A DNA stretch of 64,000 nt from positions 12,592 through 76,591 of the forward strand of contig CAYRXT010000005.1 in the NCBI GenBank assembly GCA_964428315.1, read 5' to 3'. Of this stretch, positions 1-64,000 are shown piece by piece. Source of the DNA: an uncultured Planctomycetales bacterium (GTDB lineage Bacteria > Omnitrophota > Gorgyraeia > Zapsychrales > CAYRXT01). The notes below the pieces were generated by a model. That model had not been told where the DNA came from. It worked only from the letters and a program-made list of their open reading frames with translations, and ran no database searches. A program made the position numbers and the translations under genes. Numbering within the stretch: position 1 is the stretch's first letter; each line of letters opens with the position of its first letter.

Positions 1-1871
<1,871 letters not shown>

Positions 1872-1965
1872 GAATGTCCGGATAGTTAAGTTGCCGTGTT
1901 AAGAAGCCCCATTCTAACACAGGAGCATTTTTTGAGTCAATGATTTCGTCGGCCCGACACGCAAA

Positions 1966-2000
1966 CAGGGGACAGGCCCCGGAGGGGCCTGTCCCCTGTT
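1966..2000 (-). terminator. Intrinsic terminator hairpin downstream of the speH-like gene
   Basis: Perfect 13-bp inverted repeat GGGGACAGGCCCC-GGAG-GGGGCCTGTCCCC ~30 nt after the minus-strand stop at 2029. On the minus-strand RNA it is followed by UGUUUGCGU, a modest U-tract. Confidence 0.55.
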
Positions 2001-2028
2001 CAACTCAACCCTGCGGATCAAGTCCCCC

Positions 2029-2514
2029 CTAGGAGACCATCTCCGTTTCTTTCCTTTTGATGTCCACCTTTACGGGTTTTGAACCGTCTTTCAGCACCGT
2101 CATGGTGTGGTAATTGGTGTCCGTCCTGTAATAATCAAGACCGCGCTCGATATACTGTTCGTCGATCCTCTCGGGGCTGAAGAACTCTGAGCATATTTTT
2201 TTGGCGAGCGCCAGATCGAAGGACTTGCAGCAGTAAACATCCACGGAAATATAGTTCTTGGGCGACAGGGTATGAATGACGACGGAACTTTCGATCAAAG
2301 GCGCCCAGCCGGAGAGGCCCGCCTTGTCGGGAAAACGCGCGGCGTCGCTCCGGAAGATGTTCGGCGGGGCCTGTTTTTCCATGCCCAACCTCCCGACGAT
2401 CTCATCGAGGAATTGATAACAAAGATTCAAATCGTCGCACACACCTTCCCGGCACTGGTAGAGATCAAGAAGAAGCTGAAAACCGAAAGCCTGATTGTTC
2501 TGCGGCGTCTGCAT
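2029..2514 (-). CDS. speH: Pyruvoyl-dependent S-adenosylmethionine decarboxylase proenzyme (SpeH/SpeD-like, small class 1b)
   Basis: 161 aa. LIESSVVIHTLSPKNYISVDVYCC resembles the E-S self-cleavage site and the ISIHTWPE...VDVFTC core of SpeH. GGGAGG SD lies upstream of the ATG at 2514 (the track starts at TTG 2517). Confidence 0.7.
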   Translation of the reverse strand: MQTPQNNQAFGFQLLLDLYQCREGVCDDLNLCYQFLDEIVGRLGMEKQAPPNIFRSDAARFPDKAGLSGWAPLIESSVVIHTLSPKNYISVDVYCCKSFDLALAKKICSEFFSPERIDEQYIERGLDYYRTDTNYHTMTVLKDGSKPVKVDIKRKETEMVS

Positions 2515-2601
2515 CAAAAGCCTCCCGGCCGTCCGGCCGATCCTTTTGTCATTGGAATGACTTATTTATACACTAATTGATGATTCTCTTGCAAGAAAAA
2601 A

Positions 2602-3051
2602 TTATTTTTTCTTTTCCCGTCGCAGGTAGGTGCGCCGGACCGCGTTGTCCGGCCACTCGTCGCGGAACAGGACGCACAGCCTCTTATAAAAGGGCGCGGC
2701 CCGGCCATTTTCCATGGGGAATTCCCTGCAGAAACGCGGTCTCACCGGATAAACGCGGCAGCGGTTCAAGCCGTCCTGGAACACGCACGTCCCGTTCCGG
2801 ATGACCGTCGCGAACGGGTAATCCTTGTCCGGATGTTCATCGGGCCGCACGAGACGGAACCACGGCTTGGGCACCGCCGGTCCGTATTTCAGAATGCGCC
2901 GCATCTGAGCGGCGGACAGCTCCACCCCTTCGTAACAGCAGGAACCCGAGGTGCATGTCCGGCACGCCCCCGGGTCAGGCCGCCGGCCCGTCTTTTTGAC
3001 GTCCGGTTTCACACAAACAGAAACGCTGTCTTCCCGATCCATTGTCACCAC
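2602..3051 (-). CDS. YkgJ-family Fe-S/zinc cysteine-cluster protein (UPF0153)
   Basis: CRTCTSGSCC (CxxCx5CC) plus downstream Cys residues; size ~150 aa is typical of YkgJ. Start is GTG at 3051 or ATG at 3042. Confidence 0.6.
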   Translation of the reverse strand: MVTMDREDSVSVCVKPDVKKTGRRPDPGACRTCTSGSCCYEGVELSAAQMRRILKYGPAVPKPWFRLVRPDEHPDKDYPFATVIRNGTCVFQDGLNRCRVYPVRPRFCREFPMENGRAAPFYKRLCVLFRDEWPDNAVRRTYLRREKKK

Positions 3052-3275
3052 AAAACAAGAAACACAAAACTGATAAGGACAAGAAAAAGCACAAAAAACC
3101 AGACCGCGCGGTTATTGGAATAGCGTACTCTTCCCAGGAAACCCTTACCCGCCCTTTCCAGGCTTTCCCCGCAGAAATGACAGAGCAGGGCGTCATCATC
3201 ATAGATAGGACGTTTGCAGTGCGGACAGATATATTCTCCCAAACCCTTCTCCTCCGCCAGGACATGTGCCGGCAA
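3045..3275 (-). CDS. Small zinc-ribbon protein with C-terminal transmembrane helix (hypothetical)
   Basis: CPHC...CHFC motif pair followed by the hydrophobic tail WFFVLFLVLISFVFLVLW. TTG start only and no clear SD, so low confidence. Confidence 0.3.
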   Translation of the reverse strand: MPAHVLAEEKGLGEYICPHCKRPIYDDDALLCHFCGESLERAGKGFLGRVRYSNNRAVWFFVLFLVLISFVFLVLW

Positions 3276-3358
3276 CAGAAACTTTTTTTTATATTATGCC
3301 ACCGCCCGCGGCCAAGTCAAATACTAACCCTTTTTCTTATCCCCCGGCCATATTTTAT

Positions 3359-3387
3359 TTGCAATTTCATTAAATGTGTTCTATTAT
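3359..3387 (+). promoter_or_regulatory. Sigma70-like promoter for the thiSGHF operon
   Basis: TTGCAA-N17-TATTAT about 40 nt upstream of the thiS ATG, sitting in an AT-rich stretch of a high-GC genome. Confidence 0.5.
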
Positions 3388-3428
3388 GGCGTATATTCCG
3401 GCACAGTTTTTCCCGTGGAGAACAGGCC

Positions 3429-3629
3429 ATGAGGATCAGGATTAACGGCACAGAAAAAGAACTCCCCGATTCCTTCAATCTGCGTGATACCGTCACCCGC
3501 TTCTGCAAAGACGCCCGGCATGTCATCGCCGAGCTCAACGGGACGATTATCCGGCAGGACAACTGGGATAACAGTCCTCTGCGTGAAGGCGATACCCTCG
3601 AACTGGTCAATTTCGTCGGCGGCGGATAA
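3429..3629 (+). CDS. thiS: Thiamine biosynthesis sulfur carrier protein ThiS
   Basis: 66 aa ending ...LVNFVGGG (C-terminal Gly-Gly). GGAGAA SD upstream. The upstream part of track ORF 3042..3629 is non-coding read-through. Confidence 0.85.
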
Positions 3630-3664
3630 GGCGGGCCTTCCGCAGTTGTTTCCTATCCCTCATC

Positions 3665-4480
3665 ATGGCAAGGATGAACGACATGTCCACACCATCGCTC
3701 AATTCGCACGACCAGCCCCTGGAGATCGGCGGCAAAACATTCTCCAACCGCTTCCTCCTGGGAACAGGAAAGTTCAAGGCCAAGGACGAGATGAAGGAGA
3801 GCATCCTGGCGGCCGGGGTCGAACTGGTCACCGTGGCCCTGAGGCGTGTCGACCTCGAACGGCACGAAGAGAACATCCTCGAATATCTTCCCGACGGGAT
3901 CACCCTCATGACCAACACCTCGGGGGCCCGTAACGCCAGGGAAGCCGTGCGGATCGCCCGTCTGGCCAGGGAATCCGGATGCGGGAACTGGGTGAAGATC
4001 GAGGTCATCAATGACAGCAAATATCTCCTGCCGGACAATGCCGAGACCATCAAGGCGACCGAAATACTGGCCGGTGAAGGGTTCGTTGTCATGCCCTACA
4101 TGTACCCCGACCTGTACGCGGCGAGAGAGCTCGTGAACGCGGGGGCCGCGACGGTCATGCCGCTGGGCTCTCTGATCGGCAGCAACCAGGGCCTCAAGGC
4201 CAGGGAGTTTATCAGGATCCTGATCGACGAGATTGACGTGCCTATCATCGTGGACGCGGGGATCGGGTCTCCTTCCCAGGCCTCCGAGGCGATGGAGATG
4301 GGGGCGGATGCCGTACTGGCCAACACCGCGGTGGCCACCGCCGGGAACCCGGTCCTCTTGGCCCGGGCCTTCTCTCTGGCTGTGCAGGCCGGGCGTTTAG
4401 CCTATGTCAGCGGCCTGCCGGGCAGGCAGGAGACGGCCGAGTCATCATCTCCCCTGACGGGTTTCTTATACGGGAAATAA
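3665..4480 (+). CDS. thiG: Thiazole synthase ThiG
   Basis: 271 aa; [12 protein letters not shown]...[14 protein letters not shown]...[13 protein letters not shown] is a full-length ThiG TIM-barrel signature. Confidence 0.95.
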
Positions 4481-4488
4481 CCCTTTCT

Positions 4489-5535
4489 TTGCCTTACCAA
4501 AGACCCATGATGGACAAAAGCCTTATCCGTGAAACGCTGTGTGATGAACGGCCCGAGAGCCTGGAGGCCCTGGCCCGGCGAGCCCGCCGTTTGACCGAAC
4601 AGCATTTCGGAAGAACCATAAGCCTGTACGCCCCGCTGTACCTGTCGAACTACTGTTCAAGCCACTGCACCTACTGCGGTTTCAGCGTCCATAACACAAT
4701 CCGCCGGAAGAAACTGGGGCCCGCGGAAATCGAGCAGGAGATGCGCTCCGTGGCCTCAAGCGGCATCCAGAACATCCTGCTCTTAACCGGCGAGTCCTAC
4801 AAGGCGACACCCCTGTCCTATCTGAAAGAGGCCGTCATGATCGCCCGGCGGTATTTTCCCAGTATCAGCCTCGAGGTCCACCCGATGGAGGGACCCGAAT
4901 ACCGGGAACTGTTTGTGTGCGGCGCGGATGGCGTCACCGTTTACCAGGAGACCTACGACCGTCAACGCTACGCGCAGGTCCATCTGCTGGGGAAAAAGAA
5001 GGATTACGATTTCCGTCTGGACGCCCCGCGGCGGGCCGCCGAGGCGGGCATGCGTTATCTTTCCCTGGGGGTTTTGCTGGGATTATCCGACGTTTGCGAA
5101 GACATCACGGCCCTCTACGAACATCTCCGCTTTCTGGAAAAACGTTATCCGGGCGTGGAATACAGCGTTTCTTTTCCGCGCCTGCGCCCCATCAAGGGCA
5201 TGGGCTTCGTTCCATGCCGTGTGGACGACCGCATGCTGATCCGCCTGATCTGCCTGACGCGCGTCCTCTTCCCGCGTGTGGGCATCAACCTGTCGACCAG
5301 GGAAAGCGCCTTTTTACGCGACCATGCCCTGGGCCTTGGGGTGACGCGCCTTTCCGCCGCTTCGCGCACGTCGGTAGGCGGTTATACGTTGCTGGACAAA
5401 GAAAGCCGGGAGCCCCAGTTCGATATCCAGGACGAACGCTCCGTCGCTCAGATCGTTCAACTCCTCAAGACCAGGCGTTACGACCCGGTGTTCACCGACT
5501 GGCGGCATATCTCCAACGGCGCGGCCGCCGCGTAA
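4489..5535 (+). CDS. thiH: 2-iminoacetate synthase ThiH (radical SAM tyrosine lyase)
   Basis: 348 aa with CSSHCTYC (CxxxCxxC) radical-SAM motif; ThiH/HydG-like length and context between thiG and thiF. Confidence 0.9.
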   Translation: MPYQRPMMDKSLIRETLCDERPESLEALARRARRLTEQHFGRTISLYAPLYLSNYCSSHCTYCGFSVHNTIRRKKLGPAEIEQEMRSVASSGIQNILLLTGESYKATPLSYLKEAVMIARRYFPSISLEVHPMEGPEYRELFVCGADGVTVYQETYDRQRYAQVHLLGKKKDYDFRLDAPRRAAEAGMRYLSLGVLLGLSDVCEDITALYEHLRFLEKRYPGVEYSVSFPRLRPIKGMGFVPCRVDDRMLIRLICLTRVLFPRVGINLSTRESAFLRDHALGLGVTRLSAASRTSVGGYTLLDKESREPQFDIQDERSVAQIVQLLKTRRYDPVFTDWRHISNGAAAA

Positions 5536-5547
5536 CGGAAACAATCC

Positions 5548-6147
5548 ATGAACGCCTTTGAACAGGGATTAAGACGCTATCTCAGCGAAAATGTCATCCG
5601 CGCCCTCGGAAGAGTGAAGGTGGGCATAGGCGGGGCCGGGGGGCTTGGTTCGAATATAGCCGTGATTCTCGTCCGCAGCGGCTTCAGGGATATTGAGATC
5701 GTCGACGAGGACCGGATCGAACCGTCCAACCTCAACCGGCAGCAGTACTTCCTTGCCGAGATCGGACAGCCGAAAGTCAAGATCCTCAAAGAACGGCTCC
5801 TCTCCATCAACCCCGACATCCGAGTCGTTGCCCGCCGCGAACGCTGGAGACCGGAGAACGGCGAACGCTATTTTCGCGGCGCGGACGTCGTTGTTGAGGC
5901 CTTCGACAAGGCGGAAGGAAAATTCCGTTTCGTCGAGTATTACCGGGGAAGGACCGGACTCGTGGTAAGCGGCAACGGGATGGCCGGCCTGAAAGACAAA
6001 CAGCCCATGGTCACCAAGAGACTCGGGAACGTCATTATCGTCGGGGATAACGCCACCGACACGCGCGCGGGCCACCCGCCTTTGGCGCCCCGGGTGACCG
6101 CCTGCGCGGCCATGATGGCCGAGGCCGTAATGGACGCGTTTTCCTGA
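5548..6147 (+). CDS. thiF: ThiS/MoaD adenylyltransferase ThiF (E1-like)
   Basis: VGIGGAGGLGSNIAVILVRSGF Rossmann motif plus EPSNLNRQ; E1-like ThiF/MoeB family; last gene of the operon. Confidence 0.85.
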   Translation: MNAFEQGLRRYLSENVIRALGRVKVGIGGAGGLGSNIAVILVRSGFRDIEIVDEDRIEPSNLNRQQYFLAEIGQPKVKILKERLLSINPDIRVVARRERWRPENGERYFRGADVVVEAFDKAEGKFRFVEYYRGRTGLVVSGNGMAGLKDKQPMVTKRLGNVIIVGDNATDTRAGHPPLAPRVTACAAMMAEAVMDAFS

Positions 6148-6224
6148 AATATAACGCCGCACAATTATTTAAACGCGGATGAGGATTCCACGGGGCTTAC
6201 CCGGTGGCGCCTCCCGCCTCTCCT

Positions 6225-6929
6225 TCATCTCCCGGGGCGTCCATCCCGCGATCTCAGCAAGATATCCTTTACCGGTCTCTTGACCGATTCGATGTCAACA
6301 TCAACAGCCCCCTGTATCCCCGATCCGGTCACGGCCTGGATCAGCATCAGTCGGCCCAGCTGCTCCACGCTTTGTATAATCTCGTAATTCTGAATGACAT
6401 TGATTGTCCATTCGTCCCGTCGGGGCGGTTCCCGGGTGAAGTCCCTGAAACGCACGTCTTCGATACGCAGCGTGCATTTCCGGACAAAAAGGTCTTTGTT
6501 CTTTTTTCCCGAAACACGGCGCAACATATCGGCGTTCGTCTTCTTTTTCCGGGACATAAACTTCAGAGAATCAACATTCAGCTCGTTCAATTCGTTCCGG
6601 ACGATTTCCATTTTCTTCAGGTGCACCCGCAGTTCATCGATTTCCTTAACCTTGTCAAACGCGGTCTGCGGGTTGTAACGGATGTACATCTCCGGAACAG
6701 TAAACATCACGCCGTCTTCAAAACCGGGCGGATGAAATATCCTGAGATCCGTGACATAAATCTCGTGGTCAAAAAACATCCGGAAATCGACATCTCCGAT
6801 ATCGGTCTTGAGGCCGGTCGCGAACTTGATCTTCTGTTCAAGGGCCACTTCCATAATGTAATTTTTGGTCAACACAAGCCCGGCGGCGATGACCGCCAGG
6901 ATGACCAGTAAGCTGATCCATCTTTTCAT
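6225..6929 (-). CDS. Hypothetical membrane-anchored protein (N-terminal signal/TM MKRWISLLVILAVIAAGLVL)
   Basis: ORF trimmed to the internal ATG at 6929, which has a GGAAGGA SD. Charged, K/E-rich body; no recognisable family. Confidence 0.55.
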   Translation of the reverse strand: MKRWISLLVILAVIAAGLVLTKNYIMEVALEQKIKFATGLKTDIGDVDFRMFFDHEIYVTDLRIFHPPGFEDGVMFTVPEMYIRYNPQTAFDKVKEIDELRVHLKKMEIVRNELNELNVDSLKFMSRKKKTNADMLRRVSGKKNKDLFVRKCTLRIEDVRFRDFTREPPRRDEWTINVIQNYEIIQSVEQLGRLMLIQAVTGSGIQGAVDVDIESVKRPVKDILLRSRDGRPGR

Positions 6930-7606
6930 GGCATCCTTCCTTTTCGTTTCAGCATGATAATGGCGGCGACGGCCGCAACACAATACATAAGGCTCCAGAC
7001 ATAAATAACGCGGTGGCGCATCATATATCCGACAACGACGGTGGGATCACTGAAAACAGCCTGGCCGACACCCGCCAGTATCAATTGTATCCAAAATATC
7101 CTCAAAGGCGAACCCAAAAATACAATAATGAAATAGTCCCTGAAGCGTATCGATGTCAGTCCGCAGAAAAGGTCCAGCAGGCGGTAAGGCACAAGGGGGA
7201 CGGCGCGCAGGACAAACAGTGTCCAGAGGCCTCTGCCGGCCAGGGCCTCCTGCCAGACGGCGTAATCCCACCCCAGTCTTTTCCCGACAAAGTCGCGGCC
7301 CAGGGCGCGGCTGAGATGAAACAGGACGGCCGCGTTGAATAGTTCAGCGATCCAAATATATAACGTGCTCAGGTAGGCGCCGAAGGACAGGGCCCCGACG
7401 ATTTTCAAAAGGTCTTTCGCGAACCAGGCGAAAAAGGTCAGCCCGACGTACAGAGCGATAAAGACCGCCCCCGCATATGCCGGAGGAAAGCGGGCGATCC
7501 AGGCGCGGTACGCCTCCGGATCGAACTGGACGAAACGGCCAAGTGCGAAAGCCGCCAACAGGATGCCGACGAGAACGCAGAAGCGGACCCGGCTGTTTTT
7601 CATCAT
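6926..7606 (-). CDS. DedA/TVP38/TMEM64-family membrane protein
   Basis: Polytopic hydrophobic protein with a conserved G-rich core (...YVGLTFFAWFAKDLLKIVGALSFGAYL...). Start is ambiguous: MMKNSRVRF at 7606, or 7627, 7690 or 7708. Confidence 0.7.
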   Translation of the reverse strand: MMKNSRVRFCVLVGILLAAFALGRFVQFDPEAYRAWIARFPPAYAGAVFIALYVGLTFFAWFAKDLLKIVGALSFGAYLSTLYIWIAELFNAAVLFHLSRALGRDFVGKRLGWDYAVWQEALAGRGLWTLFVLRAVPLVPYRLLDLFCGLTSIRFRDYFIIVFLGSPLRIFWIQLILAGVGQAVFSDPTVVVGYMMRHRVIYVWSLMYCVAAVAAIIMLKRKGRMP

Positions 7607-7721
7607 ATGATCGAACGACGCGTTCATCGCTGAAACGAAGCCCTTTCTTAAGACCGCACAACCCGCGGCCTTCCGGGAAACCAGAAACATATCACATTCC
7701 GCAGACAAAAGATATTATAGC

Positions 7722-7760
7722 AAAAAAATCCCCCGCCCGTTACATGGCGGGGGATTTTTC
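7722..7760. terminator. Bidirectional intrinsic terminator between cysK and the DedA-like gene
   Basis: AAAAAAATCCCCCGCC-cgttacat-GGCGGGGGATTTTTC: a 10-bp GC stem flanked by an A-tract and a T-tract, 22 nt downstream of the cysK stop at 7782. Confidence 0.7.
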
Positions 7761-7781
7761 AATTCTTCCTGTAAACGGTGA

Positions 7782-8714
7782 TCAACTCCGGTATTCGCTG
7801 AAGAGATCCGTGCTCAGGTACCGCTCGCCGGTACTCGGAAGGATCACCACGATCATCTTGCCTTTGTTTTCCGGTTTGGAGGCAATCTTCAAGGCGGCAC
7901 AGACCGCCGCGCCGGAGGAAATGCCGGCCAGGATGCCTTCTTCTTTGATCAGGCGCTTGGCGTAAGAGAAGGCCTCGTTATTGTCGACCTGGACGACCTC
8001 ATCCAAGAGATCCTTCTTCAGGACGCCGGGTACGAATCCTGCCCCGATGCCCTGAATCTTATGAGGACCGGGCTGTCCGCCGGAAAGGATCGGGGATCCG
8101 ATCGGCTCAACGCCCACCGCCCGAAACGAGGCTTTCTTCTCTTTAAGGGCTTCGGCCACACCGGTGATGGTGCCGCCCGTGCCGATCCCCGACACCAGGA
8201 TATCCGCCTTTCCGTCCGTATCCTTCCATATTTCCTCGGCGGTCGTCAGTCGGTGGATTTCGGGATTGGCCGGATTCTCGAACTGCTGAGGGATAAAATA
8301 CTTCTTGTCCGTCTGGGCCAGCTCTTTGGCCTTGGCGACGGCGCCCTTCATGCCTTCGGATCCGGGTGTCAAGACAAGATTCGCGCCCAGCGATTTCAAC
8401 AGGGCCCGTCTCTCAACGCTCATCGTCTCCGGCATGGTCAGGGTCAGTTTGTATCCCCGGACGGCGCAGACAAACGCCAGGGCGATCCCTGTATTGCCCG
8501 ATGTGGGTTCCAGGATCACCGTGTCTTCTTTTATCATTCCCTGATTTTCCGCGGCCTCGATCATGCTCAGGCCGATTCGATCCTTGACCGATCCCAGGGG
8601 GTTAAAAAACTCCAGTTTTGCAATAACCTCCGCCTGGCAGCCCTCGGCGATCTTGTTGAGCTTAACGAGAGGCGTGCGTCCGACCAGTTCCGTGATGTCT
8701 TTAGCTATCTTCAT
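7782..8714 (-). CDS. cysK: Cysteine synthase A (O-acetylserine sulfhydrylase)
   Basis: 310 aa; [10 protein letters not shown] (PLP-Lys), [20 protein letters not shown] motifs. AGGAAGGAGAA SD upstream. Confidence 0.95.
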
Positions 8715-10663
8715 AAGGGTTCTCCTTCCTTTGCATTTGGCTTGTTCATGGACATCTCATCATCCCTTTTGAGTCTATCCCCGTTTTTCTTTTCCATATG
8801 ATATTTTTTCAGGTAGACCATAAGAACGGCGATCGCGGACGGCGTCACGCCGGGAATGCGGTGCGCCTGACCGAGAGAAAGCGGCGCCCGTTTCTTGAGC
8901 TTTTCCCTTATTTCCGTCGATAGTCCCTGGACCTTCCCGTAATCGATATCCTCCGGGATGCAAATGCCCTCGATATGCCTGAAGCGTTCGATGTTTTTCA
9001 TCTGACGCTCGATGAAACCGTCATATTTGATCTCGTACTCCACCTGGTCGATAACCGGTTTGGGGTACTCTTTCAATTTCCCGTCAAAGGGAGCGATCAT
9101 GGCATAGGAAATCCCCGGCCGCTTGAGGATGTCGCTCAAGGGGGTAAGCCGGCGGACAGGGCCGCTGTTCCGGGAAACCAGGATGCCGTCCAACGATGTG
9201 CCGGGGCCGATCCGTGTCTTTCTGAGATGCGCGATCTCTTCCGCGATCAGGCGGCACTTCTCTTCCACGGCCTCCCACTCATTTTTCTCAATGAGCCCGA
9301 AACGGCGCCCGTATCTCATCAACCGCTTATCGGCGTTATCTTCCCTCACGACCAGCCGGTATTCCACGCGGGAGGTGAACATACGGTAAGGCTCATCCGT
9401 ACCCTTGGTTACCAGGTCGTCGATCAAAACACCGATATAGGATTCCGAACGGCCGAGGACAAAGGGCGCTTCTCCACGGAACATGAGCGCCGCGTTGATC
9501 CCCGCGAGAAGCCCCTGCGCCGCCGCCTCTTCGTAACCGGTGGTGCCGTTGATCTGGCCGGCCAGAAACAGTCCGCGCACGCGTTTCGTTTCAAGATGTG
9601 GCGTCAGCTCGACGGGATCCACAACGCCGTGTTCGATCGAGTAGCCGAAACGCAGGATCGCGGCTTTCTCCAGCCCCCTGATCGAGTGGACAACGGCCTC
9701 CTGGACCTCGGAGGGCAGTCCGGTCGATATGCCGTTGGGATAATAGACATCCGTATCCAGCCCCTCGGGTTCGAGGAACACCTGGTGGCTGGCCTTCCCG
9801 GAAAATTTGACGATCTTGTCTTCGATGGACGGGCAGTACCGCACGCCCGTCGAACGGATGACGCCCGAATACATGGGCGAAAGACGGAGGTTGGCGCAAA
9901 TGATCTGGTGAGTCTCGGTGTTAGTCTGAGTGATGTAACAGGGGCGAAACCTCCGGGGAAGCTGCCTGGTCCTGAAAGAAAACGGGATCGGATCGGGATC
10001 GGAATGCTGGATCTCCAGTCCGTCGAAATCAATAGTCTTTCCGTCCAGTCTCGGCGGCGTGCCCGTCTTAAAACTCATCATGGTGAAACCCAGCCCGGCC
10101 AGGTTGTCCGCCAGCCGGTTGGAGGCCTGTTCATTGATCCGGCCGCCCGGGACCGTCATCCGTCCTCTGTGGATCCGTCCCCGCAAAAACGTCCCGGCGG
10201 CAACAATCACGGCCGGGGACAAAATCCGCCGCCCCCCCGCCGTCTCGACGCCGCACACCCTGCTTTTATGAACGATAAGCCCACAGACTTTGTCGAGAAG
10301 AACCGTCAGATTAGCCTGCCGGCTAACGGCGTCCTGCATGTATTGTTTATACCTCTTCCTGTCCGACTGGCAGCGCGAGGAACGCACCGCCTGCCCCTTG
10401 GACGCGTTAAGCTGCCGGAACTGGATGCCCGTCTCGTCGGCCGCCCTCCCCATCTCGCCGCCCAGGACATCGATCTCCTTGACCAGCTGGCCCTTGCCGA
10501 CACCGCCGATGGCGGGATTACAGCTCATTTCGCCGATAGTCTCAAAGGCAAGGTTGACCATGAGCGTCCGTAAACCCATGCGGCTGGACGCCAGGGCCGC
10601 CTCAATTCCGGCGTGCCCCCCGCCGATGACAATACAGTCAAAATCAGAAGAATGCTTAACCAT
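8711..10663 (-). CDS. mnmG: tRNA uridine-5-carboxymethylaminomethyl modification enzyme MnmG (GidA)
   Basis: [20 protein letters not shown] motif; ~650 aa. The ATG at 10663 is preferred over the track TTG at 10681. A 4-bp ATGA overlap with cysK indicates translational coupling. Confidence 0.95.
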
Positions 10664-10677
10664 CACACGTCTTTCCT

Positions 10678-10845
10678 TCAACGCTTTTTCAGAACCAGAA
10701 AAGTGTTCAAGATCGTGAAAAGGACGAGGATGACAACGATAAGATTCAGATCCTCATACCGGAAGCTCGTAAAGGTGATGACCAAAAGGCCTATGAGCGA
10801 CATGCACCAGAGGATGTACATTATGGCCGTGATGAGCCTTTCCAA
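10678..10845 (-). CDS. Small (55 aa) two-helix membrane protein, hypothetical
   Basis: TTG start preceded by AGGAGA at 6-nt spacing (alternative ATG at 10821). Product MERLITAIMYILWCMSLIGLLVITFTSFRYEDLNLIVVILVLFTILNTFLVLKKR. Not in the ORF track (below length cutoff). Ends 14 nt before the mnmG start. Confidence 0.4.
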   Translation of the reverse strand: MERLITAIMYILWCMSLIGLLVITFTSFRYEDLNLIVVILVLFTILNTFLVLKKR

Positions 10846-11002
10846 TTTGGGTCTCCTTTATTATAAAAGGCCAATGGATATCTGCAGGCTCACGCCCGCA
10901 GGACCGCGAAGGTCTATTAAAATAACTGTAAATTGGCCATTTGTCAATTAATTCACTTTTGGATAGATTATTATTTTAATAATGTAAAAAGATTGCGGTA
11001 AT

Positions 11003-12004
11003 TCAGCGGATACTGCGGCAGGAATCGCGGGAAACAAGTTCCGGGGGCAGCAAGACCTTGACGCCGGTTTTTTTCTTCCCTGTTATAACACCGTTCAAAT
11101 AACGCACGGCGTCCTCGGCCATCTTGAACAACGGCTGGCGGATCGTCGTCAAACCGATCGCTCCGTAAATGGAAGCGGGATTATCATCAAAACCGATAAC
11201 CGATATATCCTTGGGCACCTTCAGACCCCGTTCCATGGCCACGGCAATGGCCTCCAGCGCCATGTCGTCGCTTGCCGCGAAGATGGCCGTCGGAGGCTCC
11301 TTCAGCGCAAAAAATTGATCGGCCGCCAGACGCGCGCATCGTCGGGAATAATCGCCCGTGTAAATATACTCTTCCCTCAGAGGGACCTTCGACTTCTTCA
11401 TCGTCTCCTTGAACCCTTCCAGCCGATGAAGTCCCGACTGCGTCTTCAAGGCACCGCTTATGGTGGCGATGCGCCTGTGGCCGAGATTGATGAGATAATC
11501 CGCAGCCATGCGCCCTCCCTTGCGGTTATCCACGGCAATGTAACTCACGTCCATATCCTCAACGACATTATTGATGACGACACAGTGCAGACTCTCTTCC
11601 ATGGCCGTTTCGATCTGGGAACGGTTCTCGATGATGTCGGCGAAGATGACACCGCCGACGTTGGAGGTGTTAAGCGAATTATAGCCGTTAGTGATGTGGA
11701 AGATAAGATCCAAACGGAGGGTTTCGCACGCGTGCCCAACGCCCCGGATGAGCTCCATGGCGTAATAGGAATGGAACACGCCCGGATAACCCGGCATGAC
11801 CAGTCCGATCGCGTTGTTGAAACCCCGGGCCAGACGCTGCGCCGTGACATTGGGCTTGTACTTTAAATAGGCGATAGCCTCTTCGACCTTGATGCGGTTG
11901 GATTTGGTAACAGTGGGAATGTTGTTGAGAACACGGGAAACGGTGGTAATGGAGACCCCGGCCCGCCGCGCCACATCTTCAATGCTGACTTTTTTTTCCG
12001 TCAC
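11003..12004 (-). CDS. LacI-family transcriptional regulator
   Basis: N-terminal HTH VSIEDVARRAGVSITTVSRVLNN and a periplasmic-binding-protein-like sugar-binding core; GTG start. Confidence 0.9.
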   Translation of the reverse strand: MTEKKVSIEDVARRAGVSITTVSRVLNNIPTVTKSNRIKVEEAIAYLKYKPNVTAQRLARGFNNAIGLVMPGYPGVFHSYYAMELIRGVGHACETLRLDLIFHITNGYNSLNTSNVGGVIFADIIENRSQIETAMEESLHCVVINNVVEDMDVSYIAVDNRKGGRMAADYLINLGHRRIATISGALKTQSGLHRLEGFKETMKKSKVPLREEYIYTGDYSRRCARLAADQFFALKEPPTAIFAASDDMALEAIAVAMERGLKVPKDISVIGFDDNPASIYGAIGLTTIRQPLFKMAEDAVRYLNGVITGKKKTGVKVLLPPELVSRDSCRSIR

Positions 12005-12013
12005 AGGGCCAAC

Positions 12014-13273
12014 CTACCTCACATTATCTCCGACCTGGATCCGCGCGCCTTTTTGTTTGATATCGGCGGCGGAGATGTCTTTTCTGACCTGAATGATTTC
12101 CAGGCCAGCGATATATTTGCCGTTACGATAGATGCTCAAGTTATCGCCGATACGGACCCCCGAATTCAAGCCAAGGTCCGTGATGACGAAGTTGTTCTCT
12201 TCGTTCACGCTTAACACATGTCCTTCGAAACCCGGCGCCATCCGGCTTTCCTGGGCGACAGCCGGGCCGCCCGCTTTAGGCGCGCTGACAACGATAGGCG
12301 GGAGTTCGACGGATTGCGTCCCCTCCTCTTCGATCGGCTCGCTCAGTTTTCTGTCCAGGGTTTCTTTGATGTCAAGGACCTCGTCGATGCGGTTCTGGAT
12401 GACGCTCTCGGTCTCTGCCAGTTTGCGTTCAACCTTGTCCTTGCTTTCCCTCAGCCGGGCGATGCTCTTTTCGAGAGCGATCTTTGTCGACGTCAGTTCC
12501 TTGACCTTTGAGCGAAGGTCGAGATTCTCTTCCTTGATCTTGTCCAGCCGCTGGTCTATGAACCTTTTGTCATTCTTTTCCCGGGCCAGTTCGATGGACA
12601 AGGTATTCGCCAGATCTTCGCTGTATTTGATCTGCCTCTGGATCTCCTCTTTCTGGTTGCGCAACTGGCTCAATTCCAGGTCAAGATCGGAATTCACTTT
12701 CTTCAATTCTTCGAGGCTCACTTCATACTGGCTCAATTGGGACTGCAGTTCGTTGATTTTCAGTTCGAGAGCGGCCTTGTCTTTCAAGACCCGCGCCCAG
12801 TAGCGCTCCTGGTCCTCGGTGGCCCCGGTGGCCATGACCGGAGGCTTCCCGGGCTGTTCTTCTTCCGGTTCCGGCTCGCGTTCTTTATAGATGACCTTCG
12901 GCTTCTCCTGCAGTTTGGTGATGAGCTCGTCCCGTTCGCGTCGCAGATCGTTCACGCGGTTGCGCCAGTTGTCGCGCTCGGATCTCAACGAATTGATCGT
13001 ATTTTCCAGACTGCTGATCTGGCCGTTGAGATCGGAGAGCTGCTGCTGAAGCCGCTCATTATTCTGCTTCGCCTCCTCGATTTTGCTCTCGGTATCCTTG
13101 ACCCTGGCAACCAGCTCCTGCTCGCGTTCGCCGGCCTGCGTCAACTCACCCTGCAATGTGGTCTTCTCGTTCTCCAAGGCGGTCTTTTGGCTCAAAGTCG
13201 AAAGAACCATAAACACGCTTCCACCCAGCAAGAGGAACAAAATGATAATAATGATCTTGCCGATTTTTGTCAT
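12014..13273 (-). CDS. Membrane-anchored coiled-coil protein with C-terminal small beta-barrel domain
   Basis: N-terminal TM IIIIILFLLLGGSVFMVL, ~300 aa of heptad-rich E/K/Q/L sequence, then a C-terminal region GHVLSVNEENNFVITDLGLNSGVRIGDNLSIYRNGKYIAGLEI. Ends 9 nt before the LacI gene. Plus-strand ORFs over it are low-complexity shadows. Confidence 0.65.
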   Translation of the reverse strand: MTKIGKIIIIILFLLLGGSVFMVLSTLSQKTALENEKTTLQGELTQAGEREQELVARVKDTESKIEEAKQNNERLQQQLSDLNGQISSLENTINSLRSERDNWRNRVNDLRRERDELITKLQEKPKVIYKEREPEPEEEQPGKPPVMATGATEDQERYWARVLKDKAALELKINELQSQLSQYEVSLEELKKVNSDLDLELSQLRNQKEEIQRQIKYSEDLANTLSIELAREKNDKRFIDQRLDKIKEENLDLRSKVKELTSTKIALEKSIARLRESKDKVERKLAETESVIQNRIDEVLDIKETLDRKLSEPIEEEGTQSVELPPIVVSAPKAGGPAVAQESRMAPGFEGHVLSVNEENNFVITDLGLNSGVRIGDNLSIYRNGKYIAGLEIIQVRKDISAADIKQKGARIQVGDNVR

Positions 13274-13427
13274 TATAATTTCTCCTTAAATAAAATAGAG
13301 ACTAATAATTAGGAAAAGATTTAATTAAACTATATCAAAGGATGATTATCAAAACAAGGAAAAACTCGACAATTTGAATTCTGGAAGGCACGAATATCTT
13401 TTTCAGGAAGGGACTTGAGAACGTGCT

Positions 13428-14675
13428 CTATGCCTGGGCGAGTATTTGACGGACCACCAGGCTGGCGGCCCCGACCGCAACGGCGTTATTCCCGAGACGT
13501 GAAGGGACAATCTTAACGGCCTGGGCCATCTCCGCGTAAGCGTGATTGGCGACAGACTCTTTAACAGCATTCAGGAAGACGTTGCCGCCCTCCTCCATCC
13601 CACCGCCGATAACGACGGCCTGAGGGTTGAGAAAATTCACCAGGAAGGCGACCTTGAGGCCGATCTTGAGTCCGGCCCGCCGCACAACATTGACCGCGAT
13701 GGGGTCGCCGTCTCTGGCGGCCTCAAAAACATGGCGCAGCGTGATGCTTGTCAGATTGCCGCCGGCTCTTAATAAAAGCTTATGGCTCCGGTTTTCCGGC
13801 CTCCGAAGGATTTCCCGCGTCTGCCGAACAATCCCCAAGTCGTCTTCCCAGGCTTCGAGAAAATGGATGTCCTTGGGGTTGAGGTCAAGGTATTCTCCCG
13901 CCGGGCAATCTCTCAGGGCCAGCTCGCCCGCGCATCCGCTGGCGCCCCGATAGACCTCCCCGTTCAAGATGAGTCCGCTCCCCACTCCGGAAAACATATA
14001 AATCAAATCACGTATCTCGGGATCGGAATTCATCCACTGCTCTCCGAAACACGAAACGGTGGCGTCGTTTTCCAGACAGCAGGGCAGGCCGAACCGTGAT
14101 TCCAGGTTTTCCTTGATGGGGGCGTAAATAGTGACGTACTCGCACCCTCCGGTCGGTCTTTTTTGCGGCCATCGGATCGTCCCGCTCTGATTGTCGACAA
14201 TACCCGCGATCCCGACGCCGATGCCGGCGAGTTTTTTGCGGTCATCGGACGGAAGCTGATCCCTCAGTTCGTTAATCATGCCGCTGGCATAGTCCAGGAT
14301 ATCGGTGGCATTTCGATAGGGGCTTTCCTTGACGACACGGGCGACGATATTGCCGTTAAGGTCGACGACCACCCCGACCATATCCAGCAGGTTGAGGCCG
14401 ATGCCGATAGCCAGATTTACCCGCCCGTTGATCTCCAGAAGGGCCGGCCGGCGCCCGCCGGCTGAAACGTCAAGTGCTTTGATATTAACGAGTTTTGCCC
14501 GTAAATAATGATCGATATAATTCGATATGGTAACAATATTGAGGCCGGACATCCGGGAGATATCCGCCTTGCTGACCGGGCCTACTCGCCGGATTGTCTC
14601 GAGGATGGCGAGATTCCGTCTGGATCTTTCGTTCAAGTTTTCTTCCTGAAGCTGAAGGGCTTTCACGGTTTTCAT
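13428..14675 (-). CDS. ROK-family transcriptional regulator (NagC/XylR-like)
   Basis: N-terminal wHTH followed by a ROK sugar-kinase-like fold with Gly-rich motifs (GIGVGIAGIVD) and Cys residues (CCLEND...C...C) consistent with the ROK zinc site. Confidence 0.9.
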   Translation of the reverse strand: MKTVKALQLQEENLNERSRRNLAILETIRRVGPVSKADISRMSGLNIVTISNYIDHYLRAKLVNIKALDVSAGGRRPALLEINGRVNLAIGIGLNLLDMVGVVVDLNGNIVARVVKESPYRNATDILDYASGMINELRDQLPSDDRKKLAGIGVGIAGIVDNQSGTIRWPQKRPTGGCEYVTIYAPIKENLESRFGLPCCLENDATVSCFGEQWMNSDPEIRDLIYMFSGVGSGLILNGEVYRGASGCAGELALRDCPAGEYLDLNPKDIHFLEAWEDDLGIVRQTREILRRPENRSHKLLLRAGGNLTSITLRHVFEAARDGDPIAVNVVRRAGLKIGLKVAFLVNFLNPQAVVIGGGMEEGGNVFLNAVKESVANHAYAEMAQAVKIVPSRLGNNAVAVGAASLVVRQILAQA

Positions 14676-14755
14676 TTTTTTTCGCTTTCTCCAGAAGGTC
14701 TTGGTCTATAGTACAGTATGGTTGCAGCGTTGTCTATCTTTTCCTGCCAAATTAC

Positions 14756-15385
14756 TCATTCATACTTGATCCCGTCCAGGTAAAAGGTGCACCCTTCAGA
14801 ATTGACATCCGCGTTGGTCGCCCAGGCAAACCCGCCGCTGATATAGGTCAGATCCTTGCCCCTCAGATCAATCGCATATTGCTTCCACTGCGTCGTCAAG
14901 AAGACCGGTCCGACCATCGCGCTGTCCGAATCTGGATAATCACCCGGTATGCCGCCCATTTTGAATTCTTCGATCCGTTCCCTTCCGGTTTCGCCCCTGG
15001 CCCAAAACGTCAGCTTGCTCGCGCCGGTAAGGTCAAAACCACCCTTACGGTTACCCCAATTATTCGCAGGGTTTTGCCAGTAGACCCCCGCCCATTGCTG
15101 ACCCTGCCTGGAGCATTCGACATCATAGACGATTTGGATGCAGGTATTGCCCGAATGACAATCTTTTTGCCAGGCCTCGTTAATCTTGATGCATCCGGCA
15201 TCACCCATAAAACCCGAAGGGATAAAATGATTGTCTCGCGACCCTTTGTCCTGATAGACGACAAAAGGCGCGAAATCGCTCTGTGCCTCCTGTTGCCCGG
15301 AAACCGACTGGCTCTGCGTTGTCCCTTTTTCACAACCGAACAAAACACAAAAAGACAACGCCCCTGCAAGCAATATCTTCCGCAT
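14756..15385 (-). CDS. Secreted lipoprotein, probable carbohydrate-binding beta-sandwich
   Basis: MRKILLAGALSFCVLFGC lipobox. Body GVYWQNPANNWGN...GFDLTGASKLTFWARGETG is aromatic and Gly rich with no catalytic motifs. The CBM-like call is inference. Confidence 0.6.
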   Translation of the reverse strand: MRKILLAGALSFCVLFGCEKGTTQSQSVSGQQEAQSDFAPFVVYQDKGSRDNHFIPSGFMGDAGCIKINEAWQKDCHSGNTCIQIVYDVECSRQGQQWAGVYWQNPANNWGNRKGGFDLTGASKLTFWARGETGRERIEEFKMGGIPGDYPDSDSAMVGPVFLTTQWKQYAIDLRGKDLTYISGGFAWATNADVNSEGCTFYLDGIKYE

Positions 15386-15448
15386 GGTCACAACCTTCCT
15401 TGTTTTCTTATTGCACTTGATGATAATACCGCCGGGTTAACTAACGGC

Positions 15449-16306
15449 TTAGCTCATTTCTTCCAGTTCATCCAGCTTCTGCTGCGCGGCTTCGGCCGGT
15501 TTCCAGAACCAGCCCTGCGGATCCCAGCTCTGGGCGAAGTAGTAGTCGTCGATAACCTTCTTATAGGCCTCTTTGGCCTTACCGTGCTGGCCGGCCTTGC
15601 GGTAGGCCTCGCCGCGTATGAAATAACAGGTCCCCACATCATTGAGGGCCCAGAAAGAAAATATCTTCTCATTGGATTCCCATGGATATTCGTTCAAGGA
15701 GGCCTGCATTTCCTGGGCCTTCTTCGCATACAGCTCGATGCATTTGTCCGTATAAGCCAGAACAGCCTCCAGATTGTCCTGAGACAGCGCCTGCCAAGCC
15801 TTGGCCGACAATGTGGAAGACGTGTAATCACCGAAATCGATGTTACTGCCGGATTCGAGATTGGCCAGCTTTTCCTTCGCGGCCTCGGCCGGTTTCCAAA
15901 ACCAGCCCTTCGTGTCCCAGCACTGGCCGTAGGTGTAGTCGTTGATCAGTTTCGTGTAAACTTCCTTGGCCTCGTCAATCATATTGGCCTTGCGATAGGC
16001 CTCCCCCTGAATAAACAGACAGGTGGCGACATCATTCAGCGCCCAGTATTTGAAGATCTCTTCATTGGTCCCCGATGGATATTCGTCCAAACCCGCCTGC
16101 ATCTCCCTGGCCTGCGCGGCGTAAAGTTCGACGCATTTGTTCGTGTAGGCCAGAACTCCTTCGATATCGCCTTTCTCCAGCGCATCCCAGGCCTTGGATG
16201 CCAGGGTTACCGAACGGTAATCGCCGAAATTGTAGGCGGCCGCCAGTGTAGGACACATCCAGGTAACGCCCAAAGCAATAACGAGTGTGACGATCCATTT
16301 TTTCAT
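15449..16306 (-). CDS. Secreted protein made of two tandem copies of a ~125-aa Trp/Tyr-rich helical domain (unassigned family)
   Basis: Signal peptide MKKWIVTLVIALGVTWMCPTLAAA; strong AAGGAGGAAG SD. The two halves align ~55% identical. Core motif: FWALNDVGTCYFIRGEAYRKA...AKEAYKKVIDDYYFAQSWDPQGWFWKPAEAA. Confidence 0.75.
   Translation of the reverse strand: MKKWIVTLVIALGVTWMCPTLAAAYNFGDYRSVTLASKAWDALEKGDIEGVLAYTNKCVELYAAQAREMQAGLDEYPSGTNEEIFKYWALNDVATCLFIQGEAYRKANMIDEAKEVYTKLINDYTYGQCWDTKGWFWKPAEAAKEKLANLESGSNIDFGDYTSSTLSAKAWQALSQDNLEAVLAYTDKCIELYAKKAQEMQASLNEYPWESNEKIFSFWALNDVGTCYFIRGEAYRKAGQHGKAKEAYKKVIDDYYFAQSWDPQGWFWKPAEAAQQKLDELEEMS
15470..16290. repeat. Tandem direct duplication (~405 bp x2, ~75% nt identity) inside gene 15449..16306
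   Basis: ccggtttccagaaccagccctgcggatcccagc...(15494-) re-occurs as ccggtttccaaaaccagcccttcgtgtcccagc...(15884-), and the similarity continues for ~400 bp. Confidence 0.8.
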
Positions 16307-16334
16307 GACTCTTCCTCCTTTTGTTGTTACCGTT

Positions 16335-18764
16335 TTACTTGTTCCACAATTCCTTGTACAGAAAATAACTCTCCCTCAACTGCCGCAGAAACGGGCTGTG
16401 TTTCCCGTTGCCCTGACCGATCAAGCCAAACCATTCCTCGTACATGTACCCGTCGGGGAAAGGTCCCTGGGCCCCGGCCGTTTTGTCGTGGTAAGCGGGT
16501 TCGTAATTTTTCCACCACTCATCCATCCATTCAAAGACAATGCCGCCGATCGCGTTGCCCGCTCCTTCCTTGGTCCCCGCGGCGTTTTTCTCGATATCCA
16601 TCCAGTTGCCCAGGTGGTAATCGGCCTGCGCCTCTTCCGCGTCTTCCCTCGAAAGGTGACCGGCATAGGCGGGACAACCGTATTCCGTAATGAATCCGGG
16701 TTTCCCTGTCGCATCTGAGACCTGCTCCCAGAAAGCGCCGAAGCCGTAATCCCCGCGGTAGGCGTTCGCGGCAAAGGCATCGACATTCGGACAGAACTTG
16801 GCAAAGATATCCAAGTATAATACATCACCGTTGCACATGGCAACCGGATGATCCGGATCGACGGATTTGATCCAGGCGGCCACTTCATCGACGAATGCGT
16901 AATAGGCTTCGGGTTTTGTGTCGGCGTTGCAGGCCACCCCGTAATTGTTTTCATTGCCCAAAAGCCACATGAGGATGTAAGGTTCGTCCTTGTATTCCAT
17001 GACGATTTTTTTGACGGAATCCAGCATGTTTTTCCGGTGCTCCGGATTTTCGTAATCCGTCCCCTCATACCAGCTGGCCCCCGAACCCAGGGCGTATTTA
17101 CCGAGAAAATCGCCCATAACCACCATAATGCCTGTCTCTTCGTACATCGCACGCAGAAGCTCCTTGTCGGGCTCGAAGGGCTGATGATAAACACGGATGA
17201 CGTTGGCGCCCAGCTCCTTGAGCAACCGGAAATCCCCAACGACGGGTTCATCTTCATCCTGTTGGTTGTTACGATTGGCGTCGACCCAGCTGTCATAAGG
17301 GCCGTCGGCCAGACCGTTCCCGTTCGTGTCCTCGGTCATCCAGTTGGTAAGCGTCCCTTTGTCCGGGCTCTGCCCCACCTTGGTCGCCACGTAGGTGATC
17401 CCTTTGATGATAAACGGTTTTCCTTCGACAAGGATCTGCCAGTGGTCGTTTTCGTACTGGACCAACTGCACCCGGCCTTCATTTAACCTGCGCTTGATCT
17501 CGCCGAGCTTCGCCCGCTTTTTCCCAAAACCGATCTGGTCTATGACCCTTGCGAACCTGCTTCGCACTTTGTCCCATAAAGACAAGCGCCGCACGCGTCC
17601 GGGATACGTGATAACCTGATCGTTCGAGACATCGTTGTCCGCCCCGTTGATCACCCTGATCTTCGCCCATTCAAACGTCAATCCAAGTTCCGGATGAATA
17701 CGGATCAGATGACGGATCTTGGCTATGGCCGCCTGCCCCGGGTACCAGGGCGTATTCCAGTACGTCCGTCCGGTCGAACGGGGAAAATGCACGACGATAG
17801 CATGATAGGCCTTGATGGCTTCATAATACATCCGGGCCTTTTCGAAGATCAAACCGATATAAAACAGCTTGACACCCCACGGCTCCGGGGCCAGCGCCCA
17901 CTTATACAGGGCCGCCTCCAAGTCATCAGTATGCACGAAATCCCAGTGGCTGCCTTCCAGCCGTCCCTCTTCTTTAGCTTTTTCGTAATTGGGATCTTTG
18001 CGGACAGCGCCGGTATTAGGATAGACGCCCTCTCCGACGGCAGCAGAAAGCCCGACGGGGTCGTTTACCTTGTATGAATACTGTTTGGTCCCCACGTTCA
18101 TGAAGGTGCCGTATTTGGTGTAATCAACGACCTGAACGCCGGGCTCGGCCAGACGCGGCATAGTCATTATCCCGCGGTCGACCTTCGGTGGCTCCTTATC
18201 CTTCTCTTCCGCGCGCCCTTCCAGCATGTCTATGCTGGCCTGACTTTTTTCCGCGATCGACCAGTACCATCCGCGGGGATCCCAGGCCTGAGCCCATCTG
18301 TAATCGTCTATGATCCTTTGGAAAATCTCTATCGCCTCCTCGGCCTGCCCGTTATTCATCAGTGTTTCCGCCCGGATAAACATGCACGTGCCCACGTCAT
18401 TCAGGACCTGGTACTGGACAACGGCATCCCGCGGGGGGAAATCTTCGAGCTGGGCGTTGAGTTCAAAGGCCTGCGCTCCATAAGTGTTGAAACACTGTTG
18501 TGTCAGCCTGAAAACTTCATCAACCTTATTGTTGCCGGAGGCCTCCCAGGACATGCGGACCAGTTCCCGTGAGCTGACTGCTTCTGCGACGGCCTCCTCC
18601 GTTTTTTCTGAACCGGAAGGGTCCACCCGCTCGCCGGTCTCATCACCGGTTTGATGAGCGCGGTTTGCCTCGGAAGTCTGGGCATGAGATACGGAGATAT
18701 GGAAATAGGAAACGATCCAGGCGAACAATACAATCAAAAAAATTTGACATATCTTATTATTCAT
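16335..18764 (-). CDS. Secreted clan GH-A (GH2/GH5-like TIM-barrel) glycoside hydrolase with N-terminal copies of the Trp-rich repeat domain
   Basis: Signal peptide. N-terminal region contains YQVLNDVGTCMFIRAE...IIDDYRWAQAWDPRGWYWSIAE, the same domain as gene 15449..16306; a degenerate second copy is KWALAPEPWGVKLFYIGLIFEKA...WYPGQAAIAKI. C-terminal barrel has NVIRVYH, LLGNENN (acid/base E) and FITEYG (nucleophile E). Confidence 0.8.
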   Translation of the reverse strand: MNNKICQIFLIVLFAWIVSYFHISVSHAQTSEANRAHQTGDETGERVDPSGSEKTEEAVAEAVSSRELVRMSWEASGNNKVDEVFRLTQQCFNTYGAQAFELNAQLEDFPPRDAVVQYQVLNDVGTCMFIRAETLMNNGQAEEAIEIFQRIIDDYRWAQAWDPRGWYWSIAEKSQASIDMLEGRAEEKDKEPPKVDRGIMTMPRLAEPGVQVVDYTKYGTFMNVGTKQYSYKVNDPVGLSAAVGEGVYPNTGAVRKDPNYEKAKEEGRLEGSHWDFVHTDDLEAALYKWALAPEPWGVKLFYIGLIFEKARMYYEAIKAYHAIVVHFPRSTGRTYWNTPWYPGQAAIAKIRHLIRIHPELGLTFEWAKIRVINGADNDVSNDQVITYPGRVRRLSLWDKVRSRFARVIDQIGFGKKRAKLGEIKRRLNEGRVQLVQYENDHWQILVEGKPFIIKGITYVATKVGQSPDKGTLTNWMTEDTNGNGLADGPYDSWVDANRNNQQDEDEPVVGDFRLLKELGANVIRVYHQPFEPDKELLRAMYEETGIMVVMGDFLGKYALGSGASWYEGTDYENPEHRKNMLDSVKKIVMEYKDEPYILMWLLGNENNYGVACNADTKPEAYYAFVDEVAAWIKSVDPDHPVAMCNGDVLYLDIFAKFCPNVDAFAANAYRGDYGFGAFWEQVSDATGKPGFITEYGCPAYAGHLSREDAEEAQADYHLGNWMDIEKNAAGTKEGAGNAIGGIVFEWMDEWWKNYEPAYHDKTAGAQGPFPDGYMYEEWFGLIGQGNGKHSPFLRQLRESYFLYKELWNK

Positions 18765-18887
18765 GCGGCATACCTTTATTAGGGGTCATCAATGAATTGT
18801 ATTTTAACATTTTACAATATTTTAAAAAGTATTTAAATGATTTTTTAATAATATAAGAAAACGCTTTCCTTAATTATAACATATATT

Positions 18888-19748
18888 TTAGTCTCCGACC
18901 GATCCAGTTGCAAGTCCTTTAACTATATGTCTTTGCATCAACACATAAACAAGAATAACGGGCACGGCCGTGATCGTCAATCCGGCCATAAGAAGAGGAT
19001 ATTCTACAATATGAATACCCTGGAATTCCATTAAACCCTTTTGCAGCGGCATCAGGGTTTCATCGTTTAACAAAAGATTGGCCAGTATATACTCATTCCA
19101 GACATTCAAAACGTTAAATATCACAATTACGGCAATCGCCGGTTTGGCCATGGGCAAAGCGACATGCCACCAGATGCCCCATTTGGAACACCCGTCCATC
19201 CGCGCAATATCTTCAAGGGCCGAAGGCATTTTGTCGAAAAACGTCTTGAGAAGGAAGATGCTCAGGGCCAGCCCCACATTGATCATACAAAGGATGTAAC
19301 CGATCCGCGTATTGATAAGATGCAGTTTATTCATCAGCACATACAAGGGGACAAAGCTCCCCGGCAAAGGGATCATCATTGCCGCCAGAAACATGAAAAA
19401 AAGAACACGCCGCCCCGGGAATCTTAACCGGGAAAAGGCATAGGCCGCCAAAGAAGCGACCAGAATAATCCCCGCGACAACGCAAACTGTATAAATCACG
19501 CTGTTGACAAAATAAAGGCCGAACTGTCCTTCGCTCCAGGCCTTAACGAAATTTTCCGGATGGAGCTCAGACGGCAAGAGGGCCTTTTCAACAAATATGG
19601 TCTCATTGTCCATCAGGGCCGAACGGACCATCCAGAGAAGAGGGAAAAGACACGTAACAGTCACCGCCAGGAGAAGGATATGAAGAAAAACATTGCGGAC
19701 ATGCAATCTGAAACGCGCTTGCGTCTGCGTCAAGGCTATGCCATTCAT
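18888..19748 (-). CDS. ABC sugar transporter permease (MalG/UgpE-like)
   Basis: Six-TM MalG-type topology; the EAA-like loop IARMDGCSKWGIWWHVALPMAKP. Confidence 0.9.
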   Translation of the reverse strand: MNGIALTQTQARFRLHVRNVFLHILLLAVTVTCLFPLLWMVRSALMDNETIFVEKALLPSELHPENFVKAWSEGQFGLYFVNSVIYTVCVVAGIILVASLAAYAFSRLRFPGRRVLFFMFLAAMMIPLPGSFVPLYVLMNKLHLINTRIGYILCMINVGLALSIFLLKTFFDKMPSALEDIARMDGCSKWGIWWHVALPMAKPAIAVIVIFNVLNVWNEYILANLLLNDETLMPLQKGLMEFQGIHIVEYPLLMAGLTITAVPVILVYVLMQRHIVKGLATGSVGD

Positions 19749-19751
19749 AGA

Positions 19752-20678
19752 CTAGGCCTGTCTCATCTTTTTGAATATGCCCATACTTATTAAAGAGACG
19801 ATAATCAAGATGAATCCGAAAAAGATGCTTTGGGCGCACGCATATCCAAAACGGTTCGTCTCCATCATGGAAGACAGGATGCGTGTTACCGGAACCGCCG
19901 TATGGTAGACCAGCCCCTGTCCGACCATCGATAAAACCAGCACAAAGACCTGCATGGACCCGAGCAGGGTCAAGATCATAACAACACCGATAACAGGCAC
20001 CATCATCGGGATAGTGACATGCCGGAAAACGTTCCAGCCTCCCGCTCCGTCAATCCTGGCGGCCTCATACAATTGGGGATCGATCGTCTGCAGGCCGGCG
20101 AGAAAAATAATGAATCCCCAGCCGAAACCTTTCCAGCTGTGCACGACGGCGATACAGGGCAGAGCCGTAGCGGGATCCGACAACCAGTTGTGCGCCAAAT
20201 GGGGCAGGCCGGTCCCGGCCAACATATGATTCAAAAACCCGATGTGTTCGCCCTGTTGTGTTCCAGAATAAAGGATCCAGGACCAGACCATCCCTACGAC
20301 GACCTCCGACAGAACGGGCGGGATGTAAAAAATAACCCGGTAAAATTTCCTCATCCGGATATCCTGATCACAAGCGAGGGCCAGGGCAAAAGCCAAGGCG
20401 TTCTGGAACGTCAGGGCAATCAGCGTAATGAAACCGGCGTTACGTAAAGAAATACCCCATGTCGCATCCTGCATCAGTTCCCTGAAATTCATCAACCCCA
20501 CGAATTCCCGATGCAGGCTGATGCCGTTCCATTCGTAAAACGACAAGCGGAAGATCTCAAAAAAGGGATAGACATAAAAAACGGCGAATATGGCCACTGC
20601 CGGCACAATAAACAGGATATTCTCGAAGTTTTCCCGAAAACGGTTTAAAGCGGCTGGCTGTATTCGGGCTATGGACAT
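19752..20678 (-). CDS. ABC sugar transporter permease (MalF/UgpA-like)
   Basis: MalF-type permease with the EAARIDGAGGWNVFRHVTIP EAA motif. Confidence 0.9.
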   Translation of the reverse strand: MSIARIQPAALNRFRENFENILFIVPAVAIFAVFYVYPFFEIFRLSFYEWNGISLHREFVGLMNFRELMQDATWGISLRNAGFITLIALTFQNALAFALALACDQDIRMRKFYRVIFYIPPVLSEVVVGMVWSWILYSGTQQGEHIGFLNHMLAGTGLPHLAHNWLSDPATALPCIAVVHSWKGFGWGFIIFLAGLQTIDPQLYEAARIDGAGGWNVFRHVTIPMMVPVIGVVMILTLLGSMQVFVLVLSMVGQGLVYHTAVPVTRILSSMMETNRFGYACAQSIFFGFILIIVSLISMGIFKKMRQA

Positions 20679-20740
20679 ATGGTCAACCTGTTATGGGTCA
20701 ATCGCGCGGTCCCGGTTCTGTGCGCGGACGGACGTTTCTG

Positions 20741-22027
20741 TCAACGCCGGATCTTTTGCATCTGCCGCTCTTTGACGTCCTGGATGTCCTTGGCTGCCTG
20801 CTCGGGCGTCTTTTGCCCGATAATGATAGTCTGTATCCCCCTGGCGAACGCCTCGGACACAACTTCATCTTCATTATAAGGCCAGATGCTGGGATGCGTG
20901 CTCTGATCCATAGCGCCGACAAACTGCGCCAAGAGCTCGGGCGCTTCCGATAAGGCGTGACGGTTGGCCGGAAGGTTGCGCGTCTTCTCCGCCAGGAACG
21001 CCTGCTGTTTCTTGGCCGTCAACCAGCGGAGAAAATCGACGGCCTTGTCCTTGAGGGGCGAAGAGTTGTTGACGACGAATGAGGATCCGGCGCCGCCCCA
21101 TATCTTCAAGGGATAATTTTTGCTGACGGGCGGCGGCCGCATAACGCCGTAATCCAGGTCGGGATTCATCTTATGATAAACGTTCACGCACCACGATCCG
21201 TTAAAGGCGAAGGCCGCCCTTTCGAGGGCAAAATCCTGTTCCGCGTATTTATTACCCTTGATCACGATGCCCTCCATCAGGGCCTTATGATCGACGAGGG
21301 CCTTAAAAATGTTGAATACCTCAATCCAGTCGGGATCCGTATACGGCACCTCTCCCTGAAAGGTGTCCATAATCTTGTCCTCTCCCATAATATTGAAAGC
21401 ATAGTTCATGGCATAACAGTTGATCAGCCACAACTCGCTCCAACCCGAAACAAAAGGCGCGATCCCCACCCTGTTCAGGGCATCTACGGCCTCCAGGTAC
21501 TCATCAAAAGTGGAAGGAGGACGTCTGACACCCGCCTTTTCCAGTAACCCCCTGTTGTAGACCATTTGGACGCTGGTAATGTCGATGGGCACGCCGTACA
21601 GGCCCGGCTCGACACCCTCGAGATTGCCTTTTTCAAAACGGTTCACCGCCAGGGCCTTATCAAGAAAGGTCTTATGCCACCGACCGTTTTCGTCTTCAAA
21701 GGCATCCGTCAGATCGGCGACAAAACCGCTCTTGATAAACGAGGCGAAAATCTTTTTCTTGTCCAAAACGCCGTAAATATCCGGCAGGACGCTTGCCTGG
21801 GCCGCCGCTACTATTTTTCGTGAATAATCTCCTGAAGGGGCGTAAAGCTTGAACCTGACCTTGATCCCGGTCTCATCTTCATAGTCACGGGCAAGTTCCC
21901 GGAAGGCATCATGCCGGTCGGTCATCCAGTGCCAGACGACGAGAGTGTCCGGATCCCGGCGCGGCTGGCCGCATCCCGCGAACAACAGCAACACAGCCAT
22001 AATAACTATTGGCAGAGATCTGTTCAT
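20741..22027 (-). CDS. ABC transporter extracellular solute-binding lipoprotein (family 1, oligosaccharide)
   Basis: Lipobox LLFAGC; ~430 aa SBP_bac_1-like. No ATPase gene in the cluster, so a shared MsiK-type ATPase encoded elsewhere is assumed. Confidence 0.85.
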   Translation of the reverse strand: MNRSLPIVIMAVLLLFAGCGQPRRDPDTLVVWHWMTDRHDAFRELARDYEDETGIKVRFKLYAPSGDYSRKIVAAAQASVLPDIYGVLDKKKIFASFIKSGFVADLTDAFEDENGRWHKTFLDKALAVNRFEKGNLEGVEPGLYGVPIDITSVQMVYNRGLLEKAGVRRPPSTFDEYLEAVDALNRVGIAPFVSGWSELWLINCYAMNYAFNIMGEDKIMDTFQGEVPYTDPDWIEVFNIFKALVDHKALMEGIVIKGNKYAEQDFALERAAFAFNGSWCVNVYHKMNPDLDYGVMRPPPVSKNYPLKIWGGAGSSFVVNNSSPLKDKAVDFLRWLTAKKQQAFLAEKTRNLPANRHALSEAPELLAQFVGAMDQSTHPSIWPYNEDEVVSEAFARGIQTIIIGQKTPEQAAKDIQDVKERQMQKIRR

Positions 22028-22036
22028 AGGGCTTTC

Positions 22037-24451
22037 TCACATCCAGACTTTGACCTGATGCAGTCTGCCGTCGCCGAACGGCCGGATGAGGTTGCCTTCG
22101 ATTTCCTGGTCGTCCACCAGGATTTGAGACACCCCGCTTTCACGGCCCTTAGGATTAAGGATCTCGATCTGGTATATATCGCCGCGGAAGGGCCGCTGGA
22201 CGCTACATTTCTTCCATCCTTTGGGGATACAGGGATCGATCCTTAGTCCTTCGAAGTCCCGGCGCACCCCCAGGATCCATTCCGTCGCGGTCATGAAGCA
22301 CCACCCCGATGAACCCGTAATCCAGGTGAACGCGCCTTCACCGTAACGGTAGGGATTCTTCGGCCCGACAAGATATTCCGCAAGAACATAGGGTTCCGTT
22401 TTATAAAGATCCATATCCTTCTGGGCGTTCGGCATGATCTTTCTGACGGCCTCATAGGCCTTGTCCCCGCAGCCGCACATCGCGTAAGCGACGGCCATAA
22501 AAGTCGCCGCGTGGCAGAACACCGCGGCATTCTCCTTTGTCCCTTCGGAAAACATGCTGACGCGACCAAGCCGTCCGACCCATGAACTGTAAGCCGGGGC
22601 AAAAAGAGCGAGCCCGTGCGGACCGTTCAGATACCTTTCCACCGAACGGAAAAGTTTCTGTTTCCTCTCATCGCTGACAACGCCGGCCAGGATACCCCAC
22701 GCCTGTGCTGTCAGGAAGATCTTCCCTTCTTTGTCGTTCTTGCTGCCGTAAACCTGTCCCTTGTCATCGAAACCGCGGACATACCAGGAGCCGTCCCATC
22801 CCACCGCGTTGATCCGTTCGTCCATCGTCCTGGACATTTGGAGATACTCTTCTCTCTTGTCCTGCTGGCCGAGGAGGTCAAAGAGATCCGCCAGCATCTT
22901 CATGGAACGGACAAGGGCCTGGGCCAGCCAGATGCTTTCCCCTCGGTGCCTGATGCCGGCCGCGTCGATGGCATCGTTCCAGTCCGCGTGCCCGATCCGG
23001 GGCAGGCCCTTTTCTCCCACATCGTTAAAACAGTATAAAAGATTTTTCTCGAGATGCTCTATGAGGGTCCCCTCACCGTCCGTTTGAGATCCTCCGGTCC
23101 AATGAAGGTCGATCTCCCACCCGTCTTTCCATTTATCCTTCAGATAAGGGACATACTCCAACAGCAGGCTTTTATCTCCCGTTTCCTTGATATAGGCGCT
23201 GACTGTGGCCGTGAGCCAGACCTGGTGGTCTTTGTTCGGACGGTATTTGTGGGGCCCGGTGGTATCGGACCATCCCGGCGCGCTGGTCCCGTCGCGGCGA
23301 ATCAGTGACGCCAGCTTGAGAATCTTGGCGCGCGTCAGGTCGTGATTGATCGACACGATCGCTTCCGAATCCTGGCAGGAATCCCGGTATCCCCGTCCTC
23401 CCGATCCTTCGTGATAATAACTGGGAGACCGCGACCAGAAATTGCAGATATAGATCTGGTATTTGAGCCAAATATTGACAAGGACATTGAGATCTTTATC
23501 CGGCGTCTCCACCGTGACATTATCCAGGATCCTGTTCCGCCAGATCTGCTTCGTCCTGGCCAGTTCCTTTTCGGCCGTTCTGACATCCCTGTATTTGGCC
23601 AGGATCCTGGGGATCCTTGTGATCGCGTCAGACTGGCCGAGGACAACCGTGAATGTTTTCGTCTGGCCCGGTTTCAGCTTAACCCTGTGCCTGAAGGCCC
23701 CGATGCCGTCCTCCCCCGAACACAGCGACGTATTCCTGGCCCTGGTTTCTCCAATAGCCTGCGGATTCTCTTCCGTGTTATAAGGGCCGACAAATTCATT
23801 CTTCCGGGTGAAATGTCCCGATATCCCTAAAGACGGGGAAAAGAAAATCTGTCCGCGGAACGGCTGAATGTTCATCCCTTTCCATTCGGCGGTTTTTTTG
23901 GCAAAGATGGCCTTGTGTTTCTTGTCGAACCAGACGCGGTTGTAAAGGTTCATGATGTTGCGGTACCGCAATTCTTCATGGTAGTCGCCGATGAGGAATT
24001 CGACGTAAGGATAGACCTCCAGATTCCTGTCCCGACGGGACTTGTTTGTCATCTTGACGATCCAGACCTCACAGGGATCGTCCTCGGGCACAAAGTATGT
24101 CACCTGGGAGGCTATCCCGCTGTTAACGGATTCGATGTCGGTATAGCCTAGTCCGTGCCGGCATTCATAGAACGACGGTTTGACGCGCAACGGCTGGTAG
24201 GTCGCCGCCCAGGCCTTTTTCCCTTCACGCACAAAGAGGTATTTGCCGGGACGGTCAAAATGCCAGCATTCGGGAAGCCATCGGGTGATGCGGTGGCTGC
24301 GGCAGTCTTTATAAAAACTGTATCCCCCCGCGCACTGCGAGATGATCGAACAATATTCTTTGTTTGTGAGATAATTGATCCAGGGGCGGGGAGGCTTACA
24401 GGTCGATAGGATGAACTCGGTCCCATCCGAAGAAAAATGCCCGTATTTCAT
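22037..24451 (-). CDS. GH94-family glycoside phosphorylase (cellobiose/cellodextrin/chitobiose phosphorylase-like)
   Basis: 804 aa, cytoplasmic (no signal peptide). Contains GSGGRGYRDSCQDSE and IGHADWNDAID motifs and the (alpha/alpha)6 catalytic region typical of GH94. Substrate specificity not assignable. Confidence 0.8.
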   Translation of the reverse strand: MKYGHFSSDGTEFILSTCKPPRPWINYLTNKEYCSIISQCAGGYSFYKDCRSHRITRWLPECWHFDRPGKYLFVREGKKAWAATYQPLRVKPSFYECRHGLGYTDIESVNSGIASQVTYFVPEDDPCEVWIVKMTNKSRRDRNLEVYPYVEFLIGDYHEELRYRNIMNLYNRVWFDKKHKAIFAKKTAEWKGMNIQPFRGQIFFSPSLGISGHFTRKNEFVGPYNTEENPQAIGETRARNTSLCSGEDGIGAFRHRVKLKPGQTKTFTVVLGQSDAITRIPRILAKYRDVRTAEKELARTKQIWRNRILDNVTVETPDKDLNVLVNIWLKYQIYICNFWSRSPSYYHEGSGGRGYRDSCQDSEAIVSINHDLTRAKILKLASLIRRDGTSAPGWSDTTGPHKYRPNKDHQVWLTATVSAYIKETGDKSLLLEYVPYLKDKWKDGWEIDLHWTGGSQTDGEGTLIEHLEKNLLYCFNDVGEKGLPRIGHADWNDAIDAAGIRHRGESIWLAQALVRSMKMLADLFDLLGQQDKREEYLQMSRTMDERINAVGWDGSWYVRGFDDKGQVYGSKNDKEGKIFLTAQAWGILAGVVSDERKQKLFRSVERYLNGPHGLALFAPAYSSWVGRLGRVSMFSEGTKENAAVFCHAATFMAVAYAMCGCGDKAYEAVRKIMPNAQKDMDLYKTEPYVLAEYLVGPKNPYRYGEGAFTWITGSSGWCFMTATEWILGVRRDFEGLRIDPCIPKGWKKCSVQRPFRGDIYQIEILNPKGRESGVSQILVDDQEIEGNLIRPFGDGRLHQVKVWM

Positions 24452-24588
24452 TTGACTTGACTCCTTTTATATTATTATTAAATACAGCAGGTAAGGAAAT
24501 ATGGGTCAGATTAACATAGGGGTAAAATCCGGTCAAGGCTTTTCCTGAATTTTGAGAATGTCTCGGGAGGGGAAATAAGCGGACGGCG

Positions 24589-24924
24589 CTACTGGCAGAA
24601 ACGCATCAGCCGATGCATGTTCATCAACTGAATTTCATTGAAGCGGATGCCTGCTTTTTGATCAGCGTCGGTCTTGTCGTTCTCTTCAATCCAGATGATT
24701 GAACCTTTCAGGATAACGGGATCATGGCCGTCAGGCAGGTTTACTACGAGGGAAACCGGCTCATTCATCGTGAAATCCTGCCGGGAGACAAGCTTCGCAC
24801 CTTCGGCGGAAAGGTCTTGAAGAATGCCGCTGTTACCTTCACTTTGGGACATCTCCCCAAAGCGGACCGGCAGATCGGCATTCAACCGGCCAAAAATCCT
24901 TCTGTCACCCGCACGCTCCATCAT
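24589..24924 (-). CDS. PilZ-domain protein (c-di-GMP receptor), single domain
   Basis: RRIFGRLNADLPVRF (RxxxR) and DLSAEGAKLVS (DxSxxG). Start trimmed to the ATGATG at 24924, which has a GAGAGAGG SD; the track start at 24993 would overlap the upstream gene. Confidence 0.7.
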   Translation of the reverse strand: MMERAGDRRIFGRLNADLPVRFGEMSQSEGNSGILQDLSAEGAKLVSRQDFTMNEPVSLVVNLPDGHDPVILKGSIIWIEENDKTDADQKAGIRFNEIQLMNMHRLMRFCQ

Positions 24925-24937
24925 CTTCTGACCTCTC

Positions 24938-25258
24938 TCAAACAAAGACCTTGCAACGCCGTATCTTGGACTTCGCACCATGGATAATCTCAATGAACTT
25001 CAGTCCAACGCGATACCGGGAACCATCCCCGATCTTGTTGATCCATTGCACAACGCCCAGGGCCAGCACCGGATCTTCATCCGGGTTAAGATCAATCTGA
25101 ACCATCATCCTGGTATTGACAGGGATATAACGATCGGAAACAAACCCCGCGCCCCCTTCGGAAATATCCACCGTCCGGCTGCCGTCAAAGGGAGCGCCGG
25201 ATTTGACATCAACGAGTACGCGGCAGTTTTTTCTTGGGTTTTTCCTTTGGTTTACCAT
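24938..25258 (-). CDS. PilZ-domain protein (c-di-GMP receptor), single domain
   Basis: QRKNPRKNCRVLV (RxxxR) and DISEGGAGFVS (DxSxGG); 106 aa. Confidence 0.7.
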   Translation of the reverse strand: MVNQRKNPRKNCRVLVDVKSGAPFDGSRTVDISEGGAGFVSDRYIPVNTRMMVQIDLNPDEDPVLALGVVQWINKIGDGSRYRVGLKFIEIIHGAKSKIRRCKVFV

Positions 25259-25433
25259 GATTTACGCCCAAATTTATTTTAGCAATGATAATTTAAATTA
25301 AAATCTTTTTTAATGTTTTCTGCGACCAGCTCTTTTTTTTCCATTTTTGAATCATCAGCTTCTCATAACATCCCGACGCGACGCCCTATTACTGATAAAG
25401 AAAACGCTTTCTTTCAGAGTATATCAGATTTTT

Positions 25434-26024
25434 TTATTTAGACAATAGCGGTTCAATATATTTTTTGATTTTTTTCGCGATCAGCTCCTGTCCCTCCGCG
25501 TTAGGATGGAACTGGTCAATTTTCAGCCCGGGATCAGCGAGGATGTTATCCAGGATGTCGGGAATATAGGCCGCCTTTCTCCGACGGGCAATCTCTTTTA
25601 ATCCCCTGCCGTAGACATCCTGCAAAAATCCGACGCGGACCTCAGCGATAGCGACGATGGCCCCCTGTTTTTGAATGCGCGAGACGATCCGGTCAAAATT
25701 CCTTAGCGTCTGTTCCTTGGGTAGACGCTGGAAAAAATCATTTCCACCGAACTCGATGACAACCAATTTGGGATCGTGTTGCAGGACATCTTCCCCTATC
25801 CGGTCTAAGGCCTCCCTCGTTGTATCGCCGCTGCGCCCCGCATTGATAACGGGCCATGTCAGTTCCCTCTCAAGGATCGCCGGAAAGGCCTCGTCGGGAT
25901 CAAGCCCGAATCCCGCCGTAATGCTGTCCCCGAAACACACGACGGTCGTGCCCGGGGAATCCAGGTTGGCGATGGACACCCCGCAACCGCATAACAGCAT
26001 GGCGCACAATAGGATTCGCGCCAA
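25434..26024 (-). CDS. SGNH/GDSL-family hydrolase (TesA/arylesterase-like), secreted or lipoprotein
   Basis: Block I GDSITAG, block III GGNDF, block V DQFHPN. Start uncertain: ATG 26000 or upstream TTG 26024 with AGGA. The track start 26252 would overlap the next gene. Confidence 0.8.
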   Translation of the reverse strand: MARILLCAMLLCGCGVSIANLDSPGTTVVCFGDSITAGFGLDPDEAFPAILERELTWPVINAGRSGDTTREALDRIGEDVLQHDPKLVVIEFGGNDFFQRLPKEQTLRNFDRIVSRIQKQGAIVAIAEVRVGFLQDVYGRGLKEIARRRKAAYIPDILDNILADPGLKIDQFHPNAEGQELIAKKIKKYIEPLLSK

Positions 26025-26073
26025 AAACAATGTCCTAATCTTCGGAGGGAACAACAAGCGCGGACGGTTCAGC

Positions 26074-26418
26074 TTATTTTGCCATAAGTTCACGCAAATC
26101 TTTGGCCAGATCATGACGTTCCATGTTTTCCAGCTTAAGGACTTGCCGGCGGACGTTGAGCAGATCTCCCTTGCTGTAATAGACGGTGCCCAGCTTCCAC
26201 TGCAGATTGGCATCGGAGGGATTTTTTTCCAGCAATTCTTTATAAAGGACAACGGCCTTATCCATGTTTCCCTGATTGTAGGCCGTCTCAGCCTTAAGAC
26301 TTTTCCAGTACCGCTGAATATTATGGCATGACATCAGCGTGAAGGCCGACACCCATACCGAGATAAAAAGACAAAGACGCCGCTTTCTCATTAAATTCTT
26401 CTGACCCTTCATCTGCAA
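26074..26418 (-). CDS. Small secreted TPR-like protein
   Basis: Signal peptide MRKRRLCLFISVWVSAFTLMSC, then one or two TPR-like helical hairpins (AETAYNQGNMDKAVVLYKELLEKNPSDANLQWKLGTVYY). Confidence 0.5.
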   Translation of the reverse strand: MQMKGQKNLMRKRRLCLFISVWVSAFTLMSCHNIQRYWKSLKAETAYNQGNMDKAVVLYKELLEKNPSDANLQWKLGTVYYSKGDLLNVRRQVLKLENMERHDLAKDLRELMAK

Positions 26419-26535
26419 AGTTTACAAACAAATAATTGAACTACCCGGCTACTCTCATTTACAATATTAATATACATATCGCAAAATTCAACAGGCTTTT
26501 CGCCATTGTAACAATTTGCCGAAAAAAGTTCGTTT

Positions 26536-27261
26536 ATGGTTTTCTTGTCAGACGCCCTTATTTTACTTGTCCCTGTCCTTTACGCCCTTCACGGATGGAA
26601 GAAAGGGACTCTCCGGGCCCTGGCGGGACCGTTCTCCCTATTGACCGGGCTTATCATCGGTTTTGTCTACCTCCATCAGTCCCATAATCTCTGGCGGGCA
26701 ACGCTCATTATGGTCCTCTGCCCTCTTATCCTGGGTGTCATCCTTAACGTCAGTCTCATCCTCTGGCATAAAAAGATCGATAAAGAACTGCCTTCGGGCG
26801 CGGGGAGCAAGCTGTGCGGGGCCTGTATCGGAACCCTGTGGGGTACGGCCATGACGGCCCTGGTTTTGATCCTTTTAGTCCTCCTGCCCGGCCCCTCATC
26901 TTCTGTCAACGCCCTGCAGGGCCATGTCCGCCGTTCTTATTTTTTCAAGATCGTCGAACACCAGATCATCAACCGGTGGCCGCTCTTCAAAAATATGGAG
27001 AAGACGCTGGAGGCGGCCCGCGATCCGCAGGGCCTTCAGCAGGTTCAAGCTCTTAAGGAAATACGGGCCCTGCAAAAGGACGAGAAATTCCAGGCCCTTC
27101 TCGCGGATCCAGGGATTCGTCGCCAGCTTGAAGAAAACGACATCGCCGGCCTGTTGCGGAACGAAAACTTCCGCGCAATGCTGCGGGACGAGGCCCTGGT
27201 CGAAAAATTCTTGGACCTGTATCGAAAGCTCAGCGAAGAAGGGCTCTGGCAGGGGCCGTGA
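26536..27261 (+). CDS. cvpA: CvpA-family membrane protein (colicin V production protein-like)
   Basis: Four N-terminal TM helices followed by a soluble helical tail; overall CvpA-like architecture. Family call from pattern only. Confidence 0.6.
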   Translation: MVFLSDALILLVPVLYALHGWKKGTLRALAGPFSLLTGLIIGFVYLHQSHNLWRATLIMVLCPLILGVILNVSLILWHKKIDKELPSGAGSKLCGACIGTLWGTAMTALVLILLVLLPGPSSSVNALQGHVRRSYFFKIVEHQIINRWPLFKNMEKTLEAARDPQGLQQVQALKEIRALQKDEKFQALLADPGIRRQLEENDIAGLLRNENFRAMLRDEALVEKFLDLYRKLSEEGLWQGP

Positions 27262-27306
27262 TCGGACGCTGACCGCGTCTTCCTTCCTCCCGTCTGTGAC
27301 GTCCCT

Positions 27307-28707
27307 TCATTTTCCAATACAAAATCGAGAAAAGATACTGTCGAGGAGATCCGCGCCGGCATTGCGCCCGGTTATCTGATCCAGTTCCTGGACAGTGGTC
27401 TTAATCTCTTCCGAAACGAACTCCGGAGAGGCCTCTTCCTCCAGCGCCCTGCGGGCCCGGAGCAAAGACTCCCGCGCCCGGTGCAGAGATTGAATGTGCC
27501 GGGCGTTGCTGACCATCAAAGTAAACGTGTGCACCGGACGGCCGTTCAGGACGCACCTGACAATGGCCTCTTCAAGCTCGTCGATTGCCCGGCGCTGTAT
27601 GACAGAAATTCTCACGGTTTCCCGGTCCCCGAAGAGCGCCCCGAGACGGTTCTCGTCGATCTTCTGGTCAAGATCGCATTTGTTCACGGCAATAAGAAGG
27701 TTTTTATCCTTGAGGCGGGTAAAGAGCGTTTCGTCCTCCTCGGTCAAGGGGCGGCCCGCATCCAGAACCAGAAGGACCAGGTCCGCGCTGTCGACGGCCC
27801 GGTGGCTCCGTTTAACGGCTTCCTCCTCGATCAGATCCCGCGGTTCAATAATCCCCGCGGTATCGACCAGCTGGAAAGGCACGCCGCGGAGCTGGGCGGC
27901 CTCTTCGAGCGTGTCGCGGGTCGTACCCGCGAACTCGGAAACGATGGCCCGCGGCTGCCGCAAAAGCAGATTGAGCAAAGAAGATTTGCCGACGTTCGCC
28001 TTGCCGCATATCGCGATCTTCATCCCATCGCGCAGGATCCTTCCCTGCTCGGATGAATCCAGAAGCCCTTCAATGCGCTGAATGGCCTTGCCGGCACGCT
28101 CGTCTAGCTGCCGGCGGTCCGCCGCATTGATTCCATCTTCCGGAAAATTGATAACGGCCTCCAGCTCCACGTAGACCGACATCAAGGCCTCCCTGATCTC
28201 TTCCAGCTCCCTGTTGAGCTCGCCTTTGAGCTGGCTGACACTCACCCTTTGGAAGGCCTCTGTCCGGGACTGGATGATGTCCAAAACGGCCTCGGCCTGG
28301 GTCAGGTCGACACGGCCGTTAAGAAAGGCCCTCCGGGTAAACTCTCCAGGTTCGGCCATCCGGGCGCCGAGCTCAATGGCCAGGTGAAGGATGGAACGCA
28401 CCACCACCAAACCTCCGTGACAGCTGAACTCGACCATATCCTCTTTCGTATAACTTCGGGGGGCGCGCATGACGGTCAAGAGGACTTCGTCGACGGGGTC
28501 TTCACCGCCGGGAGATTTTTTCACCACCCATCCATGATGAACGCTGTGGCTGCGGAACGCGGAGACCGGCTGTCCGTTGCCCGCGCGGAACATCCTTTCC
28601 GCAACAGCCACGGCCTCCGCCCCGCTCATACGGACGATGCCGATGCCACCCTGTCCGACGGGCGTGGATATGGCGGCTATCGTGTCATAGACGGATTCTT
28701 CCGACAT
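27307..28707 (-). CDS. mnmE: tRNA modification GTPase MnmE (TrmE)
   Basis: GKANVGKSSLLN (G1), DTAG (G3), NKCD (G4) and the C-terminal CIGK motif. Confidence 0.95.
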   Translation of the reverse strand: MSEESVYDTIAAISTPVGQGGIGIVRMSGAEAVAVAERMFRAGNGQPVSAFRSHSVHHGWVVKKSPGGEDPVDEVLLTVMRAPRSYTKEDMVEFSCHGGLVVVRSILHLAIELGARMAEPGEFTRRAFLNGRVDLTQAEAVLDIIQSRTEAFQRVSVSQLKGELNRELEEIREALMSVYVELEAVINFPEDGINAADRRQLDERAGKAIQRIEGLLDSSEQGRILRDGMKIAICGKANVGKSSLLNLLLRQPRAIVSEFAGTTRDTLEEAAQLRGVPFQLVDTAGIIEPRDLIEEEAVKRSHRAVDSADLVLLVLDAGRPLTEEDETLFTRLKDKNLLIAVNKCDLDQKIDENRLGALFGDRETVRISVIQRRAIDELEEAIVRCVLNGRPVHTFTLMVSNARHIQSLHRARESLLRARRALEEEASPEFVSEEIKTTVQELDQITGRNAGADLLDSIFSRFCIGK

Positions 28708-30059
28708 AGCACCTCCCTGATCTCCGCGACCACAAAAAGCGAACCACAGACAAGAATCAGATCATCGCGGCCGGCGAGGTCCAGGGCCCTTTCTAGGGCC
28801 TCCTCACTCTCTGCCGCACAAACGATCTCCTTCCCGCTGAAAAACGAAGCCGCCCTCTCCCGACGGTAATCCCAGCTGCGCGGGTGCCGGGTCCGCGTCA
28901 GGACGACCTTGCTGGCGAGGGCCGCCAGGCTCCGGCAAATGGCGGCGACGTTCTTGTCCGCCGAGATGCCCACGATTACAACAACGTCCTTACCGGGGAA
29001 GAGACGCCTGACGGCATCTACCAGCGATTCGACGGAAGCGGCATTGTGAGCCCCGTCGAGAACAACGGGAGGACTGCCGTCAAGGACCTCGAAACGTCCC
29101 GGCCACTGCGTTAAGGCCGCCCCCCGGACAAAGGCCCCGTCCGGGATATCAAGACCTTGCCGGCGCAGGGCACGGCAGAGGCCGGCCGCCACGGCGAGGT
29201 TGATCCTCTGGGGCCGTCCCGCAAGACGGGTCCGGACCTCGAGCGGTTCGGGAAAGATATCCCGCAGAACAACCGTTTGATGCCCGCCGTCTTCTTTCTT
29301 AAGCAGGACATGCCTCCTTTCATCGATAAAAAAGGCGTCGGCCCTGAAGGCCGCGCATCTTTCGCGGATGACATCCATGGCCTCTTTGTCCTGGGGCGCG
29401 ACGACGACGGCCTGGCCCTCTTCTTTAATGATGGCGGACTTTTCCGTTGAGATGGCCTTAAGGGTCGTCCCGAGCTGTCTGGTATGCTCGATGCTGATGG
29501 AGGTCAACGCGCAAGCCATCGACCGGACGGTGTTAGTCGCGTCCAGGCGGCCGCCGAGACCCGTTTCAAGAACAACGACTTCCGCATGACTTTTGGAAAA
29601 ATAGTACAGCGCCAGGGCAGTATAAACCTCGAAATAGGTCAAACGGCCAAGGTCTTGATTGCGTCGGGCCTCTTCGATGCGGGGCCGGATGGCCTCAAGG
29701 GTTGCGCAGAGCTCCGAAGGGCTGATCTGTCCGGCGAAGGGATCAGAAAGCGTCCGCGGATCGTCCTTCCACGCGGGATCGAACAGGCGAATGCGCTCGC
29801 GGAAATCATGCAGATGCGGAGAGGTGTAGAGCCCTGTTTTATAGCCGGCCTGCCAGAGGATGTAGGCCATAAAGGCGCAGGTGGAACCCTTGCCCTTGGT
29901 GCCGGCCACATGGATGAACCGCGTACCTTCCTGGGGGTCGCCGATCAGGGATAAAAGGCGGCGGACGCGTTCCAGGCGGAAAGGGATGAACTCCTGTCCG
30001 CTACGCAGTTCGAAATTAATGAAGGAATCGAGATACTCTTTGGCCTCTTGGAAGGTCAT
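28677..30059 (-). CDS. folC: Bifunctional folylpolyglutamate synthase / dihydrofolate synthase FolC
   Basis: HVAGTKGKGS P-loop and Mur-ligase-family middle and C domains. 31-nt overlap with the mnmE start. Confidence 0.9.
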   Translation of the reverse strand: MTFQEAKEYLDSFINFELRSGQEFIPFRLERVRRLLSLIGDPQEGTRFIHVAGTKGKGSTCAFMAYILWQAGYKTGLYTSPHLHDFRERIRLFDPAWKDDPRTLSDPFAGQISPSELCATLEAIRPRIEEARRNQDLGRLTYFEVYTALALYYFSKSHAEVVVLETGLGGRLDATNTVRSMACALTSISIEHTRQLGTTLKAISTEKSAIIKEEGQAVVVAPQDKEAMDVIRERCAAFRADAFFIDERRHVLLKKEDGGHQTVVLRDIFPEPLEVRTRLAGRPQRINLAVAAGLCRALRRQGLDIPDGAFVRGAALTQWPGRFEVLDGSPPVVLDGAHNAASVESLVDAVRRLFPGKDVVVIVGISADKNVAAICRSLAALASKVVLTRTRHPRSWDYRRERAASFFSGKEIVCAAESEEALERALDLAGRDDLILVCGSLFVVAEIREVLCRKNPSMTR

Positions 30060-30123
30060 ACTTTAAAGGGAAAGGTGCTATTTTATCATGAGAACAGGAC
30101 CCGCACCGTTGCCGGAATGAACT

Positions 30124-31680
30124 TCAATGCCTGAAATGACGCAAGCCTGTCATGATCATGGCTATCCCGGCCTTGTCGGCTGCCCACACCACTTTGGGAT
30201 CCGCGATGGAACCGCCGGTCTGAAGAATGGTCCTGACGCCCGCCCTGGCCGCCAGTTGAACCGTGTCGGGGTGGGGAAGAAAGGCGTCGGAAACCAGGAT
30301 GGAACCTTTGCTTCTTCTGCCGGCCTTTCCTATGGCAATGCGGGCACTGTCCACGCGGCTCGTCTGGCCGCATCCGATACCGACGGTCTTTTCCCCCTTG
30401 ACCAGGATGACGGCGTTGGATCGCACGAATTTCACGACCTTCCAGCCGAAGACCATGGCCTCCCTGTCTCTCGAAGGCGGCCGGCGCCTTGTGACGGCGC
30501 GCCATTCTTCGGGAGACGGACCTCTGTCGTCTTTGTCCTGTAAAAGCATCCCTCCCGAAACCTTCTTCATGTCAAACGACTTTTCCTTTATCTTGTTCAA
30601 GTCAAGCGCAATCAGACGCAGGGTTTTCTTTTGCTCGAGGATGCGTAAGGCCCCTTTGTCGAAGGCCGGAGCAAGCACGCATTCCATAAAACCGCTTTTC
30701 CGGATCGCCTCCGCGGCGACCTTGTCGACCCTGCGGTTGAGCCCGATGATGCCCCCGAAGGCCGACAATGTGTCGCAGGCGTGGGCCTTTGTAAAGGCGC
30801 CGGCCAGCGAGGCGTCCTGCGCCACACCGGTGGGATTGTTGTGTTTGATTACCGCCGCCGCCGGTTTATCGAAAGCACACACGATCGCGGCGGCGGCATG
30901 CAGGTCCAGGATATTGTTGAAAGACAGCTCTTTGCCGTGTAGCTGCTTCATGTCGGGCATGCCTGAAGGCCTGTCTTCGTCCCGGTAAAAGGCCGCGGCC
31001 TGATGAGGATTTTCGCCGTAACGCAGATCCTGGACCTTGGACAAACGCAGGACCAGATCCCTGGGAAGCGTGGAAAATTCACCCTTGCGGAGTTTCTTGT
31101 CGAGAAACTGCAAGATCGTATTGTCGTACTGCGCCGTCAGGCGGAATACATCCAGGGCCAGGCTCACCAGCACCGTGTCCGAGAGTATCCCGCTGTTGAC
31201 ATCCAGCTCGTCGAGAATCTCTTTGTAGCGCTTGGGCGTGCAGACGGCCGCAACGCTGGTGTAGTTCTTGGCCGCCGAACGGAGCATGGCAGGTCCGCCG
31301 ATATCGATATTCTCGATGGCTTCTTCAAGGGGCAGGTTCTTTTTCTGGATGACGCGCGCGAAGGGATACAGATTGACCACCACCATGTCAATAAGCTTGA
31401 TCCCGCTCTCCTCGACTTGCAGCATGTGCTGCGGCCGGTGTCTGAGCGCCAGAAGGCCGGCGTGGACAGCCGGGTGCAGCGTCTTGATGCGTCCATCGAG
31501 CATCTCAGGAAAACCCGTAAAGTCGGAAACCTCGGTCACCGGGACACCCGCGTTGCGGATAAGCCTTGAGGTGCCGCCGGTGGAGATAATCTCGACCCCG
31601 AAACGGTGCAGGCCGCGGACAAAATCTGCCAGACCAGCCTTGTCCGAAACGCTGATGAGGGCGCGCTTGACTTTAATCAT
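30124..31680 (-). CDS. purH: Bifunctional purine biosynthesis protein PurH (AICAR transformylase / IMP cyclohydrolase)
   Basis: N-terminal MGS-like domain (ALISVSDKAG...STGGT) followed by an AICARFT domain; 518 aa. Confidence 0.95.
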   Translation of the reverse strand: MIKVKRALISVSDKAGLADFVRGLHRFGVEIISTGGTSRLIRNAGVPVTEVSDFTGFPEMLDGRIKTLHPAVHAGLLALRHRPQHMLQVEESGIKLIDMVVVNLYPFARVIQKKNLPLEEAIENIDIGGPAMLRSAAKNYTSVAAVCTPKRYKEILDELDVNSGILSDTVLVSLALDVFRLTAQYDNTILQFLDKKLRKGEFSTLPRDLVLRLSKVQDLRYGENPHQAAAFYRDEDRPSGMPDMKQLHGKELSFNNILDLHAAAAIVCAFDKPAAAVIKHNNPTGVAQDASLAGAFTKAHACDTLSAFGGIIGLNRRVDKVAAEAIRKSGFMECVLAPAFDKGALRILEQKKTLRLIALDLNKIKEKSFDMKKVSGGMLLQDKDDRGPSPEEWRAVTRRRPPSRDREAMVFGWKVVKFVRSNAVILVKGEKTVGIGCGQTSRVDSARIAIGKAGRRSKGSILVSDAFLPHPDTVQLAARAGVRTILQTGGSIADPKVVWAADKAGIAMIMTGLRHFRH

Positions 31681-31689
31681 GGGCTTTCG

Positions 31690-32214
31690 TCATCCCTTGG
31701 CGATAAGGCGGATGATCTCGCGGCAAAAGGCTGGGAGATCTTCCGGCTTCCGTGATGTGATAAGGTTTTGATCGACAACCACCTCGCGGTCGACATATTT
31801 CGCCCCCGCGGCGATAAGATCGTCCTTGATGGCGAAAAAACACGTGGCGGTGTGATCCCGCAGGACACCTGCCGAGACAAGCATCCACCCTCCGTGGCAG
31901 ATCGCGGCGGTCACACGGCCGTCAATGTACAGGCGTTTGACGAAGTTGACCACTTTGTCATATCTGCGCAGGATATCCGGCGCGTAACCTCCGGGGATAA
32001 TCACCCCGTCATAATCGCTAACCTTGGCCTGGGTGATAGATTTGTCGACCCTGCAGGGATAGCCTTCCTTGCTGCCGTAGACTTCCTTGGCGCCCGTCCC
32101 TATGGTTTCGACCCTGATCCCCTCTTCACTGAGCCGCAGGAGCGGATACCAGACTTCCAACACCTGGTAAAGGTCTTCAACGAGAATGGCGACCGTTTTC
32201 TTTCGTTTCGGCAT
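31690..32214 (-). CDS. DJ-1/PfpI-family protein (intracellular protease/amidase-like)
   Basis: Nucleophile elbow AICHGGWMLVSAG. Start trimmed to the ATG at 32214, which has a GGAGG SD. Confidence 0.8.
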   Translation of the reverse strand: MPKRKKTVAILVEDLYQVLEVWYPLLRLSEEGIRVETIGTGAKEVYGSKEGYPCRVDKSITQAKVSDYDGVIIPGGYAPDILRRYDKVVNFVKRLYIDGRVTAAICHGGWMLVSAGVLRDHTATCFFAIKDDLIAAGAKYVDREVVVDQNLITSRKPEDLPAFCREIIRLIAKG

Positions 32215-32371
32215 GGGGGGCCTCCGTCGGGTTGTTCGTTTGAGGTGTGCTGAACAAGGATATTGCCCGGGACTTGGGGCAACGCAGAGAGCGATGTCTC
32301 CGAAAATCGCCTGACACGCCTTCAATCCGTCGCGCCGGCAAAGGGGCGGCCGGGACAAGGCATCTCCGATT

Positions 32372-32530
32372 TTAGCGTCTCTTTCCTTTCTTGCGGCGGC
32401 GTTCTGAAGGCTTCGAGTAATAGCGTTTTTCTTTTATCAGCATGAGAAAGCCGTCCTTCTGGCACTGCTTCTTAAAGATGCGCAGGGCCTTCTCAAAACT
32501 TGTTTTGTCGTTTACTTTCACTTCCACCAT
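32372..32530 (-). CDS. rpsU: 30S ribosomal protein S21
   Basis: MVEVKVNDKTSFEKALRIFKKQCQKDGFLMLIKEKRYYSKPSERRRKKGKRR matches the S21 consensus; AAGGAAGGAAG SD upstream. Confidence 0.9.
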   Translation of the reverse strand: MVEVKVNDKTSFEKALRIFKKQCQKDGFLMLIKEKRYYSKPSERRRKKGKRR

Positions 32531-32635
32531 GACAGATATCACTTCCTTCCTTATCAACCGGGGTTGTATTCTTGGAAAGCCTATTATAAGCGATTTTCTT
32601 TTCTTGTAAACTTTTTTCCTTGGCGCGAACCGTCC

Positions 32636-32938
32636 TCAGACGGCGCCGGGGCCCTCTTCCCCTGTCCGGATCTTAAACAAATTGTCCATCTGGAGGACCG
32701 CGATCTTCCCGTCACCGGTCACGCCTGTCCGGGCGGCGCGCGCGATCATCTCAACGGTCTTCTCCACCTGGAATTCGTCGACATAAATCTCGACCTTAAC
32801 CTTGTCCTGCAGGCCGTTTCGGTGGTGGCCGAACCCGCGCGCCTCAGTGACCGTGATCCCGCCGATACCGGAACGCTCCAGCTCTCTAAAGACCTCTTCG
32901 GACCTCTCTTTGCGGACAATGGCCTCGATTTTTTTCAT
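32636..32938 (-). CDS. P-II (GlnB-like) family signal-transduction protein with shortened T-loop
   Basis: MKKIEAIVR...GIGGITVTEARGFG...TGVTGDGKIAVLQMDNLFKIRTGEEG aligns to GlnB/GlnK, but the T-loop region is ~10 aa shorter and lacks the uridylylated Tyr. Confidence 0.75.
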   Translation of the reverse strand: MKKIEAIVRKERSEEVFRELERSGIGGITVTEARGFGHHRNGLQDKVKVEIYVDEFQVEKTVEMIARAARTGVTGDGKIAVLQMDNLFKIRTGEEGPGAV

Positions 32939-33068
32939 CGGATAACTCCCATCCTGCCCTACGGCGACAACAACCTCTCGCCTCAGCCGGAAGGACAGGC
33001 TATATTAGCATAGGCCATCACCCCCGTCAATTTCATTCACGGGAAGGGACGGGAAAAGACCGGGGCGA

Positions 33069-34262
33069 TTATTCGGGATCGATGTAGGTGTAGGTATTGC
33101 CGGCGTAATTTCTCAGGACAAGCCGGCCTTGTTCCTTTGATACGACGTAATCCGGGCCGATGGGGATCTTGCCCCCGCCTCCGGGGCCGTCGATGACATA
33201 AGTGGGGACAGCGTAACCCGTGGTATGGCCGCGCAGTTTTTCCATGACATTGATCCCGGCCGCGACGGACGTGCGGAAATGACGGGATCCCGATATCGGG
33301 TCGCACTGGTAAATGTAATACGGCCTGACCCGGATCTTCAGGAGCTCATGCATCAGTTTTTTCATGACGGCGGGCTTGTCGTTGATCCCCTTCAGGAGGA
33401 CCGTCTGGCTGCCCATGGGTATGCCGTGATCGGCGATCAGATCGCAGGCGAATTTGACGCGCTTGGTGATCTCCTTGGGATGGTTAAAATGAATGCTCAT
33501 CCAGACGGGGCCGTTTCTCCGCAGGAGCCTGACGAGGTCTTCGGTGATGCGCTGAGGCAGCGTCACGGGGACCCGGGTTCCGATACGGATGAATTCGACA
33601 TGGGGAATGGCCTTGATATTCCTGAGGATATCTTCGAGCATGTGGTCGCTCAGGGTCAAAGGATCCCCTCCTGATATCAGGACATCGCGGATCTTCTTGT
33701 TGGAACGGATGTAGTCATAGGCGGCCTCATAGGTGGACGGCCTCAGCGTCCTTCGCCCTTCGCCGACCATGCGCGAACGCGTGCAGTACCGGCAGTACAT
33801 GGCGCACATCTCGTTGACCAGAAAAAGGACGCGGTCGGGATACCGATGGACGAGCCCGTGCACGGGAGAATCCTTTTCTTCCCCGCAGGGGTCATCGAGC
33901 TCCTCGGGTGAACGCACCAGTTCATCCGCCTGTGGGATGCACTGCTTGCGAACCGGACAGTTCGGATCTTCGGTGTCCATAAGACTGGCGAAATACGGCG
34001 GGATCGACATAGTCAGCTTTTTGCCGCACCCCTCCACACCCTTCTCCTCCTCGGGGGTCAGCGTGACGAGCCTGGCCAGGATATCTTTTGTGCGGATACG
34101 GTTACGCAGCTGCCAGCGCCAGTCCTCCCAGTCCATGGGCGTCGCGTCCTTATAAAAATTGATGACCCGGTGCTCCTTGGACGTCAGGTGGATTGCCGGC
34201 TGGACCTGCTGTTCAGGCGCGATGTCTACGCCGGTTTTTACCAGATTTTCCGATGGATTCAT
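33069..34262 (-). CDS. kamA: Lysine 2,3-aminomutase (KamA family radical SAM)
   Basis: CAMYCRYCTRS (CxxxCxxC), PLP-binding region, 397 aa (KamA length rather than EpmB/YjeK). Confidence 0.85.
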   Translation of the reverse strand: MNPSENLVKTGVDIAPEQQVQPAIHLTSKEHRVINFYKDATPMDWEDWRWQLRNRIRTKDILARLVTLTPEEEKGVEGCGKKLTMSIPPYFASLMDTEDPNCPVRKQCIPQADELVRSPEELDDPCGEEKDSPVHGLVHRYPDRVLFLVNEMCAMYCRYCTRSRMVGEGRRTLRPSTYEAAYDYIRSNKKIRDVLISGGDPLTLSDHMLEDILRNIKAIPHVEFIRIGTRVPVTLPQRITEDLVRLLRRNGPVWMSIHFNHPKEITKRVKFACDLIADHGIPMGSQTVLLKGINDKPAVMKKLMHELLKIRVRPYYIYQCDPISGSRHFRTSVAAGINVMEKLRGHTTGYAVPTYVIDGPGGGGKIPIGPDYVVSKEQGRLVLRNYAGNTYTYIDPE

Positions 34263-35284
34263 TGGCCTTTCTCCTTTTGCTGACCGTTGTGCAAACCGTT
34301 GCGCTCAAGTCCGCAATGAATAATCCGGTGGATCATCTGTTCATAGGTCTGCCCCATGCAGCGGGGAATGTAGCTGAAAACATCTTCGAGGGCCAGGCAC
34401 GGCAGGGGGTTGATCTCCAGGACATAGGGCCGCCCATCCTCGTCGACCCGGAAATCCACCCGGCCGAAGTCACGGCACTCCACGCTGCGGTAGACCCTGA
34501 GTGCCAGTTCCTGCAGTCTCCGGGCCATATCGTCCGGGATCCCGGCCGGACAGACATAACGAAGGTTATCCGATGAAATCCTCTCAAACGTATAAAAATC
34601 GTCGCCCAGGTCAGTCTTCCCGTCGATCTGCACCTGCACAACGGGAAGGGCCTCGGGCGGCTCGTTGCCCACCACCGCAACCGTGAACTCCGTTCCGCGG
34701 ATGAACTCCTCGACCAGGGCGGACTGCTTATAGACGCGGGTGATCAGCTCGACCTGCCGGAGGAGTTCTTCGTGGTTCGTTACCCGGGAACGCGCGGACA
34801 ATCCTTTGGACGAACCTTCGGCACGGCATTTCACGATCAGGGGAAATCCAATCGTGTTCAGGTCTTCCAGCCCCCTCGTGCTTCCCGCTTCAAAAAAACG
34901 GGGCGTCGGAATGCCTTCGGCCAAAAAAAACTTTTTGGCCATCACTTTATCCAGGGTGATCCCCAGGGTCAAGGCGTCGGATCCTATGTACGGGATGCCG
35001 CGCATTTCCAGGATCAGCGGCACCTGGGATTCCCGGTTGCGCCCCCCGGCACCCTCGGCGAGGTTAAAGACAATATCCACGTCCAGCCCGTCGATCTGCT
35101 GGATCAGGTTCTTCACGTTCCCTATGCGTTTGACGAGAAAACCGTTGGTTTCAATGGCGGCGGCGAGGTCATCGATGACTCTAGGCGGGTCGAATTCGGC
35201 GTTGATGTCGCAGGGATCGCCCGGACGGGGATTCCAGTCGGTCTTAAGATCGTATGTCAGGCCAATGATTCTCTTTCTTTCCAT
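34259..35284 (-). CDS. ATP-grasp ligase, D-alanine--D-alanine ligase (Ddl)-like
   Basis: Ddl-like N domain (RIIGLTYDL...), central ATP-grasp (FPLIVKCRAEGSSKG...EEFIRGTEFTVAVV) and C-terminal Mg/ATP site (DFGRVDFRVDEDGRPYVLEINPLP). ATGA overlap with kamA. Confidence 0.8.
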   Translation of the reverse strand: MERKRIIGLTYDLKTDWNPRPGDPCDINAEFDPPRVIDDLAAAIETNGFLVKRIGNVKNLIQQIDGLDVDIVFNLAEGAGGRNRESQVPLILEMRGIPYIGSDALTLGITLDKVMAKKFFLAEGIPTPRFFEAGSTRGLEDLNTIGFPLIVKCRAEGSSKGLSARSRVTNHEELLRQVELITRVYKQSALVEEFIRGTEFTVAVVGNEPPEALPVVQVQIDGKTDLGDDFYTFERISSDNLRYVCPAGIPDDMARRLQELALRVYRSVECRDFGRVDFRVDEDGRPYVLEINPLPCLALEDVFSYIPRCMGQTYEQMIHRIIHCGLERNGLHNGQQKEKGQ

Positions 35285-35297
35285 GGACAAAAAAACA

Positions 35298-35320
35298 GGA
35301 ACCTCTCTTTCAGCGGTTCC
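35298..35320 (-). promoter_or_regulatory. Leader hairpin plus U7 tract immediately 5' of the ATP-grasp/kamA start codon
   Basis: Minus-strand RNA reads GGAACC-GCUGAAAGAGA-GGUUCC-UGUUUUUUUGUCC-AUG. The stem-loop and U-tract occupy the position where an SD would be. Confidence 0.45.
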
Positions 35321-35524
35321 CGGATATAGATAGACCTTTCAATAGAAACGTCCCCACTTGTTTAAACAGCCTTAATAAAAGCCTTCGCCGAACCAGGCTC
35401 GTATCTTTTCTGTCTCATCTTCCGTCGACATAGTCATCACCAAATCGTAAATTTTCACAATTTTTTTATCATATACCTTTCGGGTTGTCAAGACATTACG
35501 GAACTAATCTTTCCGCGCGTATTC

Positions 35525-36781
35525 TCACATCTTCGCCGGAAAGAACGCCATGAAGGCCACCATCATCATTGTCAGGCCGATGACGGCAACGACAGTGAAC
35601 CACGCGATGAAATTAAATAGCCGGCTGTTGACGTATTCCCCCATGATCTCCCTGTTATTGATCAGCCAAAGCATGATAATGAGGATAAACGGCAGCAGGA
35701 TGCCGTTGCCGACCTGAGAGAGGAACATGATCTCGAGGAGCGGGAAACGCGGGATCAAAACGACGCCGGCCCCTATGACGATGATCGCCGTGTAAAGCCC
35801 GAAAAACTGCGGGGCCTCTTCAAAGCGCCTGTCGACGCCCGCGTCCCATCCCATCCCCTCGCATATGCTGTAGGCCGTCGACAAGGGAAGCACGGAGGCC
35901 GCGAAGATCGAGGCGTTAAACAGGCCGAAGGCAAAAAGGAGGCTGGCGTAATTGCCCGCGAGGGGCCTGAGGGCGATGGCCGCGTCCTTGGCCGTCTGGA
36001 TATCGACGCCGGCCTTGAACATCGTAGCGGCGCAAGCCACGACGATAAAAAAAGCCACCGCCGGGGCCAGGATGCATCCCCCGACCACATCCAGCCGGAC
36101 ATGTCTGTATTCCTCGAGGCTCACGCCCTTTTCCACGATGGAGGACTGCAGATAAAATTGCATCCACGGGGCAATGGTCGTGCCAACCAGACCGACGAGC
36201 ATGACCGAATAATCCAGGTTCCACCGGAACCGGGGATGGATCGTGGCCTCGAGCACCCGGGGCCAGTCGGGACCGGCCAGAAAACCCGAAACCACATAAG
36301 CGACATAAAAAAAACACGCCCATAAAAATATCTTTTCCACGGACTTATAGGTGCCCTTGACGACCAGGGTCCAGACGGCCAGCGCCGCCGCCGGCACCGC
36401 AAACCACTTGCTGACAAAGAAGATCTCCATGGCCGCGGCCACGCCGGCGAACTCGGCCATGGTATTGAGGAGGTTGATGACAAGCAGCGCGACCATCAGA
36501 TAGAAGGTCACCTTGACGCCGAAATTCTCCCGGATCAGGTCCGCCAGGCCTTTGCCGGTCGCCACGGCCATGCGCGCGCACATTTCCTGAACGACGATAA
36601 GGGATAACGTAATAGGAATCAGCGACCACAGAAGGGCGTACCCGAAACGCGCCCCGGCCAGGGAATAGGTGGCAATGCCACCGGCATCGTTATCGACGTT
36701 GGCCGTAATAATTCCCGGCCCCATGACGGCCAGGAACAGGAGCATGTTGCGCACGAGCCGGATGTCGCGGAAATTTTTCAT
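35525..36781 (-). CDS. mntH: NRAMP-family divalent metal (Mn2+/Fe2+) transporter
   Basis: 11-12 TM helices with Nramp consensus regions (DPGNIATYS-like NVDNDAGGIATYS, MPH-like region); 418 aa. Confidence 0.9.
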   Translation of the reverse strand: MKNFRDIRLVRNMLLFLAVMGPGIITANVDNDAGGIATYSLAGARFGYALLWSLIPITLSLIVVQEMCARMAVATGKGLADLIRENFGVKVTFYLMVALLVINLLNTMAEFAGVAAAMEIFFVSKWFAVPAAALAVWTLVVKGTYKSVEKIFLWACFFYVAYVVSGFLAGPDWPRVLEATIHPRFRWNLDYSVMLVGLVGTTIAPWMQFYLQSSIVEKGVSLEEYRHVRLDVVGGCILAPAVAFFIVVACAATMFKAGVDIQTAKDAAIALRPLAGNYASLLFAFGLFNASIFAASVLPLSTAYSICEGMGWDAGVDRRFEEAPQFFGLYTAIIVIGAGVVLIPRFPLLEIMFLSQVGNGILLPFILIIMLWLINNREIMGEYVNSRLFNFIAWFTVVAVIGLTMMMVAFMAFFPAKM

Positions 36782-36782
36782 C

Positions 36783-38084
36783 TTAAAGTCTCTCTTTATA
36801 TTTGCTCCACGCCAGGGAGATCAGCTCCTCCATGACATCGTCGATGGTCACCACGCCCTGCAGCACGTCATCCTCATCCAGGACGGGAATTGAAGAGAAT
36901 TTGTAGCGCTCGAGCAGCAGGGCGATCTCTTCCATCCCGTCGTCGGTGCGCACGAATATCTTCTTGGGAAAACATGTCCTGACGATCGGCGTCCGGGGGT
37001 CGGCATCGATAAAACGCCGGATCGAGGTCGACCCGAGAAGGTGATCATTTTCGTCGACGATATAGACATGGTAGACATTCCCTGGAAAGTTGACGTGTTC
37101 TTTGATCAACTGGATCGCGTCGGCGACCAGGGCGTCTTTCGGCAATGAAAGGTATTCGGTCGCCATCAACCCGCCGGCGGAATCCTGCGAGAAGCCGAGC
37201 AATTTGCGCAGCCGCTTGGACGTCTTGGTCTCCATGGATTTCATCAGCTGGCGTGTCTTCTCCTTGGGCAGGCGCAGGAGCAGGTCGGCGGCCTCGTCGG
37301 AAGGGATGTTTTCCAAAAGATGGCTCGCCTCCTTAAGCGTCATCCGGTCCAGGACCTCTTCCTGTTCCGCCGTGGAGAGGTCGGCGAAAACCTTCTTCTG
37401 GAGCTCGAAATCAAAGGCCTTGAAAAGCGAGTATTTCTCAAAGACGTCGAGGTCCTCCATGATTTCGGCGAGCTTGGTCGGCGGGATCTGCGAAAGTTTC
37501 TGCCGGGAGACATCCAGCCTCAAGACATTGCGCGAGCGTCCCAGGGTCAGGACCTGCGTATTTTTCCAGGGGATAAATTCCTCGCTCCTTAAATACGGCG
37601 AGTCCGGGACATAAAAACGCAGAACGGCGTCGATAAACCCGTCCCATTCCAGGCGCCGGACCAGGGCGCGCAGCCCGACATCCACATGGGCGAGGTAGAG
37701 CTGGTTATCGACCTTGAGAAGATGGATATCGTTGACCCTCACGACCTTCTGGTTGTCCGTGTCGACCACCTGCTGGTCAAGGACGTCGCGGCACAAAGAA
37801 AATTCCAGACGGGGTGCCGCCCTGACGAACTCGAGCTCCTCCTGCCCGGCGCTTATGCCGATGTCATCCTCAATCCGCTCGACCCGGGACCAGTCAAGAT
37901 GCGCGTAGACCCGGCCGATGCCCCCCCGGCGGATGACAAGCTTGGTCGCGCGCGGATGCACCTCGTCGCCGATGCGCATGATGATGTCGTGCAGACGGCC
38001 CACGGTCCTTCCCTGCGCGTCCAGGACTGGCCTGTTGAGAATCTCCGAAAAGAACACAAAGAGTGTGGAATGGGTTGTCTTCAT
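36783..38084 (-). CDS. Cytoplasmic PRC-barrel x2 + MgtE N-domain + CBS-pair protein (MgtE regulatory half without pore)
   Basis: MgtE_N helical bundle (SQIPPTKLAEIMEDLDVFEKYSLF...LENIPSDEAADLLLRL) and CBS pair (GGLMATEYLSL...IPVLDEDDVLQGVVTIDDVMEEL). No transmembrane segment. Stop is 2 nt before the NRAMP start. Confidence 0.8.
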   Translation of the reverse strand: MKTTHSTLFVFFSEILNRPVLDAQGRTVGRLHDIIMRIGDEVHPRATKLVIRRGGIGRVYAHLDWSRVERIEDDIGISAGQEELEFVRAAPRLEFSLCRDVLDQQVVDTDNQKVVRVNDIHLLKVDNQLYLAHVDVGLRALVRRLEWDGFIDAVLRFYVPDSPYLRSEEFIPWKNTQVLTLGRSRNVLRLDVSRQKLSQIPPTKLAEIMEDLDVFEKYSLFKAFDFELQKKVFADLSTAEQEEVLDRMTLKEASHLLENIPSDEAADLLLRLPKEKTRQLMKSMETKTSKRLRKLLGFSQDSAGGLMATEYLSLPKDALVADAIQLIKEHVNFPGNVYHVYIVDENDHLLGSTSIRRFIDADPRTPIVRTCFPKKIFVRTDDGMEEIALLLERYKFSSIPVLDEDDVLQGVVTIDDVMEELISLAWSKYKERL

Positions 38085-38097
38085 GACAATGTTCCCC

Positions 38098-38760
38098 TTA
38101 ACGGGACAAGCTCACACCCCGCCTTTCGCAATAAGGCCGGATCCGGCAGCGCGAACAAAACGGGGAAACCGGTTTGCACACATTTTGTCCCCAAAGCACG
38201 AGCAAGTAATTATAGGCCATCCAGTACCGTTTGGGCAATTTTTTTCGCAGGGCCGTCTCGGTCTCGTCGGGGCTCCGCGTGCTGACAAGACCCAGCCTGT
38301 TGGAAATCCGGTGGACATGCGTATCCACGCAGATCCCCGGCTTGCCGAAACCCTCAATGAGGACAAGATTCGCCGTCTTGCGTCCGACACCCGGCAGTGA
38401 GAGAAGCGTCTCCAGATTGTCCGGGACCCGCCCGCCGAAATCGCGCAGAATCCCGCGGCAGACGGCGTGGATGGTCCGGGCCTTGTTCCGGTAAAATCCG
38501 ACGGGATAGATCGCCTTTTCTATGCGCCTTCGGGGCAGCTTCAGCATCTGCGCCGGATGACCGGCCAGCCGGAATAACCTCTCCGAAGCGGGAAGCGTCG
38601 TCTCATCCTTAGTGCGCAGGCTCAGCAAACAGGATATTAGGACCAGAAACGGATCCTTCCACCGCTTGCCGACCATGGTCACGGCCGGGTCCCGCAGGCC
38701 CTTGATTTCGGCCTTCAAAAGGCGGACGACTGTCCCGATATCTTTTCTCGAATTGGCCAT
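38098..38760 (-). CDS. nth: Endonuclease III (DNA glycosylase/AP lyase)
   Basis: HhH-GPD (LLSLPGVGRKTANLVL) and C-terminal 4Fe-4S cluster CxxxxxxCxxCxxxxxC (CKPVSPFCSRCRIRPYC). Start trimmed to the ATG at 38760. Confidence 0.9.
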   Translation of the reverse strand: MANSRKDIGTVVRLLKAEIKGLRDPAVTMVGKRWKDPFLVLISCLLSLRTKDETTLPASERLFRLAGHPAQMLKLPRRRIEKAIYPVGFYRNKARTIHAVCRGILRDFGGRVPDNLETLLSLPGVGRKTANLVLIEGFGKPGICVDTHVHRISNRLGLVSTRSPDETETALRKKLPKRYWMAYNYLLVLWGQNVCKPVSPFCSRCRIRPYCERRGVSLSR

Positions 38761-38806
38761 CGGTCTGTTCTTGACAACGATTATTCTACTGAAAGGAAAG
38801 CGGCGC

Positions 38807-39478
38807 TTATATCCGGGCGATGAGCCTCTTGGGAATGCCGATGTCCGCCGTGACGAGCCGGCCGACGCAGCGGGGGCCCTCTCCTTTAAGAAATCCGCGC
38901 TTAATAAGACAAAAGGTGACGGTAACGAAGGCCTTGACGCAGGAACCGTACGTTCTTCCGGTATCGGCGTCGAGTCCCGAGGGAACATCCACCGCGATAA
39001 TCTTTTTCCGGGAGGCATTCATGGCCTCGATCACACTGAGGAAGGGCTCTTCCACCGGCCGGTTCAGCCCCACGCCGAAAACGGCGTCGATGATGACGTC
39101 CGCGACCTCCAGGGCGCCGGCCATTTCTTTGTCCAGCCTTTTCTTAATGACAGGCGGACAACGCAGTTTTCGCAGGATCGAATAATTCCGGGCCGCGTCC
39201 TCCTTAAGGGTCCCGGGACGACCGAGGCAAAACACGTTCGTTGGGATCCCGTTGTCGATCAGATGCCGGGCCGCGACAAAACCGTCTCCGGCGTTATTGC
39301 CCACACCGCAAACGACGACGGCCCTTTTCGTCTTCTTCCTGGAAAGCATCCGGACGGCCTCCCGGGCCACCGCGCTGCCGGCATTCTCCATCAATATGCA
39401 CGAAGGTATGCCGATCTTTTCGATGGTCTCCTGATCCAACCGTTGTGTCTGTTTGACGGAAGCTACCCGGCGGGTCAT
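38807..39478 (-). CDS. NAD(P)H-hydrate epimerase (YjeF N-terminal domain family)
   Basis: YjeF_N Rossmann-like core (VVVCGVGNNAGDGFVAARHL); no C-terminal dehydratase domain. Confidence 0.7.
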   Translation of the reverse strand: MTRRVASVKQTQRLDQETIEKIGIPSCILMENAGSAVAREAVRMLSRKKTKRAVVVCGVGNNAGDGFVAARHLIDNGIPTNVFCLGRPGTLKEDAARNYSILRKLRCPPVIKKRLDKEMAGALEVADVIIDAVFGVGLNRPVEEPFLSVIEAMNASRKKIIAVDVPSGLDADTGRTYGSCVKAFVTVTFCLIKRGFLKGEGPRCVGRLVTADIGIPKRLIARI

Positions 39479-40449
39479 GGCCGATTGTCGCTGTCTTTCC
39501 TGAACAGTTGAAGGAACCTGTCTTCGTACTCGTGGTAGACATGCCATTCGTCGAGTTTCTTTTTCAGCTCTACGGCGGCCTTGGGTTCCTCCTGGGCCCG
39601 GGTGAAGAGATCCTCGATGACGCTTTTGGCCGAATTGGGAAGACGATTTTGAGACGCCAGCGATTTCTTGAACCGTTCGATATCATCCGTATCGATAGGG
39701 TCGTCACCGTCCTCGGACTCAAAGGGCTTCTTGATAAAGTCCATGAGTTTATCGACTTCCTCTTCGAAAATCTCTTCCGCGATGGACAATTCGTCGTAAT
39801 GGCCCTTCTTCATTCCCAGGAGCGATTCGCAAACGCGCAAGACGGCCAGGGATGCCCGCGGATTCTCGATCTGGGAGGCGTAGAACGGAATCTCGCTGAG
39901 CAGGCACAGTCCGTTCATGCCTTTCTCTTTGGCGAGGCCCAGAATCAAACCGTTCATACCGCTGATGTGGCAGGAATCGATCCTTCGCATTTTGCAAACC
40001 GGAAACGACTCCGGGACGGACAGATCGGTACAGGCGTACCAGACCTGGGGGATAATCATATGATCAACCGTCGAGAGAATGGCCGCGAAGCTGAACACCG
40101 TCCTGACGCCGAGCGCCGACGTAAAGTTCAAGAGGGGTGCCGCATAGGCCGCATAGCGTTCGGGAGAAGGCTGCTGGCTGCTGATAAAGAAGATGATGTC
40201 GCGCCCGCCCTTCGGATTGGTCCAGTGGTAGAATTTGCCCCGGGGCAGTTTCGGCAGGCTGACCACGCCCTTTTCCACCCGGATGTCGGTCTGATAAAAA
40301 CAGTCATCAGGGTCAAAACCGGCGAAGAACCTGGCGCGCAGGCGCTTCTTCATCTGCTCCGCCGAGCGCAGGGCCACCTGGCCCATGCCCGGCCACGCCG
40401 CGACCAGTATGGGGTCCCTGGGATGAATTGTCCGGAATGTCTTGATCAT
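39475..40449 (-). CDS. PAC2-family (proteasome-assembly-chaperone-like, COG1938) protein with acidic C-terminal tail
   Basis: N-terminal PILVAAWPGMGQVA is typical of bacterial/archaeal PAC2-family proteins. Family call is moderate confidence. Confidence 0.5.
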   Translation of the reverse strand: MIKTFRTIHPRDPILVAAWPGMGQVALRSAEQMKKRLRARFFAGFDPDDCFYQTDIRVEKGVVSLPKLPRGKFYHWTNPKGGRDIIFFISSQQPSPERYAAYAAPLLNFTSALGVRTVFSFAAILSTVDHMIIPQVWYACTDLSVPESFPVCKMRRIDSCHISGMNGLILGLAKEKGMNGLCLLSEIPFYASQIENPRASLAVLRVCESLLGMKKGHYDELSIAEEIFEEEVDKLMDFIKKPFESEDGDDPIDTDDIERFKKSLASQNRLPNSAKSVIEDLFTRAQEEPKAAVELKKKLDEWHVYHEYEDRFLQLFRKDSDNRP

Positions 40450-40569
40450 CGTTCTTGTGTTCCAATGTTGCGGGAATGAGCCGTTTTTCTCGCGCGATCC
40501 CCGCATAGTATAAGTTCAAATGTCCCGCCCTGTAAAGTCAAAAAATGATTAATCCTCCTCCTCGGGCTT

Positions 40570-41526
40570 CTAAAGGCTGTAACCGAGCTCCTGGAGGAGG
40601 GACAGACTGTCCCTCCAGTTCTTCTTCGATTTGACATGGAGGTCGAGGAATATCTTCTTATCCAGCAGCAGTTCCAATTCCTGTCGGGCCGCCTGGCCGG
40701 CCTTCTTCAGCATTTGGCCGTGCCTGCCGATGACGATCTCTTTTTGTGACGCACGCTCGACGAGAATGGCGGCCTGGATAAAAAGCACCTGCCTGCGCTT
40801 GGGAACAAGACTCTCTATGTGCACGGCCAGCGAATGAGGGATCTCCTGGCGCAGGGCCTCGAAGAGTTTTTCGCGGATGATGTCCGCGATGGCCAGCCGC
40901 TGGGGCCGGTCGGTCTTGGTTTCAACCGGATAAAGCATCGGCCCAGGCGGAAGCCGCTCAAAAAGACAGTCGACCAGCTTGTCGCAATGCAGACCCGTCT
41001 TGGCCGAAACCGGCAGCATCAGGAATCTGCGCGCATCGTGAAAGGCCTCGCCCAAGACCTCCTGCCAGCGCATAATATACCTGTCCATGTGCGCGTCGCC
41101 CTGGTCAACCTTGTTCAACGCGAGGATAATCGGGAGGCGGGACCGGCACACTTTTTCAACGACCATGTTCTCTTCCGGGCCGACGACGCGTGTCACATCG
41201 ACGACGTGAACCAGGCAGTCCGCGCCCTCTATGGCCTGGACGCTGGAGGAGTTCATGAATTTGTCCAGCTCATCCTTCTGGCGGTGCATTCCCGGCGTGT
41301 CCAAAAAGACAATCTGTCCGCGCTCTTCGGTATAGATGCCGCGGATCGCGTGGCGCGTGGTCTGCGGCGTGCGCGAGACGATGGCCACCTTCTGCCCGAC
41401 AATGCGGTTGAGAAGAGTCGATTTGCCGACATTCGGCCTGCCCACAATAGAGGCAAATCCGCAGCGTGTCGCCTCCTCTTTCTCCGGCGTAAACGACATT
41501 TTTTGTGCTCTTTTCTTCCCCGGCAT
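40570..41526 (-). CDS. era: GTPase Era
   Basis: GRPNVGKST (G1), DTPG (G3), NKVD (G4) and C-terminal KH domain; start at 41526 or 41499. Confidence 0.95.
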   Translation of the reverse strand: MPGKKRAQKMSFTPEKEEATRCGFASIVGRPNVGKSTLLNRIVGQKVAIVSRTPQTTRHAIRGIYTEERGQIVFLDTPGMHRQKDELDKFMNSSSVQAIEGADCLVHVVDVTRVVGPEENMVVEKVCRSRLPIILALNKVDQGDAHMDRYIMRWQEVLGEAFHDARRFLMLPVSAKTGLHCDKLVDCLFERLPPGPMLYPVETKTDRPQRLAIADIIREKLFEALRQEIPHSLAVHIESLVPKRRQVLFIQAAILVERASQKEIVIGRHGQMLKKAGQAARQELELLLDKKIFLDLHVKSKKNWRDSLSLLQELGYSL

Positions 41527-41529
41527 GAT

Positions 41530-42432
41530 TCAGACGGAAACGTATTGAACGAGTCTTTTCATCCTGTGGTCGATATCGGATCTGGTCAGTTTTGCGGTCC
41601 GGCTCATGCCGAACCCCTCGACGTTAAAGCAAGCGACCGTGGTGGCATACAAGACCGCCTTTTTCAATGCCTTCGGCGTGCACCGCCCCCCCGATGCCAG
41701 AAACCCCATCAACCCGCCGGCAAACGTATCGCCGGCGCCCGTGGGATCCACGACCTCTTCCACCGGATAGGCGGGGATGGAAAAAAGGATATCGTCGCCG
41801 TAAAAGATGACGCCGTGCTCTCCCTTTTTGATGACAATCAGTTCCGGCCCCATCCTGCGCAGCTTCTTGGCGGCCTTGATGAGATTGTCCTCGCCGGTGA
41901 GCATCCTGGATTCCATGTCGTTGGCGACAAAGAGATCGATCCTCTTCATCAGCCGCAACAGGGATTTCTTTTTATGCATGATCCACAGATTCATGGAGTC
42001 CAGGCCGATCAGTTTCGGCCTCTCCATGAGCTCCAACAGCCGTATCTGCACGTCAGGATCATAATTGGCCAGAAAGACATGCGGGATCTTCTTCTGGCGC
42101 GGCGTGAGTTTCGGCACGAACCCCATCAAGACGCCCAGCTCGGTCTTGATGGTCACGGCGACATTCATGTCCTCTTTCTTGTATTCTCCGTCCCACTGAA
42201 AGGTTTTTCCATCGGAAAGGACCAGGGCTTCCAGGTTGATATTCTTTTCCCTGAGGACCTTCAGGTGCCTTTTCGGGAAATCCTTTCCCACCACCGCCGA
42301 CAATTCCACTTGCGTGAAAAGGCGCGCGCTCATGGCGAAATGCGCCGCCGAACCGCCCAGCATGCATTTGCGGATGCCGGCCGGCGTTTTCACGTTGTCC
42401 AGGGCAACTGTTCCCAATACGATCAGACTCAT
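41530..42432 (-). CDS. PfkB-family carbohydrate/nucleoside kinase (ribokinase-like)
   Basis: GG motif (KCMLGGSAAHFA) and the C-terminal DPTGAGDTFAGG anion hole of PfkB kinases. Start MSLIVLG at 42432; the track start 42483 runs into a purine-rich leader. Confidence 0.8.
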   Translation of the reverse strand: MSLIVLGTVALDNVKTPAGIRKCMLGGSAAHFAMSARLFTQVELSAVVGKDFPKRHLKVLREKNINLEALVLSDGKTFQWDGEYKKEDMNVAVTIKTELGVLMGFVPKLTPRQKKIPHVFLANYDPDVQIRLLELMERPKLIGLDSMNLWIMHKKKSLLRLMKRIDLFVANDMESRMLTGEDNLIKAAKKLRRMGPELIVIKKGEHGVIFYGDDILFSIPAYPVEEVVDPTGAGDTFAGGLMGFLASGGRCTPKALKKAVLYATTVACFNVEGFGMSRTAKLTRSDIDHRMKRLVQYVSV

Positions 42433-42528
42433 GTTGGCTTTCCCTTCTGTTCGTGATGAACGACGAACCTCCTGATCGCCCATCGTCCTTTGCCTCTCGT
42501 CCTTCGTCCCTCGTTCCTTATCCCTCAG

Positions 42529-42945
42529 TCAGTCTCCAATCACTTTGATTAAGGCGCGCTTGCGCCGGCGCCCGTCGAATTCGCCGTAAAATATCTGTTC
42601 CCACGGCCCGAAATCCAGCCGGCCCTTGGTGATGGCGACAACGACTTCCCTCCCCATGACCTGCCGTTTCATGTGCGCGTCGGCATTGTCCTCGCCGACG
42701 TTATGGCGGTATTGGGATACCGGCTCGTGGGGGGCAAGCCTCTCCAGCCAATCGTCGTAATCCTGGATAAGGCCGCTCTCGTCGTCATTAATGTAGACAC
42801 TCGCGGTAATATGCATGGCGTTCACAAGGACAAAACCCTCTTTCACACCGCTTTTGTCAACGGCCTCCTGGACTTTCCCGGTAACGTTGATGTAATCCCT
42901 TCTTGTCTTTGAATTAAACCAAAGCTCTTCGCGGTAGCTTTTCAT
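42529..42945 (-). CDS. YjbQ-family protein (UPF0047; secondary thiamine-phosphate synthase)
   Basis: 138 aa; YjbQ fold consensus ([25 protein letters not shown]...[15 protein letters not shown]). Confidence 0.75.
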
Positions 42946-43023
42946 GACCGACCTCCTCCCGGGGCGTTCACACTTTCTTCTCGGGGCTCTCCCCTATCAT
43001 ACGGATTTATTTCCATTTGCCAA

Positions 43024-44772
43024 TCATTTTTCCGCATCTCTCCACTTTTTTTCCAAAGAACGCCGCGCATCGATGAAAACAGGGTGTCCCGGAAAGGCCT
43101 CAAGACTTCTGCGAAGCGCACCGCGGATTTTGTCCCTTTCCCCTGACAAGACGGCGCTTTGGAGATACCGTTCCAGCGTCGGTCTATCCGGCTCAATGAG
43201 CCCGAGAACGTCCTCATAGCATGCCGCGGCCCGGGCATGTTCTCCACGGCGGGCATAGGCCCAGCAGAGATCTTTGCGGGCGTTGACATAATCCGGCCGC
43301 AGGGCCAAGGCCTTCCTTAAAAGCGCGATAGTCTTGTCCGGGTCGTGAATATGCGAAACCGCCAGATCACGTAAATAGACGGGATGTTCCGGATCCAGAC
43401 GAAGACTTTTTTGAAAATGTTCCCTCGCCTCGGCGTAAAGGCCAAGACGCGCGTAACAGACGCCCAGACGGTGATGCGGCCTCGGATACGAGGGATAGTG
43501 CTCCGCCAGAAAGGAGGCCTGCGCGAACTCGTCTCTCCACAAACCAATCAAGGACAATGAAGAGACAAACACGACACTCACTAATCCCAGCCTGACGGTG
43601 TACCGCAGACCCTGCCGCGTCGTGAACATCTTTCTGGAAAAAACACTATCCTCAAGCCAGAGGACCAAAGCGGCCATCATCCCGGCGAGGGGTATATACA
43701 AGAAACGCCAGGCCATGGGATTGATCAAGGGAATGATATTGGACGCCGGGACAAGCCCCAGGGCAAACCACAGGAGAAAAAAGAGCCGCCTCCTGTCTTG
43801 TCGGAAACTCCGAAACAGGATCCACACGCTGGCCGCGCACACCGTTACCGATACAAGGTTTTGGAGATCCCATAGAGGAAGAACATCGGGCCGGAAAACC
43901 GCAGGCAGAGGTTTGACCATGACCGGGAACAGGACAGCCAGCACATAACCGGCCAGGATATCGACGACCGTGAGGACATGGACAAAGAGGCTGTTCTCAA
44001 AAAGCGTCAATCCCGAAAGGCTCTGGGCCGGGAAAACAACCGCATAAACAACGGCATAAAAGGAAAAGACGCACAGAAAGCCAAGGTAATCGGTCCTCAA
44101 CCTCCGCCGGAAAGGCGCGACGCCGCGATGGCCGGGAAAACAATGATCGCAGGCCGGAAGGAGCCCCAGGAGAACAACCGCCGTTTCTTTGCTGAACAGT
44201 GCCAGTCCAAACAGCGCCACCGAGAGCGCTGTCCTCCGGCGCACATAAGCCAAGAGCGAAGTCGCGACAAAGAAAAAAGCCGCGATATCCGACCGGAATC
44301 CGATATTCACCACGGCCTCAGTGCCCGCGGGATGCAGGGCAAACAGGAGCGCGCTGAAAAAGGCCGTCTCTTTCCGGGAAAGAAGGGCGAAGATCAAAAA
44401 ATAGAAAACGACCGCGTTGGCGAGGTGAAGTAGGATATTCGTCAGATGATAGCCGAAAGGCCGGCCCCGCCAGAGATAATAATCCCAGAAAAATGTCGCG
44501 CTGACAACCGGCCGGTAGGTGACCGACCCGGACCCCAGATCCCCGCGGCCTTTGAGAAAGGCCTCGTCGCTGACCGTAAAATAGCTCTCGTCGAACAGAC
44601 GGACAACATTCTCCGGACGGGAATAGAACGTGTTGTTGACGATGATCAGGTAATCGTCACCGACAAAGTCATGTCCCAGGCTGGGCGCATAGAGCGTGCC
44701 AGCCAGCAACACAATCATAAGGATGTTGCGCCAATGTCCCGCCGGCGTTTTAACTAACGGGCTAGAAGGCAT
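43024..44772 (-). CDS. Polytopic GT-C-fold (PMT/ArnT/TMTC-like) membrane protein with C-terminal TPR repeats
   Basis: N-terminal HDFVGDDYLII motif and ~10 TM helices like DUF1736/PMT_2 glycosyltransferases. C-terminal ~180 aa are TPR-like (HHRLGVCYARLGLYAEAREHFQKSLRLDPEHP...). Start chosen at the ATG at 44772, an 11-nt overlap with the upstream gene. Confidence 0.6.
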   Translation of the reverse strand: MPSSPLVKTPAGHWRNILMIVLLAGTLYAPSLGHDFVGDDYLIIVNNTFYSRPENVVRLFDESYFTVSDEAFLKGRGDLGSGSVTYRPVVSATFFWDYYLWRGRPFGYHLTNILLHLANAVVFYFLIFALLSRKETAFFSALLFALHPAGTEAVVNIGFRSDIAAFFFVATSLLAYVRRRTALSVALFGLALFSKETAVVLLGLLPACDHCFPGHRGVAPFRRRLRTDYLGFLCVFSFYAVVYAVVFPAQSLSGLTLFENSLFVHVLTVVDILAGYVLAVLFPVMVKPLPAVFRPDVLPLWDLQNLVSVTVCAASVWILFRSFRQDRRRLFFLLWFALGLVPASNIIPLINPMAWRFLYIPLAGMMAALVLWLEDSVFSRKMFTTRQGLRYTVRLGLVSVVFVSSLSLIGLWRDEFAQASFLAEHYPSYPRPHHRLGVCYARLGLYAEAREHFQKSLRLDPEHPVYLRDLAVSHIHDPDKTIALLRKALALRPDYVNARKDLCWAYARRGEHARAAACYEDVLGLIEPDRPTLERYLQSAVLSGERDKIRGALRRSLEAFPGHPVFIDARRSLEKKWRDAEK

Positions 44773-47566
44773 GGTTGACACCGAACCAGAAACGCGTGTC
44801 TTTTTTCGGGTCGCGGATCGCCTGCGCCGCGTCGACACGCACGATGATCTTCTCGAGAAAAGAACCCAGGGAGACGTGGAAGCGCAGCCCCACACCGGCG
44901 TCTTTTTTCAGGTCGGAATCGTTGAAGGCTTTGAACCAGTTGTGTCCCGCCTCGGCGAAGACGACCCCGTCCACGGCCTCGAAGCCTATAATGTTATCGA
45001 AAATCTTGACATCCATTCTGGGGATGATCGGGAACCGGTATTCCAGGCTCCCCAGCGCGATGTTCGCCCCCCGCAACGTCTTCCGGTCATAGCCCCTCAG
45101 CCCGTCCGGCCCGCCGAGTTCAAAGAGACTGCGGTCGTTGGGATAGCCTCCGGCGAATTTCAGGCGCAGGGCCGCCTGGGAATGAACCGTGACCGGCCGG
45201 TACAGGGACACATCGATCCCGCCGCGGTTGAAAGACTGCGTGGCGCCCAGGAAATGCCCTGAATGTTCAAAAAAGGTGCTCACGCGGTAACCCTGCGAGG
45301 GGTCGAGCACAGGTTCACTGCGGTCGAAAAACAGGGCCGCCCCTGCAACCGCTTCGTTTTTGCGCAGGTAGGAGATATTGCGGTCGTCCTCCGCAGGCTC
45401 GAGCACCGTCCCGCGGTTGATCTCACGGTTGCGGATTAGATAAAACGTGACATGATCGTTGATCTGGGAAAGGCCGTAGGCCATAGGCCACAGCTCCTTA
45501 CGTAAATATATTTTCCCTCCGACGAGATCCCGGTCCCCGTTCTCGAGATCGGTCGTGTTGAACAGTTCGAATCCCGCCGTGGCCAGCGTGTGAAAAACAT
45601 TCTTCACCTGATAACCCACCCGCGTCTTGTGCAGCTGCTCCCCGAACTCGTAGCCGGTCGCCGCATAAAAATTCTGGTCGAACGGTTTCTGCAAAGAGGC
45701 CTTCATCCCCAGCCCGTTCGCGATGATCTCCGGCCCGACGACAAGGTTATACGCGTCCTCGGGCAGGAAAAGCGACATGTCATACAGCGAAAGATAGAGC
45801 GGAACCGGCTCGACGTTCAGCCGGCGGGGCCAGTAATTGTTCGTCCGGTCGATATCCAAAAGGGCCTTTTGGGGATCGACGATCACCTCGCGAATCCGCC
45901 CTCCATCTCCGGCCAAAAGCACATCCCGCTCTTTGTCCCCGCCCCACACAAGGTCCTGGGTCCGGCCGTCTTCAAAGACGACGAGCACATCCGCATCCAC
46001 CGCGATACCGCCGCGGTTTTCCACATGGATCGCATTGTGTTCGACGGCGTTGACGGCATAGTCAAAATATTCGGCCGTCCTCAGCCACTGCCTGAAAAAC
46101 TCCCCCAGGTCCTTCCCACTCTCTTCTTCAGCGATGCGGACAAAGTCCTTCGTGCTGAGATTTCCGAAACGGTATTCCCGGAAGATCCTCCGGAACACAG
46201 CCCGGAAGGCCTCCTCCCCCACTGTATAACGCAGCATGGCCATAATCGCCGAACCTTTACCGTAGGTAATGGAAAAAATGCTGCTCGGCTCCTCGTAACT
46301 GGAGAGCTCGCTCTGCACCGGGTAATCCCAGTTGGTCCGGGCGATGATCTTATAGCGGTAGTCGCGCGCCTTGCGGAAAGAGGTATTGGGGAGGAGCCAG
46401 TCTATCCATTCCGGCCATTCGACGACCTCGGCGTTTTCGCCGTATTTGGCCTCAAGATACTGAAGGATAAAATAGGAATTCACCCCCTCCTCCAGCCACA
46501 TCTCGGAGAATTCATCCATGCCGACGAGATTATAAAACCACTGGTGGCCCGTCTCGTGCGCGATCAGAAAATCGAAATGCCGTTTCAGGATCCGCGGCTC
46601 GTCGAAAACGCGCGTATCCATAAAGACCATATTGGACATCTGTTCCCCGCCATAAGCCAGATGAACCGGTGCAATGCTGAACTGTTCATAGGGATATTCC
46701 CCGAACAGCTGTGTATAGAACTCCATCAAATCCCCGGCGCTGTCCAGGGCCATGGCGGCGTGCTCCTCGTCGCCGGGGAGATAATAACAGCGGAGCTCGG
46801 CCTCCGCTCTCCTGGTGCTCATGACCCGGTACCGCGGACTTAAGGCTAGGGTGAATTCCCTTACCGGGAGCCGCGTGGAGATCTTCAGGGTCTTCTTGCC
46901 CTCGCCGGTCGCACGCTCTTCGTCCAAGGTGCCCGTATGGATCACGCACATGTCTTCCGCCACCGTCAGCTCAACATCATAAATCGCGGCGTCGCTGAAG
47001 AACGGCCTATGGAAAGGATAGAACGGGGGATTGTTCCAGCCCCTTTCATCATGAACCGACAGAACGGGATACCAACGCGAGAGGGCAAATATGTCGTCAA
47101 TCCACCCGAAGCGGCCGTAGGAATGGGGTATCCGGAGGGTGAATCCCATGGACACGACGGCCTCCTCGCCTGGCATGAGAGGCTGTTCGAGGAGGACCTT
47201 CAATAAGGTGTCGTCCTCTCCCATTATCTCAAAGGCTCCCGGAATGTCGTTGACCCTGACATCGGAGAAGTGCATGTCCGGCACGGGGAAGCCGTCGGGA
47301 AAGGCATCAACATTAAAATAGCCTGCGTAGCGCATCATGAAGCTTTTTTCCTCATCGGAATACCGCCGGTTCGGATAGATATGGAAAAAGATTTCATGAA
47401 GGGGAGCCTCGCTCCTGTTTTGGTAGGTCACGCGCTGTTGGGCTGAGATTGTTTTTTCGTCCGTATCGACCGACGCCCGGATCTCGTACCGAGGCTGCGC
47501 GCCCGCCGCGGCCACCCATACCAGCGGGATCGCCAGCAAACCGATTCTCCAGAATATTTTTCTCAT
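44762..47566 (-). CDS. Secreted M1-family zinc aminopeptidase fused to a C-terminal Omp85/BamA-like outer-membrane beta-barrel
   Basis: Signal peptide MRKIFWRIGLLAIPLVWVAAAGA. HETGHQWF-x18-WLEEG gluzincin motif. The last ~330 aa are alternating amphipathic strands with GPDGLRGYD, GVGLRFHVSLGS and a terminal RFWFGVNHAF aromatic beta-signal. GGAGGTG SD upstream. Confidence 0.75.
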   Translation of the reverse strand: MRKIFWRIGLLAIPLVWVAAAGAQPRYEIRASVDTDEKTISAQQRVTYQNRSEAPLHEIFFHIYPNRRYSDEEKSFMMRYAGYFNVDAFPDGFPVPDMHFSDVRVNDIPGAFEIMGEDDTLLKVLLEQPLMPGEEAVVSMGFTLRIPHSYGRFGWIDDIFALSRWYPVLSVHDERGWNNPPFYPFHRPFFSDAAIYDVELTVAEDMCVIHTGTLDEERATGEGKKTLKISTRLPVREFTLALSPRYRVMSTRRAEAELRCYYLPGDEEHAAMALDSAGDLMEFYTQLFGEYPYEQFSIAPVHLAYGGEQMSNMVFMDTRVFDEPRILKRHFDFLIAHETGHQWFYNLVGMDEFSEMWLEEGVNSYFILQYLEAKYGENAEVVEWPEWIDWLLPNTSFRKARDYRYKIIARTNWDYPVQSELSSYEEPSSIFSITYGKGSAIMAMLRYTVGEEAFRAVFRRIFREYRFGNLSTKDFVRIAEEESGKDLGEFFRQWLRTAEYFDYAVNAVEHNAIHVENRGGIAVDADVLVVFEDGRTQDLVWGGDKERDVLLAGDGGRIREVIVDPQKALLDIDRTNNYWPRRLNVEPVPLYLSLYDMSLFLPEDAYNLVVGPEIIANGLGMKASLQKPFDQNFYAATGYEFGEQLHKTRVGYQVKNVFHTLATAGFELFNTTDLENGDRDLVGGKIYLRKELWPMAYGLSQINDHVTFYLIRNREINRGTVLEPAEDDRNISYLRKNEAVAGAALFFDRSEPVLDPSQGYRVSTFFEHSGHFLGATQSFNRGGIDVSLYRPVTVHSQAALRLKFAGGYPNDRSLFELGGPDGLRGYDRKTLRGANIALGSLEYRFPIIPRMDVKIFDNIIGFEAVDGVVFAEAGHNWFKAFNDSDLKKDAGVGLRFHVSLGSFLEKIIVRVDAAQAIRDPKKDTRFWFGVNHAF

Positions 47567-47597
47567 CCCCCACCTCCGTCGGATTATTTTGCGGCCT

Positions 47598-49595
47598 TCA
47601 TTCCTTCAGGCTCAATGGATTGAAATTCTCGATGGCCATCATCATGTACGCCGTCCCCGCCACCGAACCGGTCCGGTCGCCGTAAGGTGTTCGCCAGCCA
47701 TGACCGGTATCGGCGTATTCCAGAGTCGCGTAAGGCAAGCATCCTTCCCCCTGGCCCAGAGGCGAGGGGCTGGAAATGATCAGCTTGTTGAGCTCGTCCA
47801 GATAACGCGAGGCCTTCCGCCGGTAATACACCGCCTTCATATCGTTGCCTCCGGCGGAAAAATAGTCGGCGAGGATCTGGAAAGAGATTGCCATCTGCGA
47901 CGTCCATTCCGGTGAGACCATGCCGCCCCGCGGCATGTGCTTGTGCCTGGCGAAATCAAAACCCGTGACCTCGACCTCGACGCCGCTCGGACGGGGATAC
48001 ATCACCGTCACGCCGCAGTGTTCTTCGGCAAAATTCATGATCCGTTCGGGATCCATCCCCAACGATTCAAGCATCTCCGGACCCAGGGCCGCCAGAGACC
48101 AGGCGAAGGTATCGGTGGCGATGGTAGCATCACCCCGGCCCCTGTTTACCGGCGGCCTCCGGTAATCCCCGCTGTGTTTCACCATGGCGTAGGTCTTGAG
48201 CCAGCTTGCGGTCTTTCGGCGGGCCACATCGTATTTGTCCTTGTTCGTTAGCCGGTGGAGCATATCAAAGAAGGCGTAGGCGTCCAGGTTGTGCTCGGTG
48301 GCGAACCAGTCGAAATCGGGTCCACCGCGCAGTCCGCCGGCCGGGTCCTGGTCCTGGAGCGCAATCAGCCATCCGGCGATGGCTTCGGCCAGCGGAAGAT
48401 AAGAAGAATCCCCCGTTTTATGTTGATACTGCATAGCGGCGATGCCTGCCCATATGTTGGGACCGCAGTGGACGGTATACTCGGCGACTTCGCCGGAATC
48501 AAAGAAGTACGCGTTGTAAAAACCGGCATATCCTTGTGACATCATTCTCGAAAAGAAATTGAGGATCTTCTTCGCCCGCGGGACGTCTTCCGCCAGCAGA
48601 AAACAGTTGACGGCCAGGGCCTGATCGTAGATGAAGGCCCAGTCCTCGATGACGCCGACCTCTCCTTCAAAACTTTTCACGAGGCCCGTCGTCGAGCTCT
48701 GATGCCGGGCAAGCCACGCGTGCATCTGTTTCCAGACGGAATCTCTGAGGCCCTTTTTCTGTCGCTCGAGCATCTCCCTCTCGTCCTCCATCATCCTCTC
48801 CCGGCGCACCAGAAGATCATACTCGTCTTCCAAAGGCCCACGCCTTTCCTTCATTTCACGGAGTGTTTTTTTCAGGTCCATGATCGTTTTTTCCGACAGT
48901 TTCAACTCCCGGGCCATGGCGTCTTCCTGCTGTGTCCGCACGCGCAGGCCCTCCTGCGCCTCCTCAAGCCGGGCCGTCAAAGTCCGGATTTCGCGTGAAT
49001 ATTCGGCTATATCTTCCGCCAGCCTTGCTTTCCGGGATTCGATAGTCTCCAGGAGGCCGCCCAGGCGCGCCTCTTTCTGCTGAACCGTCACCAGGGCATC
49101 GACAAGCGCCGCGTTTCTTTCCTGCAGGCGCAGGTTATCCCTAAGACTGACAAGAAAAAGGGCAAAAAAGACACACACGGCCGCTGTCGCCAGGCGGGGG
49201 GCCCATACACTCCAGCGCGCATAACGGGTGAGCCGTTCCCGGTCAGATTCCGCTATTTCAACAAACCGCAGACCCGCCTGGAAATCAGCGGGAATGCGTT
49301 CCCCGGCCCGTTCCGTCCAGACCACCTCGCCCAAGGCCTCCACCGGAGGGCCGGACAAAGGAACGCGTATACGCAACCGGAGACGCGGCGGCCGGTTGTC
49401 CCGAGGCTTAAGCCAGTCCTCAAACTGATTGATGCCAAGACAAATGCCTCCGCGGCTGATATTGCAGGTGTAGCCCTGCTTCCAGACCGTTCCGTCCTCC
49501 TCCGGCGCCGCGCCGGGAGCGCGGTACTCCACGGGAAAGACGCTCTGCAAACGAATAAATTCTCTCTTATCGAGATGTAGAGTCTTTTTCTTCAT
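47598..49595 (-). CDS. PilZ domain - TM helix - long coiled coil - C-terminal ~340-aa globular (possibly alpha/alpha-toroid) domain protein
   Basis: N-terminal KREFIRLQSVFPV...YTCNISRGGICLGIN (PilZ), TM WAPRLATAAVCVFFALFLVSL, ~170 aa heptad E/R/L region, then an aromatic/Gly-rich domain (HCGPNIWAGIAAMQYQ...AEAIAGWLIALQDQDPAGGLRGG). Start at the ATG at 49595. Confidence 0.65.
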   Translation of the reverse strand: MKKKTLHLDKREFIRLQSVFPVEYRAPGAAPEEDGTVWKQGYTCNISRGGICLGINQFEDWLKPRDNRPPRLRLRIRVPLSGPPVEALGEVVWTERAGERIPADFQAGLRFVEIAESDRERLTRYARWSVWAPRLATAAVCVFFALFLVSLRDNLRLQERNAALVDALVTVQQKEARLGGLLETIESRKARLAEDIAEYSREIRTLTARLEEAQEGLRVRTQQEDAMARELKLSEKTIMDLKKTLREMKERRGPLEDEYDLLVRRERMMEDEREMLERQKKGLRDSVWKQMHAWLARHQSSTTGLVKSFEGEVGVIEDWAFIYDQALAVNCFLLAEDVPRAKKILNFFSRMMSQGYAGFYNAYFFDSGEVAEYTVHCGPNIWAGIAAMQYQHKTGDSSYLPLAEAIAGWLIALQDQDPAGGLRGGPDFDWFATEHNLDAYAFFDMLHRLTNKDKYDVARRKTASWLKTYAMVKHSGDYRRPPVNRGRGDATIATDTFAWSLAALGPEMLESLGMDPERIMNFAEEHCGVTVMYPRPSGVEVEVTGFDFARHKHMPRGGMVSPEWTSQMAISFQILADYFSAGGNDMKAVYYRRKASRYLDELNKLIISSPSPLGQGEGCLPYATLEYADTGHGWRTPYGDRTGSVAGTAYMMMAIENFNPLSLKE

Positions 49596-49607
49596 GGCTC
49601 CCAAGGT

Positions 49608-50723
49608 TTACTCGGTCCCGGCATGCTCCTCGGCCAGACGGATACGTCTGGCAACCGGGGGATGATCATAGAAAAGGATCACATCCAACCTGCGGGGATC
49701 CCATTCGGCCAGATTCCGTTCGGCCAGCTTTCGCATCATGGAAATGAAATCATCCGTCTTTCCCGTCAGGGTGATCGCGAAACGGTCGGCCCGGACCTCC
49801 AGGTGCCGGCTGAAGGCGTTCATTAGGGGAGTCAGGACCAGCCCGACGAGCGAAAAGGCCAGCAGGATCACCGGCAGAAACGCGATATCATCAAGTCGTT
49901 CAAAACCGAACCAGGGCAGAGCCGCGGAAAGGAAGAGGTGGACCAGAAAGAAACTCCCCGCCGCGGCCAGCGTCTGCGCGAGAGCCATCCAAACGATGTC
50001 ATGATGTTTATAATGGCTCATCTCATGCGCCACGACGGTCTCGATTTCCTCGCGGGTAAAACCTTTGACAAGCGTATCGCTCAGGACCACGCGCCGCGAA
50101 GAGCCCAGGCCGCAGATAAAGGCATTGGCCTTTGAGGATTTGCGCGAAAGGTCTATCGTATAGACATCCTTAAGAAGTACGCCGCAGCGGTCAAATAAAC
50201 GCGCGATCCGCCGGCGGAGCTCTTCATCTTCAACCGGTGTATACCTGAAAAAAAGCGGGACGATGACGCGTGGGGTGATGTGGGCCAGGAACAGCGAAAA
50301 CAACAGCCAGAAACCCGTCGCGGCCATCCACCATGTCCGAGGCCAGAGGCCGAGGAAAACACAGATGACGTGCGCGAGGGTAAAAAATACGAGAAATCCG
50401 ACAGCGGCCTTTTTCGCTTCGTCCCGACACCATGCCCAGAACGACTGCGCGGAAAGACCGAAACGGTGTTCCAGATAAAAGGTCCCGTACATGTTGAAGG
50501 GCAGATGAAGCAATAAAAGGAAGGTCCCGAAAAGGACAAGAAACAGCGAGCGCGCAAAAAACGCCCCTTCCGCCACACTCCATGACCATTCACGCAGTCC
50601 GGCGGACCACCCGGCAAAGGACCACACACACAGAGCCGCAAGGTCAAAGGTAAGCGAGAGGAAAAAAAGCCGCCTCTTGATCCAATGGTAATGTTTCGCT
50701 CTGCCGTGAGTTCCGTTATTCAC
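49608..50723 (-). CDS. M48-family (Ste24/HtpX-like) integral-membrane zinc metalloprotease
   Basis: HEMSHY (HExxH) after several TM helices; C-terminal helical region; GTG start. Confidence 0.85.
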   Translation of the reverse strand: MNNGTHGRAKHYHWIKRRLFFLSLTFDLAALCVWSFAGWSAGLREWSWSVAEGAFFARSLFLVLFGTFLLLLHLPFNMYGTFYLEHRFGLSAQSFWAWCRDEAKKAAVGFLVFFTLAHVICVFLGLWPRTWWMAATGFWLLFSLFLAHITPRVIVPLFFRYTPVEDEELRRRIARLFDRCGVLLKDVYTIDLSRKSSKANAFICGLGSSRRVVLSDTLVKGFTREEIETVVAHEMSHYKHHDIVWMALAQTLAAAGSFFLVHLFLSAALPWFGFERLDDIAFLPVILLAFSLVGLVLTPLMNAFSRHLEVRADRFAITLTGKTDDFISMMRKLAERNLAEWDPRRLDVILFYDHPPVARRIRLAEEHAGTE

Positions 50724-50733
50724 GTCCGTCTCG

Positions 50734-51126
50734 TCAGGGGTTGCGCCGGGATTTCAAATCCTCGATAAAGGTGAAGAAGCGGTCATCGTCCCTCAGGTTG
50801 TTGAGATCACCGTCATTCATGATATGATCAAGATCCCGGTATCCGCATTCCACGGCCGTCCGGAGCGACGCCAGGGCGTTTTCTATGTCGCCGGTGAGCG
50901 AATAACTGCAGGCCAGATTGTACAGAACAACGGGATCACGGGGCTTCAGCGCCAGGAGTTTCTGATCGACACAGAGCCCCTTATCGAAAAGTCCTCTCTT
51001 GGTATAAAGATCCCCTAGGGCCATCAGGGCTTCGATGAAGTCCGGCCGTTTGGCCAACACACCCTCATAAAAACAGATCTCATAGTCCAGGTCTTTAAAC
51101 GAAGGACGTCCCAATGAGCTCCCCAT
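50734..51126 (-). CDS. TPR-repeat protein
   Basis: Three TPR-like hairpins (ALMALGDLYTKRGLFDKGLCVDQKLLALKPRDPVVLYNLACSYSLTGDIENALASL). Confidence 0.6.
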   Translation of the reverse strand: MGSSLGRPSFKDLDYEICFYEGVLAKRPDFIEALMALGDLYTKRGLFDKGLCVDQKLLALKPRDPVVLYNLACSYSLTGDIENALASLRTAVECGYRDLDHIMNDGDLNNLRDDDRFFTFIEDLKSRRNP

Positions 51127-51136
51127 CTTTTACGCG

Positions 51137-52303
51137 TTATGTCTTGATTTTCCGGACAAAATCGCCCATCCGGACCAGGGCCTCTTTGATGCTTTCATAG
51201 CTGGAGGCATAGGATATCCGCACGTGACCGTCCATCGAAGGCCCGAAGGCCACGCCCGGGACAACGGCAACCTTCTTTTTCTTCAGCAATTGCTGGGCGA
51301 ATTCCATAGAGGACAGTCCTGTCGAACGGATCGAGGGGAAAACGTAAAACGCCCCTTCCGGCATGGGGCAACTCAGGCCCATGGCGTTGAGCCCCTGAAC
51401 GATGTACCGTCTGCGCCGGTTATATTCCTTCTTCATCTCTATCACCGACGGATATCCTGTCTTGAGGGCATCGACAGCGGCCATCTGAGAGACAATGGAA
51501 GCGCAGAGCATCGTATACTGATGGATCTTCGTCATGGCTGCTATGATCCTCGCCGGGCCGCAGGCGTACCCCAGACGGAATCCCGTCATGGCGTAACTCT
51601 TGGAGAACCCGTTTAGATAGATATGCCGCTTCTTCATCCCCTTGAGAACGCCAAAGGGCGTATGGCTGAAGTCGTAGGTCAGCTCGTCATAAACCTCGTC
51701 GGTAATCACGAGCAGATCGTTCTTCTCGGCCACGCGCGCGATGGCGCGCAATTCCTGGCGGGTATACGAGGCCCCGGTGGGATTGGCCGGGTAGTTGATC
51801 ATCAAGGCCTTGACGCCTCTGCGGCATGCCCGCTCGATCTGTCCGGGGCTCAGCTTGAAGCCTTCCCGCGAACCGGTTTTCAGAAAAACGGGCCGCCCCC
51901 CGGCGAGATCGACCGTCGGACCGTAGGAGACATAGGCCGGCTCGGGAATCAGGACCCGGTCCCGCGGGTTCATGATGGCCCGCATGGCCAGGTCAACGCC
52001 CTCGCTGACACCGACGGTAATCAGGATCTCCTCCTGGGGGTCGTACACCAGGCCGTAACGGCGCTTGAGAAAATGGGCGATCTCCCGCCGCAGCTCCAGC
52101 ATGCCCTTGTTGGACGTGTAGGAGGTGAATCCCTGTTCAAGGACATAGATGGCCGTTTCCCTGATGGGCCAGGGCGAAGAAAAATCCGGTTCACCCACAC
52201 CCAGCGATATGACCTCCTTCATGTTCAGAACCAAGTCAAAGAAGGCCCGGATGCCCGACGGCGGAAGCCGTTCGACTTTCTGTGATATCATCGGCTTGTT
52301 CAT
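51137..52303 (-). CDS. Class I/II PLP-dependent aminotransferase (aspartate/aromatic aminotransferase-like)
   Basis: Fold-type I signatures NYPANPTG and the PLP-Lys region YLNGFSKSYAMTGFRLGY; 388 aa. Confidence 0.9.
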   Translation of the reverse strand: MNKPMISQKVERLPPSGIRAFFDLVLNMKEVISLGVGEPDFSSPWPIRETAIYVLEQGFTSYTSNKGMLELRREIAHFLKRRYGLVYDPQEEILITVGVSEGVDLAMRAIMNPRDRVLIPEPAYVSYGPTVDLAGGRPVFLKTGSREGFKLSPGQIERACRRGVKALMINYPANPTGASYTRQELRAIARVAEKNDLLVITDEVYDELTYDFSHTPFGVLKGMKKRHIYLNGFSKSYAMTGFRLGYACGPARIIAAMTKIHQYTMLCASIVSQMAAVDALKTGYPSVIEMKKEYNRRRRYIVQGLNAMGLSCPMPEGAFYVFPSIRSTGLSSMEFAQQLLKKKKVAVVPGVAFGPSMDGHVRISYASSYESIKEALVRMGDFVRKIKT

Positions 52304-52322
52304 AGCGGTTTAGTGTCCGGTC

Positions 52323-52814
52323 TTAAAAAGAAATGTTCAGACGTCTCCGGCGGCGGGTCTTCTTGAGGATCTGCCCGTCTTCCTTGTATTTCTTCAGCAA
52401 GAAGTGCGTGGCCGTGCTGCGGACATTTTCCATCGGAGCGAGTTTTGAGGCCACAAAGCTCGCCACGGTCTGGATATCCGGCCCTTCCACGATAAGCAGA
52501 AGGTCGTAAGCGCCCGAAACAAGATAGCAGCTCACTACCTCCGGAAAACTGTAAATGCGCTCGGCCAGATAATCAAACCCCACGTTCTTCTGCGGCGTGA
52601 TTCCCACCTCAATCAGCGCCCGGACCAGCCCTTTTTGGCTTTCCAGGAGTTCCGGATTGACCACAGTCTTATAACCGACAATGACCCCGGACCGCTCATA
52701 CCGTCTGATGGTTTTTTTCACGGTATCAACCGATTTCCCGGTCAATTTGGCGATTTCCGAAGCGCTCAGCCGGGCGTCCTTAGAGAGAATATCCAGTATT
52801 TCATCCATGATCAT
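52323..52814 (-). CDS. Lrp/AsnC-family transcriptional regulator
   Basis: N-terminal HTH (LDILSKDARLSASEIAKLTGKSVDTVKKTIRR) and C-terminal RAM domain. Trimmed to ATGATCATG at 52814; the upstream part of the track ORF is read-through. Confidence 0.85.
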   Translation of the reverse strand: MIMDEILDILSKDARLSASEIAKLTGKSVDTVKKTIRRYERSGVIVGYKTVVNPELLESQKGLVRALIEVGITPQKNVGFDYLAERIYSFPEVVSCYLVSGAYDLLLIVEGPDIQTVASFVASKLAPMENVRSTATHFLLKKYKEDGQILKKTRRRRRLNISF

Positions 52815-53095
52815 CCGCTCCTCTTTAAACGTTTGTGACTTAAGAAAGGCCGCCGTATCATCCGTCTCCGACGGACTATTGCCCCCCCGGCGTGATTGAC
52901 ATTCTATACCATTTCCGCGGGCAGCGCAAACAAAACGGGGAAAATGAAACTCTTCGGACTCACGGCCATAGTCTCCTGATATTCTTCGGCGAAATCCGCC
53001 GAAGCCAACCCCGCTTCGCTCCAAAATTTCGCTTCGCTTCATTCGAGGGGTTCGCGGGGTTGATCCGCGGAAAGCGTCCGGACAGGAAGAGGCCT

Positions 53096-54160
53096 CTACC
53101 TGTGCCTCTTCAGGTCAATAAGGTCCTTGATCATGGCCATGTCCTTTTTCAGATCCTGAACCACCTGCCGGAGATCCCTGACCCTCTCCTTAAGATGGAC
53201 GTTGGTCTCTTCAAGCTCTTTGATCTGAAGGGTCAGGGCCTCCACGGGGAGCGGAACGGCCAGTTCGGTTTCTAGTCCGGCAATCGCCGTTTCCACCTGC
53301 CCGATCTCGCCCTCCAAGGCTTGCCTTTCTTCTTCCAGGCGATCCTTCTTCTCGCGCGCCTCCTCGAGCGGCCGCTCCTTACGTTCGACACCTCTCTGTA
53401 TCTCCTCCTTGAGCTTCTCAACTCTTCGGCTCAATCGCGCATTGTCTTTACGTACCCGGCTTATCTGTCTCGCGAGCTTTCGATTCTCGTTCTCCAGCTT
53501 TCTCAAATCCTCATCCGATAAAACCCCCTGCCGGATATCCGCAAGGAGGTCCTGTCCAGCCGCCGCCTGGACGGCATCCGTCTCCAGGATCCTGTTTTGA
53601 ATCTTCGCGATCTCTTCCTGCGTCTTTCCGAGAGCCTGTTGTTTTTCCGACAGCAACCGGCTATGCTGTTCCTCGAGAGCGGCATGCTTTTTTTCCAAGG
53701 TCTCCACCTGTGTGCTCAACGGCAGGAGTGTCTTTTTCTCGTGATCGACCTTATCGCGAAGCCGGCCGACCTCTTTCTCAAGGACTCTCCTTTTGAGTTT
53801 GAGTTCATGAACCGTCGCATTGTGCGTCTGCCGGGAATCCGGTTCGGGTGAAGACGGCAGCACGGGCTTCCTGATCTGCGGCATAAGAAGATCAATCTCC
53901 ATTTCAAGCGCAAGGACCTGCTGTCTCAAGCGGTTGTGCTCATCCGTCAGCCTCTCGTTCTCATTGACCAGCTGAAGGGCCAGCTCTCTCAGCTCTCTGA
54001 CATTCATCCGGAGGATATTGGCGACCCATTCCGAGGGAAGGGCGAATTCTTCCTGAACCTCTGCGCCTTCGGGTGAACCCGAAGGCGCGGTCTGCGCCGA
54101 AACGGCGGCGGAAAAACATAAAAACAGGCCGCACAGCGTGAGGATACGGTGTCTCTTCAT
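53096..54160 (-). CDS. Secreted coiled-coil protein (hypothetical)
   Basis: Signal peptide MKRHRILTLCGLFLCFSAAVSAQTA followed by ~300 aa of continuous E/K/R/L/Q heptad-like sequence. Confidence 0.55.
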   Translation of the reverse strand: MKRHRILTLCGLFLCFSAAVSAQTAPSGSPEGAEVQEEFALPSEWVANILRMNVRELRELALQLVNENERLTDEHNRLRQQVLALEMEIDLLMPQIRKPVLPSSPEPDSRQTHNATVHELKLKRRVLEKEVGRLRDKVDHEKKTLLPLSTQVETLEKKHAALEEQHSRLLSEKQQALGKTQEEIAKIQNRILETDAVQAAAGQDLLADIRQGVLSDEDLRKLENENRKLARQISRVRKDNARLSRRVEKLKEEIQRGVERKERPLEEAREKKDRLEEERQALEGEIGQVETAIAGLETELAVPLPVEALTLQIKELEETNVHLKERVRDLRQVVQDLKKDMAMIKDLIDLKRHR

Positions 54161-54217
54161 TGTGCCCTCATTATAGTGAGAATTCCTGGGGACGGCAACG
54201 GAAAAACAAAGACGTTG

Positions 54218-55066
54218 TCATCGGCGATCTGATCTGAGCGCGTTTCGAACCAGGCGCCGGTAGTCTCCCGCCAGGGCGCGCGTATATTGTCCCGCGCGCC
54301 CCTTTCCGACGGCAAAACCCTGCACGCGGGTCAAGGGCATCACCTCGATCAGGGCATTCGTCAAAAAGGCCTCATCCGCGTCAAAAAGCTCTTCCGGCCT
54401 CATACGCTTCTGCCGGACGCGAAGGCCCCTCTCGCGGGCGAGCCTGATAACCAACCGGCGCGTTATACCGTCCAGACACCCGCTCGACAAAGAGGGCGTC
54501 ATGAGAATTCCGCTCTTAAGAACAAAAATATTGCTCCGGCTGGCCTCCGCCAGAAAACCCTTGCGGTTGAGCACAAGGGCCTCGTCCTGTCCCCGCTGAC
54601 GGGCCTTTCGCCAGGCCTGCAATAGAGGGAGGTACCGGATGGACTTGATCCGGACCAGCGGAGAATCCTCGTCGCGCCGGATATCGGAAAAGACCGCACG
54701 GTAACCGCGCTTATAAACCGCCGGGGACGGCGGCTGATAAGATGCGGACATAACCGCCAGTCGCGCCCGCTTGCCTTCCTGCCAAACCGTCAAACGGACG
54801 CGGGCGTCTCCCCGAGCGTGCTTCCCGAGGATCTCTCCCAAGAATTCCCTGATCTTCCGGCGGGGATAAGGACACGGCAGTCCAATGACTTCAAGTCCCT
54901 TCATCATCCGGGCAAGGTGTTGTTCCAGCGCAAAGGGCATACTCCGGTAAACCCGCAGCGTCTCAAAAACCCCCTTGCCGCGCAAGATTCCCGGCGTGAG
55001 CCTCCGGACAAGAGACGGCGCGGGGCGCATCATCAGCCCGTCAATCAACAAAGATTTTTTCGCCAT
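54218..55066 (-). CDS. pabC: Aminodeoxychorismate lyase (PLP fold-type IV, PabC-like)
   Basis: Fold-type IV aminotransferase core (GVFETLRV...SNIFVLKSGILMTP...GITR); positioned directly after pabB with a 26-nt overlap. Confidence 0.75.
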   Translation of the reverse strand: MAKKSLLIDGLMMRPAPSLVRRLTPGILRGKGVFETLRVYRSMPFALEQHLARMMKGLEVIGLPCPYPRRKIREFLGEILGKHARGDARVRLTVWQEGKRARLAVMSASYQPPSPAVYKRGYRAVFSDIRRDEDSPLVRIKSIRYLPLLQAWRKARQRGQDEALVLNRKGFLAEASRSNIFVLKSGILMTPSLSSGCLDGITRRLVIRLARERGLRVRQKRMRPEELFDADEAFLTNALIEVMPLTRVQGFAVGKGRAGQYTRALAGDYRRLVRNALRSDRR

Positions 55067-56495
55067 GGTCCGTTATGGGAAGGGCGTTCTTATAAACCTC
55101 CTGCAGACACAAAAACAGGGCCCGGGCCTTGATCAGTGTCTCCTCGTATTCCAGCTCGGGGTCCGAATCCGCGACGATGCCCCCGCCGACGTGAAATGTG
55201 GCCCGCCGGTTCTGAACGGCCAGCGAACGGATGAGGATGTTGAGGTCCATCGAACCGGTAAAACTGATGTAGCCCATCGAACCCGTATAAAACCGCCGGG
55301 GCGCGGGTTCGAGTTCCTGGATGATCTGCATCGCGCGGACCTTCGGACACCCGGTTATCGATCCCCCCGGTGAACAGGCCGCGATCAGGTCAAAGCAGTC
55401 TTTATGCGCTCCGAGCCGCCCCTCGATCTGGGACGTCGTCTGAAAGACCGTGGCGTATCTCTCCAATGTGCGCAGGTTTTTTACCCTCACCGAACCGTAT
55501 TCACAGATCCGTCCCAGGTCGTTACGTTCAAGATCGGTGATCATCAGAAGTTCGGCCTTGTCTTTCAAGCTCTCCCATAACTCCCGGCGCAGTCTTTCGT
55601 CCTCGGACCGCCGCGCGTCCCGGCGGCGCGTCCCTTTCATGGGCCGGGTATGGATCCGCCGGCCGCGCAATCTTAAAAACCGTTCGGGAGAGGCGCTCAG
55701 AAGCTGAAAATCGCCGCCGTGAAAATATCCGGCGAAACAGGAAGGCGACACTTTCCTTAACTGCCGATAAAACATGAAGGCATCCGTGTATTCCGTCGAG
55801 GAGGGCAGCGAAATGGTGAACTCCCTGGCCAGGTTGACCTGATAGACATCGCCCCGTCCGATGTGTTCCAGGGCCCTTCCCACTGATTCCATGTATTGCG
55901 CCTTGCTCATGCCGGCCCGCCAGGAAAGCTGGCGGCAGTCCGTATGAAACGCTTCTCGGCCGGATGCGTCAAACGGGGCATCCCTCCTTTGCGTTGCCTC
56001 TCTGACGACAGCCTCCGCCTCTTCAAGACGCCTCCGGGCCCGCACACCGGCGAGCATATGGTCTTTCTCAGGCAGACCCGTGGAGTAGATGACAAGTTCT
56101 CCTGTCATATGATCGATCATGATCACTCGGTCGTAGAACCCGAAGGCCAGCGCGGGGATTAAAAACCCCGGGTCGCGGCGCGGCCTCAGTCCCTCAAGCT
56201 GGATCCCGAAATCGTAACCGAAAAATCCCGCGATCCCCGCCGGAAATAACGGACCAGCCTTCCTGAAGTGCCCGCGGTACTCCGCAAAATGTCCTCGGAG
56301 TTCATCGAAGACGCCCAGGGCATCACCCCTCACCGTCAAAAAGGGATCAAATCCGATAAAAGAATAGCGCCCAAGCCCCGACCGGCGGAGACTGCTCTCA
56401 AAAAAGAACGCGTAAGGCTTGTCCTTCAGGGATTCAAACAGCTTTATACCGTCAACCGGACACCGGAATCTTTTTTCAAAGACGCGCAGGGACAT
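55041..56495 (-). CDS. pabB: Aminodeoxychorismate synthase component I (chorismate-binding enzyme, PabB/TrpE family)
   Basis: Chorismate-binding C-terminal domain (PGGSITGCPKVRAMQIIQELE...RFYTGSMGYISFTGSMDLNILIR...HVGGGIVADSDPE); start at MSLRVFEK 56495. Confidence 0.85.
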   Translation of the reverse strand: MSLRVFEKRFRCPVDGIKLFESLKDKPYAFFFESSLRRSGLGRYSFIGFDPFLTVRGDALGVFDELRGHFAEYRGHFRKAGPLFPAGIAGFFGYDFGIQLEGLRPRRDPGFLIPALAFGFYDRVIMIDHMTGELVIYSTGLPEKDHMLAGVRARRRLEEAEAVVREATQRRDAPFDASGREAFHTDCRQLSWRAGMSKAQYMESVGRALEHIGRGDVYQVNLAREFTISLPSSTEYTDAFMFYRQLRKVSPSCFAGYFHGGDFQLLSASPERFLRLRGRRIHTRPMKGTRRRDARRSEDERLRRELWESLKDKAELLMITDLERNDLGRICEYGSVRVKNLRTLERYATVFQTTSQIEGRLGAHKDCFDLIAACSPGGSITGCPKVRAMQIIQELEPAPRRFYTGSMGYISFTGSMDLNILIRSLAVQNRRATFHVGGGIVADSDPELEYEETLIKARALFLCLQEVYKNALPITDHGEKIFVD

Positions 56496-56496
56496 T

Positions 56497-57315
56497 TTAT
56501 TCCTCCAAATGCACAATGCGGTCGACGCGGAATTCCCGTTCCTCACGCCGAAGATGACAGAACCCGACCAGTACGGTCCGGCGTCTTTCCCGGACGATCC
56601 TTATGGGCGATACGCGCCGCACCGTCCGCGACCCGTAATACGGAGAGAAATACGTCATGTTGACCGGTCTGTCTTCACGGATGGCGCGGTTCAATATGTC
56701 CATCGTCAACTTTTCTTTCTGCGCGGTGTGAGACGTATAGCCGAAATGCGCCGCGAGGTCCTGGATGTCGTTGATCTTTCTCTCCCCCGCCAGGCTCAGC
56801 AGGGGCGCAAAGATCTCATATGTCAACATGACATCGGACATCGCCCTGTGTGTCTGCTGTTGCACGGCCCCGAAAAAACGGGCGACCACCGCCAGGGAGT
56901 AACGCCCCAGTCCTGGGAGCAGGAGCCGGGCCATCTTCAGCGTATCGATCACGGGGGCCTCCAGATCAAGGCGGCCGCCCGTCAGCGACAGCTCGCTGTT
57001 CAAAAAGCCCACGTCGAACCGCGCGTTATGCGCCACCAGGCACGCCCCTCGGGCGAACGCCAGAAACCGCGGCAGGACTTCATCCGCCGCCGGGGCCCCG
57101 TCCACCATATCCTGGGATATGCCGTTGACGGCCATGGCGCCGGGAGAAATCAGCCGCCGTGGATTGACCAGGCTCTCAAATCGCCCGACGGGTTTCATCT
57201 TCTTCAGGCGCAGCCCCGCGATCTCGATGAGCCTGTCGCCCCATCTTGGCGATAGCCCGGTCGTCTCCACGTCAAAGATCACGAACTCGGTGTTATGGAT
57301 GGGATCCCCTTTCAT
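56497..57315 (-). CDS. DnaQ-like 3'-5' exonuclease (DEDDh) fused to a C-terminal WYL domain
   Basis: Exo I FVIFDVETTGL, Exo II LVAHNARFDVGFL, Exo III HRAMSDVMLT. C-terminal RRVSPIRIVRERRRTVLVGFCHLRREEREFRVDRIVHLE matches the WYL consensus (R-V-P...WYL-GYCHLR...R-FRLDRI). Confidence 0.75.
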   Translation of the reverse strand: MKGDPIHNTEFVIFDVETTGLSPRWGDRLIEIAGLRLKKMKPVGRFESLVNPRRLISPGAMAVNGISQDMVDGAPAADEVLPRFLAFARGACLVAHNARFDVGFLNSELSLTGGRLDLEAPVIDTLKMARLLLPGLGRYSLAVVARFFGAVQQQTHRAMSDVMLTYEIFAPLLSLAGERKINDIQDLAAHFGYTSHTAQKEKLTMDILNRAIREDRPVNMTYFSPYYGSRTVRRVSPIRIVRERRRTVLVGFCHLRREEREFRVDRIVHLEE

Positions 57316-58217
57316 GAGTCGACCCGGCTTACGGCATAAACGGGTTCCAGATGCGTGGGGCAAAACGACAGTTTGGCCCGGCTGACCGCGGGCATGGCAA
57401 AATCGTCCATGGCGTTAATGAAACAGAAATCCCTCAAAACCGGATCGTCACAGAATTCCCGGAAGATGAACGTCGCCGCCCCTTTAAGCGACGGATCGGC
57501 GATCTCGAAGAGCACGCAGAATGTCGTGCTGTTGAGGGGGAAACCGAAGGTGTAGGCCCTGATGTCGCCCCCGACGGAAACCGTCCGGCCCTCAAGCCCC
57601 AGTTCCCGGCAAGACGTCATGGCCAGTTCGTGCACGCGGCGATTTTCGTCCAGCATGGCCCGAAAAACCGGATCCGCGATGCGCTGACGCTTAACGTCCG
57701 CCCACCGGTCATAGAGCGCCAGGCATTCCTCCTTCCGGCCGCCGTCGAACACGGCGTACGCGATATCTTCCTGCCTGGCGAAAACATTATAGTCGCCGCG
57801 TCTTGACTTGAAGGCGTTGCCCCGGAGTCCGGCGACATCCCGCCTGTAATAAACGAATTCATATCCCCTTTTATAAATCCGGAACTCTCCCCCGTTGCAA
57901 CACGCCAGCATGCCGCGCGGGACGTTCTCAATGCGCCCCGCGGAAGAGAGCGGGGCCATCGCCTTTAACCGCATGAGGCCCGCCGCCAGGACGCGCGGAC
58001 TCACCTCACGGCCGAGGGGCGGGAGGTAAAGAAAGACGCCCCCGTCGCTCTCGGCCATAAGACATAAACATCCCTCAATCATCTCCAGCCCGTAAGAAAA
58101 GAAATCTTTCCAGAGAAAGATGTTCGCGAAAGAATAGCCCGAAAGCGGCCGTCCGGTTGCGTCGAGAAACTCTTCGATATCTTCTCTGGCCTCCCAGAGA
58201 TCCGCTTCCGCGATCAC
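57312..58217 (-). CDS. DUF2156 / LPG_synthase_C-like protein (GNAT-fold, aminoacyl-tRNA-dependent transferase-like)
   Basis: FANIFLWKDFFSYG and LMAESDGGVFLYLP resemble the C-terminal aa-PG synthase domain of MprF/LysX. GTG start with a 4-nt overlap with YkgJ; ATGA overlap with the exonuclease gene. Confidence 0.5.
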   Translation of the reverse strand: MIAEADLWEAREDIEEFLDATGRPLSGYSFANIFLWKDFFSYGLEMIEGCLCLMAESDGGVFLYLPPLGREVSPRVLAAGLMRLKAMAPLSSAGRIENVPRGMLACCNGGEFRIYKRGYEFVYYRRDVAGLRGNAFKSRRGDYNVFARQEDIAYAVFDGGRKEECLALYDRWADVKRQRIADPVFRAMLDENRRVHELAMTSCRELGLEGRTVSVGGDIRAYTFGFPLNSTTFCVLFEIADPSLKGAATFIFREFCDDPVLRDFCFINAMDDFAMPAVSRAKLSFCPTHLEPVYAVSRVDS

Positions 58218-58759
58218 GCTTCACCCGCAATCCGAATCCCTTCAATCTTGAAGAGATATTCCAGTTCGTCTTCATATGCGGCATAGTCCCCGGCCAGCGA
58301 CCTGTTATCTCTAAGATAGGCGAGGATGTCTTCACCGCAAAAATATTTCCGCAGATATTCGACGTGGCCCATGAATTTCGGAGACTGCCGGAAATCCCGG
58401 ACATAAGGACAGTGCCGGTGCACGGCGACCTCAAAATCACCTCCATGGCGCACCAGAAGAAAAGGATAGAAGCGGCATTCGAAAGGCCGCGTCCTGTAGA
58501 TCTGGCAGAGGTTATCCTCCGGCGAAAGAAAACCGCAGAGACAGCCTCCCCCGGCACAGCCGCGGGCGCGGACCCTCTCATCCGGTCCGGCCGCGGATGA
58601 TCCCTTGAACATCTCGCGGGCCAAAGGGTTCTGCTCGAGGATTCTCTTTTCCGACGGTGTCAACCGCGGGCGCCAGACAGAATCGGCCTCCTTGAAACGG
58701 CAGCACCCTTCGCATGAAAGGCAATACGCCTCTTCTACAAACTGTCTGAGTTCATCCAT
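58214..58759 (-). CDS. YkgJ-family Fe-S/zinc cysteine-cluster protein (second copy in window)
   Basis: CLSCEGCC (CxxCxxCC) plus CRFKE, CAGGGCLCG and HCPY Cys/His ligands. Start at MDELRQ ~58759; the track start is further upstream. Confidence 0.6.
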   Translation of the reverse strand: MDELRQFVEEAYCLSCEGCCRFKEADSVWRPRLTPSEKRILEQNPLAREMFKGSSAAGPDERVRARGCAGGGCLCGFLSPEDNLCQIYRTRPFECRFYPFLLVRHGGDFEVAVHRHCPYVRDFRQSPKFMGHVEYLRKYFCGEDILAYLRDNRSLAGDYAAYEDELEYLFKIEGIRIAGEA

Positions 58760-58760
58760 T

Positions 58761-59177
58761 TTATTGTCCGATATACTGGACGGCCATCCTGCGCCGGCGG
58801 GAACGGTTGTCGAAATCGACGAAGACGATCTGCTGCCACGTGCCCAGGACAAGATCTCCCCCGCTAACCGGAATGGTGATTGAAGGCCCGACCACGGATG
58901 AGCGCAGATGCGAATGTCCGTTGCCGTCATGCCATGTCTGGTCGTGATGGTAGCGCCCCGGAGGGATCAGCTTGTCGAAGAGTTCGGGGATATCCTTGAT
59001 GAGACCCGGTTCAAACTCGCAGGTCGTGACAGCCGCGGTGGACCCGATCGCGCTGACGGTCACGATCCCCTCCCGGATCTTCGCCTGCTGGACGATTTCC
59101 CGGACGTCGGCTGTCACGTCCCTGACATCACCGCGGCCTTTGGTGTCGAATTCGATATATTCTGTTTGACTCTTCAT
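58761..59177 (-). CDS. YjbQ-family protein (UPF0047), second copy
   Basis: 138 aa; IVTVSAIGSTAAVTTCEFEPGLIKD...LVLGTWQQIVFVDFDN. ~35% identical to the copy at 42529..42945. Confidence 0.75.
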   Translation of the reverse strand: MKSQTEYIEFDTKGRGDVRDVTADVREIVQQAKIREGIVTVSAIGSTAAVTTCEFEPGLIKDIPELFDKLIPPGRYHHDQTWHDGNGHSHLRSSVVGPSITIPVSGGDLVLGTWQQIVFVDFDNRSRRRRMAVQYIGQ

Positions 59178-59190
59178 GAGTATATGCCCC

Positions 59191-59511
59191 TCACCTGACC
59201 GGACTCCCCGTCTTGACGTCCGCGTCCGGCTGAAGGACGCGGATCCCCGTGTCGTCCTGGGCCGCCAGCAGCATGCCCTGGGACACCTCGCCTCGGATCG
59301 TGGCCTCTTCCAGATTATTGATAACGACGATCTTGCGTCCGGTCAGCTCTTCCTTCGTGTAATTCTGCCGGATGCCGGCCACCAGCTGTTTGTCTTCTTT
59401 TCCCGTATTGACCTTGAGGACATAGAGTTTATCCGCGTTGGGATGGTCCTTCACCTCCGTGATCTCGGCCACAACAAGTTCCATCTTTTTAAAATCGTCA
59501 AGAGTGACCAT
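59191..59511 (-). CDS. csaA: CsaA/Trbp111-like tRNA-binding protein (EMAP/Myf OB-fold domain)
   Basis: LDDFKKMELVVAEITEVKDHPNADKLYVLKVNTGKEDKQLVAGIRQNY...KIVVINNLEEATIRGEVSQGMLLAA is the tRNA-binding OB-fold of MetRS C-terminus/CsaA. AAAGGGG SD; the upstream part of the track ORF is read-through. Confidence 0.75.
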   Translation of the reverse strand: MVTLDDFKKMELVVAEITEVKDHPNADKLYVLKVNTGKEDKQLVAGIRQNYTKEELTGRKIVVINNLEEATIRGEVSQGMLLAAQDDTGIRVLQPDADVKTGSPVR

Positions 59512-59629
59512 GGGGGCCCCTTTCTTTGGCGCGTTGTTGTTCAGACCGTTTCTTCCAGAAACGTATTTTAACATAGCGCCGCCGCAAATGAAAACACTTC
59601 TCCAGTACGAAAATCCCCGCGGACAATCG

Positions 59630-59658
59630 TTGTCAAAGTTTCCGGCCTCGGATATAAT
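59630..59658 (+). promoter_or_regulatory. Near-consensus sigma70 promoter TTGTCA-N17-TATAAT
   Basis: The -10 box ends ~6 nt before the GTG start of gene 59665..61266. The same AT-rich 140-bp region also serves the divergent csaA operon. Coordinates +/-1. Confidence 0.5.
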
Positions 59659-59664
59659 GGGCCC

Positions 59665-61266
59665 GTGATCCGAAACAGGATAATCTTCCGCCCTGAACTG
59701 CGCGTTTGGTGCCTGGTGCTCCTGGCGGGCATTCTCATCCTCGGGCCATGGCTCTTTTTCCAGGGCGAACTCTCGCAGGGCGATCACGGGCGCGACCTGT
59801 ACGCCTTCGAGCGGACGCTCAATGGCGAAAGACCTTACCGGGATTACTGGTGGGTTTATGGCCCCCTCATGCCCTATGTCTTTGCTGGCTTCTTCGGCCT
59901 TTTCGGGATCCATGTCTCCAGTGTCCTGCTGGCGCAGTACCTCTTCACGCTTGCGGCCGGCCTGCTTTTCTACGCCTGCGCTTCACGGCTGACGCGGCGC
60001 CCGACGGCCGTCATCGCGACCTTATGGTTCTGGGTCACGCCGTCCTATTTTTTCCACACATACAACCACACGGCGGGGCTCGCCTTCCTATTTGCCGTAC
60101 TGCTGGCCGCGCTTCGCTTCCGGCAAAGCGGCGGCAGGGCGGATATCCTCTTAGGCTTCCTTGGCGTGTTCGGGCTGTGCCTGGTCAAACTCAACATCGG
60201 GCTCGGGGTCTTCCTTGCCTACGGTATCGCCTTGTCTCTTCTCCGGCCGAAGGGTGCTCCCTTTCCGGCCAAAACGTTTTTTTCTGCCGGACTTTTAACG
60301 CTCGCAGTGACGGCCGGGATTTACGCCTTTTTTTTAAAGGACCTGCCGCTCTACGCGGTCAGGCAATGCATGCCGTTCTTCCCCTCCGACCGGCCGTTCA
60401 ACACATCACTGGTCGAATCGATTCTTGGATACCTGAAGGTCTTTGTCCTAGGCGGAACCTTCGCCGATATCCCGCACCTGCTCTTCCGGTTCATCCTCAT
60501 GGCGGCCATCGTCCGTTTAGGCCTCCTGTTTCTTCGAAAACGGTCCCACCCCTCCACCAGCGGGGTCATTCGAACAAGCGCGGCCCTTCTCGTCTTCGCC
60601 CTGGTCAATATGCACGAATTCTTTGCCAGCGGGGTCTTTTACAGGACATACTGGGCGGGGGGATCTCTCACGCTCCTGGGGTTTTTTCTTATAGACCGGG
60701 CCATGGCCGGTGCTCCCCGCAGACTCATGGCCGCCGTCACCCTTATCCTTCTCTGTCTCATCGGATGGCAGGCCAAAGACGTCTTCCTTTTCACCGGGCG
60801 TTTTATAGGGAAGAGAGAGCATTCTTTCGGATTTCGGCGTGCCGGGATTTATGTCGGCAATTCTCCGCTGTGGATCCGCACGGTCGGCCGCACGGCGCAC
60901 TTCCTTGAGGAAAACCTGCGGCCGGGGGAAACCTTCTTCGCGCTTCCCTATGATCCCCTCTACTATTATCTCCTGAGCCGGAAAAGTCCGACCCGCCAGC
61001 TCATATTCTTCGAACACATCAATATCACGCCAAAGCAGGAACGCGAGATCATCCGAGAGCTCCGGAGAAAAGAGATCCGCTTCATCCTCCTTTCCAGTCT
61101 GGCGTTTTCCGACCAAAGGGGGAACGGCCTCTTCGGGAGAGACTACTGCCCGCTTCTGGCGCAGTACATACAAGACAATTTTATTCTGACAAAGCGATTC
61201 GGCGAATGGCGAAGACAGCCCCGTTGGGCCTGGCCTCACGGGACAATGATTCTGGAGAGAAAATAA
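59665..61266 (+). CDS. Polytopic membrane protein, GT-C-like (ArnT/PMT-type glycosyltransferase-like)
   Basis: ~12 predicted TM helices with an N-terminal acidic loop (ELSQGDHGRDLYAFE) and a C-terminal soluble region. GTG start directly after the -10 box (possibly leaderless or starting later). Confidence 0.5.
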   Translation: MIRNRIIFRPELRVWCLVLLAGILILGPWLFFQGELSQGDHGRDLYAFERTLNGERPYRDYWWVYGPLMPYVFAGFFGLFGIHVSSVLLAQYLFTLAAGLLFYACASRLTRRPTAVIATLWFWVTPSYFFHTYNHTAGLAFLFAVLLAALRFRQSGGRADILLGFLGVFGLCLVKLNIGLGVFLAYGIALSLLRPKGAPFPAKTFFSAGLLTLAVTAGIYAFFLKDLPLYAVRQCMPFFPSDRPFNTSLVESILGYLKVFVLGGTFADIPHLLFRFILMAAIVRLGLLFLRKRSHPSTSGVIRTSAALLVFALVNMHEFFASGVFYRTYWAGGSLTLLGFFLIDRAMAGAPRRLMAAVTLILLCLIGWQAKDVFLFTGRFIGKREHSFGFRRAGIYVGNSPLWIRTVGRTAHFLEENLRPGETFFALPYDPLYYYLLSRKSPTRQLIFFEHINITPKQEREIIRELRRKEIRFILLSSLAFSDQRGNGLFGRDYCPLLAQYIQDNFILTKRFGEWRRQPRWAWPHGTMILERK

Positions 61267-61287
61267 ACAGGGCCTGGCCTTATTAAT

Positions 61288-61704
61288 CTACAGACAGCCG
61301 CACGAGCCGTCATAGGAGGGATTATTGATGCACCGCCCGAGCGTGCCGTCCTCCTTGACGCAGGTGACCGTTCCCGGCATGGGCACACCGCCTTCAAAGA
61401 CCAGCGGCCGGGTCACCTGAACCCAGTCATACTCGTCTTCATCCAGCTTTGTGCAGATATAGAGGCCGGCGCGTTTTTCATCGCTGCCGTCGTCGTAATA
61501 CATCAACCCGACGTCTTTGACCGAGGCACAGAATTCCTCGGCGGAAAGACTGGCTCGCGGCGTCAGCCTTAACCGGTCGTAAACGCCAAAAGGTGACGGG
61601 TAATAGGTCGTCAGGGTCAACTTCTCCTGGCCGAAAGACGGACCGGCCGGGATAATGGCGATCAGCATCCCCAGGATGGCGCCGAAGACAAAAGTGTTTT
61701 TCAT
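61288..61704 (-). CDS. Small secreted Cys-rich protein (hypothetical)
   Basis: Signal peptide MKNTFVFGAILGMLIAIIPAGPSFG; mature ~110 aa with 6 Cys including C-terminal CINNPSYDGSCGCL. Confidence 0.5.
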   Translation of the reverse strand: MKNTFVFGAILGMLIAIIPAGPSFGQEKLTLTTYYPSPFGVYDRLRLTPRASLSAEEFCASVKDVGLMYYDDGSDEKRAGLYICTKLDEDEYDWVQVTRPLVFEGGVPMPGTVTCVKEDGTLGRCINNPSYDGSCGCL

Positions 61705-61955
61705 TCATCTCTCCTGTTTTTCAACCCGGTTCTCGCCGGGATCATTTATCTCCAACCGCTTATTTCTATCCGCTGGAAATCCGGCCGACTGCCTGACAGC
61801 CATCGGGGACCCAGAAACAAGAAACCCAAAATCCATTTTTGTCTCTTGTCGCCTGTCGCCGGTTACCCGGCCAAATGTTATCGTAGCTCCCCTAAAGATA
61901 TCTGTCAACGCGATTGTCCCCTTTTGTGGCCGCAGAAAGGCCGACTATGATACCC

Positions 61956-61984
61956 TTCGCAAACGGCCCCAAACACGTTATAAT
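61956..61984 (+). promoter_or_regulatory. Candidate promoter TTCGCA-N17-TATAAT for the MMPL/RND gene
   Basis: -10 TATAAT sits 20 nt upstream of a GGAGAA SD and the ATG at 62005; the -35 hexamer is weak. Confidence 0.35.
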
Positions 61985-62004
61985 TAGTATGGAGAAAACG
62001 CGTC

Positions 62005-64000
62005 ATGATCCAGCTGTCCACAAAAATTTCACGCAGTCCAGGTGAAAGGTTTTATTTTTCACCCGAGGCATGGGTTTTCCTGTGCCTCAGCGTCCTCACC
62101 CTCTTTGTCTTTCTGCGCTTTGTTGACCTGACGCCGCACGTGGGACGGGATTTCTTTTTTTCCACGGATGACCCTCTCCTCCAGGCCGAGAGCGAGCTTT
62201 CCCGTCAGTTTGACCGTAAAGACCAGCAACTAATCATCAATATCCGCGGAGACATTCTTTCCAAAGACTACCTTGATAAAGTCCGGCACCTCGGGACACT
62301 CCTGTCGACTTTGGAGGGGGTCAAAAGCGTTATCAGCCTGACAGACGGCCCGCGTTCGCCCCGTTACGCCCTCGAAAGCCCCTTCTGGAGAGGCGCCCTG
62401 ATCTCCCGGGATCAACAGTCCTCAAACATCGCCGTCTTCATCGATTACGCCATAGAGCGGGAGACAATCCGGCAGATCGAACTTCTCATCGAAGTCTTCC
62501 ACGAACAAGAATTTCACATCCGCATGTCGGGATTCCCCTACGTGACGGAACTGATCCGCCGTTATCTTCTCAATGATATGAAAACCTTCAGCCTCGCGGC
62601 GATGTTGATCTTCGGCGTCATCACAGTCCTGATTTTCCGGTCCGCGCGCATCCTTCTGGGCATGTTCATCTCCTGCGTGAACGCCGGCATGATCACCCTA
62701 ATGATGACCAGCCTGCTGGATATCAGGATCGGCATCCTCACGGCCAACCTGGCGACTATTGTCTTCGTCCTGACGCTTTCCCATATCATCTTTGTGACGT
62801 TCAACTGGCGCAAACTCAACCGTCCCGAACTCAGCGCGCGCCAGGCTGCCAGCGAGGCCGCGGCCATGACAGGCACCGCCTCCTTCTGGTGCATGCTGAC
62901 AACCTTCCTGGGATTCATCAGTCTTCTTTTTGTGCCGGCCAAGCCCCTGCGGGAACTGGGGATATCGGGCGCGGCCGGAACCGTCATCGCCTTTATCGTC
63001 GCCTACGGGGTCTATCCGGCCTTTCTTCGGTCCAAAGATGTGTCGCGTCTCCGTACCGGACGGCTCTTCACAGTATACCTGCCTTCGGTGTCCGGATGGC
63101 TCAACCGCCGCCGGGCGATCGTCATTGCCGTCATCGCGGGATTTGTCCTCATCAGCCTCCCGGCATTGAAAAGGCTCAGCACGGATCCCAGCCTTCTTTC
63201 CTATTTCTCCCAAGACTCGGAGATTTACAAAGGCCTTGAACGTATCGACAGGGAAGGCGGAAGCAGCCCGCTGGTGGTCGTGGTCAGGGACCGGCAGGGC
63301 AAGACATTCAATTCGAACCGCGCCTTTGAACAGTTATGGGACCTCCAGGAGGATCTGGAACGTCACCCGGAAACCGGCACCGTCGTTTCCCTGGCCACGC
63401 TCATGGCACAAGGCAAACGTACGCCCTTTTTCTTCCTGTTAGGCTGGAACCGGTTCTTCAACCGCGTGGAATCCCCGCAATTCGACGAGATCGGAAGGAG
63501 TTTTGTCACCCCCGACCACAAGGAGGCCCTTTATTTGATCCGGATGCATGAGGAGGGCCGGAGCCAGTCGCGCCTGAAGGTCATCGAAGAGATCCGAAAT
63601 ATTGTTCTCAGGAACGGGTTTGTCCCGACCATCGTGGCCGGGATCTACGCCCTGCAGGGACGGCTGGCCGACCTGGTGGCCTCCAGCCTGATTTTCGGCC
63701 TGCTGCGTCTTATCGGCATCTTCGCCTTGATCGGCCTCATCGTTTCATTTTCGCCGTGGACAGCCTTTGCGGTTACGCTCAGCATCGGCATCATCCCCTT
63801 ATGTATCTTAGGAGGATTCGGGATATGGGATATTCCTCTGGATATCATCTGCGCCCCCGCGGCCAATGTCGCCCTGGGCATGGGGATCGACGCGATGATC
63901 CACATGATCGCCGCCTATCGCCGGTTAAAAGAGAACGGCCTGACACGCGCGGACCGCTGGGACAAGGTCCGCTCGACGATGGCGGAACCCATCATGACGT
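62005..64000 (+). CDS. RND-superfamily / MMPL-type exporter (sterol-sensing-domain membrane protein), N-terminal ~665 aa (3' end off window)
   Basis: 12-TM pseudo-duplicated RND topology with two large periplasmic loops. Translation MIQLSTKISRSPGERFYFSPEAWVFLCLSVLTLFVF... stays open to the window edge; not in the track because it has no stop. Confidence 0.75.
   Translation, partial: MIQLSTKISRSPGERFYFSPEAWVFLCLSVLTLFVFLRFVDLTPHVGRDFFFSTDDPLLQAESELSRQFDRKDQQLIINIRGDILSKDYLDKVRHLGTLLSTLEGVKSVISLTDGPRSPRYALESPFWRGALISRDQQSSNIAVFIDYAIERETIRQIELLIEVFHEQEFHIRMSGFPYVTELIRRYLLNDMKTFSLAAMLIFGVITVLIFRSARILLGMFISCVNAGMITLMMTSLLDIRIGILTANLATIVFVLTLSHIIFVTFNWRKLNRPELSARQAASEAAAMTGTASFWCMLTTFLGFISLLFVPAKPLRELGISGAAGTVIAFIVAYGVYPAFLRSKDVSRLRTGRLFTVYLPSVSGWLNRRRAIVIAVIAGFVLISLPALKRLSTDPSLLSYFSQDSEIYKGLERIDREGGSSPLVVVVRDRQGKTFNSNRAFEQLWDLQEDLERHPETGTVVSLATLMAQGKRTPFFFLLGWNRFFNRVESPQFDEIGRSFVTPDHKEALYLIRMHEEGRSQSRLKVIEEIRNIVLRNGFVPTIVAGIYALQGRLADLVASSLIFGLLRLIGIFALIGLIVSFSPWTAFAVTLSIGIIPLCILGGFGIWDIPLDIICAPAANVALGMGIDAMIHMIAAYRRLKENGLTRADRWDKVRSTMAEPIMT

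Follow-up and report, generated by a model that had tools for sequence, protein, structure and literature searches.

A TPR-type extracytoplasmic module shared by a secreted protein and a GH158-like glycoside hydrolase of Omnitrophota, and its candidate role in glycan recognition

What is the aromatic-rich domain that occurs twice in one secreted protein and opens the glycoside hydrolase encoded next to it in a sugar uptake cluster of Omnitrophota, and what might it bind? The initial annotation, made on a window of 64,000 nucleotides (the whole stretch of DNA analyzed), had left this domain unassigned and seen in it a possible new carbohydrate-binding module (CBM). As modeled, the repeating unit spans ~127 residues and belongs to the TPR superfamily (YbgF/TPR_6 type), as an extracytoplasmic module specific to its lineage. 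It makes up a well-defined subfamily of TPR proteins rather than a system of a new kind.

Repeat units in W285 and W809

Both open reading frames named at the outset stand, with 285 and 809 aa, and they divide as follows.

15449..16306, minus strand: W285 gene, secreted two-unit TPR-type protein, 285 aa (open reading frame)
16235..16306, minus strand: signal-peptide-like N-terminus of W285, aa 1-24, MKKWIVTLVIALGVTWMCPTLAAA (predicted structure and sequence)
15851..16231, minus strand: W285 unit 1, aa 26-152 (196.8-bit profile match)
15455..15838, minus strand: W285 unit 2, aa 157-284 (196.4-bit profile match)
16335..18764, minus strand: W809 gene, secreted 809-aa protein with a unit, a predicted half unit, a β-sandwich, and a GH-A TIM barrel (open reading frame)
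18216..18578, minus strand: W809 full unit, aa 63-183 (46/119 residues, 39%, identical to W285 unit 2)
17697..17921, minus strand: W809 predicted half unit, aa 282-356 (predicted secondary structure, high pLDDT)
17394..17681, minus strand: W809 β-sandwich domain, aa 362-457 (strands in the AlphaFold model)
16338..17252, minus strand: W809 GH-A (β/α)8 catalytic domain, aa 505-809, closest to GH158 (phmmer and Foldseek)

The start of W285 lies 8 nt downstream of a ribosome-binding site (AAGGAGG), and 28 nt separate the gene from the one upstream. Its AlphaFold model (mean pLDDT, 89.1) begins with a hydrophobic helix at residues 3 to 15 and a low-pLDDT stretch at 17 to 21, and this signal-peptide-like N-terminus is presumably cleaved. 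The remainder consists of two units of ~127 aa, in agreement with the two-domain make-up first proposed: residues 26 to 150 and 157 to 281 align without gaps with 78/125 positions identical (62%), and unit 1 against unit 2 gives a BLOSUM62 score of 446, compared to 32 ± 5.8 for shuffled sequences (z ~71). The tandem repeat in the DNA is real as well, with a period of 393 bp rather than ~405 bp; the ~75% DNA identity claimed for it is 76% in the best local alignment (270/357) and 70% in codon register (262/375). Tandem Repeats Finder gave no report of this duplication, and no additional unit copies were found elsewhere in the window. The Trp/Tyr richness holds, at 4.6% W and 6.7% Y.

Each unit is predicted to fold into two helix hairpins, an aromatic β-hairpin (QCWDPxGWFW), and a capping helix, and the stacked helix-turn-helix pairs superpose on solved TPR domains. 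In unit 1 of the W285 model, the helices span residues 32-44, 48-71, 88-106, and 110-123, followed by the β-hairpin (129-130/136-137) and the cap helix (139-152); the second helix of the first hairpin (48-71) is unusually long, and the place of a third TPR repeat is occupied by the β-hairpin and cap helix. The DSSP register, in which 129-130 pairs with 136-137, puts W130/F136 and W135/W137 on opposite faces, so that one conserved aromatic pair should, according to the model, be solvent exposed.

Four Pfam models score above gathering thresholds on W285: TPR_6 (39.2 bits; threshold, 26.3) at residues 96-124 within unit 1, and TPR_2 (34.7; 27), TPR_1 (31.4; 27.8), and TPR_8 (28.5; 25.7) at residues 227-252 within unit 2. 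There is one sequence-recognized TPR motif of ~30 residues per unit, and where the unit profile hits consensus TPR proteins of PDB, the match is limited to positions 69-103. The term "unassigned" therefore suits the unit as a whole, which no Pfam model spans, but not the ~30 residues in each unit that the TPR models match; no CBM or DUF model matched. Nor is the unit a plain TPR pair, since the aromatic β-hairpin and an ALNDV motif run through the whole family. Over 264 divergent units from 150 diverse representatives, in which the motifs first quoted are kept, conservation peaks at W15, ALNDV, and QCWDPxGWFW.

The closest solved structure is the C-terminal TPR domain of YbgF/CpoB (TPR_6, PF13174; PDB 2xev), with 15% identity to the unit. 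YbgF/CpoB identity itself was rejected, TIGR02795 reaching 17 bits against a cutoff of 90.1. Unlike YbgF/CpoB, W285 has neither a coiled-coil trimerization domain nor tol-pal context, its neighbors being a GH, an ABC importer, and LacI; by sequence, the units differ further in the extra β-hairpin and the ALNDV motif, and also in being arrayed in tandem or appended to glycoside hydrolases.

W809 (AlphaFold pLDDT, 81.7; pTM, 0.80) matches Glyco_hydro_2_C (2.5e-14) and TPR_6 (1.6e-07) in Pfam. That the domain opens this protein is confirmed by the full unit at residues 63 to 183 (pairwise z = 36 to 45 against shuffles), whose model repeats the helix/hairpin/cap architecture of the W285 units. The "degenerate second copy" reported behind it is, by predicted structure, the C-terminal half of a unit rather than a full copy: the model shows at high pLDDT a TPR hairpin (helices 296-309 and 313-326), then an aromatic β-hairpin of sequence TYWNTPWYP (332-340), followed by a capping helix at 342-356. 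Sequence scores here are weak, with 2.7 bits for the unit profile on residues 283-328 and pairwise scores for 281-360 that still exceed shuffles (z of 5.9 to 6.9), where the best shuffle equaled the observed score in one of two comparisons; T334, W336, T338, P339, W340, Y341, and P342 are invariant in 55 orthologues.

The barrel of W809 finds its best sequence and fold match in GH158. phmmer against PDB returned GH158(Pro) (9oro, 3.4e-14) and BuGH158 (6pal, 2.2e-07), and Foldseek ranked GH158 first (3.6e-12), then GH2 and GH72; identity to the GH158 structures is only ~22%, with GH2 and GH72 close behind by fold. The invariant E605 and E694 sit in LLGNENNYG and FITEYG motifs, the NEN and TEYG glutamates being a point of likeness to GH158 endo-β-1,3-glucanases. 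Besides the barrel, W809 carries a unit at its N-terminus, a predicted half unit, and a β-sandwich, whereas the matched solved GH158 chains comprise only ~400 to 424 residues. Of 1,171 homologues, the best 120 retain the fusion, with lengths of 736 to 856 aa and identities of 57 to 74%.

Distribution, operon context, and fusion partners

The unit family is widespread though unnamed. It counts 1,349 cluster representatives (50%-identity clusters) at E ≤ 1e-3, of which 854 remain at E ≤ 1e-10, and species-representative genomes contain it at no fewer than 565 sites, so that a spurious duplication confined to one genome does not account for it. W285 alone has 1,688 homologues at E ≤ 0.001, and wherever one of the 120 listed carries a source name, it is that of Omnitrophota or a neighboring candidate group. 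Proteins carry 1 to 6 units (a single one in 82/150 representatives), and a hydrophobic segment lies at the N-terminus of 116 of the 140 representatives that are complete. Free-standing secreted proteins made of units only are kept in nearly every related genome, in some with three units instead of the two of W285, and local paralogue expansions place 5 to 8 unit-bearing open reading frames within one locus.

Both proteins belong to a cluster of seven to nine genes that is tightly conserved across Omnitrophota, made up of GH94, sugar ABC importer, TPR-GH, TPR protein, lipoprotein, coiled-coil protein, and LacI, with synteny in ~70/80 loci.

22037..24451, minus strand: GH94 disaccharide phosphorylase (Pfam GH94 domains)
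18888..22027, minus strand: sugar ABC importer (Pfam SBP_bac_1/8 and BPD_transp_1)
20741-22027, minus strand: solute-binding lipoprotein of the importer (Pfam SBP_bac_1/8)
19752-20678 and 18888-19748, minus strand: two ABC permeases (Pfam BPD_transp_1)
14756..15391, minus strand: W211, lipoprotein-like, 211 aa, same operon, downstream of W285 (conserved neighbor)
12014..13273, minus strand: CC419, membrane-anchored coiled-coil protein, 419 aa (coiled-coil-type Pfam matches, sub-threshold only)
11003..12004, minus strand: LacI-family regulator at the cluster end (Pfam LacI and Peripla_BP_3)

Among the 80 related loci, W211 is present in 74, the GH catalytic domain in 71, CC419 in 65, and the LacI regulator in 61, and the importer genes are syntenic in 54 to 59. 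GidA, an unrelated neighbor, is retained in 58; since the loci are mostly orthologous and GidA persists too, synteny alone is weak evidence. The link of unit, ABC importer, and GH-A enzyme recurs with changed gene order in two divergent lineages (L006 and L090), and one locus (L089) holds a family member with no carbohydrate genes within 10 kb. W211 has 2,543 homologues; it has no match in Pfam, NCBIfam, or PDB, and no Pfam domain appears among its listed homologues. W285 orthologues are conserved along their full length (mean column identity, 72%), with 59 to 73% identity across the 80 loci, comparable with GidA. No signal peptide was seen at the N-terminus of the GH94 protein, whose best PDB match is cellobiose phosphorylase (3qde, 3.5e-137). 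The β-glucan utilization locus first proposed is plausible as a β-glucan or oligosaccharide locus, judging by a GH94 nearest to cellobiose phosphorylase and a GH-A domain nearest to GH158 laminarinases.

The module is genuine, recurrent, and mobile, being attached as a discrete noncatalytic part to several carbohydrate-active enzymes: GH158-like proteins (W809 and P0295), a GH128 protein with two units (P0285), a GT2 cellulose-synthase-like protein (P0290), and a protein with CHB_HEX_C (P0259). The GH128 domain of P0285 matches 6uaq at 1.5e-26 and also 6uax, 6uav, and 8j3x, the last three being GH128 β-1,3-glucanases (PMC10956234). P0290 has the topology TM-two units-TM bundle-GT2, with the units in a periplasmic loop, and P0390 the topology kinase-TM-two units, that of a receptor kinase ectodomain. 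Other carriers include an RHS protein and giant proteins of up to 5,953 aa. The units are extracytoplasmic.

Candidate roles of the unit

Glycan binding, and the kind of glycan bound, are what we infer, and tentatively: the unit may be a ligand-recognition and targeting module for β-glucan chains or oligosaccharides, a protein-docking role being nearly as likely. The full and half units of W809 would hold its catalytic barrel on the substrate, and the free W285 would be a noncatalytic substrate-capture partner that keeps pieces of glucan, periplasmic or on the cell surface, close to W809 and to the importer's solute-binding protein. After import, cleavage of the disaccharide would fall to the cytoplasmic GH94 phosphorylase. 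Fusion partners that are mostly glycan enzymes and strongly glycan related (GH158-like, GH128, GT2, and CHB_HEX_C) argue for this role, as do the operon shared with a GH-A enzyme and a sugar importer, the hairpin aromatic pair predicted to be exposed, and the modular behavior (1 to 6 copies, single-unit proteins, and N-terminal hydrophobic segments). The topologies of P0390 and P0290 fit sensing of an outside ligand, the conservation of W15, ALNDV, and QCWDPxGWFW would be better explained by a shared ligand or shared core than by diverse protein partners, and the expansions of 5 to 8 open reading frames resemble, by analogy, the diversification of glycan-binding proteins. Against glycan binding, the conserved tryptophans could be a buried core that caps the solenoid, the 72% full-length conservation of W285 looks more like that of a complex-held protein than of a typical CBM, L089 lacks carbohydrate genes, and the RHS, giant-protein, and kinase partners are not glycan specific. 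The co-encoded GH94 is nearest to cellobiose, not laminaribiose, phosphorylase, whereas the GH partners resemble β-1,3-glucanases (the activity of GH158), so that the proposed ligand is not consistently defined.

YbgF/CpoB binds proteins, and TPR domains are overwhelmingly protein-protein interaction modules. A possible though somewhat doubtful alternative is accordingly protein docking or scaffolding, in which the units assemble an envelope complex and tether the enzyme near the importer without direct glycan binding; the W809 unit might dock with the free two- or three-unit protein, or with W211, the solute-binding protein, or the coiled-coil protein. All fold neighbors are protein-binding TPRs (YbgF, BamD, LpoP, PilF, Hop, and KLC), the same module sits on the enzyme and in a multicopy free protein, W285 is highly conserved over its whole length (72% mean column identity; 59 to 73% across the 80 loci), at a level comparable with GidA, and synteny with W211 (74/80) and the coiled-coil protein (65/80) is tight. 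However, expansions reach at least 12 units in one locus without a matching expansion of partners, W211 is missing from the called genes of one locus (L091), and unit copy number (2 or 3) does not follow that of W211; fusion to a kinase as ectodomain and to GT2 as periplasmic loop suggests sensing or handling of a nonprotein ligand, and even paralogues that have diverged widely share one small set of invariant residues.

It is improbable that the unit is a cell-envelope anchor, one that binds, for example, peptidoglycan or another polymer in the wall or outer membrane of the cell itself or of its prey and so holds giant proteins, toxins, and exported enzymes on the surface in the manner of LysM, SLH, or PASTA. 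Wall-binding modules have a similar range of partners (here hydrolases, an RHS protein, the ectodomain of a receptor kinase, proteins reaching 5,953 aa, and secreted proteins consisting of tandem units only), and Omnitrophota giant proteins and secreted GHs have been discussed as cell-wall-targeting effectors (10.1101/2023.11.21.568195; 10.64898/2026.06.07.730766). The core context is nevertheless a nutrient-uptake operon (ABC importer, GH94, and LacI) rather than a wall-remodeling or secretion locus, the Pfam search gave no likeness to any known wall-binding module, and anchoring overlaps with glycan binding, the ligand being the sole difference.

Quite unlikely, too, is an ordinary structural TPR, with units as spacers or folding and stability elements, the Trp hairpin as a hydrophobic solenoid cap, and the operon link as synteny inherited within a single phylum: Pfam already calls the unit a TPR, short TPR arrays require capping elements, and the 80 syntenic loci are for the most part orthologous with the unrelated GidA also kept (58/80), but spacers are seldom so conserved, selection on this large family is strong (854 representatives at E ≤ 1e-10, with 1 to 6 copies per protein), units-only secreted proteins are maintained in nearly every related genome, and the link to importer and GH-A enzyme recurs rearranged.

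Likeness to polysaccharide-handling proteins

Should the unit bind glycans, comparison is invited with SusD-type starch binders, which are built on a TPR scaffold; SusD-like proteins, from the polysaccharide utilization loci of Bacteroidota, are noncatalytic helical glycan capturers for import, encoded beside glycanases and a transporter. The likeness to W285 is one of functional analogy only, size and architecture being very different. SusD/RagB identity was rejected, as W285 has no SusD/RagB Pfam match, and the locus contains no SusC/TonB-dependent transporter, its transporter being an SBP-dependent ABC system. [quoted passage not shown] A precedent is PgaA, whose TPR domain is reported to bind the polysaccharide PNAG (PMC9384988). 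The TPRs of the exopolysaccharide exporters PgaA, BcsC, PelB, and AlgK are long arrays on outer-membrane porins in synthase operons, whereas the units form separate modules of ~127 residues, encoded in an operon for uptake and catabolism that includes GH94 and an ABC importer, and no sequence relation between them was detectable beyond the generic TPR signal.

Omnitrophota are widespread and uncultured, and both their nutrition and a possible dependence on hosts are of interest. Glycan binding by the unit would point to a core β-glucan-harvesting system in this phylum and would provide a CAZyme annotation marker for >1,000 protein clusters called "tetratricopeptide repeat" or "hypothetical." Even as a docking module, the unit would leave the seven-to-nine-gene cluster as a testable handle on Omnitrophota carbohydrate physiology, with two secreted families without family assignment, the unit and W211. 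A bolder version of the proposal is unlikely to hold in full: that the unit founds an α-solenoid CBM family specific for β-1,3/1,4-glucan, with the exposed hairpin Trp pair as its platform, confined to Omnitrophota and neighboring candidate phyla, and serving as a nonhomologous SusD counterpart for substrate capture in a core glucan-harvesting operon of ultra-small, possibly host-dependent bacteria.

Known CBMs are almost all β-rich folds. The unit is an α-solenoid, unlike these; we know of no CBM with its fold, and no CBM family matched it in Pfam even at E ≤ 1 or in NCBIfam. If it binds glycans, a helical TPR-based fold would be added to this almost wholly β-rich repertoire; because TPR domains mostly bind protein, the new CBM family suggested by the initial annotation is put forward here as a hypothesis. 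CAZy CBMs and the units are both discrete, noncatalytic, aromatic-rich modules that occur in tandem or free-standing, and the units are, like CBMs, attached to GH158-like and GH128 catalytic domains. In layout, P0285 (GH128 and two units) resembles CBM6E, which couples a GH128 domain with CBM6 (PMC10956234).

A TPR-type unit with a tryptophan-rich hairpin

The two adjacent genes in which the initial annotation had noticed a repeated domain are real open reading frames on the minus strand, and two further genes of the same cluster accompany them.

16335-18764, minus strand: ORF of W809, an 809-aa enzyme with one unit, a half unit, a beta-sandwich, and a GH-A catalytic domain
15449-16306, minus strand: ORF of W285, a secreted 285-aa protein of two units
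14756-15391, minus strand: gene of W211, a conserved 211-aa lipoprotein-like protein, directly downstream of the W285 gene
12014-13273, minus strand: gene of CC419, a 419-aa membrane-anchored coiled-coil protein; syntenic in 65 of 80 related loci, between a lipoprotein gene and a LacI gene

The W285 and W809 genes are 28 nt apart, and a strong ribosome-binding site (AAGGAGG) lies 5' of the W285 gene. Residues 26-150 and 157-281 of W285 align without gaps with 78 of 125 positions identical. The alignment scores 446, whereas shuffled sequences score 32 ± 5.8 (z about 71). The underlying tandem duplication, initially put at about 405 bp and 75% identity, was recovered with a period of 393 bp; its best local alignment has 76% identity, and alignment in codon register has 70%. 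Divergence is highest at third codon positions, which marks the duplication as old and under selection. Tandem Repeats Finder did not call the 393-bp duplication in the DNA, where pairwise alignment showed it, and no other copies of the unit were found elsewhere in the window. A 698-aa ORF (14594-16690, plus strand) runs antisense to the W211 gene, the W285 gene, and the end of the W809 gene; its product is of low complexity and Arg/Pro rich, and it is most likely spurious.

Each unit contains one TPR motif, for which the Pfam models TPR_6, TPR_2, TPR_1, and TPR_8 all exceed their gathering scores, although the matches are limited to about 30 of its ~127 residues. The whole unit is spanned by none of the Pfam or NCBIfam models, and phmmer and profile searches against PDB sequences returned only generic consensus-TPR matches of about 35 positions. 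In the AlphaFold model of W285 (mean pLDDT, 89.1), both units share one layout: an initial helix is followed by a long one and a short helical turn, after which a canonical TPR helix pair leads into a two-stranded beta-hairpin built from CWDxxGWFW and finally a capping helix. The layout is therefore no new fold. The unit belongs to the TPR superfamily and to no named family below that level; judged by its predicted structure, it is a distinct subfamily among short TPR_6-type domains. The nearest known structure is the TPR_6 domain of YbgF/CpoB. Membership of W285 in that family was rejected, since TIGR02795 scores 17 bits against a cutoff of 90.1 and both the coiled-coil domain and a tol-pal context are missing.

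Over 264 divergent units, the signature consists of KAW (positions 13-15), KC (32-33), YWALNDV (60-66), and AQCWDPxGWFWK (100-111). An obligatory disulfide through the Cys of QCWD is ruled out because this residue is missing in W285 unit 2 and in the W809 unit. Columns 33 and 69 correspond to C58/C96 and C189/C227 of W285; both cysteines occur in 103 units of the 264-unit alignment, and Cys69 without Cys33 occurs in only 8. This co-occurrence, suggestive only, would be consistent with a disulfide that joins the second helix to the third and with a location outside the cytoplasm.

W809 begins with a signal-peptide-like helix, from which a disordered linker leads to a full unit (residues 63-183) that is 39% identical to W285 unit 2 (z 36-45). 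What had been described as a degenerate second copy proves, in the predicted structure (pLDDT, 81.7; pTM, 0.80), to be half a unit and not a full copy, for which the profile gives only 2.7 bits; pairwise sequence comparison gives z 6-7. Residues 296-356 form one helix hairpin, the aromatic beta-hairpin TYWNTPWYP, which is invariant across 55 orthologues, and a capping helix. Two further domains follow in the AlphaFold model.

W809 residues 362-457: beta-sandwich
W809 residues 505-809: TIM barrel

The catalytic domain is nearest to GH158 endo-beta-1,3-glucanases (3.4e-14 by sequence and 3.6e-12 by fold), with GH2 and GH72 next, and E605 of the NEN motif and E694 of the TEYG motif are invariant.

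Distribution and fusion partners

Searching with the whole W285 protein at E <= 0.001 retrieved 1,688 homologues, which have either two units (~285 aa) or three (~416 aa); among the matches listed, those with source names are each a "tetratricopeptide repeat protein" of Omnitrophota or Candidatus Aureabacteria. A single-unit profile (alignment A2), searched against 1.84 billion cluster representatives, matched 1,349 of them at E <= 1e-3, of which 854 also pass E <= 1e-10. Among the best 150 of these 1,349, proteins carry 1 to 6 units, 82 have a single unit, and a hydrophobic segment opens 116 of the 140 whose sequence begins with Met. A search of one genome per species confirmed at least 565 unit sites, the best 80 of which lie in Omnitrophota MAGs, save for some evidently noisy labels. 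Among the labels on near-identical operon genes are "uncultured Planctomycetales," "Lysobacterales," "Parcubacteria group," "Bathyarchaeota," and "Margulisiibacteriota"; such labels probably stem from placeholder naming or faulty binning and not from true spread beyond Omnitrophota. Our literature searches found neither the unit nor the operon described.

Domain architectures of unit-bearing cluster representatives

P0285: signal peptide, two units, GH128 domain (6uaq match, 1.5e-26)
P0295: GH158-like domain, Ig-like domains, four units
P0290: TM helix, two units, TM bundle, GT2 cellulose-synthase-like domain
P0259: CHB_HEX_C/Fn3_assoc domains, four units
P0354/P0390: Ser/Thr kinase joined through a single TM helix to a two-unit ectodomain
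P0312: RHS repeat protein with two units
P0318: 5,953 aa, four stretches matched by the unit profile

Units are extracytoplasmic in every fusion placement, and all fusions with source names are labeled Omnitrophota except for one "Parcubacteria" label. The GH128 fusion also matches 6uax, 6uav, and 8j3x, which are GH128 beta-1,3-glucanases (PMC10956234).

The operon and its relatives

The cluster in the window runs in the order GH94 phosphorylase, solute-binding lipoprotein, two permeases, W809, W285, W211, ROK regulator, CC419, and LacI regulator, and the same order minus ROK recurs in other Omnitrophota.

Neighbors of the unit gene in the 80 related loci

GH catalytic domain: 71/80
W211: 74/80
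CC419: 65/80
LacI: 61/80
Permeases: 57-59/80
Solute-binding protein (SBP): 54/80

Missing neighbors are mostly owing to contig ends. Synteny by itself is weak evidence here, because the 80 loci are orthologous and an unrelated GidA gene is also kept. In more divergent lineages, the same operon components recur in changed orders.

L090: SBP, two permeases, two three-unit proteins, then a 1,203-aa GH2_C protein
L006: SBP, two permeases, two three-unit proteins, more ORFs with units, and finally a 602-aa GH2_C protein
L091, 641-6661: five unit-bearing genes with 12 units, upstream of coiled-coil and LacI genes

Eight unit-bearing ORFs adjoin the SBP-type ABC importer and the GH2_C gene of L006 (6165-14728), and the unit paralogues of L089 have no carbohydrate genes inside 10 kb. 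The GH94 protein of the window is nearest to cellobiose phosphorylase (3.5e-137), laminaribiose phosphorylase being far behind (2.3e-46); together with the GH158-like W809, these sequence relationships make a locus for beta-glucan or oligosaccharide uptake plausible. At the upstream (left) edges of L007-L086, the GH94 query fell into two groups of 70-76% and 24-34% identity, the latter being either a different upstream phosphorylase-like gene or an edge effect of the 8-kb flank. The ROK-family gene (13428-14675, minus strand) interrupts the otherwise conserved cluster and occupies the same place in only 2 of the 80 loci (L048 and L083), so that it looks like a lineage-specific insertion.

Possible ligands of the unit and its accompanying proteins

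Our tentative preference is that the unit would serve as a module for ligand recognition and targeting, its most probable ligands being beta-glucan chains or oligosaccharides. Counted in its favor are the repeated fusion to two beta-1,3-glucanase-type families and a processive GT2, the placement of units as a receptor-kinase ectodomain and in the synthase periplasmic loop, the invariance of the aromatic hairpin and ALNDV motif even in very divergent paralogues, the expansion of unit paralogues without matched partner expansion, and the repeated linkage of units to sugar ABC importers. In the W285 model, the hairpin register pairs 129-130 with 136-137, which would put W130/F136 and W135/W137 on opposite faces, so that one conserved aromatic pair should be exposed. 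SusD-type binders are a near functional analogy. Others are the polysaccharide-binding TPR of PgaA (PMC9384988) and classical CBMs, of which the CBM6 carried by a GH128 enzyme is an example (PMC10956234).

A docking or scaffold module is nearly as likely a reading. Two points counted against a glycan ligand bear on it: proteins are the usual partners of TPRs, and W285 orthologues are conserved over their full length, with a mean column identity of 72%, which is what proteins that sit in complexes show. Also counted against a glycan ligand, no CBM is known to have the fold of this unit, and the tryptophans may simply cap the solenoid. We think it rather unlikely that glycan binding would be shown. 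A purely structural TPR is improbable, and anchoring of these extracytoplasmic units to a cell-envelope polymer is improbable too.

In CC419, a membrane anchor at the N terminus is combined with a long coiled coil and a small domain at the C terminus. Its Pfam matches are coiled-coil models only, all subthreshold; among them, the YbgF trimerization domain (PF16331, 5.7e-4) is below the cutoff, and this match was taken as generic coiled-coil noise. W211 has a lipobox-like N terminus (VLFGC) and many conserved W, Y, and C residues, and it found no match in Pfam, NCBIfam, or phmmer and profile searches of PDB. Its homologues number 2,543, with no Pfam domain among the matches listed, and the best-scoring of them are "hypothetical proteins" of ~383 aa, which to judge by their scores may contain a tandem pair of copies. 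W211 looks like a second Omnitrophota module in the same operon without a family match, and, judged by eye, its sequence looked like a candidate beta-sandwich CBM.

Follow-up and report, generated by a model that had tools for sequence, protein, structure and literature searches.

A probable beta-lysine ligase operon of Omnitrophota with a conserved leader that probably ties its expression to translation

The window, i.e., the whole 64-kb stretch of DNA that was analysed, carries the Omnitrophota form of a conserved operon, in which a gene for an ATP-grasp ligase of the D-Ala-D-Ala ligase (Ddl) fold is translationally coupled, via an ATGA overlap, to a gene for lysine 2,3-aminomutase (kamA). 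The best overall explanation, held with slightly more confidence than doubt, is that this is a beta-lysine ligase operon gated by translation of its leader, through attenuation of transcription and reinitiation of translation. Omnitrophota are abundant, mostly uncultured bacteria, many of them with very small cells. Literature searches on kamA with ATP-grasp enzymes, on Omnitrophota with aminomutases, and on EF-P with ATP-grasp enzymes gave no account of the pair.

Genes and enzymes of the operon

Both genes lie on the minus strand. The ligase gene (34259..35284, 341 aa), an orthologue of the first ligase gene of other Omnitrophota (grasp1), is without a Shine–Dalgarno sequence (SD) of its own. 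It is followed by kamA (33069..34262, 397 aa), which has its own AAGGAG SD and encodes the motif CAMYCRYC but no C-terminal domain; the kamA ATG and the ligase TGA share the four letters ATGA. This agrees with an earlier, sequence-only reading, in which a 397-aa aminomutase with a CxxxCxxC motif overlapped an ATP-grasp gene by ATGA. Counted from ATG 35284, the ligase has 341 aa; a start at TTG 35290 gives 343 aa, which is the length of the database copy (P0001). The N-termini of homologues read M-K-x-(I/V)-G-L-T-Y-D, so that the start cannot lie downstream of 35284, and a later start with its own SD was ruled out by this alignment. The 17 nt upstream of the start form a duplex of -2.7 kcal/mol with the anti-SD. 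The earlier claim that the ligase has no SD holds in that no usable one is present; an SD-like AGAGAGG does exist upstream, at 11 nt from TTG 35290 and 17 nt from the ATG, but it is placed in the loop and 3′ arm of the leader hairpin and is therefore sequestered and poorly spaced. Strong GGAGG SDs, said to precede other genes of the region, were found for kamA and the P-II, MgtE-N, and DJ-1 genes, but not for folC and PAC2.

The neighbours of kamA in the window are the ATP-grasp gene and genes for NRAMP, MgtE-N, P-II, S21, DJ-1, and purH. None of kamDE, kdd, kce, epmA, or an ablB-type GNAT adjoins it, which bears out the claim that the pair differs from the lysine-fermentation, EF-P, and ablB contexts. 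The P-II-like gene reported downstream of kamA is indeed there (32938-32636, 100 aa, a match to PF00543); compared with E. coli GlnB, it lacks about 12 residues of the T-loop. It comes with a promoter-like site of its own and is found in some of the loci only, so that we regard it as a probable neighbour of the operon rather than a part of it. Translation-related neighbours are frequent (S21 in the window, an EF-G paralogue and a YchF-like gene in 33-35 loci), which leaves room for a role in protein modification.

The aminomutase aligns with 2A5H at E = 1e-139, with full conservation of C125/C129/C132, R134, D293, D330, and K337. The alignment stops at residue 368 of 416, and the protein ends at the equivalent of 368-369; the C-terminal multimerisation domain of the clostridial enzyme with its Zn site (C268, C375, C377, C380) is absent, and C268 is replaced by K. 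The score for the KamA family (TIGR00238) is 352 against a cut-off of 199. The AblA equivalog (TIGR03820) is the best NCBIfam match, at 508.4 just under its cut-off of 525.4, and the EpmB equivalog (TIGR03821) scores 241.8, below its cut-off of 369.3. As the lysine-, PLP-, and cluster-binding residues are intact, we infer that the enzyme turns free L-lysine into beta-lysine.

The ligase matches Pfam Dala_Dala_lig_C (5.9e-37), and its predicted model (pLDDT 88) superimposes on solved Ddl structures with TM 0.76-0.86. Its scores are below every NCBIfam Ddl cut-off (at best 177.2 against 243 for NF002378; 150.5 against 245.65 for TIGR01205). Residues K144, E148-S150, R255, D257, E270, and N272 of DdlB (2DLN) are kept as K152, E156-S158, R275, D277, E290, and N292. 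The D-Ala-binding set, Glu15 in GGxSxE, Tyr216, and Ser281/Leu282, is not present: the N-terminal GGxSxE is replaced by an acidic motif (IGLTYDLKxDW...D26, A29-E30, D32), Y216 by I236 at a variable position, and S281 by D301, which is at least 90% conserved. H63 is replaced by E77, with the motif EGxxGRNRESQ instead of HGxxGEDG. It appears from these alignments that the parts of Ddl that handle ATP, Mg, and the acyl phosphate were retained and that conserved, largely acidic residues took the place of both D-Ala pockets. Some public annotations name the protein Ddl.

The gene order grasp1-(grasp2)-kamA, where grasp2 is a second ligase paralogue present in most Omnitrophota, was found in essentially all complete loci among the 80 Omnitrophota loci, and in the closest relative. 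As more than 70 loci keep the linkage, and other phyla keep it as well, the pair is a conserved functional unit and not a stray Ddl. Outside Omnitrophota, kamA adjoins or lies near a ligase homologue in Elusimicrobiota, Myxococcota, and two further contigs; these partner aminomutases are 48-63% identical to that of the window, and three of the four are without any C-terminal domain. The combination of a C-truncated KamA and this ligase family, with or without a GNAT or S58 beta-aminopeptidase, is seen in Elusimicrobiota, Myxococcota, and Bradymonadia (Lujinxingia). A GNAT gene is nearby in three distant ligase homologues and a Peptidase_S58 gene in three; no GNAT or S58 gene was found near the Omnitrophota operon, and no GNAT homologue in the window. 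DmpA and BapA are members of family S58. Both cut beta-alanyl dipeptides (PMC9235088). The homologue context of kamA, GNAT, and S58 peptidase genes fits the beta-lysyl dipeptide or polyamide predicted in the earlier reading. This product is likely a beta-lysyl amide or peptide, which might be a beta-lysyl-X dipeptide or, with two ligases, an oligo- or tripeptide.

The leader in the window and across Omnitrophota

The leader, on the same strand, begins with a near-consensus extended -10 promoter (35463..35491) composed of a -35 element TTGACA (35491-35486), a 17-nt spacer with TG, and a -10 element TAAAAA (35468-35463). In the whole window, TTGACA-N14-TGNTAAAAA has a single exact match, against 0.01 expected; each of 55 Omnitrophota loci likewise has just one, without exception upstream of grasp1 and on its strand, and a looser pattern was found in 62 of 79 loci. 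Next to the ligase lies an intrinsic-terminator-like element (35289..35322), a hairpin at 35322-35296 (CGGGAACC...GGUUCCUG, -14.6 kcal/mol, z = -2.7) followed by U7 at 35295-35289. After U7 come GUCC and the ligase ATG, so the hairpin and U-tract reported to abut the start codon do so at a distance of 4 nt. An automated promoter and terminator scan missed both elements, the hairpin having a loop of more than 8 nt and the -10 element no T at position 6. Downstream of the promoter, a mini-ORF (35310..35342; TTG AAA GGT CTA TCT ATA TCC GGG AAC CGC TGA) encodes MKGLSISGNR and is preceded, 8 nt before its TTG, by the SD-like GGGGA (35351..35355). It starts 20 nt before the hairpin base and runs into the 5′ arm of the terminator, its stop codon lying in the hairpin loop.

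The window leader is about 170 nt long, and those of most relatives 105-125 nt; it carries an extra module. A clade-specific micro-ORF of 21 codons (MTMSTEDETEKIRAWFGEGFY, then a stop codon; 35372..35437, minus strand) crosses the first small hairpin of the predicted fold (about 35400-35379). Similar micro-ORFs are present in the closest relatives, L091 and L092 (MLIMSTEEMFDKIFAHVHEGFY, then a stop codon), L071, and L001, and the comparison comprises four distinct sequences, L092 repeating L091. That these sequences differ by TTT/TTC, by TAA/TGA, and by a 3-nt indel that keeps the frame suggests that the micro-ORF is coding.

A covariance model of the leader (R1) gave one match per locus in 70 of the 80 loci, 17 of which had been left out of model building, and in the window, always just upstream of grasp1. 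There was no further match elsewhere in 884 kb and none before the non-Omnitrophota homologues. In the window, the match (35366-35289) scores 28 bits with E = 0.46, though this leader is in the seed. An orthologous hairpin and T-run precede the grasp1 start in most of the 80 loci, and RNAalifold analysis of 54 leaders found compensatory changes in seven of the eight pairs of the terminator stem and no other conserved helix. The gene upstream of the leader differs by locus (NRAMP, MgtE-N, a 245-aa protein of unassigned family, and others), so that the hairpin is not the NRAMP terminator; this reading was rejected also because the conserved promoter lies in between. That the hairpin and U7 are part of a conserved leader, which has a promoter of its own, makes control of the operon by this leader probable, as had been proposed from the sequence.

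The start codon of the mini-ORF is conserved as TTG in at least 90% of leaders, with ATG as the sole replacement, and in other loci it is preceded by GGAGG at 12-14 nt. Most mini-ORFs have an AAA codon at position 2 or 3. The distance from start to hairpin is 19-27 nt in nearly all loci, with five outside this range (11-29 nt), and the length varies from 1 to 27 codons; in one subgroup, 12 of 16 leaders carry a stop as the sixth codon, with each of the three stop codons represented. Among the ten loci with a long leader ORF and a T-run at most 21 nt from the ATG, there are nine in which the ORF crosses both hairpin and U-tract and its stop overlaps the grasp1 ATG as ATGA or TGATG. The U-tract ends 2-11 nt from the grasp1 ATG in about 40 loci, whilst in 28 of 69 loci the insert between terminator and ATG exceeds 30 nt, with a maximum of 267 nt. 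The grasp1 starts have a median anti-SD duplex energy of -2.85 kcal/mol, 86% of loci being weaker than -6, compared with a median of -9.8 for the kamA starts. The missing ligase SD is best explained by the conserved upstream mini-ORF with its own SD, coupled to the ligase in nine lineages.

Among the modes of leader control suggested earlier, a riboswitch did not hold up. Rfam gave no relevant match at E up to 10 for the window region or at E up to 1 for seven canonical loci, and no structure apart from the terminator is conserved, for which reason both an aptamer and an alternative antiterminator helix were dropped. As there is neither an Rfam family nor a conserved aptamer-like structure, the leader is read as a device of ribosome-dependent attenuation and reinitiation. 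Inspection of the alignments by eye gave nothing consistent for pairing of the A-tract with the U-tract as an antiterminator, for sigma-54 or second-promoter readings of AAATTGGAAAAA, or for a Rex or CRP box around the -10 element.

Proposed mechanism and rival explanations

The leader has the anatomy of attenuators of the pyrBI/pyrE/ampC type: a promoter, a leader ORF with a ribosome-binding site, and a terminator before the first structural gene. The gap of 2-11 nt between U-tract and ATG in about 40 loci fits no promoter, so every operon transcript must cross the terminator. It is proposed that a ribosome translating or terminating on the mini-ORF masks or opens the 5′ arm of the hairpin, and the terminator then could not form, as in the pyrBI, pyrE, and ampC attenuators; leader transcripts without translation would end at the U-tract. 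The same ribosome would reinitiate at the nearby SD-less ATG, which the literal stop–start overlap in nine lineages depicts. In this way the leader probably ties expression of the operon to translation, and candidate signals are translational capacity in general or the supply of Lys-tRNA for the AAA codon of the mini-ORF. The ligase, once made, would form an amide bond that places beta-lysine in a small peptide-like molecule. Several observations speak against the model. Mini-ORFs of 1-3 codons stop 10-20 nt before the hairpin, where a terminating ribosome reaches the stem only marginally, and the GGAGG-TTG spacing of 12-14 nt exceeds the 7-8 nt at kamA, which is odd for an efficient start. 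Also, the inserts of more than 30 nt in 28 of 69 loci mean that reinitiation is not universal. The low score of the window leader and the absence of GNAT and S58 genes near the Omnitrophota operon count against the model as well. A wider, joint proposal is possible and is put forward tentatively: a phylum-specific attenuator, in which a tiny ORF vetoes the terminator, hands its ribosome to an SD-less gene, and may read Lys-tRNA or translational capacity, together with an undescribed core metabolite of the phylum that Ddl-derived ligases would make, either a beta-lysyl amide or an oligo-beta-lysine.

The same leader might instead be a stand-alone small gene, whose promoter, SD, mini-ORF, and terminator produce an independent, strongly expressed small RNA or micro-peptide, the ligase operon being transcribed by constitutive leakage through the terminator with no regulation. 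The discreteness of the unit, its near-perfect promoter and good terminator, the extra sequence before the ATG in 28 loci, and the micro-ORF conserved in the clade of the window agree with such a gene. It is nevertheless unlikely, as the unit occurs solely before grasp1, its U-tract ends within 2-11 nt of an SD-less ATG in about 40 loci, and its ORF is stop–start coupled to grasp1 in nine; moreover, the mini-ORF peptide is not conserved, which makes a functional micro-protein improbable. Conservation at the nucleotide level could also reflect a binding site, in which case a TRAP- or PyrR-like protein or a small ligand would recognise GGAGG...AAAUUGRAAAAA and decide on termination, the mini-ORF being incidental. 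The wobble positions of GAA and AAA are fixed, as are the 12-14 and 19-27 nt spacings, and inverted and direct repeats around the -10 element suggest a DNA-binding regulator. This kind of control is quite improbable: the Rfam result and the terminator as sole conserved structure speak against an aptamer, and the restriction of start changes to TTG-to-ATG, the three stop codons at one position, and the ATGA coupling point to translation.

The remaining alternatives concern the enzymes. If the ATP-grasp enzyme acted like EpmA and attached beta-lysine to EF-P or a ribosomal protein, then the neighbouring rpsU, EF-G paralogue, and YchF-like genes and the status of the operon as a core feature of the phylum would be accounted for; YjeK/EpmB, too, is a truncated KamA-family enzyme without the C-terminal multimerisation domain (PMC2821294). 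However, the aminomutase scores 242 with the EpmB model (cut-off 369) but 508 with AblA, neither efp nor epmA is present in the window or the 80 loci (for efp, by tblastn with E. coli EF-P), the GNAT and S58 peptidase genes of distant homologues fit small-molecule metabolism, and all known Ddl-fold enzymes use small substrates, so that protein modification is highly improbable. An ordinary D-Ala-D-Ala ligase, beside kamA by chance and behind the NRAMP terminator, is hardly credible: its best sequence and fold matches are all Ddl, in line with some public annotations, but it falls below every NCBIfam Ddl cut-off with the D-Ala1- and D-Ala2-binding residues changed, the kamA linkage recurs in more than 70 loci and other phyla, and the hairpin, downstream of a conserved promoter, recurs behind unrelated genes.

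A near-universal and, it seems, tightly controlled operon marks a physiological function of the phylum. Were its ligases to build beta-lysine peptides, they would form a new branch of beta-amino-acid metabolism with homologues in at least three other phyla, i.e., a widespread and previously unrecognised beta-lysine peptide metabolism, the chemistry of which is testable in a cultured organism, as Lujinxingia litoralis carries a homologue. The leader represents a previously undescribed, putative cis-regulatory family, absent from Rfam, and its compact design, with the same few nucleotides serving both to end transcription and to start translation, informs transcription-translation coupling outside model organisms.

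Comparison with known systems

With DdlA/B and VanA (D-Ala-D-Ala and D-Ala-D-Lac ligases), the window ligase shares the three-domain ATP-grasp fold, the ATP-binding Lys, the EGSS loop, Arg255, and the Mg ligands, but its pockets are rebuilt and its context is kamA instead of mur/fts genes. Carnosine synthase is also an ATP-grasp enzyme (PMC9235088). It (beta-Ala-His) and Ngg of NAGGN synthesis are similar in being ATP-grasp ligases that join a beta- or N-acylated amino acid into a small dipeptide of the cytoplasm, and the pairing of GNAT and ATP-grasp recurs in distant ligase homologues; there is no detectable close sequence relationship, and the analogy is one of chemistry only. In the AblA/AblB system (N-epsilon-acetyl-beta-lysine, a compatible solute of methanogens and some bacteria), a KamA-family enzyme likewise feeds beta-lysine to an adjacent tailoring enzyme, and Myxococcota-type clusters have a GNAT after the ligase. 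However, the partner in the window is an ATP-dependent amide ligase and not an acetyltransferase, and its KamA is without the C-terminal domain. In EpmB/EpmA, a truncated KamA-family enzyme is again followed by an ATP-dependent ligase that installs beta-lysine, but EpmA is a class II aaRS paralogue, whereas the window enzyme is an ATP-grasp protein without efp linkage.

The PylB/PylC pair of pyrrolysine biosynthesis combines a radical-SAM lysine mutase, the source of a non-protein amino acid, with a Ddl-like ATP-grasp enzyme that joins this amino acid to an amine. The window pair follows the same mutase-then-ligase logic; PylB, however, is not known as a KamA-family enzyme, the window has no pylD or pylS context, and no PDB entry named PylC was found among the ligase sequence matches at E up to 0.001. 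For the leader, the closest parallels are the pyrBI, pyrE, and ampC attenuators of E. coli, in which a ribosome on the leader prevents termination; that of ampC consists of an SD, AUG-UAA, and a terminator. The Omnitrophota leader similarly has a promoter-proximal ORF, down to a start–stop, that abuts or crosses the terminator, and it needs no antiterminator helix. It differs in phylum and target genes, and its terminator touches an SD-less start, so that here the leader probably also supplies the ribosome.

The ligase-kamA operon and its neighbours

On the minus strand of the window, a gene for an MgtE-N/CBS/PRC protein (38084-36783) and an NRAMP transporter gene (36781-35525) are followed by an intergenic region of 240 nt, the ATP-grasp ligase gene (35284-34259; 341 aa from its ATG), kamA (34262-33069; 397 aa, CAMYCRYC), a P-II-like gene (32938-32636; 100 aa) and then, in this order, rpsU, a DJ-1/PfpI gene, purH and folC. 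The sequence-only reading had described the ligase gene and kamA as coupled, and the kamA ATG and the ligase stop do share an ATGA overlap (34262/34259). The database copy of the ligase (P0001) has 343 aa, which corresponds to a start at TTG 35290. A true start downstream of 35284, named by that reading as a way in which it could fail, is excluded, because M-K-x-I/V-G-L-T-Y-D is shared by the N-termini of 21 homologues. The claim that the ligase gene has no SD holds insofar as the duplex of the anti-SD with the 17 nt 5' of its ATG has an energy of only -2.7 kcal/mol; an SD-like AGAGAGG exists, but within the loop and 3' arm of a hairpin, 17 nt from the ATG.

The closest members of the ligase family (60-71% identity) all come from Candidatus Omnitrophota. 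In all, 571 loci were detected; among 80 Omnitrophota loci from the genome collection, where the contig is long enough, the order of the first ligase gene (grasp1, of which the window gene is an orthologue), a second ligase gene (grasp2, not always present) and kamA is essentially universal. The second paralogue, about 37% identical, lies between grasp1 and kamA in most species. In the clade of the window there is only one ligase; NRAMP or MgtE-N precedes the pair and P-II, S21, DJ-1 and purH follow it, and in the closest relative (locus L091, 71% identity) the ligase gene and kamA again overlap by 4 nt. The SD of grasp1 is weaker than -6 kcal/mol in 86% of loci and kamA has a strong one; the SD-less start of grasp1, as predicted from these energies, is itself conserved.

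The P-II-like gene, placed just downstream by the sequence-only reading, is present and probably incidental to the operon. Compared with GlnB, its product is shorter by about 12 residues in the T-loop, the Tyr51 position among them, and keeps TGxxGDGKI and RTGEE; a promoter-like site of its own lies at 33030-33002, and the gene is carried by only some related loci (L039, L047, L048, L049 and L063). The product of 38084-36783 is a soluble protein of 433 aa that combines a PRC-barrel and CBS domains with the N-domain of MgtE and has no MgtE membrane domain. A single nucleotide separates the stop of its gene from the NRAMP start codon, and the protein may regulate the transporter by sensing Mg/Mn. 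In the two-ligase clade, kamA is followed by genes for a short EF-G paralogue of 651 aa and for a protein of 233 aa in which YchF is represented only by its C-terminal domain (locus L025, 9221-11886, and 33-35 others); together with rpsU in the window, these are translation-related neighbours of the operon. A conserved protein of 245 aa without a Pfam match is encoded directly upstream of the leader in the same clade (L025, 5064-5801, and 31 loci); PAC2, HAD and AIR-synthase-like genes precede it, and the PAC2 gene of the window lies at 40506-39475.

A conserved leader upstream of grasp1

Leader control of the operon, as the earlier reading had suggested, is supported by a shared unit that precedes grasp1 in most loci, whatever gene lies upstream. 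It consists of a promoter (TTGACA, a 17-nt spacer carrying TG, TAAAAA), GGAGG about 40-60 nt beyond the -10, AA(A/G)TTG(G/A)AAAAA 12-14 nt after GGAGG, and a GC-rich hairpin 19-27 nt after the TTG, followed by a U-tract. The hairpin arms are GGGCUC/GAGCCC or, in the clade of the window, GGGAACC/GGUUCC. The hairpin and U7 noted directly 5' of the ligase ATG were confirmed (35322-35296 and 35295-35289, minus strand, then GUCC and AUG), with a predicted 8-bp stem of -14.6 kcal/mol and z = -2.7. An exact match to the promoter pattern was found at one place in the 64-kb window (35491-35463; 0.01 expected) and at one place in each of 55 loci, where it invariably shares the strand of grasp1 and lies 100-300 nt before it. 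A covariance model, seeded with 54 leaders, gave exactly one match per locus in 70 of the 80 loci (17 matched loci being outside the seed) and in the window, always at the leader position; it had no other match in 884 kb and none before the non-Omnitrophota homologues. The low score of the window leader with this model (28 bits) is a weak point.

Around the promoter, many loci carry ACAATAT/ATATTGT repeats on either side of the -10 and of the predicted start of transcription (window 35491-35440; promoter regions of L015-L054); in one subgroup the repeats change together (GTGGTA...TACTAC). They look like a putative operator for a DNA-binding regulator.

Four observations speak for the leader TTG as a start codon. 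It is kept in at least 90% of leaders and substituted only by ATG (eight loci by our count); its distance to the hairpin is nearly fixed despite variable intervening sequence; in the subgroup reading MEKIG-stop, 12 of 16 leaders have a stop as sixth codon, be it TAG, TAA or TGA; and stop-start overlaps with grasp1 occur. The latter come from a set of 10 loci in which a long ORF is combined with a U-tract no more than 21 nt from the ATG; nine of these ORFs cross the hairpin and U-tract and end in a TGA that overlaps the grasp1 ATG (as ATGA, once as TGATG), an arrangement that would couple the translation of the two in the classical way. No conservation is seen in the peptide, which can be as short as a bare start-stop and as long as 27 codons. 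The mini-ORF of the window reads TTG AAA GGT CTA TCT ATA TCC GGG AAC CGC TGA (35342-35310, minus strand), with GGGGA 8 nt upstream; it runs into the 5' arm of the hairpin, and its stop lies in the loop, 25 nt ahead of the ATG. In the closest relative the form is the canonical TTG AAA TAA.

The leaders of the window's clade also contain a micro-ORF of 19-22 codons (window 35437-35372, minus strand, MTMSTEDETEKIRAWFGEGFY-stop; L091 1257-1325, MLIMSTEEMFDKIFAHVHEGFY-stop; L071, ...SGEFY-stop; L001). Synonymous differences and an indel that keeps the frame suggest that it encodes a genuine small protein or serves as a second leader peptide; the window copy crosses a first small hairpin (about 35400-35379).

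Attenuation and coupling as the proposed mechanism

In about 40 loci the gap between the U-tract and the grasp1 ATG is 2-11 nt, which leaves no room for a promoter; all transcription of the operon thus has to go through the terminator, and its position makes the element an attenuator. The riboswitch offered by the sequence-only reading is unlikely, since the terminator is the only conserved helix (compensatory changes in 7 of 8 pairs, RNAalifold) and no Rfam family matches the leader. As the SD and the mini-ORF are the only conserved features able to modulate the terminator, we propose ribosome-dependent antitermination of the pyrBI/pyrE/ampC type, these being precedents of leader-ORF attenuation. 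A ribosome on the leader ORF would cover or unwind the 5' arm of the hairpin, so that the terminator could not form, and, having finished the ORF, would reinitiate at the nearby SD-less ATG. An AAA lysine codon stands at position 2 or 3 in most of about 68 mini-ORFs (our count), and for an operon that consumes lysine, a rule in which lysine turns it on would be sensible; this rule is weakened by the existence of start-stop mini-ORFs and by A-rich codons being common after starts anyway. Other weak points of the proposed antitermination are the long SD spacing (12-14 nt), the shortest mini-ORFs, on which a terminating ribosome would only marginally touch the stem, and insertions of 40-270 nt after the terminator in 28 loci. 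Such insertions include long perfect palindromes before the grasp1 ATG, e.g., GGGCATAACTTATG...CATAAGTTATGCCC (L016, L026, L038, L040, L042 and L054), which are candidates for elements of the REP or MITE kind or for a second structured region. The leader is a new family restricted to Omnitrophota that would act like known leader-ORF attenuators.

The enzymes, their family and known systems

The ligase has the Ddl fold across its full length (AlphaFold model, pLDDT 88; TM 0.76-0.86 to Ddl structures by Foldseek) and its score reaches none of the curated Ddl cut-offs. When it is mapped onto E. coli DdlB, the residues for ATP, Mg and catalysis turn out to be kept (K144, E148-S150, R255, D257, E270 and N272). 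The HGxxGEDG motif is replaced by an invariant EGxxGRNRESQ, Y216 is lost, S281, the residue that holds the D-Ala2 carboxylate, is a conserved Asp, and the N-terminal GGxSxE motif, the binding site for D-Ala1, has given way to an acidic one (D26, E30, D32). With the catalytic residues kept and the D-Ala pockets altered, the enzyme would retain acyl-phosphate-then-amide chemistry with two different substrates, and its acidic pockets would suit cationic ones, e.g., beta-lysine. In an alignment of KamA with Clostridium subterminale LAM (2A5H; E = 1e-139), the three cluster cysteines, the PLP lysine K337, R134 (carboxylate contact) and D293 and D330 (contacts of the epsilon-amine) are all kept. Since the lysine, PLP and cluster residues are all kept, its predicted substrate is free L-lysine rather than glutamate or arginine. 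It ends at the equivalent of residue 368 of 416, so that the C-terminal region for multimerisation and Zn is missing; C268 is absent too. Loss of this domain is a hallmark separating YjeK/EpmB from LAM (PMC2821294). By score KamA is AblA/LAM-like (508 bits, cut-off 525) and not EpmB-like (242, cut-off 369).

In a profile search of 1.8 billion representative proteins, more than 150 clusters (50% identity) score far above true Ddl, and many members are fused double ligases of 650-790 aa. The ligase-kamA pair recurs beyond the 80 Omnitrophota loci, as the proposed genome-context search had sought: among nine of these clusters whose neighbours were looked up, kamA lies beside or near the ligase on one Elusimicrobiota, one Myxococcota and two further contigs. 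These KamA proteins are 48-63% identical to that of the window, and three of the four end without the C-terminal domain, the Myxococcota one (456 aa) having a longer tail. Among the same nine clusters, the ligase is followed by a GNAT gene in three and by a Peptidase_S58 gene in three; neither was found near the Omnitrophota operon. The S58 genes (DmpA/BapA-type) directly follow the ligase at L081 (Lujinxingia litoralis, QHKO01000004.1), L084 and L090; DmpA and BapA are members of family S58. Both hydrolyse N-terminal beta-amino acids, e.g., from beta-alanyl dipeptides, and carnosine synthase is an ATP-grasp enzyme (PMC9235088). This neighbour pattern supports, as a prediction, a beta-lysine-containing peptide-like small molecule and speaks against a stray Ddl placed by chance. 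L. litoralis, being cultured, would offer an accessible system for product discovery.

A literature search found no description of the ligase-kamA pair. The earlier interpretation of a distinct, leader-controlled system stands, without its riboswitch, and needs refining to attenuation plus coupling. By the tests applied for each, the pair falls outside Ddl, the AblAB system, EpmAB and the lysine-fermentation set. It works in the manner of AblA/AblB, an ATP-grasp ligase standing in for the acetyltransferase, and is similar in logic to PylB/PylC.

Follow-up and report, generated by a model that had tools for sequence, protein, structure and literature searches.

Among bacterial Mg2+ importers, NRAMP-related Mg2+ transporters (NRMTs) make up the fourth class. 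These LeuT-fold members of the SLC11 family have an enlarged ion site that accepts largely hydrated Mg2+. Because NRMTs are uncoupled uniporters, uptake should be subject to some kind of brake. Shin et al. (2014, PLoS Genet 10:e1004429; PMC4072509) found that most nrmT genes adjoin a gene for an "MgtE-like fragment," as in C. acetobutylicum (Ca_c0685) and A. capsulatum (Acp2976/Acp2977), and they proposed cytoplasmic feedback regulation of NrmT by the fragment. This adjoining protein is the obvious candidate for the brake, and its functional record is one negative heterologous coexpression experiment: when the A. capsulatum fragment and transporter were produced together in B. subtilis, Mg2+ rescue was unaltered (PMC4072509). 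Rescue by the A. capsulatum transporter homologue was better for a mutant in Mn2+ uptake than for one in Mg2+ uptake (PMC4072509). NRMTs also transport alone, both in complementation assays (PMC4072509) and in liposomes. An M-box riboswitch is found upstream in many, not all, nrmT operons and hence does not strictly define them.

A characterized NRMT is EleNRMT of Eggerthella lenta (7qia/7qic; Ramanadane et al. 2022 eLife). It carries both Mg2+ and Mn2+, independently of H+, and its residues D55, G58, T224, and Q379 have been tested by mutagenesis (PMC8806188). That study dealt with the transporter alone and did not discuss the adjoining gene. Here we describe a locus in which such a pair of genes occurs in Candidatus Omnitrophota, a host phylum that sets it apart from the operons of Shin et al.

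A pore-less MgtE-like protein with a tandem PRC barrel

The locus is in a 64,000-nucleotide stretch of DNA (the window), and all of the features described below are on its minus strand. As in the operons of Shin et al., a gene for a pore-less homologue of the cytoplasmic part of MgtE directly precedes a gene for a putative NRAMP-related Mg2+ transporter on the same strand. The MgtE-like gene (433 aa; 36783..38084) and the transporter gene (418 aa; 35525..36781) are both where the initial annotation had placed them. However, the gap between the stop codon of the first and the ATG of the second is 1 nt (TAAgATG) rather than the 2 nt given there. The upstream neighbor is the endonuclease III gene, nth (38098..38760; Pfam and NCBIfam matches), and its stop codon was correctly placed 13 nt before the ATG of the MgtE-like gene.

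The MgtE-like protein (here called the fragment) consists of a tandem PRC barrel, an MgtE_N domain, a CBS pair, and a C-terminal helix, in that order. Two PRC-barrel-like segments had been noted before. Both are present, with the first spanning residues 9 to 77 (37854..38060) and the second residues 97 to 179 (37548..37796), but the second is divergent and has a helical insertion. Next come the helical MgtE_N domain (residues 187 to 301; 37182..37526; PF03448), which contains D263 and D267, and the CBS pair (residues 307 to 413; 36846..37166). The C-terminal helix, IDDVMEELISLAWSKYKERL (36786..36845), corresponds to the first part of the plug helix of MgtE. A Pfam scan confirmed all three domain types: MgtE_N at residues 201 to 301 (E value of 2.3e-19), two CBS domains (E value of 3.3e-15), and PRC (27 bits, where the cutoff is 21.2). 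The PRC assignment has both the sequence profile and the barrel fold behind it. Also as first described, we found no membrane segment in the fragment, in which the maximum 19-residue Kyte-Doolittle mean is 1.13, compared with 2.59 in the adjoining transporter. There was no Pfam match to the MgtE transmembrane pore domain (PF01769) in the 433-aa product, which terminates within the plug-helix equivalent. Therefore, the fragment is not an MgtE channel. It has the MgtE_N domain and CBS pair of the T. thermophilus channel (TtMgtE; 2yvx/2zy9), but it lacks the transmembrane domain and carries the tandem PRC barrel as an N-terminal extra.

A frameshift or assembly error might have separated a normal MgtE from its pore, and the fragment is similar to MgtE in length (433 and about 450 aa, respectively), if in nothing else that favors an artifact. 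However, more than 1,000 homologues share its length of about 430 aa and its architecture, and an identical protein is present in an independent Logan assembly. In addition, what begins immediately past the stop codon is a complete NRMT gene. With no PF01769 signal, these findings exclude a hidden or frameshifted pore, uphold the earlier reading in this respect, and leave an artifact with almost no probability.

Un-split versions of the protein also exist. These are PRC-MgtE_N-CBS-MgtE proteins of about 600 aa, such as P0329, a Dehalococcoidia "magnesium transporter." They share the PRC-PRC-MgtE_N-CBS module (32% identity over residues 9 to 419), but unlike the fragment they include the pore domain of MgtE (PF01769) in cis. 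In the one locus seen, no NRAMP gene was adjacent. The fragment corresponds to the entire cytoplasmic regulatory portion of an MgtE channel with PRC barrels, split from its pore. The initial annotation had proposed a modular swap, and the un-split proteins fit that idea; the pairing itself had already been published (Shin et al. 2014, PMC4072509).

PRC barrels also occur in archaeal CdpB1/CdpB2, the RimM C-domain, and the reaction-center H subunit, from which the fragment differs in having two tandem barrels ahead of a Mg2+-sensor module. We know of no functional link of these barrels to cell division or ribosome maturation. The fragment always includes the tandem barrel, in Omnitrophota and Eggerthellaceae alike, which makes the barrel intrinsic to the family across phyla; it is not mentioned by Shin et al. 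Full-length MgtE also carries the PRC module, which therefore does not serve solely for docking to NRMTs. A stand-alone PRC2 protein, P0241 (206 aa), was rejected as a candidate, since its gene ends 74 nt from the contig end and cannot be distinguished from a truncation.

The adjoining transporter belongs to the NRMT clade

The 418-aa open reading frame matches Pfam Nramp (PF01566) with an E value of 2.7e-103 and covers 357 of the 357 profile positions. Its best PDB match is EleNRMT (7qia; E value of 1.8e-110 over 398 residues), whereas the best MntH match has an E value of 1.1e-29. The TM1 ion-site motif is NVDNDAGGI (D32 and G35; 36674..36700), where classical NRAMPs have DPGN, so that in this D-x-G-G site the Asp is retained and the Asn is replaced by Gly. 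The TM6 motif is GTTIAPWM (T201 and A204; 36161..36184), at the position of A..MPH in classical NRAMPs, and in this T-x-x-A site Thr replaces Ala and Ala replaces Met. NDAGG, GTTIAPWM, and the helix 10 Gln are identical in EleNRMT, with D32, G35, T201, A204, and Q356 corresponding to EleNRMT D55, G58, T224, A227, and Q379. TTIAPWM is present in 57 of 68 paired homologues. EleNRMT is a characterized transporter, whereas the window protein is known from its sequence, which places it in the NRMT clade and not among MntH-type proteins and predicts Mg2+ transport. Because the partner falls in this clade, the locus would pair a Mg2+ sensor with a Mg2+ transporter.

The initial annotation had instead proposed that an MntH-type Mn2+/Fe2+ importer is gated by the MgtE-like module in response to Mg2+ or ATP. 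The tight and conserved coupling of the module to an NRAMP-family neighbor stands, but not the MntH-type assignment or Mn2+/Fe2+ uptake as the gated process. The NCBIfam MntH model does match the transporter, at 140.9 bits, far below its cutoff of 430. EleNRMT carries Mn2+ too, and the A. capsulatum homologue was better at rescuing a Mn2+-uptake mutant, so that Mn2+ may be a physiological co-substrate. However, the ion-site signature is that of NRMTs, and by E value the protein lies about 80 orders of magnitude nearer EleNRMT than any MntH. Moreover, Mg2+ is excluded by classical NRAMPs, and NRMTs are not known to carry Fe2+. An MntH-type importer as the gated partner is therefore very improbable, and the ATP part of the proposal is doubtful (see below).

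The pairing is conserved in two phyla

An NRMT gene is directly downstream of the fragment gene in 66 of 79 informative Omnitrophota loci, counted by GTDB species (84%). The pair also occurs in Eggerthellaceae, where a PRC-MgtE_N-CBS gene immediately precedes the genes for relatives that share 91% identity with EleNRMT. In a distant Omnitrophota clade, the pair is kept though the flanking genes differ. The spacing between the two genes is usually from −10 to +40 nt, with 1- or 4-nt overlaps in many of the pairs. This adjacency is far beyond chance and is conserved and translationally coupled across two phyla, in line with the neighborhood that had been pointed out in the window.

The nth gene behaves differently. 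Of 80 loci, 49 have it upstream of the fragment gene, and it is missing there in the distant Omnitrophota clade and in Eggerthellaceae. Its linkage is lineage-specific synteny, and nth is a syntenic neighbor outside the functional unit. The three genes had been read as apparently cotranscribed. A promoter scan of positions 35000 to 41800 gave a single sigma-70-like site, within nth (38238-38209), and a terminator scan of the same region gave no intergenic signal above shuffled sequences; both are too weak to decide transcription units. There was no Rfam match to the M-box riboswitch at the gathering threshold in the window, and 13 distant Omnitrophota loci and two from Eggerthellaceae (L088 and L090) also gave none. 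In this, the window and related Omnitrophota loci differ from the operons of Shin et al.

Not every fragment has a neighboring transporter. Thirteen Omnitrophota species, in at least four separate clades, have intact orphan fragments with no NRMT within 5 kb. These orphans are what would be expected if the fragment were an autonomous cytosolic sensor of Mg2+ or another ligand, with PRC barrels that signal to some other partner and an NRMT that is merely coexpressed. The negative B. subtilis result would fit as well, as would the PRC module of full-length MgtE and the role of PRC barrels as protein-interaction modules in RimM, CdpB, and RC-H. However, 84% adjacency in Omnitrophota, kept across phyla with translational coupling, argues against an autonomous sensor, and the membrane anchor of Eggerthellaceae fragments (see below) suggests action at the membrane. 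Orphan-fragment genomes may also encode an NRMT elsewhere. We consider an autonomous sensor unlikely.

Mg4 and Mg6 ligands are retained and most pore-coupling ligands are lost

We aligned the fragment to TtMgtE and used the Mg2+ site list of Maruyama 2018 (PMC5882242). The Mg4 ligands D91 and D247 of TtMgtE correspond to D263 and D416 of the fragment, and the Mg6 ligand D95 corresponds to D267. None of these three residues varies, even in Eggerthellaceae. However, the fragment differs from TtMgtE at the sites that couple sensor to pore, which speaks against feedback control. Half of Mg5 is kept (K395/E419), with D226 of TtMgtE lost. The Mg7 ligand E59 is replaced by K231, and the plug-helix ligands of Mg2 (E258) and Mg3 (D259) are replaced by S427 and K428, respectively.

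The acidic clusters are conserved in the fragment, and Shin et al. raised the alternative that it is a chaperone or buffer for Mg2+ or another metal, passing ions on from the transporter (PMC4072509). However, free Mg2+ is at the millimolar level and needs no chaperone, and the conserved residues are exactly the interdomain clamp ligands that drive the MgtE conformational switch. A chaperone or buffer is highly improbable.

The C-terminal helix retains D415, D416, and E419. In Omnitrophota fragments its AW.KYK end is conserved, and in Eggerthellaceae fragments the helix is hydrophobic (19-residue Kyte-Doolittle means of 2.5 to 2.7). Because of these features, proximity of the fragment to the membrane is plausible.

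The ATP site is poorly kept in comparison with TtMgtE. The ATP-contacting residues Y170, R187, D188, N203, and F227 correspond to H339, R356, R357, F372, and F396, so that two of the five are retained, and the stacking Phe (F396) is not conserved, with I, Y, or L at this position elsewhere in the family. These substitutions make ATP responsiveness of the fragment doubtful, and with it the ATP-responsive gating that had been suggested.

Discussion

The best explanation of the locus is an mgtE-fragment/nrmT operon that would act as a two-gene Mg2+-uptake unit. We put the probability of this explanation as a whole, including the feedback mechanism, at about 0.6. The fragment would sense cytosolic Mg2+ through sites Mg4 and Mg6, the acidic clamp between N-domain and CBS pair by which MgtE is closed. 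It would then bind the NRMT and inhibit it when Mg2+ is replete, probably while positioned at the membrane surface as a dimer held together by its CBS domains. The result would be posttranslational feedback control of an otherwise uncoupled, potential-driven Mg2+ uniporter. Such control would matter at the window locus because there is no M-box riboswitch. Transport by NRMTs without the fragment, the null B. subtilis coexpression result, the orphan fragments, and the presence of the PRC module on full-length MgtE all weigh against feedback control.

More tentatively, and with slightly less than an even chance in our estimation, PRC-MgtE_N-CBS might be a detachable Mg2+-gating module, acting in cis where the pore is that of MgtE and in trans where the partner is the unrelated LeuT-fold NRMT. 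In the orphan lineages, it might act on another target through the tandem PRC barrel.

The pairing of fragment and nrmT has been known since 2014, and the increments over Shin et al. (2014), the orphan fragments among them, are modest. What we add to the existing hypothesis is the tandem PRC barrel, the exact Mg4/Mg6 clamp ligands, a membrane-proximal or membrane-anchored C terminus, and an un-split, ancestor-like form. These additions sharpen the feedback hypothesis without opening a new question. They also bear on annotation, in which "NRAMP/MntH" would become Mg2+ transporter and "CBS domain-containing protein" would become putative regulator. If the reading of the pair as a cassette is true, then it would be a portable ion-feedback module common to different transporter folds.

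A pore-less MgtE module beside an NRAMP-related Mg2+ transporter

The locus lies on the minus strand and reads nth (38098-38760; 220 aa by the gene call in an identical Logan contig), a 433-aa ORF (36783-38084), a 418-aa ORF (35525-36781), a D-Ala-D-Ala-ligase-type ATP-grasp gene (34259-35290), and a lysine-2,3-aminomutase-like radical-SAM gene (33069-34262). As initially annotated, 13 nt separate the nth stop from the ATG of the 433-aa ORF. However, that ORF ends one base before the next start codon (TAAgATG), not two. A 234-nt gap precedes the ATP-grasp gene, which overlaps the aminomutase-like gene by 4 nt. Many Omnitrophota keep this pair, which may form a predicted beta-lysine ligation pathway, downstream of the Mg2+ locus. 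Within nth, toward its 3' end, lies a sigma-70-like promoter match (38209-38238, minus strand; TTGCCC-18-TATAAT, 10/12), ~125 nt upstream of the 433-aa ORF; as a consensus match only, it might allow separate transcription of the Mg2+ genes.

By Pfam, the 433-aa protein contains a PRC barrel that scores 27 bits against a cutoff of 21.2, an MgtE_N domain spanning residues 201-301 (E 2.3e-19), and a pair of CBS domains, with no match to the MgtE pore domain. It also lacks a hydrophobic stretch (top 19-residue Kyte-Doolittle mean, 1.13, compared with 2.59 in the transporter). This agrees with the initial annotation of a pore-less PRC/MgtE_N/CBS protein beside an NRAMP-family gene. An AF2 model (32 homologues, pLDDT 78) has beta domains at residues 9-77 and 97-179, a helical domain (187-301), the CBS pair (307-413), and a terminal helix (414-429). 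We refer to this protein and its homologues as the fragment.

The 418-aa product has a full-length Nramp domain (Pfam, E 2.7e-103). Searched against all PDB sequences, it matched the Eggerthella lenta NRAMP-related Mg2+ transporter EleNRMT (7qia) in an alignment of 398 residues (E 1.8e-110), whereas the best MntH scored ~1e-29. Its TM1 NDAGG and TM6 GTTIAPWM motifs are identical to those of EleNRMT, and D32, G35, T201, A204, and Q356 correspond to D55, G58, T224, A227, and Q379 (on helix 10). Mg2+ transport by EleNRMT needs T224, D55 and Q379 are essential, and the substrates are Mg2+ and Mn2+, not Ca2+, without H+ coupling (Ramanadane et al. 2022, PMC8806188). By these sequence criteria the protein is an NRMT, not MntH, and the Mn2+/Fe2+ uptake first assigned to it was therefore wrong. 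Mn2+ is a possible secondary substrate.

In one NRMT-like subclade (L008 6405-7664, L011 6297-7544, and L024 6324-7568), the motifs are VGNNSAG (TM1) and TTITPWM (TM6). Asn replaces the TM1 Asp, which PMC8806188 describes as universal among SLC11 proteins, and Thr replaces Ala; even so, each gene has kept its place beside the fragment gene. This suggests that the cation site is changed or lost.

The pairing is conserved

The 433-aa protein is encoded identically on a 72-kb Logan contig and has >1000 homologues of ~428-433 aa with equal Pfam content, mostly from Candidatus Omnitrophota. The window evidently belongs to this phylum. We surveyed 80 GTDB species-representative loci with 5-kb flanks. 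The NRMT gene was directly downstream in 66 (one locus was uninformative); in 13 the flank contained neither the gene nor, at a cutoff as loose as E≤10, a remnant of it. In most of 68 pairs the two genes lie -10 to +40 nt apart, and overlaps of 1 or 4 nt are frequent. Because nth was upstream in only 49/80 loci, its linkage is lineage-specific synteny; a distant Omnitrophota clade (40-42% identity) keeps the NRMT but not nth.

The adjacency extends to Eggerthellaceae. There, 450- to 453-aa PRC+MgtE_N+CBS proteins are encoded just upstream of NRMTs that share 91% identity with EleNRMT; the two genes are 4 nt apart at one locus and overlap by 1 nt at the second. Since the alignment of these proteins to the window protein runs from end to end (residues 9-431; 30% identity), the "MgtE-like fragment" in general has the PRC-PRC-MgtE_N-CBS architecture.

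NrmT was named by Shin et al. 2014 (PMC4072509), who reported an MgtE-like fragment gene beside most nrmT genes and speculated that its product acts in cytoplasmic feedback regulation or as a chaperone. The neighboring gene goes undiscussed in the 2022 EleNRMT structural paper (PMC8806188). Our literature search found no functional work on the fragment after Shin et al. and no paper connecting PRC barrels and MgtE. The pairing was already described, and this locus is an Omnitrophota member of a real, conserved operon.

The module also occurs fused to an MgtE pore

A phmmer search with the PRC-PRC module alone against 1.84 billion cluster representatives (E≤1e-3) gave 1237 matches, most of 415-450 aa. 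A 593- to 621-aa set carried PRC, MgtE_N, and CBS, and five of seven scanned members also matched the MgtE pore domain PF01769 (P0301, P0303, P0329, P0342, and P0377). P0329 (L092 611-2410), annotated as a Dehalococcoidia magnesium transporter from a MAG, shares 32% identity with the window protein across residues 9-419. The common cytoplasmic module, with its tandem PRC barrel at the N terminus, is in cis with the MgtE pore in these ~600-aa channels, whereas in the window it is in trans with an NRMT; "split MgtE" is therefore an apt label. Since PRC barrels also occur on full-length MgtE, their distribution argues that they are not a dedicated NRMT-docking device.

On a related metagenome contig (L091 1851-3188), one 445-aa product is called as a fusion of YjeF_N (NAD(P)HX epimerase-like) with endonuclease III, whose genes are separate in the window; that contig also has a 206-aa PRC-only ORF ending 74 nt before the contig end.

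The predicted Mg2+ clamp is retained, but pore-coupling elements are replaced

We mapped the cytosolic Mg2+ sites of Thermus thermophilus MgtE (TtMgtE) by phmmer alignment, using the assignments of Maruyama et al. 2018 (PMC5882242). Mg4 (D91/D247; window D263/D416) and Mg6 (D95; D267) are kept, and these residues do not vary among 32 Omnitrophota homologues or within a 15-sequence set including Eggerthellaceae. Mg5 (D226/D250; K395/E419) is half kept. Mg7 (E59; K231), Mg2 (E258; S427), and Mg3 (D259; K428) are lost; Mg2 and Mg3 are plug-helix sites beside the TtMgtE pore. So the predicted N-domain/CBS "clamp" is retained, and the elements coupling it to the MgtE pore are replaced.

Only two TtMgtE ATP contacts (taken from Tomita 2017) have window equivalents, R187 (R356) and F227 (F396). 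D188, N203, and Y170 are replaced by R, F, and H, and other clades have I, Y, or L at the F396 position. Therefore, the ATP-responsive gating proposed initially is not supported.

In place of pore-coupling elements, Omnitrophota fragments have a conserved C-terminal helix, ...ISLAW(S/K)KYK. Eggerthellaceae fragments (L088 2644-3996 and L090 2628-4001), which adjoin close relatives of the crystallized EleNRMT, have a hydrophobic, TM-like helix instead (19-residue mean, 2.5-2.7). This terminal helix of ~25 residues (e.g., KIVGGIIGAVLFLVLYTMALFQIIGYDWR), absent from the Omnitrophota proteins, is probably a membrane anchor, and a membrane location for the fragment C terminus is plausible.

A putative regulator of NRMT

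We consider the fragment a putative Mg2+-sensing regulator that binds and restrains the NRMT uniporter when cytosolic Mg2+ is high (probability about 0.6). It would register high Mg2+, bind NRMT, and hold back the uncoupled uniporter; in Omnitrophota, this regulation would stand in for an M-box riboswitch, which was found neither in the window nor in 13 distant Omnitrophota loci. However, NRMTs function alone, and the sole heterologous co-expression was negative: with the Acidobacterium capsulatum pair Acp2976/Acp2977, Mg2+ rescue was no better with both proteins (PMC4072509). The transporter of that pair also rescued Mn2+ uptake (PMC4072509).

Intact orphan fragments also weigh against restraint of NRMT. 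They occur in 13 Omnitrophota species (L012, L014, L015, L016, L021, L023, L031, L032, L036, L038, L046, L057, and L061; the orphan list also refers to L005-L007), with neither an NRMT gene nor a remnant within 5 kb (n=13), and a neighbor-joining fragment tree places them in at least four distinct clades. This spread implies that the transporter was lost or relocated more than once, and the orphans suggest that either NRMT was relocated or the fragment has an NRMT-independent role. The orphan full-length PRC-MgtE_N-CBS genes sit between nth and the ATP-grasp/aminomutase pair.
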